Assembly (NCBI GenBank): GCA_003650545.1
Contig: QMQO01000014.1
Coordinates: forward strand, 1 to 32,029
Length of the DNA stretch: 32,029 nucleotides
Reading direction: 5' to 3'
DNA from: Candidatus Woesearchaeota archaeon
Lineage (GTDB): Archaea > Nanobdellota > Nanobdellia > Woesearchaeales > B72-G16
Shown here: positions 1 through 32,029 of the stretch, one piece after another
How positions within the stretch are numbered: the first letter of the stretch is position 1
How the letters are laid out: each line of letters begins with the position of its first letter
The notes under the pieces: model-generated
What the model saw: only the letters and a program-made list of their open reading frames with translations
Database searches by the model: none
Told to the model about the DNA's origin: nothing
Translations under genes and position numbers: made by a program

Positions 1-30
1 ATAAAAAGGCAAATAAAAATTTTAACAAAA

Positions 31-564
31 ATGGAAGAATACAGCTATGAATTAAAAATACCAAAAGAGCGTATTGCGGTCCTCATTGGTAAAAAAGGGG
101 AAGTCAAAAAGGAAATAGAAGATGCAACAGACACTAAGCTAGAAATAGACTCAAAAGAAGGCGATGTCACAATTCATGGCAAAGATTCTCTGAAAATATT
201 CGATACAAAACTTATCATCCAAGCGATAGGTCGTGGTTTTAATCCGGACGTTGCTATGCAACTATTAAAAATAGATAATACATTTGAATTAATCGATATC
301 TCGGAATATGCAAAAACAAAAAAAGCGCTAATAAGGCTGCGCGGAAGGATAATTGGTAAAGGGGGTCGCTCACGAGCTAATCTGGAACGTTTAACAGATA
401 CAAGTATCTGCATCTACGGGAAAACAGCAGGTATTATTGGCAGAGCCGAAGACGTCCTAACAGCAAGAAAAGCTGTTGAAAGCTTGTTAAAAGGTAGTCC
501 ACATTCCGTGGTATATAAATGGCTTGAGAAGCAACACATGAAAAAAATAATTGGAGAAACATAA
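31..564 (+). CDS. KH-domain pre-rRNA processing protein (archaeal Dim2/Pno1 family)
   Basis: Two KH GxxG loops (VLIGKKG, RIIGKGG), AIGRGF motif, C-terminal GSPHSVVYKWL; lies just upstream of top6B as in the conserved archaeal cluster. Confidence 0.92.
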   Translation: MEEYSYELKIPKERIAVLIGKKGEVKKEIEDATDTKLEIDSKEGDVTIHGKDSLKIFDTKLIIQAIGRGFNPDVAMQLLKIDNTFELIDISEYAKTKKALIRLRGRIIGKGGRSRANLERLTDTSICIYGKTAGIIGRAEDVLTARKAVESLLKGSPHSVVYKWLEKQHMKKIIGET

Positions 565-598
565 ACTTTATTAACACAATACTTTCCAAGATGAAAAC

Positions 599-2263
599 AT
601 GGTTGAAAAAAAAATAACAAAAGAATCAGGACAAACAAAAGCGCATGAACTTGCAAAAAAGCAGCGAGAGATTGGAGTAGCTGAATTTTTTGCAAAAAAC
701 AGGCACCTTCTAGGATTCGATAATAAAAGAAAAGCATTGATGACAACAATAAAAGAAGCCGTTGATAATTCTTTAGATGCGTGTGAAGATGCGAAAGTGT
801 TGCCAGAAATAAGTGTAGAAGTAATTGATATGGGCAATGATCGCTTCCGCATTATTGTTGAAGACAATGGTCCCGGAATCCTTAAAAACCAAATTCCGAA
901 AATATTTGCAAAACTTCTTTATGGAAGCAAGTTTCATTCTTTAAAACAAAATCGAGGTCAACAGGGCATCGGTATCTCTGCTAGCGTAATGTATGCACAA
1001 CTTACTACAGGTAGACCTGCAAAAATAACATCGAAGATCGGCAAAAATAAGCCAGCCAATTACTATGAGTTGCACATAGATACACAAAAAAATGCCCCCG
1101 AGATTGTAAAAGAAGAAACGATTGAATGGGCAAAAGATCATGGAACCAAAATAGAGCTAGATATTGAAGCTACCTATCAAAAGGGTTCACAAAGCATCGA
1201 TGAGTATTTAAAACAGACCGCAATAGTAAATCCACATGCAACCATCATCTACACCAATCCCAGGGCTGAACAAATCATATTTCCGCGAGCAACCAACAAA
1301 CACCCTATCGAGTCAAAAGAGATCAAGCCACATCCATACGGAGTTGAACTAGGAATTCTAATTAAGATGCTTCAATGGTCCGAATCAAGAACATTGCAAA
1401 GCTTTCTCTCAAACGAATTCTCTAGAGTAAGCCCTGCTACCGCAAAACAGATCTGTGAAAATGCTGTCCTTCCAACAAATCTAAAACCCCAGCAACTTTC
1501 AAGGCAACAGGCAGAGCAACTTATAGAAGGTATCAAAAAGACAAAGATCATGGCCCCTCCAACAGACTGCATCAGTCCTATAGGTGCACAACAACTTGAG
1601 AAAGGTCTGAAAAAAGAGATTAATGCGGAATTCTTTGTATCAACAACAAGACCACCATCTGTTTATCGTGGCAACCCATTCGTAATAGAATGTGGTATTG
1701 CATACGGTGGTGAACTTCCTAAAGAAAACCAAGTTAAGGTTATGCGTTTTGCTAATAAAGTCCCCCTTTTGTTTCAACAAGGCGCCTGCGCAATCACCAA
1801 ATCTGTATCTACAACAAACTGGCGTTCCTATGGTTTAAGCCAGAGCCAGGGCAATCTTCCGATCGGTCCGGTTGTTATTTTAATTCATATGGCGTCTGTT
1901 TGGGTCCCTTTTACATCCGAAGCAAAGGAGGCTATTGCTCACTATCCTGAGATAATAAAAGAGATCAGATTAGCAATACAAGAATGTGGAAGAAAGCTAG
2001 CTAGTTATATCAGCAAGAAAAGGCGCGTTGGCGAAGAATTAAAGAAAAGGAGTTACATTGAAAAGTATATTCCTCATGTTGCAGAAGCGCTAACTGAGCT
2101 TCTCGAACTAAAAAAAACTGACGAACTAAATATTGAAAACTCACTTAAGAAATTACTTGAAAAAAAGCGAGGCAAGCTTGAGAAAGTCGAGATGGAAAAT
2201 ATTGAATATGATGAAGAATTTGCAAAGATAGGTAGAGAAAAAGAGGCTGAGTTAAATGAGTAA
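599..2263 (+). CDS. top6B: DNA topoisomerase VI subunit B
   Basis: GHKL ATPase motifs EAVDNSLDA, VEDNGPGI, RGQQGIG; KPHPYG; RFANKVPL; VPFTSEAKE. Confidence 0.98.
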   Translation: MVEKKITKESGQTKAHELAKKQREIGVAEFFAKNRHLLGFDNKRKALMTTIKEAVDNSLDACEDAKVLPEISVEVIDMGNDRFRIIVEDNGPGILKNQIPKIFAKLLYGSKFHSLKQNRGQQGIGISASVMYAQLTTGRPAKITSKIGKNKPANYYELHIDTQKNAPEIVKEETIEWAKDHGTKIELDIEATYQKGSQSIDEYLKQTAIVNPHATIIYTNPRAEQIIFPRATNKHPIESKEIKPHPYGVELGILIKMLQWSESRTLQSFLSNEFSRVSPATAKQICENAVLPTNLKPQQLSRQQAEQLIEGIKKTKIMAPPTDCISPIGAQQLEKGLKKEINAEFFVSTTRPPSVYRGNPFVIECGIAYGGELPKENQVKVMRFANKVPLLFQQGACAITKSVSTTNWRSYGLSQSQGNLPIGPVVILIHMASVWVPFTSEAKEAIAHYPEIIKEIRLAIQECGRKLASYISKKRRVGEELKKRSYIEKYIPHVAEALTELLELKKTDELNIENSLKKLLEKKRGKLEKVEMENIEYDEEFAKIGREKEAELNE

Positions 2264-3386
2264 GAGGAAAAAAGATACTAAAGAGAAGCTAGTCGCTTTA
2301 AGTGATCAAAGGGTTATGAAAGAAATTAAAAATATAGCAAATGAAATATATACTAAAATTATAAAGATAAAGGCCCCCGAAATAAGAATACCCCTTCGTT
2401 CTCTGACAAACGTTAGGTACGATCCAAAAGACGGATATTTTGAACTCCTAGGTAAGATGAAAGGTAGAACTTTAACAGCATCAACGATAAAAACCTTTGC
2501 CCAGAGTTTAAGAATGATGTCTTTAAGCAAAGAATTGATTACATCGAACGATACTGCAACAAAGAGGGAAGCATACTACATAAGTAAGAATTGGGGAGAT
2601 GCTAAATTCAAAGAACAGTCTGATTCTGATTCTGTTATGGATGATATAGAAGCTATGATGAGGGTTAATAGAGAGAAAATGGGTTTTGTACCGGGTGAGC
2701 ATGGTGGCGCTGTTGCAGGAAAACTAACCGTTATTGATAGAGACTTTGACACAGGTAAGGAAGTAAGAATAGACTGCACAAAATTTGGTTCGGGAGCATA
2801 CTCTGTTCCCAGCACTGTTGAACACCTAAAATTTGACACAAAAGCAAAATTCATTTTAGCTATTGAGACGCAAGGTATGTTCGAACGTTTAAATAAACAC
2901 AATTACTGGAAAAAAACCAATTGTATTCTTGTAAGTATGGGTGGAGTACCAACGAGAGCGTGTAGGAGGTTTATGAGAAAATTATCTGACGAGAAAAAGA
3001 TTCCAGTTTACGTTTTTACAGATGGTGACCCTTACGGTTGGCTAAACATCTACAGAACATTAAAAGTTGGTTCTGGTAACGCGGCTCATATAAACGAGTT
3101 CTTCTGTGTACCAAAAGCTAAGTTCTGGGGTATAACAGCAAAAGACATACTTGAGTATAAATTACCAACTCACCCACTAAAGGATGTCGATATCAAAAGG
3201 ATCAAGGATGGTATAAAGAACGATCCATTTGTTCAGCACCATAAACAATGGCAAAAATGTTTGAAAGATCTAATCAAGCTGAAGAAAAGGGCTGAGCAAC
3301 AGGCATTAGCCAAGCACGGTCTTAATTTTGTAATAAGTAACTATCTACCCGAAAAGTTGGAGAATCCTAAATTGTGGCTTCCTTAG
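2256..3386 (+). CDS. top6A: DNA topoisomerase VI subunit A
   Basis: Catalytic-Tyr region TKREAYY, TOPRIM acidic motifs (AIETQGMF, FTDGDPYG), RAEQQAL; overlaps the top6B stop. Confidence 0.97.
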   Translation: MSKRKKDTKEKLVALSDQRVMKEIKNIANEIYTKIIKIKAPEIRIPLRSLTNVRYDPKDGYFELLGKMKGRTLTASTIKTFAQSLRMMSLSKELITSNDTATKREAYYISKNWGDAKFKEQSDSDSVMDDIEAMMRVNREKMGFVPGEHGGAVAGKLTVIDRDFDTGKEVRIDCTKFGSGAYSVPSTVEHLKFDTKAKFILAIETQGMFERLNKHNYWKKTNCILVSMGGVPTRACRRFMRKLSDEKKIPVYVFTDGDPYGWLNIYRTLKVGSGNAAHINEFFCVPKAKFWGITAKDILEYKLPTHPLKDVDIKRIKDGIKNDPFVQHHKQWQKCLKDLIKLKKRAEQQALAKHGLNFVISNYLPEKLENPKLWLP

Positions 3387-3741
3387 ACCGGTAGTCCTCA
3401 ATAGCCTTCTTGAGCGCATCAACAGCTAATATGGAACAATGCATTTTCATAGAAGGCAAGCCACCTAATTCTTTTGCAACATCGTCTTTTGTGATCTTCA
3501 ACGCCTCCTCAATCGTCTTACCCTTAACCAAAGTAGTTAAAACTGAGCTTGTTGCAATTGCAGCCACACAGCCATAAGTTTCCCAAGATATATCCTTAAT
3601 CATACCATTTTCAACATAAACATACATTTTCATCACATCTCCACACGTTGGGTTACCCACTTCTCCTATCCCATTCGCGTTTTTTAATTTTCCTTGATTT
3701 TTTGGATGTTTAAAGTGCTTCATAACCCGCTCGGTATACAT
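3367..3741 (-). CDS. iscU: Fe-S cluster scaffold protein IscU/NifU-like
   Basis: HFKHPKN, GNPTCGD, YGCVAAIA and KMHCS carry the three conserved Cys; GGTGA ribosome-binding motif upstream. Confidence 0.96.
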   Translation of the reverse strand: MYTERVMKHFKHPKNQGKLKNANGIGEVGNPTCGDVMKMYVYVENGMIKDISWETYGCVAAIATSSVLTTLVKGKTIEEALKITKDDVAKELGGLPSMKMHCSILAVDALKKAIEDYRSKEATI

Positions 3742-3842
3742 AATTTCACCAAATATAATTCTAAATTTTTTTTAATTTAATACTTCTTTTCATTTTAATT
3801 GAGCGATTGTAAAATTAAAAAATTTGAAGATTTATTTCAAAC

Positions 3843-4997
3843 TTATATCTTCTTATATAACGGACTCATCTTCCGAAGATTAGCAACAACCTCTATCAAA
3901 TTCTCAATAAAATAGTCTATCTCTTTCTTTGTTGTAAACTTACTCAAGGTTATTCTGATCGAACCATGGCTTTCTTCTTTCTTGCGCCCCATCGCTAACA
4001 GAACGTGGCTTGGCTTTAAACTTTTAGAGCTGCATGCACTTCCTGTACTAACTGCTATTCCTTTCTCATCCAAAGCAAACAATATGGCTTCTCCTTCAAC
4101 ATTATCAATTGTAAAATGTGCGTTGTTACAAAGTCGATTATTTCGAGGCCCGTTTAAAGTAGTTTTAGGAATTTTTGATAAAACTTTCTCAATCAAATAA
4201 TCTCTTAGCTCTTTCATTCTTTCAACGTCCTTCTCACTAGAAATCTCAACAGCTTTAGCAAAGCCGACTATTCCCGGAATATTCTCTGTTCCAGCTCGTA
4301 AACCTCGTTCATGACCGCCGCCATGCATAAATGGACAAACAAACAATCTTTTTTTAACATATATAGCACCTACGCCTTTTGGACCATGAATTTTATGGCC
4401 ACTTAAACTTGCCAGATCTAAATTATATTTATTTACATCTATAGGAACTTTTGTAAAACTTTGAACAACATCTGAATGAAATATAAGATTCCTACCCTTA
4501 CATATACCCCCTATCTTCTCCAGATCTTGTATCGTACCAACTTCATTATTAGCGTGTATCACAGACACCATCGCTGTTTTAGATGATATTGATTTTTTTA
4601 GTTGCTCCAAATTAATAAAACCGTCTTTATCAACATCTAGATAAGTCACTTTAAAACCGTTCTGCTCCAAAAACTTGCACGAATTCAAAACAGCAGGGTG
4701 TTCTATTTTGGTTGTAATCACATGATTTTTACCTCTACATTTTTCACAAAGTAAAAGCCCCTTTAATGCAATATTATCGGATTCAGTACCGCCTGAAGTA
4801 AAAACAATCTCATCAGGCTCTGCGTTTATCTTTTTGGCCAAAACACTGCGTGCATTCTCTAATGCTTCTTTCGTCTCTCTTCCAAAAACATGCAAACTAC
4901 TTGCGTTACCGTATTTTTCACTAAAATAAGGCTTCATAGCCTCTACAACCACAGGGTCAACTTTTGTTGTTGCACCATTATCCAAATAGACCCTCAT
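3843..4997 (-). CDS. iscS: Cysteine desulfurase IscS/NifS (start reassigned to ATG 4997)
   Basis: YLDNGATT, FTSGGTES, PLP-lysine motif SGHKIHGPKG, catalytic loop STGSACSS; ATG 4997 has an AGAGG motif upstream and an ATGA overlap with the upstream gene's stop. Confidence 0.96.
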   Translation of the reverse strand: MRVYLDNGATTKVDPVVVEAMKPYFSEKYGNASSLHVFGRETKEALENARSVLAKKINAEPDEIVFTSGGTESDNIALKGLLLCEKCRGKNHVITTKIEHPAVLNSCKFLEQNGFKVTYLDVDKDGFINLEQLKKSISSKTAMVSVIHANNEVGTIQDLEKIGGICKGRNLIFHSDVVQSFTKVPIDVNKYNLDLASLSGHKIHGPKGVGAIYVKKRLFVCPFMHGGGHERGLRAGTENIPGIVGFAKAVEISSEKDVERMKELRDYLIEKVLSKIPKTTLNGPRNNRLCNNAHFTIDNVEGEAILFALDEKGIAVSTGSACSSKSLKPSHVLLAMGRKKEESHGSIRITLSKFTTKKEIDYFIENLIEVVANLRKMSPLYKKI

Positions 4998-5362
4998 GTT
5001 TCTAACCTCTCTAAACAAACCTTACATTTCTCTGGAAGATCTTTAACATCATTTTTATGAATCTTACATACGATCTTTTTAATAGCACTTAATCTCATAA
5101 GCCTATTCATCTCACACATATATTTACCACCCTCCTTCAAAATCGCTCTTGCTGTTTTTTCAATTTCCATCTTGATATCTTTTGAGAACTGAACTTCTGT
5201 CGCACGTTTACCTTTCATGTATTGGCTAACTGCAGCTTCTGTTATACCCATTATTTTTGCAATTTCTCTTTGAGTGGCGCCATTGACAATCATAGCCTTA
5301 GCTAGCTCTTTTCTAATTGCTGGTAATACAAACCAAACCTCGATTTCCTGTGGCATCCTCAT
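4994..5362 (-). CDS. XRE-like HTH transcriptional regulator with C-terminal CxxH...CxxC motif
   Basis: PQEIEVWFVLPAIR N-terminus, HTH TQREIAKIMGITEAAVSQY, C-terminus CKIH-x10-CKVC; first gene of the iscS-iscU operon. Confidence 0.88.
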   Translation of the reverse strand: MRMPQEIEVWFVLPAIRKELAKAMIVNGATQREIAKIMGITEAAVSQYMKGKRATEVQFSKDIKMEIEKTARAILKEGGKYMCEMNRLMRLSAIKKIVCKIHKNDVKDLPEKCKVCLERLET

Positions 5363-5387
5363 TTTTTTTGCATCCTAATTTTAATAG

Positions 5388-5405
5388 ACTTAACAATAGT
5401 TAAGT
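5388..5405. promoter_or_regulatory. Palindromic putative operator ACTTAAC-N4-GTTAAGT
   Basis: Perfect 7-4-7 inverted repeat about 15 nt downstream of a minus-strand TATA box, covering the expected transcription start of the HTH-iscS-iscU operon. Confidence 0.65.
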
Positions 5406-5419
5406 TGAACTCTTTAGTA

Positions 5420-5434
5420 TATTTAAATCTTTTG
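5420..5434 (-). promoter_or_regulatory. BRE/TATA promoter of the HTH-iscS-iscU operon
   Basis: Minus strand reads CAAAAGA-TTTAAATA. Confidence 0.6.
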
Positions 5435-5561
5435 AATTGGATTACAAATCTGAAAATTGTCCGACACCTTACAGTGGCTACAAAAATCTCTTTATAAATA
5501 GAAGCATTTATAAATGACCTATATTCCTTATAATCTAAATCGATTTTTGGGGGAGAATAAT

Positions 5562-6128
5562 ATGGCTGAAACAAAAAAAATAACTGTTGTTAATATCGTC
5601 GTTAGTACCTCTCTTGAGCACGACATTCCGTTAGAAAAGATGGCTGCAACGCTTAGTAATACTGAATATAATCCTGAACAATTCCCTGGTCTAGTGATTC
5701 GCATTAAAGATCCAAAAACATCAGCTTTAATCTTTAGCTCTGGTAAGGTAGTATGTACAGGTGCTCGTAACATCCAAGCTGTACATGACAGCATAAAGAA
5801 AATCATCAAGAGCCTTGAAAAAATTGGCATAAAGATCACAATAAAGCCTAAGATCACAATTCAGAATATCGTTGCAGCTGGTATGATCGGTATGGACCTC
5901 AACTTAAACGTGCTTGCTATGAAGCTTAAAAACACAGAATATGAGCCGGAACAGTTCCCTGGTTTAGTTTATAAGTTAAACATCGCAGGAAAGAAAGAAA
6001 ATTATAAAGCAACATTCTTACTCTTCAGCAACGGTAAAATAGTTTGTACTGGAACTAAAAGCGAGGAACAAGTCAAAGAAGCAGTGGACAAGCTTATTAT
6101 TAATTTAAAGAAAGTTAAACAGAAATAG
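5562..6128 (+). CDS. tbp: TATA-box binding protein (start reassigned to ATG 5562)
   Basis: Two repeats NIVV/NIVA...EYNPEQFPGLV / EYEPEQFPGLV...FSSGKVVCTG / FSNGKIVCTG; GGGGGAG motif upstream of 5562. Confidence 0.97.
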   Translation: MAETKKITVVNIVVSTSLEHDIPLEKMAATLSNTEYNPEQFPGLVIRIKDPKTSALIFSSGKVVCTGARNIQAVHDSIKKIIKSLEKIGIKITIKPKITIQNIVAAGMIGMDLNLNVLAMKLKNTEYEPEQFPGLVYKLNIAGKKENYKATFLLFSNGKIVCTGTKSEEQVKEAVDKLIINLKKVKQK

Positions 6129-6173
6129 TTTTTTCTTTTTATTCAAATAAATTCTATTAAAAAGGGGGATTTT

Positions 6174-9100
6174 ATGGAAGCTACAGAACAAATAAACATA
6201 TTTCGCGAATTTTTTGATACTCATTATTATGCAGAACTTCTTGAAAATATTCGAAAAGGAAAGAATTTTATTATTGTCGATTTTGGCAAGTTAGCTAAAT
6301 TTAATCCTGAATTGGCAGAAAATTTGCTAGATCATCCAGAAGAAGTCACTAAAGCAGCAGAGCTAGCAATAGAGCAGTTCGATCTTCCACAAGAAACACA
6401 CAACTTCAGAATTCGCTTTTTTAATCTGCCAGAATCACAAAAAATCATGATACGAAATATTAGAAGTAAACATATTGGAAAACTTTTATGGATGGAAGGT
6501 ACTGTTCGTCAAAAATCTGATGTGAGGCCACAAGTCACAAATGCGCGTTTCGAATGTCCTAGCTGCGGCAACATAATTGCAGTACTACAACTTGATAAAA
6601 AATTTCGCGAACCCTCAACATGCGGATGTGGTCGCAAAGGTAAATTCCGCTTGCTTTCAAAGGAGTTAATAGATGCACAAGGCCTCACAATAGAAGAAGC
6701 TCCAGAAGATCTAGAAGGTGGTGAACAACCAAAAAGAATTCAGGTGTTGCTTAAGGAAGATCTAGTTAGTCCTATAACCGAAAAAAAAACAAACCCTGGA
6801 AGTAAAATTAGACTTATTGGTATAATAAAAGAAGTTCCTATATCTGCACGCGATGGAGGCCAGCTTACTAGATTTGACTTAATTATCGAAGGCAACAATA
6901 TCGAAGCCGTACAAGAAGATTTCACGCAGATAGAGATAACAGACGAAGAAGTGCAAGAACTACTAAAAATTTCAAAAGATCCAAAACTTTATGAAAACTT
7001 GATCGAATCTATTGCCCCCTCAATCTATGGTCTTGAACGAATTAAAGAAGCTTTGCTTTTACAAATGGTTGGCGGTGTTAGAAAAGTCAGAAGTGATGGT
7101 GTTGTAACCCGTGGTGACATGCACATACTGCTAATGGGAGACCCTGGTGCAGCTAAATCCCAGATGTTAAAAAGGGTAGCAGACGTTGCGCCAAAAGCTC
7201 GCTTTGTCTCAGGTAAAGGCGCTTCTGGCGCAGGTTTAACAGCGGCAGTTGTTCGCGATGAATTCATCTCTGGTTGGAGTCTTGAAGCTGGTGCCCTTGT
7301 ACTAGCTAATAAAGGGATTTGTTGCACTACAGAAGATTCCGAGTTTATTTTAGAAAATGGAAAGAAAATATCATTTAAAAAGTTATTTGAATCTGAAATG
7401 AGATCTATAATTTATCCAAAATTCAAAATTCTTGCTCTCAACAATAAAACACTTAAAATTGAGCCATTCGAAATAAAAAAAGCTTTCAAAATTAAAAATA
7501 ATAAAAAAGTATATAAGATTCGAACGAGAACTGGTAGAGAGCTCAATTTAACAGAGGACAATGAAGTTTTAGTTTGCCAAAACTCGAAATTGATCTGGAA
7601 ACCTATCAGGCAGGTTAATAAAGGATCATATATTGCGGTTCCAAAAAAGATCACAATAAATAAAACAGATTCGTACTCTAAAGAGTTTGCTTATATGTGC
7701 GGACTAGTTGCATCTGAAAATCATATGAAAATTAATTCTAAAAATATACAAGCTGGCAATATATCGACAAATAAAAAGACGAAAATAGATATAATCAAAG
7801 ATAAAAAAAACGCTTCAAAGAAAAGCATATATGATGCTCTCGATTCAAAAGATTTCGCTAAAAAACTTATTTTATTTGGCATTCAAACAGAGAATATATC
7901 TACAAAATCTTTACTTGACAATAAGATTCTGACATATTCTGATGAAACAATCTCAAGTTTCTTAAAAGGAATATTCGATGGAGGAAGCTTTATTAACCTA
8001 AATCCTCTTAAAATAACTCTTGTTGCGAAAGTAGAAAAAAATGCTAGATTGTTTCAAGAACTTCTGGTTAGGCTAGGGATCATTTCGTCTGTTAAGAGAT
8101 CTGCTAAGTCATGGTATTGTGAAATCAGAGGTGCAACAAATTGCCTGAAATTCTTTAAAAAAATCGGCACAAACAATGACAACAAGTTTAAAAAACTTAC
8201 AAAAATAAATCTCAAAGAAGTTAAAGAAGGAATAGATGTTTTACCAGAACATCAAAGATTCTTTAAAGAAATAATTAAAAAACATTGTAAGAAATTAGGA
8301 AAAGCGAAACAGAGATATTTTTGGAATCGTGCTAAAAAAGGTATGGCCTTTTCTAAATATGAGCTTGCACAATTAAATAAATTGTTAGAAGATGGGTATA
8401 TAGCTAAGCATGTTGAAAGCGATATACTTTGGGATAAAATAGCATCAATTAGAGAAATCAAAGCAGAATATGTATATGATTTTACTATGAAAAAAACAAA
8501 CAATTTTATTGCAAATAACATCATAATGCATAATTGTATAGACGAAATTGACAAAATGTCTCAAGAGGATACTAGTGCTATGCATGAAGCGTTAGAAGGA
8601 CAAACTGTAACTATCAGTAAGGCAAATATCCAAGCAACATTGAGAGCAGAGACAACAGTGCTTGCTGCAGCCAACCCCAAATTCGGTAGATTTGATCCAT
8701 ATGACATTCCCGCCAAGCAAATTAATCTTCCTCCAACACTAATAAACAGATTTGATCTACTTTTTCCGATAAAGGATACACCTGATGAAGTTAAAGACAG
8801 AAAGCTTGCAACCCATATTTTAGCATTACATCAAGATCCTAAAATGGACGAACCCAAAATTAGCACAAAACTTCTACGGAAATATATAATCTATGCAAAA
8901 CAAAATGTATTTCCAAAATTAACAGATGCTGCTATTGAAGAAATTAAGAATTATTATGTAGAAATCCGCAACAAAGAAACTGGTGAAGCTGGTCTTAAAT
9001 CCGTTCCACTTACTGCAAGACAACTCGAAGCTTTGGTTAGAATGACAGAAGCAAATGCTAGGTTGCGTCTTTCACAGGAAGCAACAAGACAAGATGCTAA

Positions 9101-9404
9101 ACGCGCAATTGATCTGTTACACTACTGTCTAAGTAACATCGGTATCGACCCTGAAACTGGTAAGTTTGATATAGATCGTATTTCTACTGGAATCACAACA
9201 AGCGAGAGAAGTAAATTAGTTGTTGTTCGTGAGATCATAAACGAACTGGAAAATAAAATTGGAAAAACCATTCCAATCGAAGATGTCGTTGAGGCTGCTG
9301 CGGCCCAGGGTGTAGAAGAGAGTCAAGTGGAAGAAGCTATTGAAAAGCTAAAACGTTCAGGAGACATTTTTGAGCCTAGGAGGGGGTTCTTAAGTAAGAT
9401 TTAA
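6174..9404 (+). CDS. mcm: Replicative helicase MCM, intein-containing precursor (1076 aa; 672 aa after splicing)
   Basis: Zn finger CPSC...CGC, Walker A GDPGAAKSQ, GLTAAV, Walker B CIDEIDKM, AAANP, NRFD, TARQLEAL, C-terminal winged helix. Confidence 0.98.
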   Translation: MEATEQINIFREFFDTHYYAELLENIRKGKNFIIVDFGKLAKFNPELAENLLDHPEEVTKAAELAIEQFDLPQETHNFRIRFFNLPESQKIMIRNIRSKHIGKLLWMEGTVRQKSDVRPQVTNARFECPSCGNIIAVLQLDKKFREPSTCGCGRKGKFRLLSKELIDAQGLTIEEAPEDLEGGEQPKRIQVLLKEDLVSPITEKKTNPGSKIRLIGIIKEVPISARDGGQLTRFDLIIEGNNIEAVQEDFTQIEITDEEVQELLKISKDPKLYENLIESIAPSIYGLERIKEALLLQMVGGVRKVRSDGVVTRGDMHILLMGDPGAAKSQMLKRVADVAPKARFVSGKGASGAGLTAAVVRDEFISGWSLEAGALVLANKGICCTTEDSEFILENGKKISFKKLFESEMRSIIYPKFKILALNNKTLKIEPFEIKKAFKIKNNKKVYKIRTRTGRELNLTEDNEVLVCQNSKLIWKPIRQVNKGSYIAVPKKITINKTDSYSKEFAYMCGLVASENHMKINSKNIQAGNISTNKKTKIDIIKDKKNASKKSIYDALDSKDFAKKLILFGIQTENISTKSLLDNKILTYSDETISSFLKGIFDGGSFINLNPLKITLVAKVEKNARLFQELLVRLGIISSVKRSAKSWYCEIRGATNCLKFFKKIGTNNDNKFKKLTKINLKEVKEGIDVLPEHQRFFKEIIKKHCKKLGKAKQRYFWNRAKKGMAFSKYELAQLNKLLEDGYIAKHVESDILWDKIASIREIKAEYVYDFTMKKTNNFIANNIIMHNCIDEIDKMSQEDTSAMHEALEGQTVTISKANIQATLRAETTVLAAANPKFGRFDPYDIPAKQINLPPTLINRFDLLFPIKDTPDEVKDRKLATHILALHQDPKMDEPKISTKLLRKYIIYAKQNVFPKLTDAAIEEIKNYYVEIRNKETGEAGLKSVPLTARQLEALVRMTEANARLRLSQEATRQDAKRAIDLLHYCLSNIGIDPETGKFDIDRISTGITTSERSKLVVVREIINELENKIGKTIPIEDVVEAAAAQGVEESQVEEAIEKLKRSGDIFEPRRGFLSKI
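7323..8534 (+). mobile_element. Intein (404 aa) in MCM with LAGLIDADG-type endonuclease remnant
   Basis: In-frame insert starts Cys (CTTEDS), ends VYDFTM...NNFIANNIIMHN and is followed by Cys+1; removal restores ANKGIC-CIDEIDKM; internal GLVASENH, FLKGIFDGGS and LLVRLGIIS blocks. Confidence 0.95.
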
Positions 9405-9406
9405 AA

Positions 9407-9432
9407 AAAATTTCATACAAAATTTCATACAA
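9407..9432 (+). repeat. Tandem 12-bp direct repeat AAAATTTCATAC x2
   Basis: Read directly, just after the mcm stop in the convergent mcm/pcn intergenic region. Confidence 0.7.
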
Positions 9433-9498
9433 CAAAACCGTTATAAGCCAAGAATTCTTAAATTTCTATACTAACTTTAGGGTTTTCAGACCAAGCAA

Positions 9499-10245
9499 TT
9501 AATCGTTTTCAACCCTTGGAGCCAAAATAAAACTAAGTAGTACTCTGTCCAACGCTGCAAATTCCAGCTTCATAGGATAGTCGTTATTAAAAGACAGTCT
9601 AACATCATCGCTAATCCTTGCACCCGTAATCATCTTCTTCAAATACTCGATGCTGTATTTAGCTTTAACTTTTTCAGTAGTTTCTGACTTGATCTTTGTT
9701 TCATCATCAGCCTTAATATCAATCCTAGCCTTCGAAAGATCTCCCTCTGCATAAATTGTTAACTTATCTGGTTCGCCAGCAAAAGTAACACTCTCTGCAA
9801 CAACATCAACATCTTCAATCGCATCTGCAATCACACCAGCCGATGTTTTTACAACAAGAGGAAATTTCAAATCAGGCACGCGCTGCTCACTCTCATCCAA
9901 GTCCAAAATAGGTAAACTGAAAGTTCTAACAGATTTTCCTTTAAAAGTGATCAGTAACTTGTTATCTTGATCAACCTCTAAAGTTAGCATATCATTTGCC
10001 TTAGCCCTTTTAAGAACCTGTTTTAAATTGTTTAAATTTACAGCAATCTCAGTAACATCTTTAACATCATACTCCACAAAGCAACTACTCAATAGTTTAA
10101 AAATAACCATCGCTACATTTGCAGGATCCATTGCAGCTAGTTCAATTGCATTTGGAGTAATCTTGAAGCGAGCTTCATTTACTAGTTCTGAAATTATAGA
10201 AATACTATCTTTCAAATACCTAGGTTCTGCTAATGTTAACTTCAT
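9499..10245 (-). CDS. pcn: PCNA sliding clamp (start reassigned to ATG 10245)
   Basis: ISELVNEARF, AMDPANVAMV, KYSIEYL, FILAPRVE; GAGGGGG motif upstream of 10245. Confidence 0.97.
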   Translation of the reverse strand: MKLTLAEPRYLKDSISIISELVNEARFKITPNAIELAAMDPANVAMVIFKLLSSCFVEYDVKDVTEIAVNLNNLKQVLKRAKANDMLTLEVDQDNKLLITFKGKSVRTFSLPILDLDESEQRVPDLKFPLVVKTSAGVIADAIEDVDVVAESVTFAGEPDKLTIYAEGDLSKARIDIKADDETKIKSETTEKVKAKYSIEYLKKMITGARISDDVRLSFNNDYPMKLEFAALDRVLLSFILAPRVEND

Positions 10246-10296
10246 AACAATAACCCCCTCTTTTAGCAATTTAAAAACCAACTAGTATTTAAAGAT

Positions 10297-11637
10297 TTAT
10301 GTTTTGCTCAAGACAATCTGCTTTCCATCTCGGGAAACAAATATATTCTGTTTAGAATAGCCAACCTCCTGAGCTAGCTCTGCTAGAGCCAAAGACATTT
10401 TCATGACACCGTGAGCAGGAATAATATTTGCTGGCCTTAACATGTTAATTAAGTCACGTAGATCTTCTTTAGCAGCGTGCCCGCTTACATGAATATCACG
10501 AAATATCCTAACCCCTTTAGAACGCAGCTTTTCTTCCAAAGATTTACGGTTCTTGATATTTAATTTATTGGGGATTACAGTGCAAGAAAATATAACAATA
10601 TCATCCTTTCCAAATTTAAAATTATAAAAACGATCAATCATCTTTGACAGCACAGCTTTGGGTTCACCTTGATGGCCTGTTACGACAAGCAAATATCTAT
10701 CTTTATGTTTCGCCACCTGGTCAAGCTTAGCTTTAATCTTCTTCGAGTATTTTATCAACTCCACATCCTTCTTAAAATTTATCAAGTTAATAGATTCTGC
10801 GGAGTTAACATACTTTGCTAAACTTCTACCCAAGAAAATAATCTTTCTACGTAAACGTTTTCCAAACTTAATTATACTTTTCAGTCTAGCTAAATGTGAA
10901 GAAAAGGTTGTCACAATAATCGCTTTACCTTCTGACTCAACACCGGTTAAAACATCTTGCAGCATGCTTTCTGCAACCTTCTCTGAAGGGGTTTTTTTAG
11001 CGTCTTTAGCATAAATACAATCTACAATCAATGCAATAACTTTTTCCTCAGCCAGCTTCTTTAATCTCGCATAATTGGGTTTTTTTCCAAGCATTGGGTG
11101 ACTATCAAACTTAAAATCGTTTGCGTACACAACCACACCTTCTGGTGTATGTAATGCAACCATCACTGTTTGTGGAGTAGAATGTGTCATATTAATAAAC
11201 TCTACACACATTTCATCTGTTAACTTATACATTGAATTAACATTTATAGACTTTATCTCGTTATCTAATCTAATTTTTTCGTCTTTTAATATGGTTTTAA
11301 TAACTGCTTTTGTAAAAGGGGTACATATTATTGGTGCATCAAACTTACGAGCTAAAAAGTGTATTGCTCCAACATGGTCTAGGTGAGCGTGTGTTGGTAT
11401 GATAGCTTTAACTTTACTCTTCCAATCGCCGAGTTTTCTTACATCAGGTATGGCTCCAGCCTTAAGTAGTCTAGAAACAGTTATATTTTTTATATCACCT
11501 TGTTCGTCTTCTGTAACACGGATATAATTCTCAAGATGAAGACCCATATCAAAAATAACAACATCGTTTCCACACTTAATTGCGGTCATATTCTTTCCAA
11601 CTTCGTTATATCCGCCAATAGTTTTGATTACAATCAT
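10297..11637 (-). CDS. rnj: Archaeal RNase J (beta-CASP metallo-beta-lactamase ribonuclease)
   Basis: GGYNEVGKN, THAHLDHVG, NDFKFD, TGHQGEP, HVSGHA, IPAHG. Confidence 0.93.
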   Translation of the reverse strand: MIVIKTIGGYNEVGKNMTAIKCGNDVVIFDMGLHLENYIRVTEDEQGDIKNITVSRLLKAGAIPDVRKLGDWKSKVKAIIPTHAHLDHVGAIHFLARKFDAPIICTPFTKAVIKTILKDEKIRLDNEIKSINVNSMYKLTDEMCVEFINMTHSTPQTVMVALHTPEGVVVYANDFKFDSHPMLGKKPNYARLKKLAEEKVIALIVDCIYAKDAKKTPSEKVAESMLQDVLTGVESEGKAIIVTTFSSHLARLKSIIKFGKRLRRKIIFLGRSLAKYVNSAESINLINFKKDVELIKYSKKIKAKLDQVAKHKDRYLLVVTGHQGEPKAVLSKMIDRFYNFKFGKDDIVIFSCTVIPNKLNIKNRKSLEEKLRSKGVRIFRDIHVSGHAAKEDLRDLINMLRPANIIPAHGVMKMSLALAELAQEVGYSKQNIFVSRDGKQIVLSKT

Positions 11638-12350
11638 AGTAATCCTCTGATTAGTTTCTTGACATCATATAAATCTTTTGCATAATAATCTGCATATTTC
11701 AGTGCGCTGTGATTCTGAAATCTTTTTGTTTCTATTAAAATAGACGTAATTCCTAATTGTTTTGCTGCAAGATCTTCTACAGGATCGTCACCGATCATGA
11801 TACATTCTTCTGACTTAATTTTACCTAAGAACAAACTTTTTCTCATAAACTTTTTAAATGGTATCAATGTAGATTTTTTCCTAGACCTATCAGCGAAATA
11901 TAACTTATGAAAATATTTTTTGATTTTAAGTTTTTTCAATTCTCTAACAATTCTCAATCTAAAACCATTCGTTATTAAAATAATCTTCACATTTTTCTTT
12001 TTTAAAAACCTCAGTAAGGGTAGAGCCCCCTTTCTTAATCTTAAATTATCCAGAGCATAATTTCTAAAAAGTTTTGTTAATTTGATCTTCTTTCTTAAAC
12101 TTGTTTTTATACCTGCGTGTTGAAAAAATAAATCTGTCCAGTCTAGAAATCTTAAGATGCGTCTTTTCTTAATCTTATTAATCTCCTTTGTTGTTTTTAA
12201 AAGAGCTGTTTTAAACCTCGCAAAAGTAATGTTAACACCATGTTTGTTCAAGATTTTTGTGAAGTTTCTACTTGTCTTAAATCTCTCTATCAATCTTGTG
12301 GTGTCTGCTAAAGTATCATCCCAATCAAATATAACATATTTTATTGCCAT
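11634..12350 (-). CDS. HAD-superfamily hydrolase
   Basis: Motif I FDWDDTL, motif II LITNG, motif IV MIGDDPVEDL; ATGA overlap with rnj. Confidence 0.9.
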   Translation of the reverse strand: MAIKYVIFDWDDTLADTTRLIERFKTSRNFTKILNKHGVNITFARFKTALLKTTKEINKIKKRRILRFLDWTDLFFQHAGIKTSLRKKIKLTKLFRNYALDNLRLRKGALPLLRFLKKKNVKIILITNGFRLRIVRELKKLKIKKYFHKLYFADRSRKKSTLIPFKKFMRKSLFLGKIKSEECIMIGDDPVEDLAAKQLGITSILIETKRFQNHSALKYADYYAKDLYDVKKLIRGLL

Positions 12351-12354
12351 TTTG

Positions 12355-12363
12355 AAAAAAAAA
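12355..12363 (-). terminator. Oligo-T tract after tRNA-Leu
   Basis: T9 run on the minus strand 6 nt after the tRNA discriminator base. Confidence 0.5.
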
Positions 12364-12415
12364 GACGGATGCGGGGAGGAGGATTCGAACCCCCGTAGGC
12401 ACTAAGCCAACAGAT

Positions 12416-12466
12416 GGCTCACAGGAGCACTTCATTGCTAAGTTGCTTAGCTCATCACTCAATTAA
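12416..12466 (-). other. tRNA intron 3 (51 nt, canonical 37/38)
   Basis: BHB with central helix CTCA/TGAG and bulges AG|T and CC|A. Confidence 0.88.
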
Positions 12467-12473
12467 CTTGAGT

Positions 12474-12504
12474 TAGGACGTTTTAGCGCCATATGCCAAA
12501 AACA
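12474..12504 (-). other. tRNA intron 2 (31 nt, position 30/31)
   Basis: Central helix GGAC/GTCC, bulges AG|T and TA|A, intron stem GTTTT/AAAAC. Confidence 0.85.
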
Positions 12505-12520
12505 CTGTCCCGTTTGGCCA

Positions 12521-12564
12521 CTCCGGACACATAGCGTGTAGGAGTGCACGAACGCCAGTGAGTT
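12521..12564 (-). other. tRNA intron 1 (44 nt, position 15/16, D-loop)
   Basis: Central helix CCGG/CCGG, bulges AG|A and AG|T, intron stem including TGGCGT/ACGCTA; exon-side helix is absent (relaxed BHB/BHL). Confidence 0.8.
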
Positions 12565-12608
12565 CTCCGGCATCCCCGCAGTTGCGTAATAAGAGAAGTA
12601 AGTATCCA

Positions 12609-12617
12609 TTTATAAAA
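12609..12617 (-). promoter_or_regulatory. TATA box of tRNA-Leu gene
   Basis: TTTTATAAA about 30 nt upstream of tRNA G1. Confidence 0.65.
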
Positions 12618-12643
12618 TTACCTAAAAACAAAAACAAATGAAA

Positions 12644-13099
12644 TCAGACAAGTTTTCCTAACTTGCTTTCTATTTCACCCAATTCAGACTCTAGTTTGTC
12701 CAACTGTGTTGCAATCTTTGGTTTTGCAACAACAATTTTCTTTTCCTTTTTCTTTGAACTAATCTTTTTACCTTTCTTTCCCTTAATCTTTTTCTTAACA
12801 TTTTCTCCTGTCATCCTTGCAGCCTTCTTCTCAATCTTTTCTTCAAATTCTGGTGTCTTAAATCTTAACGAAGTTTTAGGTAAAGAAGCTTTCAACTTTG
12901 CTATATCCCGAGAGATGCTAGATATAAGTTGTTTAAGTCTGTCAACTTCTTCTTGTCTTTCCTTTCTTACAGTTTTAAATTTTTCATAACGCTGTAATAA
13001 TTGTACGACATCTTTTGATGATTCTAGAATAGAACGCCTGATCTCTACAGGATCTTTTATTCCAACATAGACAACATCTTTATCTTTTTCAGCCACCAT
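12644..13099 (-). CDS. Hypothetical coiled-coil protein with Lys-rich region (start reassigned to ATG 13099)
   Basis: AGGTGA-N5-ATG; VYVGI strand followed by a long heptad helix, Lys-rich linker and C-terminal helix LDKLESELGEIESKL. Confidence 0.8.
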   Translation of the reverse strand: MVAEKDKDVVYVGIKDPVEIRRSILESSKDVVQLLQRYEKFKTVRKERQEEVDRLKQLISSISRDIAKLKASLPKTSLRFKTPEFEEKIEKKAARMTGENVKKKIKGKKGKKISSKKKEKKIVVAKPKIATQLDKLESELGEIESKLGKLV

Positions 13100-13109
13100 T
13101 TTTGTCACC

Positions 13110-13346
13110 TTAAACGGCATTAGGTTCAAATAAGACTTTATCAACAAAGCTTACTTTTCTTTCTGCTTCATCTAGGGCTGCTTGCCATAGCTCTAGTTCA
13201 GCGTCTTCTTCATTCTTCAGTTCATAAATTTTGCCAAGCGTATCTCTAGCATCAATAATCTTATTTTTAATCATGTTCATTACATCCAACACATCTTTAT
13301 ATTCTTCTATTTTAACAAAGACCGGCATTAATTCGTCTGTCATCAT
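13110..13346 (-). CDS. Small hypothetical coiled-coil protein (start ATG 13346 or 13343)
   Basis: GAGGGTG motif upstream; PVFVKI...W...L...RK...VDKVLFE, clearly paralogous to the C-terminus of the upstream gene. Confidence 0.82.
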   Translation of the reverse strand: MMTDELMPVFVKIEEYKDVLDVMNMIKNKIIDARDTLGKIYELKNEEDAELELWQAALDEAERKVSFVDKVLFEPNAV

Positions 13347-13356
13347 ACCACCCTCT

Positions 13357-13830
13357 TTATTTTGCTTCGAATAATGTTTTATCAACAAATATAAGTTTTC
13401 TTTGAATATCTTCTAATGAACGCTTCCATTTCTCAAATTCTTTATCTTTATCTGTTTTAAGTTCATCGAGTCTTTTAAGTTCATCATTAGATTTCCTTAA
13501 AACACTGTTTGCAGAAGATATCTCCCTAACCATTTCCATAAAATTTTCTGCCATCACAAATATTGGCTTTGTGAGTACTAAACCCTCTCTTACAGCCAGT
13601 TGCTCTTTTGTCTTTGAAACCGCTCTCCTCTCTAGAGGTGTTACTTTTGTCTCTCTCTCTGTTGACACAACCTCTTCAACTTTAGGTTCTTCTGTTTTCA
13701 CTTCAACTGTTGGTTGTTCTTTCTGCAGAGTTCTCACCCTGTATTCTGGCGGAGCTGGAGGTGCTTCTAATTCTTCTTTAAACTTTTCAGCACCTTCTTT
13801 ATGTCTACCTAAGAATTTTAAAAATGCCAC
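13357..13830 (-). CDS. Hypothetical coiled-coil protein with Pro/Glu-rich N-terminus (start reassigned to GTG 13830)
   Basis: GAGGTGA-N4-GTG; APPAPP motif; C-terminal PIFVM...W...L...RK...VDKTLFE domain. Confidence 0.8.
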   Translation of the reverse strand: MAFLKFLGRHKEGAEKFKEELEAPPAPPEYRVRTLQKEQPTVEVKTEEPKVEEVVSTERETKVTPLERRAVSKTKEQLAVREGLVLTKPIFVMAENFMEMVREISSANSVLRKSNDELKRLDELKTDKDKEFEKWKRSLEDIQRKLIFVDKTLFEAK

Positions 13831-13994
13831 ATACTCACCTCTCAATGACAGAATAAAATCCCTTATATAAACTTTGTGAACTATTATAAAATAATAACAA
13901 AAACGAAAACCGTCAATATATACTCTATATAAAGCACATATTATATAGAAAATATAGAGCAAGTCATAAATAATTCCTTGCCAGTATAATAGTC

Positions 13995-15467
13995 ATGAAA
14001 AAACTCTTAATATTAACTATTGTTTTACTTTTGCCTTGTGTTACCGCAATAAACATAAATGAAATAATGTACAATCCAATAGGAAGAGATAACAACAAAG
14101 AATTTATTGAAATTAAAAACACGATAAATCTAACAGGCTTCATTATTAGCGATTCATCTTCTAATGATACACTCGTTCCACTACAATTTGTTGATAGTAT
14201 CTACGCATTAATCGTTGAAGAAGGTTTTGACTACTCAGACCTAAATTGCTCAATATATTCTGCAGGGTCAACAATAGGTAATGGTCTTAGCAATTCTGGA
14301 GATATTCTTCGATTATATGGAAATAACAACACCTTAATTTCAATTGCTCGGTACAATTCGACGCTTGCGAATGGCAATGGTCATAGCCTTGAATTTATAA
14401 ACAACAGCTGGCAAGAAAGTCAGAAATTAAACGGAAGTCCTTGTTTAGAAAATTCTTTTGTTGAAATCACAATAAATGTATCTGAAAACCAAATTAAAAA
14501 TAACATAACCAATAAAACTGAAAATCCGCGTGATTATATAGAAGAAAATAGTTCTATTGATCAAAATAATTCTATTAATCAAAACCAAACCTTTAATGAC
14601 AGTAACTTTAGAGGTAACAATGGAAATGTTGGCCAAAATTTTACTTTTGACGATTCAAAAAAAAATGTAAATAATAATGATACAAATAACACAATCCAAA
14701 ATGAAACAGAAGAAAGTCTTATAGAAAACAGCCAACCAACAGAGACAAGCGACATTGAAACAGATAACACGCACACAAAAAATTGTTTTAATGAACCAAA
14801 CTCCCACTACAGCATCATAAAGACTTCGAAAAAAATAGAATATTCTGTTCTAAAAAATCACGATAGTGTCGAACAAAATAAAACATTCAAGACAGTTATT
14901 AAGATAGTAAATAATGATGATTTTGAGCATCGTTTCACAATATGGAGTTACATCTATAGAGGTAGTAAAAGTTATCCAAGAAACCGAACAGCCAACCAAA
15001 TTTTTGTGAGTCTAAGCTCAAAATCAGAAAAAGCAATAACATTGACTAACACGGCCTCGGCGCCAGTTGGCAGCTACAGATTCAAAATTAGAATCAAAAA
15101 AGATTTTTTAAAAACGAATTACGAAATAACAAAAAATATTAAAGTAATAAATAATAGACACACCGAAACAATAATTAAAGATTTAGGTATAAAAAAAGGA
15201 GAATCTGATGAAATCAAAGTTATCAAAAACAACACAAATAAAATCCAGACCAGTAAAATAGCAAAAAATGAAACAATAGAAACTATTAATGATAACTTAA
15301 AATTTAAGTTTACATCTAACAAAAGTCCAATATTACCCCTAAAAAATACAACTTCTAGAAAAATATACGAATCAAGCAAATTAAAGAGTAAAAACATTTT
15401 AAAACATATAATTTTGTCTTCGATTGGAGTTCTTCTTTCGATATTTATATGGAAAAAGCCCATCTAA
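13995..15467 (+). CDS. Secreted, C-terminally anchored surface protein with lamin-tail (LTD) domain
   Basis: Signal peptide; ININEIMYNP...EFIEI...LSNSGD.L.L LTD signature; Asn-rich linker with many N-x-S/T sequons; beta-rich Ig-like domain; C-terminal hydrophobic helix followed by KK. Confidence 0.8.
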   Translation: MKKLLILTIVLLLPCVTAININEIMYNPIGRDNNKEFIEIKNTINLTGFIISDSSSNDTLVPLQFVDSIYALIVEEGFDYSDLNCSIYSAGSTIGNGLSNSGDILRLYGNNNTLISIARYNSTLANGNGHSLEFINNSWQESQKLNGSPCLENSFVEITINVSENQIKNNITNKTENPRDYIEENSSIDQNNSINQNQTFNDSNFRGNNGNVGQNFTFDDSKKNVNNNDTNNTIQNETEESLIENSQPTETSDIETDNTHTKNCFNEPNSHYSIIKTSKKIEYSVLKNHDSVEQNKTFKTVIKIVNNDDFEHRFTIWSYIYRGSKSYPRNRTANQIFVSLSSKSEKAITLTNTASAPVGSYRFKIRIKKDFLKTNYEITKNIKVINNRHTETIIKDLGIKKGESDEIKVIKNNTNKIQTSKIAKNETIETINDNLKFKFTSNKSPILPLKNTTSRKIYESSKLKSKNILKHIILSSIGVLLSIFIWKKPI

Positions 15468-15643
15468 AAATAAATACTTCACAACCACAAGTTATTTAAA
15501 CAAAATCTGTTTTCAATTAATCACGAGATAGACAATTAAAAATTAAAGCCAATTTTTATGTAATTTAAAAATAAAGAATAGCAAATAAACAATCTGAAAT
15601 ACTATGAAAATTCAAAAATGTAACAAAGAAAAAGGTTTTGTAA

Positions 15644-16243
15644 ATGACAAAAAAACTTGAAACAATAAGAGCTCGCACTGTAATTGAGGTATTAGGTGCT
15701 CCAAGAGAACATGTAGAGACTTCATTGAAAGGCTACATAGATAAGATTAAAAAAGAAGAATCTTTTAAAATTATAGAAGAATTTATCTCAGAAACTAAAC
15801 CACAGGAAGAATTATTTAGTAACTTCGCCGAATTAGATATCGAATTTAAAGATGCCAAATGTCTTGTTGGTTTTTGTTTTGATTTCATGCCCAGCTCAGT
15901 TGACATCTTAGAACCTAGCAAAATAAGCTTTGATGCTAAAGAGTTAACCGACATCATCAACGATCTCCAAGCCAAGCTTCATAATGTAGATATGGTTGCT
16001 AAAGAAGCAAACGCAAGATTTAAACTAGCAAACATGAATCTTGGTAAACTGATAAAAAACTTCATTGTCTTCTTAAGAAAAGCGGGTGTCAAAAAAGTAG
16101 ATGAAATGGCCAAACATATAGGCGTACAAAAAGAACTTATCGATAAAATAATCAAAAACATGCTTGAAGATAGAAAAAGTAAAATAGAACAAATCAAAGA
16201 AGAAAATAAGAAAAGAAAAAATGAATCTGACAAATCAAGTTGA
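15644..16243 (+). CDS. Conserved hypothetical protein
   Basis: 199-aa ORF with motifs IEVLGAP, FSNFAELDI and FDFMPSSVDILEP, then a coiled coil; overlaps the scpB start. Confidence 0.8.
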   Translation: MTKKLETIRARTVIEVLGAPREHVETSLKGYIDKIKKEESFKIIEEFISETKPQEELFSNFAELDIEFKDAKCLVGFCFDFMPSSVDILEPSKISFDAKELTDIINDLQAKLHNVDMVAKEANARFKLANMNLGKLIKNFIVFLRKAGVKKVDEMAKHIGVQKELIDKIIKNMLEDRKSKIEQIKEENKKRKNESDKSS

Positions 16244-16898
16244 AGCTGTTCTATTTGCTAGTGGACGCAGAATGAGTATAGAGGAAATCGCAAAGATTTG
16301 TAGAATTAACGATCTTCAGAGGATTAAACAAAGCATAGAAGAACTCAGAAAGAAATACAACGAAGAAAACCCAATCATGCTTACAGAAGACAATGAACAT
16401 TACAAATTAAATGTCCGTGAACAATATCTAAGAACCGTTCGAAAAGTCGCTCCTCAGACAGAACTAAGCAAAACAATGATGGAAACGCTTGCTGTTGTTG
16501 CATGGAAGAGTCCTATTCTACAATGTGACGTTATAAAGATTCGAACTAATAAAGCATACGATCATCTTGCCGAGCTTGAAAAATCCGGTTTCATCACCCG
16601 TGAAAAAAATGGTCGTACCAAGCTAATCAAGCTAACCCAAAAATTTTTGGACTATTTTGACATTGATAATGAAGAAGACATAAAAAAAATCTTCAAAAGG
16701 GCTGAAAAAAAAGATTACACACTTTCCAAAGAAAAAGAGGCAAAACTTGAAAAACTAAAAAAATCTTTCATAAAAGAACAGGAAAAAATAGAAAAAACAA
16801 CTGTGGACAAATTAAATGAAGAAAGCAACATAAGTTTTGAACCTGAAATCGAATCAGAAGGAATTAAGCAAGAAGAAGAAAATGATACTTCTAGTTAA
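16221..16898 (+). CDS. scpB: SMC-Scp complex subunit ScpB
   Basis: VEAVLFASG, LSKTMMETLAVVAWKSPI, IR, GR, TQKFLDYF; acidic tail. Confidence 0.93.
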   Translation: MNLTNQVEAVLFASGRRMSIEEIAKICRINDLQRIKQSIEELRKKYNEENPIMLTEDNEHYKLNVREQYLRTVRKVAPQTELSKTMMETLAVVAWKSPILQCDVIKIRTNKAYDHLAELEKSGFITREKNGRTKLIKLTQKFLDYFDIDNEEDIKKIFKRAEKKDYTLSKEKEAKLEKLKKSFIKEQEKIEKTTVDKLNEESNISFEPEIESEGIKQEEENDTSS

Positions 16899-17007
16899 AT
16901 GCCCGAATTGTAAAAAAAATATGAAGTATGCGCCCAGATCAGTGCCAAAAGTAAAACGTTGTGTTTATTGTGGTAAAAGCTTTATTGTCCTAAAAAACAT
17001 TGCTTAG
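16882..17007 (+). CDS. 41-aa zinc-ribbon microprotein (not in ORF track; DUF1922-like)
   Basis: MILLVKCPNCKKNMKYAPRSVPKVKRCVYCGKSFIVLKNIA: two CxxC motifs; overlaps the scpB stop. Confidence 0.72.
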   Translation: MILLVKCPNCKKNMKYAPRSVPKVKRCVYCGKSFIVLKNIA

Positions 17008-17119
17008 TTTCTTTGCATGGGGTGTTGAACTGAACCTCTGAAATTTTGACGATAGAGGCGCTAAATCCGACAGAAAAACTTATAAATAATACCCATCATC
17101 AACTTGTTAGGAGATTCTT

Positions 17120-19543
17120 ATGGAAGTCGAAAAACTGGAACATATAAGATCAAAGCTAATAGAAGAAGAAATGAAAGCTTCTTATATAGATTACGCTATG
17201 TCTGTCATCATTGGAAGAGCTTTGCCCGATGTGCGGGACGGTCTTAAGCCTGTTCATCGCAGGATTCTGTATGCGATGCATGAGATGGGCTTATTTTTTA
17301 ACAAACCATTTAAAAAATCTGCAAGAATTGTTGGTGAAGTTTTGGGTAAATTTCACCCACATGGTGACACCGCTGTCTATGATGCATTGGTAAGGATGAC
17401 ACAAGACTTCTCGCTTAGATATCCCTTAATACAAGGCCAAGGAAATTTTGGATCGATTGATGGCGACAATGCTGCTGCAATGCGTTATACTGAAGCTAAA
17501 TTAGCAAAAATAGCTAGTGAACTACTCATTGATATTAAAAAAGAAACTGTTAGGTTTGTTCCTAATTTTGATGGTTCTCTTAAAGAACCAACTGTACTTC
17601 CTTCAAAAGTTCCAAATTTATTAATAAACGGTTCTTCGGGAATTGCTGTTGGCATGGCCACAAACATTCCGCCACACAACCTCAGAGAAGTAAATAATGC
17701 AATTATAGCTCTGATTGACGATCCTGATCTTGAAGAACAAAAACTACTAGATTTCATTAAAGGACCAGACTTTCCAACAGGAGGAATAATATGTGGTAAA
17801 CAGGGCATAGTTTCTGCTTATAAAACCGGCCGTGGTAAAATAACAATTAGAGCAAAAACAGAACTAGAAGAAATTGGCGCAAAACAAACCATCATCGTTA
17901 AAGAAATTCCTTACATGGTTAATAAATCCTCTCTCTTAGAAGAAATTGCAAATGCCATACGCAATAAAAAAGTGCTGGGTGTCTCGGATCTGAGAGACGA
18001 ATCTGATAAAGAAGGACTTAGGATTGTAATGGTCTTAAAAAAAGATACCAATCCAGAAATTGTACTTAACCAGTTATTCAAACATACAAAACTTGAAATA
18101 ACTACGGGTATAAATCTTCTCGCGTTGTGTAATGGCGAACCAAAAACCTTAACACTAAAGCAAATGCTTCTTGCATTTATTGAACATAGAAAAGAAATTA
18201 TAACCAAACGCACAAAGTTCGATCTAGCAAGTGCAGAAAAAAAAGCACATATTCTAAACGGATTAAAAATCGCTCTAGATGACATAGACAAAGCGATAAC
18301 AACAATTAAAGCAAGCAAATCTATTCAAGAAGCAATCGATGCCTTGCTAAAAATATTTCCATTGACTAAAGAACAAGCGCAAGCAATATTGGATTTAAAA
18401 CTGCAGCGTCTCACCTCTCTAGAACAGAACAAGATCAGAGAAGATCTTAGAGCTACACTTAAATTAATAGAAGAACTCAAATCAATCCTTGCCTCTGAAC
18501 AAAAAATCAAAAATCTAATAAAAAAAGATTTGATAGAAACAAGCGATGTCTATGGTGATAAGAGAAAAACACAAATCATTGAGGTGAAAGAGTCACTTGG
18601 TGTTGAAGATTTAATTGAACATGAAAAAACAATTATTACAAGCACTTATCAAGGTTACATAAAACGACAATCTTTAGATGTGTATAAAAAACAAAAAAGG
18701 GGGGGCTCTGGAATTATTGCAACAGGAAAGAAAGAAGAAGATTTCATAAAAGAAATATTTATAGCAGACACACACTCTACGCTACTGGTTTTTACAAATA
18801 AAGGTAAAGTTTACTGGTTAAAGGTTTACCAGGTGCCAGAGTCTTCCAGAACAGCCTTTGGCACTCCGATCATCAACTTAATCAACATCGGCAAGAATGA
18901 AGTGATCCAAGCTATAATCCCAATTGAAAATTTCAGTGAAAAACTATATCTTTCAATTGCTACTAAAAATGGCTTAATTAAGAAAACTCCTCTAATCCAG
19001 TATGCAAAACCGCGCACAACAGGCATAATCGCGATTGATCTGGAAAAAGACGATGAGGTTGTTAATGCTGTTCTAACCGATGGTTCAAAAGACATCATTC
19101 TTGCAACAAAAAATGGTTTAGCAATTAGATTTAATGAAAAAGAAGTAAGGCCCGTAAGGAGAGCTGCAAAGGGTGTAAAGGGAATCAGCCTAAAGAATGG
19201 TGACGAAGTTATAGGCATGGTCATAGCCGCGGATGAAAAAACACTTTTTACTGTCACATCAAATGGCTATGGAAAGAGAACAAAGATAAGCGACTATAGA
19301 CCAATAAGTAGAGCAGGGGTCGGTGTCATAAACATAAAGTGTACTAAACGTAATGGCCATGTTGTAGCCATAAACTTTATAAGTGACGAAGATGAGTTGA
19401 TGCTAATTTCTAAAAATGGTGTTGCAATACGGATTCCTGCAAAAGATATTTCTGTGATTGGGAGAAACACCCAAGGGTTTAGACTCATGAAACTTAAAGG
19501 AAACGATCATGTTGTCGCTTCTGCCAAAATAGTTCACGATTGA
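17120..19543 (+). CDS. gyrA: DNA gyrase subunit A
   Basis: [21 protein letters not shown], catalytic AAMRYTE, GyrA-box QKRGGSG, six beta-pinwheel repeats; AGGAG and BRE/TATA motifs upstream. Confidence 0.97.
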
Positions 19544-19612
19544 AGAAAAATCCGAAAGTTTTAAATATATTCCTAAGATTACAAATCGTATAACCTCGCG
19601 AGGTGAAAAATC

Positions 19613-20158
19613 ATGAAGATTAAGTGGAGTTTTTTGTTTGTTTTGCTTGTAACGATATTAGTAATAACAGCAGCTGGTTGCAAAAAAAAAGAAGAACCAG
19701 TTGTACCGGTGACACCATCAGTTGAACAGGAACCAACACCATCGGTTGTAGAAGTACCTGAAGAACCTGTCAAAGAAGAGGTACCGCCTGCAGAAATTGT
19801 TGAACCAGAAGAACCAGAACTTGGGGAACAATCTAGCTTAGTAACAGAAGAAGCCAAAAAAATATTAGAAGGAATTTCTTGTAGAGACAGATCAATAACC
19901 TTTACAATAACAAACAAAGATGATATGGAACTATATTTCAGCAATGTTGGTGTACCTCTAGATGCAAAGAGAATCTCTATTATCCTAAACGGAGTCGCAC
20001 TTTCGAATATAGACTGTGGTGGTGCGAACACAATTGCTGCTGGTGAAACATTAACTTGTACAAAGGAACCTGTAGCAAATTTATTCTCCGATAAGGAAAA
20101 CAGATTAGCTATTCAGACACCAAATCTGAGATTCACAACAACATTTATGTGTAAATAA
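19613..20158 (+). CDS. Putative lipoprotein with Pro/Glu-rich linker and small beta-rich domain
   Basis: GAGGTGA motif upstream; hydrophobic signal ending in lipobox AAGC; EP-rich stalk; four Cys in the C-terminal domain. Confidence 0.8.
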   Translation: MKIKWSFLFVLLVTILVITAAGCKKKEEPVVPVTPSVEQEPTPSVVEVPEEPVKEEVPPAEIVEPEEPELGEQSSLVTEEAKKILEGISCRDRSITFTITNKDDMELYFSNVGVPLDAKRISIILNGVALSNIDCGGANTIAAGETLTCTKEPVANLFSDKENRLAIQTPNLRFTTTFMCK

Positions 20159-20235
20159 AATTTTTTGTTTTTCTTTTAGATGTTTTAGAAAAGCTTATAT
20201 AGAAAAATCTATTCTTTTAAATTGAGGTGGTATAA

Positions 20236-20742
20236 ATGAAATACATGTTAATATTTGTTCTCATTGTATTATTAACATTTGTGGCTGGTTGTGTAGAAGA
20301 GAAACTGCAAACACCAACAGAATCTCCTAAGCAGCCAACAGAACAAAAAGTAACAGAATCTGTTGAATCTCCTACAAAAGAAATAACAGAAAAAGTCGAG
20401 TTACCAACAGAACAAAATAACAAAGTGGTTAATGAAACTGAAGACTTAGAAGTGAACATCTCCACAGAAAATGTCACAGTGATAACCATCACTAATTTTA
20501 AACCAGATATATCCCTCCTAACCTTAAATAAAGGTGACACAGTAAAATGGGTAACAAATGACAAATTTAAAACAATCATTGCGATAATGAACTGGGAAAC
20601 AAAAGAGCAATTAATTGAACTTAAAGATATGGTTGAATTCAGTGTAGGTGGATCTTTTGAGTACACATTTAAAGACGCAGGAACATTCAAATGGTATAAC
20701 TATGTCAGTTCCAAGACTAAAGGCGACATAATTGTAAAATAA
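20236..20742 (+). CDS. Putative lipoprotein with cupredoxin-like domain lacking copper ligands
   Basis: Lipobox VAGC; PTE-rich linker; FKP...LNKGDTVKW...SFEYTFKDAGTFKWY...KGDIIVK plastocyanin-like pattern. Confidence 0.78.
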   Translation: MKYMLIFVLIVLLTFVAGCVEEKLQTPTESPKQPTEQKVTESVESPTKEITEKVELPTEQNNKVVNETEDLEVNISTENVTVITITNFKPDISLLTLNKGDTVKWVTNDKFKTIIAIMNWETKEQLIELKDMVEFSVGGSFEYTFKDAGTFKWYNYVSSKTKGDIIVK

Positions 20743-20778
20743 AAACCTTTTTTAACCTCTTCTTTTTCTTGTTAAAGT

Positions 20779-21792
20779 ATGAAGTTTTTAGCTATAACCG
20801 TCAGCGGATTTGAAGATATCTGCCAAAAAGAATTGAAAGAATTTGGAGCTAAAAAAACAAACATCAAAACTGGTTGCGTCATATTCGAGTTAAATAAAAG
20901 CAAAATCGTCAGCTTGATTGATTTGGGACAATCCTTCTCAAAAATAATAGAAATATGGCACACCGACAAATTCACTTCACTCTCCAGCTTTAGAACTATC
21001 AAGAACATCAGAATAAATATTAAACCAACCAAAACATTTCTTGTTCGGTGCCAAAAAATAGAGAGTAAATACTCATCACATGAAATTGAAGCATGTGTTG
21101 GTGAAAACATCATCAAAAATCTGACAAAAACTGGATTTAAGCCTAAAGTTTCTACTCTAAATCCAGATATCCATGTGTTCACATATGTTACAAAGTCTGA
21201 ATTTTTTCTTGGTCAAGACCTTACAATTAGGGACCTAAGTAAAAGAAAATATCGTGTGTTTGTTCATCCCGCATCATTCAGAGGTCACATTGCCTATTGC
21301 CTTCTACGCTTTTCAGGCTTCAAACCAGGGAAAAGGTTGTTAGATCCAAACTGCCGTGATGGTATAATCCCAATAGAAGCCGCACTTTTCAGTAAAGGAA
21401 AAAGCAAAAAAAGCACTATCGAAGCAACCGATCCATTCATCAAAAACATTCTTATCGCCAAAAAAAATGCTAAAATAGCCAACGTTAAAATTAATTTTAG
21501 CAAGCAAGACTTCGATTGGTTAGAGACTCACTACGAAAGTAATTATTTTGATTTTATTGTAACCGCTCTTCCCAGCCCTACAAAATATAATCAAAAACGC
21601 ATAAAAGAATCATATAAAACCTTGTTTGAATCGGTGTCTGAGATACTAAAACAAAATGGGAAGGTTGCCATACTAGTTAGAAAGCCAGAGCTGCTTAAAC
21701 AGCAAACAAAAAATCGTTTTAAATTGATTGAAGAACGCAACATCTATGTTGGTAAAGAAAGATTCGTAGCACTATTAGCCAAAAAAATTTAG
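20779..21792 (+). CDS. THUMP-domain RNA methyltransferase-like protein (Trm14/TrmN-related), motifs divergent
   Basis: N-terminal GFEDI...E, THUMP region, LSKRKYRVFVHPAS, LLDPNCRDGIIPIEAA. Confidence 0.82.
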   Translation: MKFLAITVSGFEDICQKELKEFGAKKTNIKTGCVIFELNKSKIVSLIDLGQSFSKIIEIWHTDKFTSLSSFRTIKNIRINIKPTKTFLVRCQKIESKYSSHEIEACVGENIIKNLTKTGFKPKVSTLNPDIHVFTYVTKSEFFLGQDLTIRDLSKRKYRVFVHPASFRGHIAYCLLRFSGFKPGKRLLDPNCRDGIIPIEAALFSKGKSKKSTIEATDPFIKNILIAKKNAKIANVKINFSKQDFDWLETHYESNYFDFIVTALPSPTKYNQKRIKESYKTLFESVSEILKQNGKVAILVRKPELLKQQTKNRFKLIEERNIYVGKERFVALLAKKI

Positions 21793-21849
21793 AAAAAAAC
21801 ATAAATTTTATATACAAACGCAGTTATTTTAGCCCCAAAGGGGTGGCGA

Positions 21850-22107
21850 ATGATAAAAAAATATCGCAAGCCTAATACATTTGAAATAATTCTGCTTGTA
21901 ATAGGCCTCCTTATATTAGTCACAGGTTTAATCCTGATAAGGAAAGCAATAGTGAGTGGGCCAGAAAGCATAGAAATCCTACAAACAATGTTTCTTTGGT
22001 TAATTCTTGTAGGAATCATAATTCTTGTTGCTGTAAATGAAAATATAAAAGAAGAGATAAAAGATCTGTTGAAAGAAATGCATAAGAAAAAAAGCCAAAA
22101 AAGGTAA
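21850..22107 (+). CDS. Small two-TM membrane protein
   Basis: GGGGTG motif upstream; two hydrophobic helices followed by a charged tail. Confidence 0.75.
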   Translation: MIKKYRKPNTFEIILLVIGLLILVTGLILIRKAIVSGPESIEILQTMFLWLILVGIIILVAVNENIKEEIKDLLKEMHKKKSQKR

Positions 22108-22109
22108 AG

Positions 22110-22117
22110 TTTATAAA
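22110..22117 (+). promoter_or_regulatory. TATA box of RNase P RNA gene
   Basis: TTTATAAA preceded by a purine-rich BRE, ending 24 nt before the P1 helix start. Confidence 0.65.
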
Positions 22118-22140
22118 GGGCTATCTATCATTAAAGATTA

Positions 22141-22440
22141 GAGTGTAGAAAAGCGCTTGATATCCGCAATTTTGTGAGGAAAGTCCGTCCACCATAAAAA
22201 GGCCACTTCCGTAAGGGAGGCCTATAAGCGGCGGCAACCGCTCAGAAACGAAACCGTCTTGGTTAAGGGTGATACGAGCGAATGCTTCTGAGAAGAAGCA
22301 GAGCTAACCCGTTGACGTTTCCAAGACAAGGATGAAACGGCGAGTCCTGGTCGGTGCAACTTAAGAAAGGCTTAGTAGAATATCAAACAGACCGTCCCCA
22401 TAGGGGTCTGACAAAAGACGGCTTATGCTTTTCTACACTT
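22141..22440 (+). ncRNA. rnpB: RNase P RNA (archaeal, compact)
   Basis: P1 AGTGTAGAAAAGC/GCTTTTCTACACT; CR-I GAGGAAAGTCC; CAGAAAC; TGAAAC; GGTGCAA; CR-V ACAAAAGACGGCTTAT pairing to form P4; P2 TTGATAT/ATATCAA. Confidence 0.93.
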
Positions 22441-22470
22441 TTACCTTGCTAAGTGTAGTAAATTGATAAA

Positions 22471-22632
22471 ATGGCCCGTCCAAACAGAATACATATGCCA
22501 AGCAGTGGCGGTGGTCTTGTTCGTTATTTTGACGAGTACAAGAGCAGAGTAGTCATAAAACCATTGCATGTTATAATCTTAATAGGGATTGTTATAATCA
22601 TCATTCTGGCTCTTCATGCAAGGGGTGTCTAA
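22471..22632 (+). CDS. secG: Preprotein translocase subunit Sec61beta (53 aa, not in ORF track)
   Basis: MPSSGGGLVRYFDE...IKP followed by a single TM helix, the archaeal Sec61beta signature. Confidence 0.92.
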   Translation: MARPNRIHMPSSGGGLVRYFDEYKSRVVIKPLHVIILIGIVIIIILALHARGV

Positions 22633-22968
22633 ATGATTCCTGGAATGAACCCAAGGAAGGCTGCACAGATGATGAGAAAGCTAGGTATTCAACAGCAAGA
22701 GATAGACGCAGAAGAAGTGATCATAAAGACCGCAGACAAAGAGCTCATTATCCGCAATCCTCAAGTTTCTAAAGTAAATGTTATGGGCCAAGAAACCATA
22801 CAGATTATTGGTGACATCGAAGAACACAAGAGAAAGCCCAAGATTAATGAAGAAGACATCAGCACAGTGATGCAACAAACAGGGTGCTCTAAAGAAGACG
22901 CTATCGAAGCTATCAAGAACAACGACTATAATCTCGCTGCCGCAATATTAGCTCTCCAAAAAGAATAA
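22633..22968 (+). CDS. nac: Nascent polypeptide-associated complex protein
   Basis: GMNPR...MMRKLGI, AEEVII, NPQV, C-terminal UBA (DISTVMQQTG...LAAAIL). Confidence 0.95.
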   Translation: MIPGMNPRKAAQMMRKLGIQQQEIDAEEVIIKTADKELIIRNPQVSKVNVMGQETIQIIGDIEEHKRKPKINEEDISTVMQQTGCSKEDAIEAIKNNDYNLAAAILALQKE

Positions 22969-23013
22969 TTCATCATATAAAAACATATAAATTCTGCTGT
23001 TTTCTAGAACAAC

Positions 23014-23664
23014 ATGCAAGAATTCCAAAAAAGACTGGTGGCTCACAAGCTTTGGATTAGTGACATTCTAAACTCCCGATACATAAAACAAGAGGGATGG
23101 CAACCAAACTACATTAAATGTGTTGATGGTCGCGAAATATCTAGAGTTAATATTCTAGGCGTTATAGTCGACAAAGAAAATGTCAACGGTGTTCTTCAGT
23201 TCACGTTAGATGATGGTACTGGTCAGATTAACACAAGAGCATTTGAAGCCCCGCTTAAATCAGATGATGTTGACACAGGCAACATTGTTCAAATCATTGG
23301 TAAGGTTCGTGCATACAATGAAAATATCTATATCTTACCCGAGATAATTACAAAAATCAAAGACAAACGATGGATTGAATTAAGAAAACATGAAATACCT
23401 CAACCCATCCAGATACAGGCACCCGAAAAAAATCAAACAAAAGAAAATTATAGTGAAGAAGTGGTTGAAGATTTTGAAAAAGAAGAAACGGATTCTGAAA
23501 AAATATATAAATTAATAAAAGAACTAGATATAGGTGATGGTGCGGATTTTCAAGAAATCATAGACAAATCAAACCTAAGAAATGCTGAATTTATAGTGAA
23601 GAATTTGCTAGCTACTGGAGACATCTTCGAAGTTAAACCTGGTAAACTAAAAACCTTAGATTAA
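23014..23664 (+). CDS. RPA2/RPA32-like single-stranded DNA binding subunit (OB fold + winged helix)
   Basis: RVNILGVIV, LDDGTGQI, VQIIGKVR; C-terminal wHTH ending GDIFEVKPG. Confidence 0.85.
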   Translation: MQEFQKRLVAHKLWISDILNSRYIKQEGWQPNYIKCVDGREISRVNILGVIVDKENVNGVLQFTLDDGTGQINTRAFEAPLKSDDVDTGNIVQIIGKVRAYNENIYILPEIITKIKDKRWIELRKHEIPQPIQIQAPEKNQTKENYSEEVVEDFEKEETDSEKIYKLIKELDIGDGADFQEIIDKSNLRNAEFIVKNLLATGDIFEVKPGKLKTLD

Positions 23665-24536
23665 AAAACAACAGGAATGATAAAAACTTCTACTAAAGCA
23701 GCAACAACTAGTAGTAACACTGCAATCAGGATTAAATTTGTCGCATCAAAAATAACTTTTTCAAAACTTTTTGTACCAAATGTGTGGTTGATAATCGCCA
23801 CTGAGATCAACCCACCAGCAAGACCACCCACAAAATACGCCAGTATTTCTATTGTTCCGTGAATTGCAAATCTTAAATTGCCTAACATATATGCAGAAAG
23901 GTAAGATATATTAGATGTGTTGTGTGTCAGCAACATTGCCGTCTTTGTTTTAACCCAATTACCAATTGCAACAGCTATCACTGAGGCGTTCCAAGTCAAA
24001 ATAAAAATAGCACCAGCGCCATAAATAAAAGAAAACAGTAAACTAAAAACCAACACTTTAAAATTGTTTAAAAAGATCTCAGTAAATGTGAGAAATCTTG
24101 ACGCGGTTATTGTCCGGGTGTTAATCTCAAGTAATGTGTTTGTCTGGATTGAAAAAAGATTTTTTGTAATGTTTTGTGCAACTCCTGGGGAAATTAAACA
24201 AGATAATACTTGAGGTAAAAACAAGTACCAATTAAGATAAGAAAATAAAATCCCGATAAATAAAAACATAAAACTTAACAGAGCTTTGCTATGTTCAATC
24301 AAAAGTGACATTTCATCTAATTTTTCGGTTTCTTTATATTGCTCTAAACGAATTGTGTTAATCATGAAAGGGACACAAGCCAACACTGTTAAAAAAATTG
24401 CAACCAAACTGGCATGACCTTTAAATATCCACAAAGCCAAAAAGATTGCCACAGAAGAATACAAAAAACCTATAAAAAACATCTCCCAGGGATGACGTTC
24501 TGCTTTAAAGGGATTAATCAAAGACTCCAACACCAT
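23661..24536 (-). CDS. SpoIIM/DUF95-family membrane protein
   Basis: Multiple TM helices; IFLNN, WNASVI, HGTIEI, AALVEVFI motifs. Confidence 0.85.
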   Translation of the reverse strand: MVLESLINPFKAERHPWEMFFIGFLYSSVAIFLALWIFKGHASLVAIFLTVLACVPFMINTIRLEQYKETEKLDEMSLLIEHSKALLSFMFLFIGILFSYLNWYLFLPQVLSCLISPGVAQNITKNLFSIQTNTLLEINTRTITASRFLTFTEIFLNNFKVLVFSLLFSFIYGAGAIFILTWNASVIAVAIGNWVKTKTAMLLTHNTSNISYLSAYMLGNLRFAIHGTIEILAYFVGGLAGGLISVAIINHTFGTKSFEKVIFDATNLILIAVLLLVVAALVEVFIIPVVF

Positions 24537-24572
24537 GATGATCGATTTTTAAATTAACTTTATAAATCTTAT

Positions 24573-24606
24573 GTTCCTATCTTTGGCTGGTTCCTATCTT
24601 TGGCTG
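24573..24606 (+). repeat. Perfect tandem 17-bp direct repeat GTTCCTATCTTTGGCTG x2
   Basis: Read directly; lies between two divergent TTTATAAA boxes (24559-24566, 24614-24621). Confidence 0.85.
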
Positions 24607-24644
24607 GGTAACATTTATAAAATAACCTGCTTTTCCTACAAAAC

Positions 24645-25052
24645 ATGGACTACAAAAAGCTACTAGAACGTGCACGCAAAAATCTACCAGAATCAGTTAT
24701 AACCTCTGAAAGATTTGAAATTCCAAATGTGCGGGGTCATATTCAAGGTAACAAAACAATAATTAGCAACTTTTTTCAGATAGCAGCCACATTAAACAGA
24801 CAGCCAGAACATATGTTGAAATTTATTCTGCGTGAACTGGCAACACCTGGAGAGATTAAAAAAAACTTAGTTATAATAGGTACAAAGGTTCCAGCATCTA
24901 GAATCAATGAAAAAATATACCAATACGCGCGGCAATTCGTTCTCTGTCCTGAATGTGGGAAACCCGATACAAAATTGGTAAAAGAAAAAAACTCTACTTT
25001 CATAAAGTGTTTGGCATGTGGAGCTAAATCAAGGGTGCAGAGTAAAATATGA
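24645..25052 (+). CDS. eif2b: Translation initiation factor aIF-2 beta subunit
   Basis: YKKLLERA, ERFEIP, GNKTIISNF, ELATPG, Zn ribbon CPECGKPDT...CLACGA. Confidence 0.96.
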   Translation: MDYKKLLERARKNLPESVITSERFEIPNVRGHIQGNKTIISNFFQIAATLNRQPEHMLKFILRELATPGEIKKNLVIIGTKVPASRINEKIYQYARQFVLCPECGKPDTKLVKEKNSTFIKCLACGAKSRVQSKI

Positions 25053-25339
25053 TAGTCAAAGTACATTCTTCTAAGAATACAACAATCTTAGTAATTAGTG
25101 ATAAAGAAATTGTTGGTAAAAAATTCTCTGATGAACACATCCAACTTGATCTAGACTCTGACTTCTTCAAGGGAAGAGAGATGACGCAGGTAGAGATCGA
25201 ATCACTTCTAAAAACTGCAAACAACATCATTTTTACAGGAAAAAAGGCGGTTAATCTTGGTCTGAAGAAAAACTTGATTGAACAAAACTCCATACTTAAG
25301 ATTCAAGGCGTTCCATACGCACAATGTCTTTTTATCTAA
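25049..25339 (+). CDS. DUF424-family protein
   Basis: SDKEIVGKKF, FFKG, G...V, IQGVPYAQ; ATGA overlap with aIF-2beta. Confidence 0.82.
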   Translation: MIVKVHSSKNTTILVISDKEIVGKKFSDEHIQLDLDSDFFKGREMTQVEIESLLKTANNIIFTGKKAVNLGLKKNLIEQNSILKIQGVPYAQCLFI

Positions 25340-25345
25340 AAAGCT

Positions 25346-28300
25346 TTAACCAAACCACTTACCTAAGCCAGTCTGTTTTTCTTTTTCTCTCCCGAAAATC
25401 TGATCGATGTTTCTTCTTAAAAGAAGGAGTGTTTGTTTTAAATAGGCTGGAACTTCGTATTTATTCGCTAGGCTAATACTCGGTTCTAAATATTTAACTA
25501 TACTGCCTTCTGAAACCGTGAAGATGATCTTCCCCCCACAAACTGCACATTTCCCTGTAAGGGGAGGTCTCCGATATTTCTCATTACATTTGACACACCT
25601 GAAAACTTGTTGGGAAAATTTTCTTAGATTTCCTTTTATATCTTTTAAAAAGTGTTTCTCAACAACTAACTTTGCTACATCTGCTTCAACAACAGACACT
25701 AATTTTTCAGCTAAATTCATTTGCCCTCTAAGCTTTTCCTCCATTGATGGTAAGAGTTTATACGCTGAACACAAAACTCCTTTATTTATATTTTTGGTGT
25801 CGTGTGTGAATGTCAAACCTTCAAATTGTTCTTTAGTGCCAAGGACATCACCGATCTTTTTTATTTTAGCATCCCAAGGCATCTTTCTTTCTATACACGC
25901 TTCATAAAACTCCAAAGGATACCTAGATACTATGTCCATATCAAAAACCATATCATCAACCTCTGAAGGATTCAGAACTGATGTGAGTACAAGTGGTGCA
26001 TCCATTGTAGCGCCTCTGTGATTTGGCAAGTATATTTTAGAAAAATTAAGAAAAGCATCCAACAACAAAAACACACAAGACTCGTCTCCATCTAAGTCTC
26101 GTCTCATTGCAGCGTGGAAGATTGGGTTGGCGAAAAAGCCTTGTGTCTTTGAAAAACCAATAATTCTACCAACTATGCCTGCGCTAGTGTGTGGTGCTAA
26201 TCCTACTATAAGTTGTCCCACAAGATCTGCTTTATCATTTAAATTATAATAAGGTTCAAGCCCGTAGAGCTTTACAAGCAGTTCATCTATAAACTTAGTA
26301 GACCTAAAAAGTATATCCGCACAATCTTCATCTGGTGAAACCGGACAAGAAGGCAAAATTACATCTTGGGGAAAAATTTCGAGTAGTTGATCTTCACTCT
26401 CCAGGGGCCTATTACTAACATCTGTAGTATAACCCAACTGTTTAAGTTTCTCTATGGTAGTTCCTATCTCCTTTGGTCTAAAGTGAGTTATTCCGACTTC
26501 ACTTGCATCGTATCTAATTGTGCCATCCTTATTAACAAACAACCCATACTTTGCTCTTAAAACGCCCTTGATCAAATGTTCTGGAACATGGTCTTTATTA
26601 GAAGTTCCTCTAACACCTTTAATCAAATCAGGATATGAATTTGTAGAAAGTTTTTTTAGAATGTGATTAAAAAGACGTCTAATGTCAATTTCCTTACACC
26701 TATAAGTTGAAGCCTGTCCGTGCTTCTCACATTCTGGTTTATCTATTAGGCCACACACACTACAGAAAAATCTTTTTTCTGTTGGTTTATCACAGGCCTC
26801 GCAAACAGAAAATATTGTTTCTCTGTCACAATCTGAACAATAAAATATAGGGAAATCTGCTTTTACCTTACCAACATCCAGAGCAGATTGTATCGACCTT
26901 AATCTTCCACCTTCTTCACCAACAGGAAAAAGTACTTGTGGGCTTCCTGTTAGTTTTCTCATTTTTGCTTTCTCCGGACGACCCATCCTTGCTCCAATGA
27001 ATACACCTGCTTTTGGCCTTATTTGGTAATCAGAAATATCATTTATCACGTCCATTATATCAACAGACTCGTAATCCTTTAATTTTTTTAACAACTCACC
27101 AACACTTTCTTTGTCTATTAGGTTTAATGTGTCTAAAAACGCATTTGCTGTATCACCTTCAACCACAACGAACTCCTTGCTTACTAATTTGTGGGGAAGA
27201 CATAATTTTTCAAATATGATTTTTGCTTTATTGGCAGGTATAACAAATTTAACAACTCTACCATTTTCCTTAAAAATATTGATAGAACCCAGATTGGAAA
27301 TCAAATCATATAAATCGTCATAGCTTAAAGCATCCCAAAAAAATAGAAATTTTGGGTGTAGTGGTACGTTTAATCTCTGACTGATTGCTTTAGCCTCAAA
27401 ATAAGTTATATCTCTTAACAAATAATTCTTTATAAGGTATTCTGTGCGTTTTTCGTCAACCTCGATAATATTTGCAAGTTTATTTAGATCTAATGATCCA
27501 AAAACATCTACAACAGCTCTCTCAACTTCTTGTACCCACCACTCCTCACAATATCCTGGTGGAAGAAGCCTGTGTGCTCTATTAAGAAAATCACCGTATG
27601 AAATTAATAAATCTCCTAGGAACAGAATCTTTGTTATTTTATTTTTCATTTTTTTTGCTTCTTCTTCATTCTCTAATTTGATAACAGAGCCATCCTCTAA
27701 CTGCACTACTGGTCCCTCAATTAGATCACACGAAGTCAATGCTGCGCCTTTACTAGGTCTTTCGACTTTAATGTGTGTTGCCACTGCAATGTAACCATCT
27801 AAAACATGCATTGTTGCAGGGTGTATGGCCATGCTCGAATAGCCGCTAACTCTAGATCTACCATATCTAAGTCTAAATCCTCCGTGTCTCAATGGGTGCC
27901 CAAGAACTGGTCTCCCTGCAACAATATCAGTAATATAAGTATACACAGGTATGATCTTATCTTTTGCTTCATTTACACTACCCAATGCTTTGGCTTTTTT
28001 CTGGATTTTCAAAAAATCTTTTAAAAAGTTCCAGTGATCCAGATCAAAATCTTTACCCCACTTATTTAGCTGTTTCCAAAGTTTCGGCGCCTTAAGTGGA
28101 ACACAACTGGAATGAATTAAACAAAAACCACTTCTAAGAAAATTAGTAGGAATTCTAGGAAGATCTTTGTAGTTACTCACCTCATATTTCTCAGAAGGAT
28201 CGCCACTAATTTGGACTGGCATATTCCTCATTAAAAATTCGACTTCTTCTTTTGAAGGAAAATATTGTAGATTTGTAACGCGTTCATGGTAATCTTCTAT

Positions 28301-28897
28301 TTCAGTAAATGTCCTCTTCACTTCTTCTTCAGTCGGATCGTATTCAGCATAACCCATTTTTTTCCTAACATAATCGGCTATCAACACGCTTACTGCAGCG
28401 TTTGTGCCACCCGCATTCCTTATTGGCCCTGAAAAATTTAGTCTGAAATATTTTCCTCTACCATCAAGTCTATCAATTAAATCAAGCCCAACAAACCCTT
28501 CCAACGGAGACGACACAACACCCACAGTGCTATATGCAAAGCCAGTTCTTATTCCCACCTCCATAGCCTCCTTTTTGTTCTTAAATTTGCAAAATTTCTC
28601 TTGTGAAATCTCTAAAGCTATCTGCAATGCAACCCTCCAATCTAAGACACCGTATTTTTTCTCCAATTCAATAATTCTCTTTTCTGCTCCAGCACCCTTT
28701 ATTTGGGGTGCAACAACAGAAATTAAACCAATAACACGCTCTGCCATGTTCTTTGCAAGAGTCACTTCCACAAAATCAACAGGGTCGTATTTTTTTTCCC
28801 TGGCTTTGGTAGCTATAGAAAACGCCTTTTTGATTTCGTCGTTTATACCATCAAAATATGTTTTAATTTTTGCGCTTGCATCTATTTTAATCACCAA
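25346..28897 (-). CDS. polC: DNA polymerase D large subunit DP2 (exact start uncertain)
   Basis: GPIRNAGGT, GGFRLRYGRSR, RMGRPEK, DGTIRYD, LAPHTSAG, catalytic DGD, Zn-binding Cys clusters, C-terminal PIP box QTGLGKWF; no intein. Confidence 0.97.
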   Translation of the reverse strand: MVIKIDASAKIKTYFDGINDEIKKAFSIATKAREKKYDPVDFVEVTLAKNMAERVIGLISVVAPQIKGAGAEKRIIELEKKYGVLDWRVALQIALEISQEKFCKFKNKKEAMEVGIRTGFAYSTVGVVSSPLEGFVGLDLIDRLDGRGKYFRLNFSGPIRNAGGTNAAVSVLIADYVRKKMGYAEYDPTEEEVKRTFTEIEDYHERVTNLQYFPSKEEVEFLMRNMPVQISGDPSEKYEVSNYKDLPRIPTNFLRSGFCLIHSSCVPLKAPKLWKQLNKWGKDFDLDHWNFLKDFLKIQKKAKALGSVNEAKDKIIPVYTYITDIVAGRPVLGHPLRHGGFRLRYGRSRVSGYSSMAIHPATMHVLDGYIAVATHIKVERPSKGAALTSCDLIEGPVVQLEDGSVIKLENEEEAKKMKNKITKILFLGDLLISYGDFLNRAHRLLPPGYCEEWWVQEVERAVVDVFGSLDLNKLANIIEVDEKRTEYLIKNYLLRDITYFEAKAISQRLNVPLHPKFLFFWDALSYDDLYDLISNLGSINIFKENGRVVKFVIPANKAKIIFEKLCLPHKLVSKEFVVVEGDTANAFLDTLNLIDKESVGELLKKLKDYESVDIMDVINDISDYQIRPKAGVFIGARMGRPEKAKMRKLTGSPQVLFPVGEEGGRLRSIQSALDVGKVKADFPIFYCSDCDRETIFSVCEACDKPTEKRFFCSVCGLIDKPECEKHGQASTYRCKEIDIRRLFNHILKKLSTNSYPDLIKGVRGTSNKDHVPEHLIKGVLRAKYGLFVNKDGTIRYDASEVGITHFRPKEIGTTIEKLKQLGYTTDVSNRPLESEDQLLEIFPQDVILPSCPVSPDEDCADILFRSTKFIDELLVKLYGLEPYYNLNDKADLVGQLIVGLAPHTSAGIVGRIIGFSKTQGFFANPIFHAAMRRDLDGDESCVFLLLDAFLNFSKIYLPNHRGATMDAPLVLTSVLNPSEVDDMVFDMDIVSRYPLEFYEACIERKMPWDAKIKKIGDVLGTKEQFEGLTFTHDTKNINKGVLCSAYKLLPSMEEKLRGQMNLAEKLVSVVEADVAKLVVEKHFLKDIKGNLRKFSQQVFRCVKCNEKYRRPPLTGKCAVCGGKIIFTVSEGSIVKYLEPSISLANKYEVPAYLKQTLLLLRRNIDQIFGREKEKQTGLGKWFG

Positions 28898-30479
28898 ACT
28901 TCATAATAGTAACTTCTCGTGTTTTTAGGCTAACGACGGGTACTCTACACGGCTCAGGTACTATACCGCGCTTCTCCTGATATTCTGTTGAGCTTAGCCA
29001 ACACGAACAATTAAGTAACGTCACAGAACGATAACTAGACACAGCAACCCTGTGTATATGACCTGTAACAAAAAAATCTGGGACAATGTCAATTACTAAA
29101 GGATCGTAATCTGGAACAGGGATATATTGTGTTGATGTATGCGATGGTGCAAGGTGCCTTCTCTGTAATAGAAATCTCATTATTAGGTCAGGTCTTTTCA
29201 GTCCACCTTGCGTTCTGATAGCATCAACAACATCTGCATAATATGGAAAGCTAAATCCATGATATAAAAGTACATTAAAGCCAGAGAATGTATCTGAAGC
29301 ATGTATGTTTACAAGCGCAGGATTACTAACGGAAATTAGATTTGGTAGTTTCTTTGTGTTAATAAAATCTTCGTAAATGGGTGGTTGTGGTTCCGCTATC
29401 CTCACAGCATCGTGGTTGCCAGGGCAAATAATGATTTTTATCTGTTTAGGAATTTTATCAAGATAGTCTAATAAGACCCTATACTGCTCTTTAATATCAT
29501 TTATGTCAAGTTCGTCTTCCTGACCAGGGTAAATTCCTGCACCTTCAACCAAATCACCCACAATAAAAACATATCTAACCTTCGAAGCAATTCTTCTTTG
29601 TTTTTCTCCACCCAAATCACCATTTAACCATCTAATAAATTTTCCAAATTCTTTTTTTAAGAAATTTGTTATGCCAAAATGTGGATCACCCAAGAACGCT
29701 ACATAAACATCGTCAGAACATTTTTTAAGGGCTGTATTTATGGGTATATCTGGCCAATACAATTCGTTTGCAAACACAACCTTGTTTCCATTAACACCGT
29801 TTATAGCTATTACCTCGTCTAAAACGACGTTTTTGGCAGACTCGTATAATTCTGGCTTGTTTTTACTAACAACAACTTTGATGCTACCTGTTTGGTCCTC
29901 TAACGTTAACATCAAATTGTTGTTTTTTGTCTCTCTGATCTCAGCCACCATACCTAATATCGAGATGTGTTCCCGATCTGTCTTGTCTAATACGCGGTTT
30001 ATGCTGACCGTGTTCTGAAGTTCTTGTCTCTGTTTTAATATCTTTTCTATCGCTTTGTATCTAAAATTAAAATAATCAACAAAATCTGCAATGGTGAGTT
30101 TTTTGGGTTGTGTCTTGAAACACTTTAATATTTTTACAGGGGTGGTATCGGCGGTCTTGTTTTTTTCATTTTTAATCACAAGTTTATGTTTATTTTTTGT
30201 TAAATAATCTTTGAATTTGGTGAGTGGTTTTTTGTTGCCATACTTTTGTTCTAAAACCAAACACCGCTCTAATTCAACCCAATTTATTGTCACTTTTGGG
30301 AAAAATTCTAAAAACTCTAATACTTCCGCCGTTATGATCAGTGGTGGTTCTTGGTTCTTTAAATTTTTCAATCTCGATGCTACGAAGCCACTATCTATAT
30401 TTTCTATACCGCTTTCTACAGCAATCAAAAATCCAAGACTTAGCAGAGCTTTAACTTTTTCTTTTGTTATTCTTTTCAT
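28887..30479 (-). CDS. polB: DNA polymerase D small subunit DP1 (3'-5' exonuclease)
   Basis: OB fold (LEDQTG) and calcineurin-like motifs GDPHFG, GDLVEG.GIYPGQ, PGNHD, YHG, RRHLAP, GHIH. Confidence 0.96.
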   Translation of the reverse strand: MKRITKEKVKALLSLGFLIAVESGIENIDSGFVASRLKNLKNQEPPLIITAEVLEFLEFFPKVTINWVELERCLVLEQKYGNKKPLTKFKDYLTKNKHKLVIKNEKNKTADTTPVKILKCFKTQPKKLTIADFVDYFNFRYKAIEKILKQRQELQNTVSINRVLDKTDREHISILGMVAEIRETKNNNLMLTLEDQTGSIKVVVSKNKPELYESAKNVVLDEVIAINGVNGNKVVFANELYWPDIPINTALKKCSDDVYVAFLGDPHFGITNFLKKEFGKFIRWLNGDLGGEKQRRIASKVRYVFIVGDLVEGAGIYPGQEDELDINDIKEQYRVLLDYLDKIPKQIKIIICPGNHDAVRIAEPQPPIYEDFINTKKLPNLISVSNPALVNIHASDTFSGFNVLLYHGFSFPYYADVVDAIRTQGGLKRPDLIMRFLLQRRHLAPSHTSTQYIPVPDYDPLVIDIVPDFFVTGHIHRVAVSSYRSVTLLNCSCWLSSTEYQEKRGIVPEPCRVPVVSLKTREVTIMKFGD

Positions 30480-30492
30480 TTTATGTGTTAAA

Positions 30493-31689
30493 TTATAAAC
30501 CCAAATTATTCTTTAGGCTAGCAAATATCGTTTGTTTTATTGTATTAGGGATAGATAAATTGATTTCTCTTGTGCGCCCATATCTTCCCTTCGAAACAAC
30601 CTTTGCCGTAATCAAACCAAGCATATCAAATTCAGCCAAGATATCCGAAATTCTTCTTTGTGTTAATGGTCGCAGCCCAGCTTTCACACAAAGTTTTTTA
30701 TAATAACTATATATGTCACCTGTATAAACTGTGCTTTGGTTATTTAATGAAAACAAAGCGAAAAGGGTTAGTTGGTATTGCTTTGGTTGATTATCTATAA
30801 CATAAAAAACCGTATCCCGCTCTATTTTTTCTTCTGCTTCATCAACATGCTCTATTCTTATATTTTTTTGATTGGTTCTGTCTGCTATCTCGGCAGCGAC
30901 CCTTAACAGTTCTATTGCTCTCCTAGCGTCTCCATGATCGCGGGCTGCATAAGCAGCACACTTCTCTATAACGCCTTCAGCAAGAACACCTTCTTCAAAA
31001 ACTTCAGAAACTCTTGTTCTCAGAATATCTTGTATTTGAATTGCGTTATATGGCTCAAAAACAATCTCTTCTTCTGACAGAGAAGACTTTACTCTAGGAT
31101 CTAAATTATTTAAAAAAAACAAATCATTACTAATACCAACAATTGAAAGTAAAGTGTTTTTCAACTCTGAGTCAATCCTCGTAAAATTATATAGAATTTC
31201 ATCTCCTGTTTTTTTTATTAACTGGTCAATTTCGTCTAACACTATTATTATTACTCCTCTTTCTTTCTCTATTGCATTAAACAAAACATTATACACTTCA
31301 TCTGTAGGTAAGCCAGTGGTTGGTATTTCCTTACCAAATTCACGTGCTAGTTGTGCAACCACCCTGTATTCTGTATCCGCGATTTTTTTTAATTTACAAT
31401 TAACATAGACTAATTTAAGTGGTATGTTATTTTTTTTTGAAACAGACATCAAATTAGAAAGTACGTGTCTTACTGTTACTGTTTTTCCAGTTCCAGTTTT
31501 ACCATAAATAAATAGGTTAGATGGTTTCTCTAATTTTAGACTTGGAGCCAGAATCTTTGCAATATCTTCTATTTGTTTTTCTCTATGTAAGATCTTTTCA
31601 GGACAATAAGAAGGTAAAAGAACTTTCTTATTCACAAAAATAGAATTTTTTTTAATAAAACCCTCAAAATAACCAGACAGATCCTGCAA
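30493..31689 (-). CDS. cdc6: Orc1/Cdc6 replication initiator (TTG start)
   Basis: Walker A GKTGTGKT, Walker B VLDEID, DPRVKSSL, GDARRAI, wHTH with SKGRYGRT; GGGGTG motif upstream of TTG. Confidence 0.97.
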   Translation of the reverse strand: MQDLSGYFEGFIKKNSIFVNKKVLLPSYCPEKILHREKQIEDIAKILAPSLKLEKPSNLFIYGKTGTGKTVTVRHVLSNLMSVSKKNNIPLKLVYVNCKLKKIADTEYRVVAQLAREFGKEIPTTGLPTDEVYNVLFNAIEKERGVIIIVLDEIDQLIKKTGDEILYNFTRIDSELKNTLLSIVGISNDLFFLNNLDPRVKSSLSEEEIVFEPYNAIQIQDILRTRVSEVFEEGVLAEGVIEKCAAYAARDHGDARRAIELLRVAAEIADRTNQKNIRIEHVDEAEEKIERDTVFYVIDNQPKQYQLTLFALFSLNNQSTVYTGDIYSYYKKLCVKAGLRPLTQRRISDILAEFDMLGLITAKVVSKGRYGRTREINLSIPNTIKQTIFASLKNNLGL

Positions 31690-31709
31690 TCTACCACCCC
31701 ACTTATTAA

Positions 31710-31729
31710 TTCCACACGAAACTCAGGTG
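31710..31729 (+). promoter_or_regulatory. ORB-like (mini-ORB) element in the cdc6 promoter
   Basis: TTCCACACGAAACTCAGGTG matches TTCCA-N3-GAAAC with a degenerate G-string. Confidence 0.7.
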
Positions 31730-31762
31730 ATATAAATAATTTTATGTTCTTAATGTTATATA

Positions 31763-31784
31763 CCCCCTCCATTTCCTTTGGAAA
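31763..31784 (-). promoter_or_regulatory. Origin recognition box (ORB)
   Basis: Minus strand reads TTTCCAAAGGAAATGGAGGGGG, i.e. ORB core plus G-string, upstream of cdc6. Confidence 0.85.
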
Positions 31785-32029
31785 ATGAAATTAATTTTTT
31801 CTTGAATAAATTAATTTTATCTTGAATTTATCATTTGAATTTATTATTTTATAATTATAACTTTTTTCTTTTGTTACCTTGTTTTTTTACTAAATTAACT
31901 TTTATTTTTTATAATTATTACCTTTTTTTACCATAACCTTTATTTTTTACAATTATTTTATTAATTTTAATAATTCTACATTTATTTTCATACTTCTTCA
32001 TATTTTTTTTCTCTTTTAAAACATAAAAA

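Follow-up and report, generated by a model that had tools for sequence, protein, structure and literature searches.

The window analysed here, a whole stretch of 32,029 nt from a Candidatus Woesearchaeota archaeon, carries a tRNA-Leu(CAA) gene that is interrupted by three introns and that we hold to be real with high confidence. The third intron also contains an antisense element and a K-turn, which are absent from an earlier sequence-only reading of this DNA and are new here. Judging from their sequence and pairing, we incline towards the view that they make intron 3 a minimal, intron-borne methylation guide of the box C/D type for C34. Overall, a working three-intron tRNA-Leu(CAA) gene with intron 3 as a guide in cis provides the best explanation of the locus, and one that we consider clearly probable.

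The gene occupies 210 nt of the minus strand (12370..12579), to which all features described below also belong, and consists of four exons and three introns. Exon 1 (15 nt, 12565..12579) comprises the 5' strands of the acceptor stem and the D-stem and ends at G15, where intron 1 (44 nt, 12521..12564) interrupts the D-loop at position 15/16. Exon 2 (16 nt, 12505..12520) holds the 3' part of the D-loop, the 3' strand of the D-stem, nucleotide 26 and nucleotides 27-30 of the anticodon stem, and is followed at 30/31 by intron 2 (31 nt, 12474..12504). Exon 3 is a 7-nt micro-exon, ACTCAAG (12467..12473), that consists of nucleotides 31-37 with the anticodon CAA; intron 3 (51 nt, 12416..12466) then lies at the canonical position 37/38. 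Exon 4 (46 nt, 12370..12415) contains nucleotide 38, the 3' strand of the anticodon stem and the long variable arm, with the T arm, the 3' strand of the acceptor stem and A73 in its remainder. This division into exons of 15, 16, 7 and 46 nt and introns of 44, 31 and 51 nt, given by the sequence-only reading, is exact in the minus-strand sequence 12579..12370, and introns account for 126 of the 210 nt (60%). ARAGORN recognises the joined 84 nt as tRNA-Leu(caa) over their full length, [1,84]; the product has a 7-bp acceptor stem, a long variable arm, A73 and every stem intact. Flanking elements were located by eye: a TATA-like box, TTTTATAAA (12609..12617), lies 30-38 nt before the first base of the tRNA, and a run of nine Ts (12355..12363), a likely archaeal terminator, begins 7 nt past A73. 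A second assembly agrees with the first, as a 19,610-nt Logan contig from the probable source run is identical over 12372-12700. The stretch is present in that one DNA run only, and the sole RNA run (share 0.08) gave 0 contigs.

Every junction has two fully complementary 4-nt segments, one ending 2 nt before the 5' cut and the other 2 nt before the 3' cut. The resulting central helices are CCGG/CCGG for intron 1, GGAC/GTCC for intron 2 (which also has an inner helix, GTTTT/AAAAC) and CTCA/TGAG for intron 3. The accompanying 3-nt bulges, written with a hyphen at the cut, are AG-A and AG-T, AG-T and TA-A, and AG-T and CC-A, respectively; helices and bulges can be read directly from the sequence at all three introns, as had been described before. 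In a constrained fold the three BHB motifs are compatible with the acceptor and T arms at -60.9 kcal/mol. Two features of this fold count against the splicing model: it is not the predicted minimum, which lies at -85.1 kcal/mol, and introns 1 and 2 have no outer helix and represent the relaxed HBh' form. In an alignment of 12 orthologues, pairing in the BHB-state structure reaches 94.9%, compared with 22-48% if slid; 8 pairs are compensatory, and 0/500 shuffles came as high. The intron-2 helix and the anticodon stem spanning both introns are each 100% paired in these orthologues, with two covarying pairs apiece. The central helix of intron 3 is imperfect in many orthologues (CTCA/TAAG).

The expectation that standard annotation would miss this gene was borne out. 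ARAGORN reported 0 tRNAs in the unspliced window, and the precursor remained blank when run with -i. An Rfam search of the genomic window gave four chance matches only and no RF00005 match at the locus, either at the gathering threshold or at E<=10, as is to be expected of a gene that is 60% intron. A blind solver that combines BHB-like jumps with a cloverleaf test, and starts from the T-loop anchor alone, recovers the same three introns, together with eight spurious two- or three-intron solutions that ARAGORN accepts as tRNA-His(atg). These alternatives were rejected, as they are unsupported by any homologue and covariation is seen for the Leu(CAA) solution only. Their number at one locus shows that intron removal followed by ARAGORN is, taken alone, a permissive test.

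Comparison with related genes supports the exon borders. A paralogue at C1:54120-54278 has exons 1 and 2 uninterrupted and identical to those of the locus gene at 31/31 positions (C1:54120-54150), with 15/15 for exon 1 (C1:54120-54134) and 16/16 for exon 2 (C1:54135-54150), and nucleotides 15-46 of exon 4 are identical to C1:54247-54278 (32/32). The paralogue also has a variable-arm intron that is absent from the locus gene. A set of 35 orthologous Leu(CAA) genes, made up of the locus gene and 34 others from the same order, aligns with the spliced product, the insertions falling at shared positions. The 37/38 insertion is found in 35/35 of these genes (by selection), that at 30/31 is present in 12 and absent in 23, and intron 1 occurs in this genome only (1/35) and is missing from the paralogue. 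Introns 2 and 3 and the 7-nt micro-exon are common to several families of the order. In DNA contigs from other organisms, homology stops at exon borders, for example at 12415/12416, and intron-less forms are seen. When introns 1-3 were compared with the genome by BLAST, no copy exceeded 15 nt, which gives no evidence of intron families or intron transposition. Cloverleaf, paralogue, orthologues and covariation all agree on a genuine triple-intron tRNA-Leu(CAA), as the sequence-only reading had proposed; its remark that triple introns are rare needs qualification within this lineage, where at least five of the 35 orthologous genes carry three.

The view that tRNAs of this organism are heavily interrupted was also supported. 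The solver finds at least four three-intron tRNAs in the genome, namely Leu(CAA), Leu(UAG), Arg(UCG) and Ser(GCU), and the two-intron tRNAs Ser(GGA) and Ser(UGA). In its strict form it could solve only 12 out of 35 orthologous genes, making this census a lower bound whose members need homologue support. A search for hidden tRNAs in GC islands was useless, returning 1467 islands. Just seven RF00005 matches were obtained from the whole genome (1.64 Mb, 85% complete). The host was rightly called DPANN-like, its closest EndA homologues coming from Candidatus Woesearchaeota and Nanoarchaeota. Kaneta et al. 2018 (PMC5829648) had already noted multiple-intron tRNAs in DPANN genomes, and also that the tRNA sets of Woesearchaeota and lineages related to them are incomplete.

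Only one splicing endonuclease seems to be available for these precursors. The genome has a single PF01974 match (C6:38271-38531, 111 bits), within a 176-aa ORF that is collinear with the alpha4 enzyme of M. jannaschii (1a79) and aligns with it at the catalytic Tyr, His and Lys. A tblastn search of the genome found no second EndA copy, and exactly one match is present in 39/41 family representatives. That the absent 15% of the genome conceals a second subunit is unlikely, as closed one-contig relatives also have a single gene. The N. equitans alpha subunit has a lysine-rich insertion of 6 residues, taken to be the L3 loop on the basis of excerpts from PMC3239211, that is missing from the enzyme at the aligned site. 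From its sequence, the enzyme therefore looks like an alpha4-like EndA without known specificity loops, which gives an answer to the question of EndA architecture that the sequence-only reading had raised. That reading had further held that non-canonical introns need a broad-specificity endonuclease; a single EndA is indeed present, but the loops known to confer such specificity are absent from it. The relaxed motifs at 15/16 and 30/31 suggest that its specificity exceeds that of the classical alpha4 enzymes. Classical work, as excerpted from PMC4090602, terms alpha4-type EndA strict, which counts against the splicing model. The ligase RtcB is encoded on C10 (457 bits).

Within intron 3, the element TTGAGT (12457..12462) is complementary to A31-A36 of the anticodon loop region, with C34 opposite its G, which is position 7 of the intron. 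This G is the fifth nucleotide upstream of a D'-like box, ATGA (12452..12455), the spacing given by the N+5 rule for box C/D guides in excerpts of PMC7994747. The D'-like box would form the non-bulged strand of a K-turn, followed by a C-stem hairpin of 6 bp with a 3-nt loop (12437..12451) and a C'-like box, AATGAAG (12430..12436), which provides the 3-nt K-turn loop AAT and then the sheared GA. K-turns are the type of site bound by L7Ae. Among 12 orthologues the hairpin shows compensatory changes at 5/5 tested pairs, and a hairpin of at least 3 bp directly after the box, followed by NNN-GA, is found in 27/34 orthologues, compared with 4.6% of shuffles.

The arrangement of micro-exon, N3-7, TTGAGT, N and MTGA occurs in 101/401 genomes of the order (98/398 without three unpublished genomes), almost always as a single copy, while a reversed control gives 0/401. 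Of the family representatives, 37/101 have the pattern and 64/101 lack it. When the spacing was left free, the N+5 register for C34 was exact in 35/39 matches, with a varying spacer base. TTGAGT is invariant among orthologues, including those that lack intron 2, and its alternative partner strand within the intron varies, a combination consistent with selection on pairing to the anticodon loop, itself invariant. In the alignment of 12, however, 11 sequences were chosen by the pattern, and guide invariance is therefore biased there. In addition, four of the six antisense nucleotides (GAGT) belong to the intron's own inner stem, which is 88.3% paired, so structure alone could account for part of the conservation.

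The element is a reduced one by the standards of box C/D guides. Its K-turn has the relaxed form NUGA, hairpin, RAU-GA, and its antisense is TTGAGT plus 1 nt plus the box, in N+5 register. The boxes are off consensus, with NUGA (mostly AUGA, some CUGA) in place of CUGA and RAUGA[AU] in place of RUGAUGA. The duplex with A31-A36(G37) amounts to 6-7 bp and falls short of the usual guide length of ~10-12 nt. No second, terminal C/D motif was found in the orthologue introns inspected, which have neither a 5' C box nor a 3' CUGA; most of the orthologous introns are 38-54 nt long. Introns 1 and 2 were rejected as guides, neither showing a UGA/GA K-turn signature, and a genome scan for other cis guides with K-turn hairpins gave 19 matches, of which only the Leu(CAA) intron was convincing. 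Neither Woesearchaeota tRNA-Leu introns as such nor any tRNA-Leu intron with a K-turn or C/D-type element turned up in our literature search. The genome encodes fibrillarin (234 bits), Nop5 (182 bits) and L7Ae (104 bits). At just 231 aa, the Nop5 protein consists of the Nop domain alone, its N-terminal domain not being recognisable; the corresponding profile, PF08156, is uninformative, as it stays below cut-off in every control genome, archaeal ones included. As fibrillarin is present in 98/101 family representatives, its association with the guide pattern cannot be used as evidence.

The main competitor to a guide function accepts the tRNA but regards the K-turn of intron 3 and its antisense element as purely structural and not involved in guided methylation, with L7Ae or the fold alone stiffening the intron and holding the 7-nt micro-exon in place, thereby presenting the relaxed splice motifs to EndA. 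We consider this rather unlikely, though it has points in its favour: GAGT also forms the non-canonical stem of the K-turn, a stem identical with the inner helix of the splice motif in intron 3, there is one K-turn only with a short duplex and degenerate boxes, Nop5 is short, and the imperfect central helix of many orthologues might need help in folding. Against it, TTGAGT stays constant although its inner-stem partner varies, and its TT lies outside that stem. Nor would structure alone call for the 1-nt spacer that sets the N+5 register, which is retained in most matches although its base varies, and the persistence of the element unchanged in genes without intron 2 argues that it does not serve the micro-exon.

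Two further explanations concern the gene itself. It might be decaying, inactivated by intron 1 or by the pile-up of three introns, with UUG read by another tRNA-Leu, for example UAA, outside the set recovered here. The restriction of intron 1 to a single orthologue, the empty RNA run, and a genome that is incomplete and has most of its tRNAs still unfound would be in line with such decay, but the exons remain identical to the paralogue, every stem of the spliced product is intact, and the GC-rich 4-bp helix of intron 1 is perfect and flanked by its two 3-nt bulges. As the gene is also flanked by a TATA-like box and a T-run, and three introns occur in other tRNAs of the genome, we judge decay to be improbable. 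That there is no tRNA at the locus at all, the resemblance being due to chance or to an assembly artefact, gains something from ARAGORN's acceptance of the eight His(atg) solutions, yet the paralogue and orthologues match the Leu(CAA) solution alone, which is also alone in showing covariation, and the stretch recurs in a 19.6-kb contig from a second assembler; this possibility is close to negligible.

We return to a working gene with a guide in intron 3. The locus would be transcribed as a precursor of ~210 nt. Before splicing, intron 3 may fold back onto the anticodon loop, its K-turn presumably bound by L7Ae, and act as a single-K-turn cis guide of the box C/D type that directs fibrillarin to make Cm34. 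An alternative fold of intron 3 would later form the splice motif. The single EndA would then cut the precursor at the three BHB motifs, at 15/16, 30/31 and 37/38, and RtcB would join the four exons, the 7-nt anticodon micro-exon included, into the 84-nt tRNA. The distribution of the introns suggests that intron 1 is a recent, lineage-specific gain, and that introns 2 and 3 are old and common to families of the order. A broader proposal is that the canonical Leu(CAA) intron serves a quarter or more of Woesearchaeales genomes as a single-K-turn cis guide for Cm34 with a 6-7-bp duplex and a short Nop5 (without its usual N-terminal domain), methylation preceding splicing, and that a loop-less EndA splices relaxed motifs; we put this joint reading forward tentatively, as somewhat less than evenly supported. 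The relaxed splice sites included in it are 15/16, 30/31, the D-loop and the T-loop.

The gene belongs to a known kind, that of the multiple-intron tRNA genes, and the guide differs from known guides. In Thermoproteales, as described by Sugahara et al. 2008 and relayed in excerpts of Fujishima & Kanai 2014 (PMC4033280), up to three BHB-type introns per gene likewise occupy canonical and non-canonical sites, many tRNAs per genome are affected and the genes escape standard tRNA finders. The locus lineage is, however, DPANN rather than Crenarchaeota, its genome has a single alpha4-like EndA in place of the (alpha-beta)2 enzyme with a Crenarchaea-specific loop, and its three introns are without similar genomic copies, hence without any trace of the intron transposition known there. 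Excerpts of Kaneta et al. 2018 tie DPANN alpha4-type EndAs with an L3 loop to greater tRNA disruption; our genome resembles these in having a single alpha-type EndA and belonging to a lineage with heavily disrupted tRNA genes, but its 176-aa enzyme lacks the insertion taken as L3.

A known parallel to the guide is the C/D guide in the euryarchaeal pre-tRNA-Trp intron, known from Pyrococcus (sR50) and Haloferax volcanii (Clouet d'Orval 2001 and Singh 2004, cited through excerpts of PMC7994747 and PMC2584109). In both cases the guide lies in the target's own canonical 37/38 intron, with C34 at N+5 of the D' box, and guide fold and splice fold are mutually exclusive. On the evidence of those excerpts, the element described here differs in its tRNA, Leu(CAA), in having one hairpin-closed C'/D'-like K-turn without a terminal C/D pair, in a duplex of 6-7 bp rather than ~10-12 nt, in the lack of a second guide for position 39, and in an intron of just 38-54 nt in most orthologues. 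The target itself has a precedent, as excerpts of PMC7994747 list Pyrococcus trans-acting C/D sRNAs predicted to act on the wobble base of tRNA-Leu(CAA). Target C34 and enzyme system are the same, but the Pyrococcus guide is a separate sRNA gene, whereas the locus guide is in the target's own intron, joined by a loop linker of 3-7 nt. In Nanoarchaeum equitans, a 66-nt intron of elongator tRNA-Met was seen as a stable RNA by Randau 2012 (PMC3491384), which states, in the text excerpted, that only tRNA-Trp introns had previously been known to contain C/D sRNA. As at our locus, that intron interrupts a DPANN tRNA and combines C/D-like elements with a stable hairpin, though the tRNA is a different one and our intron is known from DNA alone.

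With seven tRNAs visible to the covariance model in 1.64 Mb, the missing tRNAs of DPANN genomes are for the most part an annotation artefact of multiple introns. Curation of this sort was called for by Kaneta et al. 2018 (PMC5829648). Non-canonical and multiple introns are classically ascribed to endonucleases of the (alpha-beta)2 or epsilon2 type that carry special loops, and a single loop-less, alpha4-like EndA acting on relaxed motifs would make the basis of substrate breadth testable. If the guide is real, Cm34 of tRNA-Leu(CAA) would be installed in these archaea via an intron guide pared down to one K-turn and six antisense bases. In bacteria, Cm34 is made by the stand-alone enzyme TrmL. 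Such a guide would offer a natural minimal substrate for learning what a box C/D RNP needs, and would give a functional reason for the retention of intron 3 across many families.

The tRNA-Leu(CAA) gene occupies 12579-12370 on the minus strand, and its 210 nt divide into exons of 15, 16, 7 and 46 nt and introns of 44, 31 and 51 nt, located at 15/16, 30/31 and 37/38. Joining the exons by coordinates in a script gave an 84-nt sequence that ARAGORN calls over its full length as tRNA-Leu(caa), with acceptor, D, anticodon and T stems of 7, 3, 5 and 5 bp, a long variable arm and A73. At every junction the four bases ending two bases ahead of the 5' cut form a perfect 4-bp central helix with those ending two bases ahead of the 3' cut (CCGG/CCGG, GGAC/GTCC and CTCA/TGAG), flanked by two 3-nt bulges that are cut after their second base; introns 1 and 2 have no outer helix. 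The exon-intron division given in the sequence-only reading is correct in every detail, as is the cloverleaf that it predicted on joining; the observation is confirmed and its interpretation supported. That standard annotation would overlook the gene was borne out as well: ARAGORN returned no tRNA from the genomic DNA of the whole window and none from the precursor with its intron option, and Rfam found no tRNA match at the locus even at E<=10. The window's sole Rfam match at the gathering threshold is an archaeal RNase P RNA at 22145-22436 (+; 124 bits). Intron 1 and exon 1 share their terminal six bases because the central helix is the palindrome CCGG with the same AG bulge, and a BLAST search of the genome found no similar copy of intron 1 elsewhere.

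The gene sits in a 293-nt gap between two neighbours on the same strand, a 167-aa open reading frame with no Pfam match (12644-13147, -) and a HAD hydrolase gene (11634-12350, -). Inspection by eye shows a TATA-like TTTTATAAA 30-38 nt ahead of the tRNA 5' end and, 7 nt past A73, nine consecutive T. A frame likewise terminates just upstream of tRNA-Leu(CAA) in several relatives (matching flanks at loci L013, L014, L043, L053, L067 and L068), where its last codons resemble, by eye, those of the 167-aa frame; this gene order looks conserved across families. Further away, at 6174-9404 (+), lies an MCM helicase gene (1076 aa; Pfam MCM, Intein_splicing and LAGLIDADG_3) that is split by an intein, which includes a homing-endonuclease domain of the LAGLIDADG type.

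Four lines of evidence, none of them dependent on the motif search, show that the gene is more than chance. The source genome contains a paralogue, a tRNA-Leu(UAG) gene on contig C1 (54120-54278, +), in which exons 1 and 2 run uninterrupted (31/31 identical) and exon 4 is matched over its final 32 nt (32/32). Its introns, of 14 nt at 30/31, 18 nt at 37/38 and 43 nt in the variable arm, give it a 7-nt micro-exon of its own; the variable-arm interruption is absent from the tRNA-Leu(CAA) gene, and the exons are otherwise identical. As the two genes split these exons differently, each vouches for the exon joins of the other. Among 40 relatives of the order, one per family, BLAST with the locus found seven genomes that align from exon 2 through to exon 4, with introns 2 and 3 and the micro-exon included, at 70-80% identity. 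In an alignment of 12 orthologues, 11 of them selected by the guide pattern described below, the proposed structure is 94.9% paired, compared with 22-48% when partners are slid, and compensatory changes occur at eight pairs, values reached by none of 500 shuffles. All 12 keep the intron-2 central helix paired despite changes on both sides (one pair being UA in 7, CG in 4 and UG in 1), and the anticodon stem, formable only after removal of introns 2 and 3, is 100% paired across them with two covarying pairs. Our own blind solver, which starts at the T-loop hexamer, makes BHB-like jumps and applies a cloverleaf test, arrived at these three introns too. At this locus it returned, in addition, eight spurious solutions that ARAGORN accepted, so intron removal followed by ARAGORN is insufficient alone; only the Leu(CAA) solution has homologue support. 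Finally, from the probable source run another assembler produced a 19,610-nt contig that is identical to the window over 12372-12700, so the introns did not arise in assembling the bin.

The sequence-only reading had proposed that the tRNAs of this organism are heavily interrupted, and the rest of the genome agrees. Its tRNA covariance model matches number seven, and ARAGORN reports four intronless tRNAs and lists seven with its intron option, one of which, a Cys(gca) call with an 87-nt intron, is the miscalled Leu(UAG) paralogue. Of 211 anchors in a solver census, 12 gave ARAGORN-confirmed genes: Leu(CAA), Leu(UAG), Arg(UCG) and Ser(GCU) with three introns, Ser(GGA) and Ser(UGA) with two, Ser(CGA), Pro(UGG), Asp(GUC) and His(GUG) with one, and Leu(GAG) and Val(CAC) with none. 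When applied to 35 orthologous Leu(CAA) genes the solver could resolve no more than 12, so this census is a lower bound, with at least four three-intron genes. For tRNA-Arg(UCG) it gave introns of 37, 15 and 31 nt (regions C49:7219 and C10:29504, listed with Ser(GCU)), and for tRNA-Ser(GCU) a possible 25-nt intron at 15/16, with an alternative solution at 19/20; D-loop insertion sites may be reused within the genome.

Intron history was followed by spliced alignment of 35 orthologous genes, including the present one, to the spliced product, in which positions are approximate since repeated bases let gaps slide. The 37/38 intron, the selection criterion of the set, occurs in all 35, the 30/31 intron in 12, a D-loop intron at about 20-22 in four to six, a T-loop intron in five or six, and the 15/16 intron in the present gene only. 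The D-loop introns (21-23 nt, behind GGCCAA) were noted in relatives L011, L039, L059 and L063, and the extra T-loop introns (36-49 nt, just behind GGTTCGAA) in L047, L052, L058, L065 and L066. Only about 12 tRNA-like intact T arms were found in the source genome, a scarcity that T-loop introns probably explain. One intron is present in 15 genes, two in 13 and three in five; the remaining two align messily and by eye have three each. The rarity claimed for such tRNAs thus does not hold in this order, where three introns are unexceptional for Leu(CAA). For Thermoproteales, published reviews put the maximum at three (PMC4033280).

Intron 3 carries a conserved element that the sequence-only reading had not seen. 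In all seven relatives found by BLAST, TTGAGT (TCGAGT in one) begins 3-4 bases past the micro-exon, and behind it come one variable base, ATGA or CTGA, a hairpin, and GAT-GA or AAT-GA. An exact match to this pattern (micro-exon, N3-7, TTGAGT, N, MTGA) was found in 101 of the order's 401 genomes and in 78 of its 258 genera (98 of 398 genomes without three unpublished ones), nearly always in single copy; a reversed control pattern occurs in none of the 401. At 27 of 34 distinct loci the box runs straight into a hairpin with 3 bp or more, after which come three bases and GA (4.6% in shuffles); in the other seven the stem is imperfect or has 2 bp and a tetraloop. All five tested hairpin pairs covary in the 12-gene alignment. 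The element bears the K-turn signature, with an NUGA non-bulged strand, a 3-nt loop ending in U, tandem G.A pairs and a closing Watson-Crick stem, in a layout that resembles a box D' with a box C' behind it.

Two readings of this putative K-turn were weighed. That intron 3 is a cis guide for 2'-O-methylation of C34 seems to us somewhat probable, judging from its sequence. TTGAGT is 98.6% paired with A31-A36 of the anticodon loop in the alignment, and the one-base spacer, whose identity varies, makes C34 face the base five positions upstream of the D'-like box, the position that box C/D RNPs methylate (PMC7994747). When the spacing ahead of TGA was allowed to range from 0 to 5 bases in 101 genomes that each represent one family, 35 of 39 matches keep this register; the reversed control gave one match. 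TTGAGT itself is invariant in the alignment, 11 of whose 12 members were pattern-selected, and its intron partner in the inner stem of the splice motif, opposite GAGT, varies (88% paired, changes mostly one-sided); the best explanation of this constancy is that the anticodon loop is itself invariant. The genome encodes fibrillarin, Nop5 and L7Ae. The guide reading has several weak points: its duplex is only 6-7 bp compared with the usual 10-12 nt, no second, terminal K-turn was found in intron 3, the box sequences are degenerate, the pattern is absent from 64 of 101 family representatives, and 11 of the 12 aligned sequences were chosen by pattern. Nop5 (locus L071, 1492-2187, -, on contig C16) has only 231 residues, with a Pfam Nop domain at 35-227 and no N-terminal fibrillarin-binding domain recognisable by Pfam. 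Its gene is flanked by amino-acid kinase and PfkB kinase genes, and that of fibrillarin lies on another contig, C9. A purely structural role for the K-turn, the alternative, we consider rather unlikely.

Under the guide reading, the precursor would fold around the micro-exon in two mutually exclusive ways. In one, the 5' part of the intron would pair with the anticodon loop beside the K-turn, and L7Ae, Nop5 and fibrillarin would assemble and methylate the 2'-O of C34. In the other, CTCA would pair instead with TGAG at the 3' end of the intron and GAGT within the intron, presenting the bulges to the splicing endonuclease EndA. The three splice motifs are compatible with acceptor and T arms in a fold that lies 24 kcal/mol over the predicted minimum and would thus need to be favoured by proteins or by folding during transcription. 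The same two-fold scheme is described for the euryarchaeal pre-tRNA-Trp intron (PMC7994747, PMC2584109), and for Pyrococcus the methylation of this tRNA-Leu(CAA) base is predicted to use a separate sRNA (PMC7994747).

The assembly (1.64 Mb, 133 contigs, 85% complete, 36% G+C) includes short contigs, such as C116, C115, C91 and C103, with >60% G+C almost throughout, which may be rRNA, foreign DNA or bin contamination (stated as 3.9%). A profile search found a single EndA gene (176 residues), and tblastn found no second copy in the genome. Its closest homologues, of equal length and 60-72% identity, are in records titled Candidatus Woesearchaeota, Nanoarchaeota or Nanoarchaeia archaeon, in keeping with the DPANN-like host first proposed; some third-party bins labelled Methanosarcinales among them are probably mislabelled. 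Across 41 genomes, one per family, PF01974 matched exactly once in 39, two of them closed single-contig genomes, with a weak second match in one and none in another. The protein is collinear with the alpha4 enzyme of M. jannaschii (172 versus 171 aligned residues), with catalytic Tyr, His and Lys aligned, which classifies the architecture as single-gene and alpha4-like. It does not have the lysine-rich insertion of six residues present in the N. equitans alpha subunit, and over the aligned span the alpha subunits of Crenarchaeota exceed it by 6-9 residues. Such insertions are held responsible for broad specificity (PMC3239211; PMC5829648), and the enzyme appears to have none of the known loops. 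A broad-specificity endonuclease had been expected; a single gene was found, but it looks like the type that classical work calls strict (PMC4090602). RtcB is encoded at C10:11502-14324 (-) as two Pfam pieces about 1.5 kb apart in one 1008-aa open frame, and probably contains an intein. With EndA and RtcB, the genome has what the splicing pathway needs. Next to EndA on contig C6, on the opposite strand (locus L008, 2078-3022, +), a 314-aa protein with a THWHGDH metallo-beta-lactamase motif looks by eye like RNase Z; if so, two tRNA-processing genes adjoin.

Multiple-intron tRNAs are textbook knowledge for Thermoproteales. Kaneta et al. (2018) had already tied the alpha4-type EndAs of DPANN archaea to the disruption of tRNA genes and pointed out that tRNA sets were incomplete (PMC5829648). 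Given such prior descriptions the gene is not new in kind; in the literature searched we found no description of tRNA-Leu introns of this sort. New here are the distribution of the pattern (101/401 genomes), the register test (35/39), the covariation counts, the pattern's link to the two-intron micro-exon architecture, and the finding that the EndA of this lineage apparently has none of the known specificity loops. Such genes are common in this lineage, and a conserved guide-like intron combined with a plain EndA makes this one worth testing at the bench.

Follow-up and report, generated by a model that had tools for sequence, protein, structure and literature searches.

A conserved kink-turn module in an archaeal tRNA-Leu(CAA) intron, a candidate guide for wobble methylation of its own tRNA

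A tRNA-Leu(CAA) Gene with Three Introns

The window, by which the whole 32,029-nt stretch of DNA analyzed here is meant, comes from contig C14 of a 1.64-Mb archaeal metagenome-assembled genome with 36% G+C. For the proteins encoded beside the locus, the nearest relatives are found under the names Candidatus Woesearchaeota, Nanoarchaeota or Nanoarchaeia. A tRNA-Leu(CAA) gene interrupted by three introns lies on its minus strand (12370..12579), between two minus-strand ORFs, and all features described below are on this strand. The exons, assigned with ARAGORN on the spliced product, are located at 12579-12565, 12520-12505, 12473-12467, and 12415-12370. The third of them is a micro-exon of only 7 nt, ACUCAAG (12473-12467), which corresponds to tRNA positions 31-37 and separates exons 2 and 4. 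Two flanking signals were read from the sequence. A TATA-like UUUUAUAAA, ~33 nt ahead of the first tRNA position (12609..12617), may be the promoter of the gene, and a run of nine T directly past the tRNA 3' end (12355..12363) is likely its terminator.

Intron 1 (12521..12564; 44 nt) is inserted in the D-loop region and has the BHB central helix CCGG/CCGG. Intron 2 (12474..12504; 31 nt) is inserted between positions 30 and 31, with the helix GGAC/GUCC and the bulges AGU and UAA. Intron 3 (12416..12466; 51 nt) occupies the canonical 37/38 position, has the helix CUCA/UGAG and, according to covariance-model matches, carries the candidate guide and kink-turn (K-turn) module that is the subject of this paper. 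The 3' half of its BHB (12415..12421) consists of UGAG (12421-12418), which pairs with C32-A35, and of a bulge made by CC and A38 (12417-12415). As expected of archaeal BHB introns, all three have a perfect 4-bp central helix with 3-nt bulges, found at the chosen register alone, and a correct tRNA results from cleavage; for intron 1, eight registers were tried and 4/4 pairs were present in the chosen one only. The CUCA/UGAG helix of intron 3 is 92% paired over 85 distinct sequences from relatives. Intron 1 is missing from all 7 orthologs read, and an intron at the intron 2 position is retained in orthologs from other families.

Removal of introns 1-3 gives an 84-nt class II tRNA, called tRNA-Leu(caa) by ARAGORN. 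The unspliced gene was detected neither by ARAGORN, with or without the intron option, nor by Rfam, which over 12340-12620 returned nothing relevant, either at gathering score or at E<=10, and no C/D family. In the whole 1.64-Mb genome only 7 Rfam tRNA matches exceed the cut-off.

A Kink-Turn Element in the Canonical Intron

The center of intron 3 is a C-stem hairpin, GCUAAG-CAA-CUUAGC (12437..12451), in which G12451-G12446 pair with C12442-C12437 around the loop CAA (12445-12443). It is preceded by a box D'-like AUGA (12452..12455; G2n = 12453, A1n = 12452) and followed by the 3-nt bulge AAU (12436-12434), which runs into a box C'-like AUGAAGU (12435-12429; G1b = 12433, A2b = 12432), bulge and box together spanning 12429..12436. 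These parts provide the tandem pairs G12433.A12452 and A12432.G12453, and a 3b.3n pair that is a Watson-Crick A-U. A K-turn had been proposed at this place by a first-pass annotation made from the sequence, and the strings that it quoted are all present on the minus strand at their positions. By sequence signature, the element is like the standard K-turns bound by L7Ae (Kt-7, box C/D) in having a C helix, a 3-nt bulge and G.A plus A.G pairs, and G1b and G2n are reported to be the bases read by L7Ae (PMC3884654). It is also like box C/D K-turns in that L1 is mostly G in the family and L3 is U, and differs from the standard form in the 3b.3n pair, which in the window is A-U instead of U.U. The C'-like box of the window intron agrees with RUGAUGA at 5/7 positions.

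One alternative is that the likeness to a K-turn is accidental. When GA, a hairpin of 5-6 bp, NNN, GA and 5/7 or more further pairs were taken as a generic pattern, there were 62 matches in the 1.64-Mb genome and 44-61 in five shuffles, so that in a single sequence the motif is at chance level and evidence for its reality must come from relatives. A whole-genome regular expression for hairpin, NUGA and NAUGA was also tried; it gave 139 matches, mostly spurious, and was dropped.

When the precursor was compared by BLAST with 40 relatives, each from a different family of the same order, 7 genes were found in which introns 2 and 3 align at 70-80% identity. A covariance model, R1, was built from the micro-exon and intron 3 of 8 genes, with the C-stem and the splicing helix as its only structure. 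At E<=0.01 it gave 88 matches in 78 of the 151 genomes of the order (Woesearchaeota-like DPANN), belonging to >70 GTDB families; the sequences derive from a model search, and kin among them are not independent. The tally of 78 genomes is a lower bound, since the search missed the element in genome G021 and, in the genome that contains the window, in tRNA-Met. Beyond the order, R1 found the element in tRNA-Leu(CAA) of 6 genomes of the class, from two families. The alignment used below has 86 matches (85 distinct), the two matches of one of the 78 genomes (G132) having been left out. After intron removal, ARAGORN called 40 of the 86 as tRNA-Leu(caa) and 9 as tRNA-Met(cat), made odd calls for 14 and left 23 blank; as far as we looked, the odd and blank cases inspected are genes with further introns.

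In this alignment 94% of the C-stem cells are paired and 6/6 pairs show compensatory changes, with replacements on both sides, which is the covariation that the first-pass annotation had proposed to seek in orthologous introns. The covariation score was reached by 0/500 shuffles, and sliding the partner by 1-3 columns lowered pairing from 93% to 25-52%. With the covariation over 85 distinct sequences, these values refute a chance resemblance, which we regard as negligible. GA on both strands was set by the parse, yet NAUGA is found 3' of the hairpin in 80/81 distinct sequences, and the G.A pairs may likewise be taken as conserved. Among 73 cleanly parsed rows, for which AU at bulge positions 2-3 was also demanded, the bulge is GAU in 51, AAU in 17 and UAU in 5, that is RAU or UAU in 73/73. 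The D'-like box in the same rows is AUGA (38), CUGA (11), UUGA (11), CAGA (5), AAGA (3), GUGA (3) or another sequence (2). The closing -1n/-1b pair is G-C in 74/80 cells with letters, and the 4n.4b pair (C-G 16, A-U 14, U-A 10, G-U 3; n=73) covaries like C1-G6 of boxes D and C. In some members the stem is replaced by a loop, as in CUGA-UCA-AUGAUGC of locus L097, which is the archaeal D'/C' K-loop form; since L7Ae is reported to need no C helix (PMC3884654), such K-loop members fit as well. The K-turn signature recognized in the canonical tRNA-Leu(CAA) intron is thus conserved across relatives with a covarying C-stem, and judged by conservation and covariation the element is real.

An Anticodon Complement in Fixed Register

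The strand between the 5' splice site and the D'-like box is complementary to the anticodon loop. The candidate guide UUGAGU (N7-N2, 12462-12457), followed by the unpaired G12456 (N1; guide and N1 together 12456..12462), pairs with the target strand ACUCAA, A31-A36 (12468..12473), in which C34 is 12470 and faces N5, G12460. The resulting hairpin, ACUCAA-GUUAA-UUGAGU (12473-12457), is part of the ViennaRNA minimum-energy fold together with the C-stem, and the same two elements were chosen by RNAalifold in a separate run on 8 orthologs.

A fixed order of parts is kept in 82/86 matches (81 distinct): target 31-36, a loop of 3-8 nt with the 5' splice site in it, a 6-nt complement, N1, NNGA (mostly AUGA, CUGA or UUGA), a hairpin of 3-8 bp, which is a loop only in few cases, and R/U-A-U-G-A. 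The other 4/86 keep the K-turn and have lost the anticodon complement. Among the 81 distinct sequences, guide and target form 6/6 pairs in 65 and 5/6 pairs in 15. Since the 3' arm of the hairpin ends exactly 1 nt upstream of NUGA, N5 pairs with C34, and position 34 is paired with N5, the fifth nucleotide when counted upstream from the D'-like box, in 80/81 distinct sequences. N1 is variable (G 56, A 10, U 6, C 1 of 73 cleanly parsed rows). For box C/D guides the reported rule is that position 1 is unpaired and positions 2-11 pair (PMC9670817), and the published register, with the fifth position opposite the target and position 1 unpaired, is obeyed by the intron 3 family. Archaeal C/D sRNAs show the same arrangement in their internal K-loop, where D' comes first (5'), then a loop or stem, and last C' (3'). 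Most guide:target columns are invariant within Leu(CAA), so the covariation of this duplex rests on few anticodon switches.

Canonical box C/D RNAs have two motifs, terminal RUGAUGA/CUGA and internal C'/D'. Intron 3 has a single D'-like/C'-like pair, and no second UGAUGA/CUGA pair was found in the intron or its flanks. A guide duplex would be expected to have ~8-10 bp, and canonical guides are reported to form ~10 bp (PMC9670817); the duplex has 6 bp in the window, 5-6 in tRNA-Met introns (5 in most of them), and 8-9 in the related genome G160 described below. As the second motif is missing and the guide is short, intron 3 is not filed as a canonical C/D sRNA; its anatomy is best explained if it works like a half-mer, an engineered C/D RNA with one motif.

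Several features weigh against a guide function: the 6-bp duplex closed by a loop of 3-8 nt, the single motif, the degenerate boxes, with AUGA commoner than CUGA in the D'-like position, and the 4/86 matches that lack the complement.

Modules Matched to Four Anticodons

The complement changes with the anticodon, occurring in forms that match CAA, UAA, CAU, and CCA. In the Leu(UAA) introns (n=2) UUAAGU is found opposite ACUUAA. Of 11 Met(CAU) matches, 3 have AUGAGU opposite ACUCAU and the other 8 pair with positions 31-35 only. R1 was built from Leu(CAA) only, so anticodon-matched changes were penalized by the search, not favored. In the window's own genome, a tRNA-Met gene on contig C36 carries the module, and a multi-intron tRNA-Trp(CCA) gene on contig C8 has UGGAGC-G-AGGA-hairpin-UGU-GA opposite GCUCCA; a targeted scan of this genome found the module in these two genes and Leu(CAA) only. 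Six orthologous Trp introns, collected by BLAST in 61 genomes, have UGGAGC-R-AUGA-hairpin-RAUGA, and UGGAGC is opposite GCUCCA in 7/7 tRNA-Trp introns read.

The canonical introns of Leu(UAG), of a GUG-anticodon tRNA and of one further tRNA in the same genome lack the module, an observation that was weighed in favor of the guide reading. A second candidate K-turn in the genome's own tRNA-Trp intron (UUGA ... AAUGA) was rejected, the orthologs having a plain 6-7-bp hairpin, UUGAAGC/GCUUCAA, at this place.

In Pyrococcus, box C/D sRNAs aimed at position 34 are reported for Leu(CAA), Leu(UAA), Met and Trp, and only the one for Trp is intronic (PMC7994747). C34 of tRNA-Leu(CAA) is also a predicted target in P. 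furiosus (PMC7668247). The module-bearing tRNAs found here are the same four, and targets and predicted Nm34 are shared with the Pyrococcus sRNAs (PMC7994747, PMC7668247). The Pyrococcus sRNAs are free-standing and bipartite, whereas the guide proposed here is within the intron of its own target. The hairpin that sequesters the anticodon exon had been described by the first-pass annotation as a competing structure. It is indeed conserved, and the idea of a mere competitor does not stand, since register and anticodon covariation are those of a guide.

Two Exclusive Folds and Splicing

The GAGU of the candidate guide has, as had been noted from the sequence, two mutually exclusive partners, one on the micro-exon side and the other in GUGCUC (12425..12430). 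The latter is an alternative partner of GAGU(G) (12460-12456) and forms the continued NC stem, in the splice-competent fold only. With intron 2 removed in silico, fold A (guide:target hairpin, C-stem and GCUC:GAGC) has -15.7 kcal/mol, and fold B (anticodon stem, BHB helix, C-stem and GAGU:GCUC) has -11.8 kcal/mol, as nearest-neighbor energies in which neither non-canonical pairs nor proteins are considered. The two folds are built from the same four strands with their partners exchanged. The ACUCAA/UUGAGU hairpin precludes the CUCA/UGAG splicing helix, as the first-pass annotation had predicted, and for the naked RNA the fold that contains it is the stabler one. GAGU:RCUC pairing is moderately enriched at the true register (340 pairs vs 233-286 at five other offsets) and is backed by one-sided changes (G-U to A-U, C-G to U-G), the support being clear mainly in the window's own subfamily.

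These folds could serve a switch or chaperone operated by L7Ae alone, which would decide between the anticodon-hiding hairpin and the BHB and so time splicing, with no methylation involved. The two exclusive folds with their difference in stability, the enrichment of GAGU:RCUC and the 4/86 members that keep the K-turn and no anticodon complement all speak for such a switch. So does the A-U at 3b.3n in the window, as a Watson-Crick pair there is reported to prevent folding by metal ions only (PMC4382518) and would make folding protein-dependent. However, both folds contain the K-turn core, so that nothing seen here points to a choice between them by L7Ae alone, and the earlier proposal that L7Ae binding shifts the RNA to the splice-competent state found no support in this form. 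An L7Ae-only function would also leave unexplained the invariant 1-nt spacing between complement and NUGA, the pairing of position 34 with N5, the 4b.4n covariation, and the presence of the module in just those tRNAs that are known elsewhere for guided Nm34. It is considered unlikely.

The primary papers on pre-tRNA-Trp reportedly describe guide:target pairing and the splicing fold as mutually exclusive, and methylation is said to precede splicing there. By analogy with pre-tRNA-Trp, an RNP on intron 3 may hold the guide:target fold until methylation, and splicing would take place afterwards.

Relation to Known Guide RNAs and Intron RNAs

The closest known system is the box C/D guide of pre-tRNA-Trp (Haloferax volcanii; Pyrococcus sR50), likewise nested in a canonical 37/38 intron (PMC7994747, PMC4090602, PMC11408192). 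It targets C34 of its own tRNA by the fifth-nucleotide rule, as is proposed for intron 3, and its RNP is reported to consist of L7Ae, Nop5 and fibrillarin. Reviews from 2014 and 2024 single out the tRNA-Trp intron as the only tRNA intron in which a guide is nested (PMC4090602, PMC11408192). The Trp intron is described as a complete C-D'-C'-D RNA, in which there are two K-turn motifs and two guides of ~10-12 nt (for C34 and U39); intron 3, in contrast, has a single D'-hairpin-C' motif without terminal C/D, its guide is 6 nt and the whole intron 51 nt long, and it belongs to Leu(CAA).

In architecture the element is like the engineered half-mer C/D RNAs of the Ye laboratory and of Hardin and Batey, which have one C/D motif closed by a stem-loop and a guide 5' of box D; unlike intron 3 these are man-made, act in trans and have 12-nt guides, as reported. 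Half-mers are active in vitro with L7Ae, Nop5 and fibrillarin (PMC9670817; PMC1635284). With L7Ae present (holo-RNPs), their activity and specificity are reported to be like those of bipartite guides (PMC9670817), and an earlier study described a single-site RNP as active and unspecific for the methylated site (PMC1635284).

A natural RNA of similar build has been reported from Nanoarchaeum equitans, where the 66-nt intron of elongator tRNA-Met gives rise to a stable and abundant RNA (Randau 2012, PMC3491384), in which a single box D, a single box C-like motif and a GC hairpin were described (PMC3491384). Its main text appears to name no target for this RNA, as the words 'anticodon' and 'position 34' are missing from it (PMC3491384). 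A one-contig genome of the same class (G160; 490,885 bp) has a 139-nt tRNA-Met gene, also with a 66-nt intron. Its parts are GCUCAUAG, a loop, CUAUGAGC, U, CUGA, CCC-GAAA-GGG and GAU-GA, with N5 opposite C34. The guide CUAUGAGC pairs with GCUCAUAG in a duplex of 8-9 bp that includes the first intron nucleotide and can therefore form in the precursor only. R1 gave only noise on this genome (E of 3 or worse), and the intron was found through the Rfam tRNA model. The Nanoarchaeum and G160 introns have the same order of parts as intron 3, a likeness of anatomy, read by eye; they differ from it in belonging to tRNA-Met, in the 8-9-bp guide, in the consensus CUGA and in an extra 6-bp GC hairpin. The published Nanoarchaeum RNA thus seems to belong to this family, and as a likely member it provides the only expression evidence for the family. 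No reads of metatranscriptome X1 (0.06 of sampled words) were placed on 12200-12800.

The stability of the Nanoarchaeum RNA, which has the same module, raises the alternative that the excised intron, linear or circular, is itself a functional small RNP that acts in trans on other tRNA copies or other RNAs, as reported for the Haloferax tRNA-Trp intron guide (PMC7994747, PMC11408192). Against this, only 6 nt are complementary and the pairing has no extension to positions 37-40, so that binding in trans would be weak, and the G160 duplex uses an intron nucleotide that adjoins the exon in the precursor only. We regard a main role in trans as improbable.

For Nanoarchaeum, mobility of C/D sRNA genes and a link to tRNA introns have been proposed (PMC3491384), and the module could accordingly be a neutral relic of a mobile box C/D sRNA, with its anticodon complementarity left over from pairing needed for splicing. 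Degenerate boxes and the members that lack the complement would suit a relic. Its retention in >70 families would not, nor would the compensatory changes of its stem or the fit of the guides to four different anticodons, and the helix for splicing is supplied by the 3' UGAG, so that a 5' complement is unneeded for the BHB. The relic explanation has very little probability in our judgment.

A full-text literature search found no tRNA-Leu intron element of this type and no description of this family, in agreement with the first-pass annotation, which knew of none for a tRNA-Leu intron; works beyond the searched library may exist. As far as this literature goes, the candidate guide module in a tRNA-Leu intron and the multi-tRNA family are new, and guides in archaeal pre-tRNA-Trp were known already.

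Candidate Protein Partners and Co-Occurrence

The window's own genome encodes fibrillarin (234 bits), Nop5 (182 bits), and L7Ae (104 bits). A strict scan for canonical C/D sRNAs in this genome gave 1 match with a terminal stem, and 0 in five shuffles; a relaxed scan gave 26 matches vs 8-9 in shuffles, with internal D'/C' boxes at the same strict locus alone. In the order, fibrillarin is over the cut-off in 140/151 genomes, and of the 11 genomes below it, 10 were tested for Nop5, which was found in 0/10. The module is present in 75/140 genomes with fibrillarin vs 3/11 without, in assemblies that are partly incomplete, a difference that leans toward the guide reading without deciding the matter. 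The three are G062 (85% complete), G111 (56%), and G128 (99%).

In G128, fibrillarin and Nop5 were not found, and guide and K-turn are intact. This persistence in a nearly complete genome speaks for the L7Ae-only switch and was weighed against the guide reading. Another genome in which fibrillarin and Nop5 were not found, G017 (98% complete), has a 14-nt tRNA-Leu(CAA) intron without a K-turn, which was weighed in favor of the guide reading. Genomes G036 and G006 likewise have a tRNA-Leu(CAA) that lacks the module.

A Proposed Half-Mer Guide for Nm34

On the sequence evidence assembled above, intron 3 is probably a natural single-K-turn ('half-mer') box C/D-type guide that acts in cis for Nm34, a reading to which we assign a probability of about 0.6. 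For intron 3 we predict that the proteins bind, that methylation takes place and is directed in cis, and that it comes before splicing. In the primary transcript, the first intron nucleotides UUGAGU would pair with A31-A36 of the anticodon loop. The box D'-like AUGA, 1 nt further on, and the box C'-like AAUGAAG across the 6-bp hairpin would form the K-turn, which L7Ae would bind and on which Nop5-fibrillarin would dock. With C34 opposite the fifth guide nucleotide, fibrillarin would methylate the 2'-OH of the wobble cytidine (Cm34). The guide:target hairpin precludes the BHB fold and must open before the endonuclease can cleave; once it has opened, GAGU would pair with GCUC, CUCA would pair with the 3' UGAG, and the splicing endonuclease would then cut.

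A broader proposal, to which we give somewhat less than even odds, is that DPANN archaea have a class of natural half-mer box C/D RNPs in the introns of Leu(CAA), Leu(UAA), Met and Trp (and some Leu(UAG)), which would direct Nm34 or Nm39 in cis and make splicing await methylation. Nm39 would result from guides complementary to the 3' strand of the anticodon stem. Each member would exchange four strands, from target:guide plus GCUC:GAGC to target:3'UGAG plus guide:GCUC.

For the persistence of archaeal tRNA introns, the textbook answer relies on a single example, the tRNA-Trp intron with its box C/D RNA. The present family suggests that the same logic operates in at least four tRNAs of a large uncultured archaeal order. 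The motif of the module also aids the finding and correct splicing of tRNA genes that standard finders overlook. To our knowledge, the form with one K-turn and a six-nucleotide guide was hitherto a laboratory construct only, and confirmation would mean that the bipartite architecture is dispensable in vivo. It would also mean that 2'-O-methylation at the wobble position of Leu(CAA), Leu(UAA), Met and Trp tRNAs is conserved and that different archaea deliver it in different ways, and it would offer a ready test system for the coupling of modification and splicing. If the broader proposal is true, these introns would be a minimal natural form of RNA-guided methylation and would provide a reason for the retention of the introns that carry it.

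The probable guide module in other tRNA introns

The module of the window's tRNA-Leu(CAA), a guide complement followed by a D'-like box, a hairpin and a C'-like box, recurs within the window's genome (G000) in the canonical intron of a tRNA-Met(CAU) gene, where it reads ACUCAUA-UUAU-UUGAGU-G-AUGA-GCC-CUAU-GGC-UAU-GA. This gene lies outside the window, on the minus strand of contig C36 (8562-8729), and has at least three introns. Its module is absent from the model-search matches at E<=0.01.

The tRNA-Trp(CCA) gene of G000 (C8, about 20788-21055, plus strand; locus L220) is likewise multi-intronic, and has orthologs at loci L224-L229 and L232. Its canonical intron opens with the same K-turn module, which would have C34 as the target. 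A second conserved part, UGGUCUG-hairpin-GGAAGAG, has as its partner the last two intron nucleotides and positions 38-41, and this pairing shows one compensatory change, in L229. A fifth nucleotide of the second part would face C39, but no K-turn follows this part.

Elements that read either GUGAUGA-GC..GC-UAUGA or GUGAUGA-GCUG..CAGC-UGUGA occur in the canonical introns of tRNA-Leu(UAG) genes of two relatives (L009 in genome G030 and L016 in G038). The upstream guide base-pairs with the anticodon stem on its 3' strand, which places its fifth nucleotide opposite C39, and position 41 stays paired in these loci through a change from G.U to A-U. Such an element is not present in the tRNA-Leu(UAG) of G000 itself (C1, about 54120-54280).

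The long intron of a G000 tRNA with the anticodon loop CUGUAGA (anticodon GUA; C10, 10150-10320, minus strand) contains GUGAUGA, and neither a D-like box nor a complement matching it is visible there. At L214 (G272, C75, 748-788), a K-turn module with CUUGAGU-G-AUGA has no anticodon loop directly upstream and a matching 3' half of the bulge-helix-bulge motif about 90 nt downstream, and the locus may represent a longer or rearranged intron.

In several genomes, the tRNA 5' end is partially copied (e.g., GCGGGGAUGCCGG) at a distance of 40-70 nt before the genuine one, and a hairpin follows the copy. Such copies, found upstream of the tRNA-Leu genes of relatives (L002, L003, L010, L013, L025, and L030), may be the remains of a decayed duplicate, act as a processing signal or belong to an extended leader.

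RNA genes and guide partner proteins

The window encodes a full-length archaeal RNase P RNA (22145-22436, plus strand; 124 bits). The Rfam tRNA model gave only 11 matches, seven of them above the cut-off, in the whole G000 genome, which is 85% complete; most of its tRNA genes are evidently split by several introns and hidden from standard finders. The only textbook box C/D sRNA found in G000 (C25, minus strand, reverse-complement coordinates 9511-9563) has a terminal stem GGCCGGC/GCCGGCC enclosing AUGAUGA, 11 nt, CUGA, 7 nt, AUGAUGA, 13 nt, and CUGA.

Fibrillarin and Nop5, the protein partners of box C/D guides besides L7Ae, are encoded on separate contigs of G000 (C9, 36995-37633, and C16, 27001-29156, respectively), with about 1.4 kb separating Nop5 from a weak fibrillarin-like match (23 bits). 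Ten genomes of the order, six of them at least 93% complete, yielded no fibrillarin over the cut-off and no Nop5 (G017, G040, G062, G107, G110, G111, G121, G122, G128, and G144). RNA-guided methylation may have been lost in some Woesearchaeota-like lineages.
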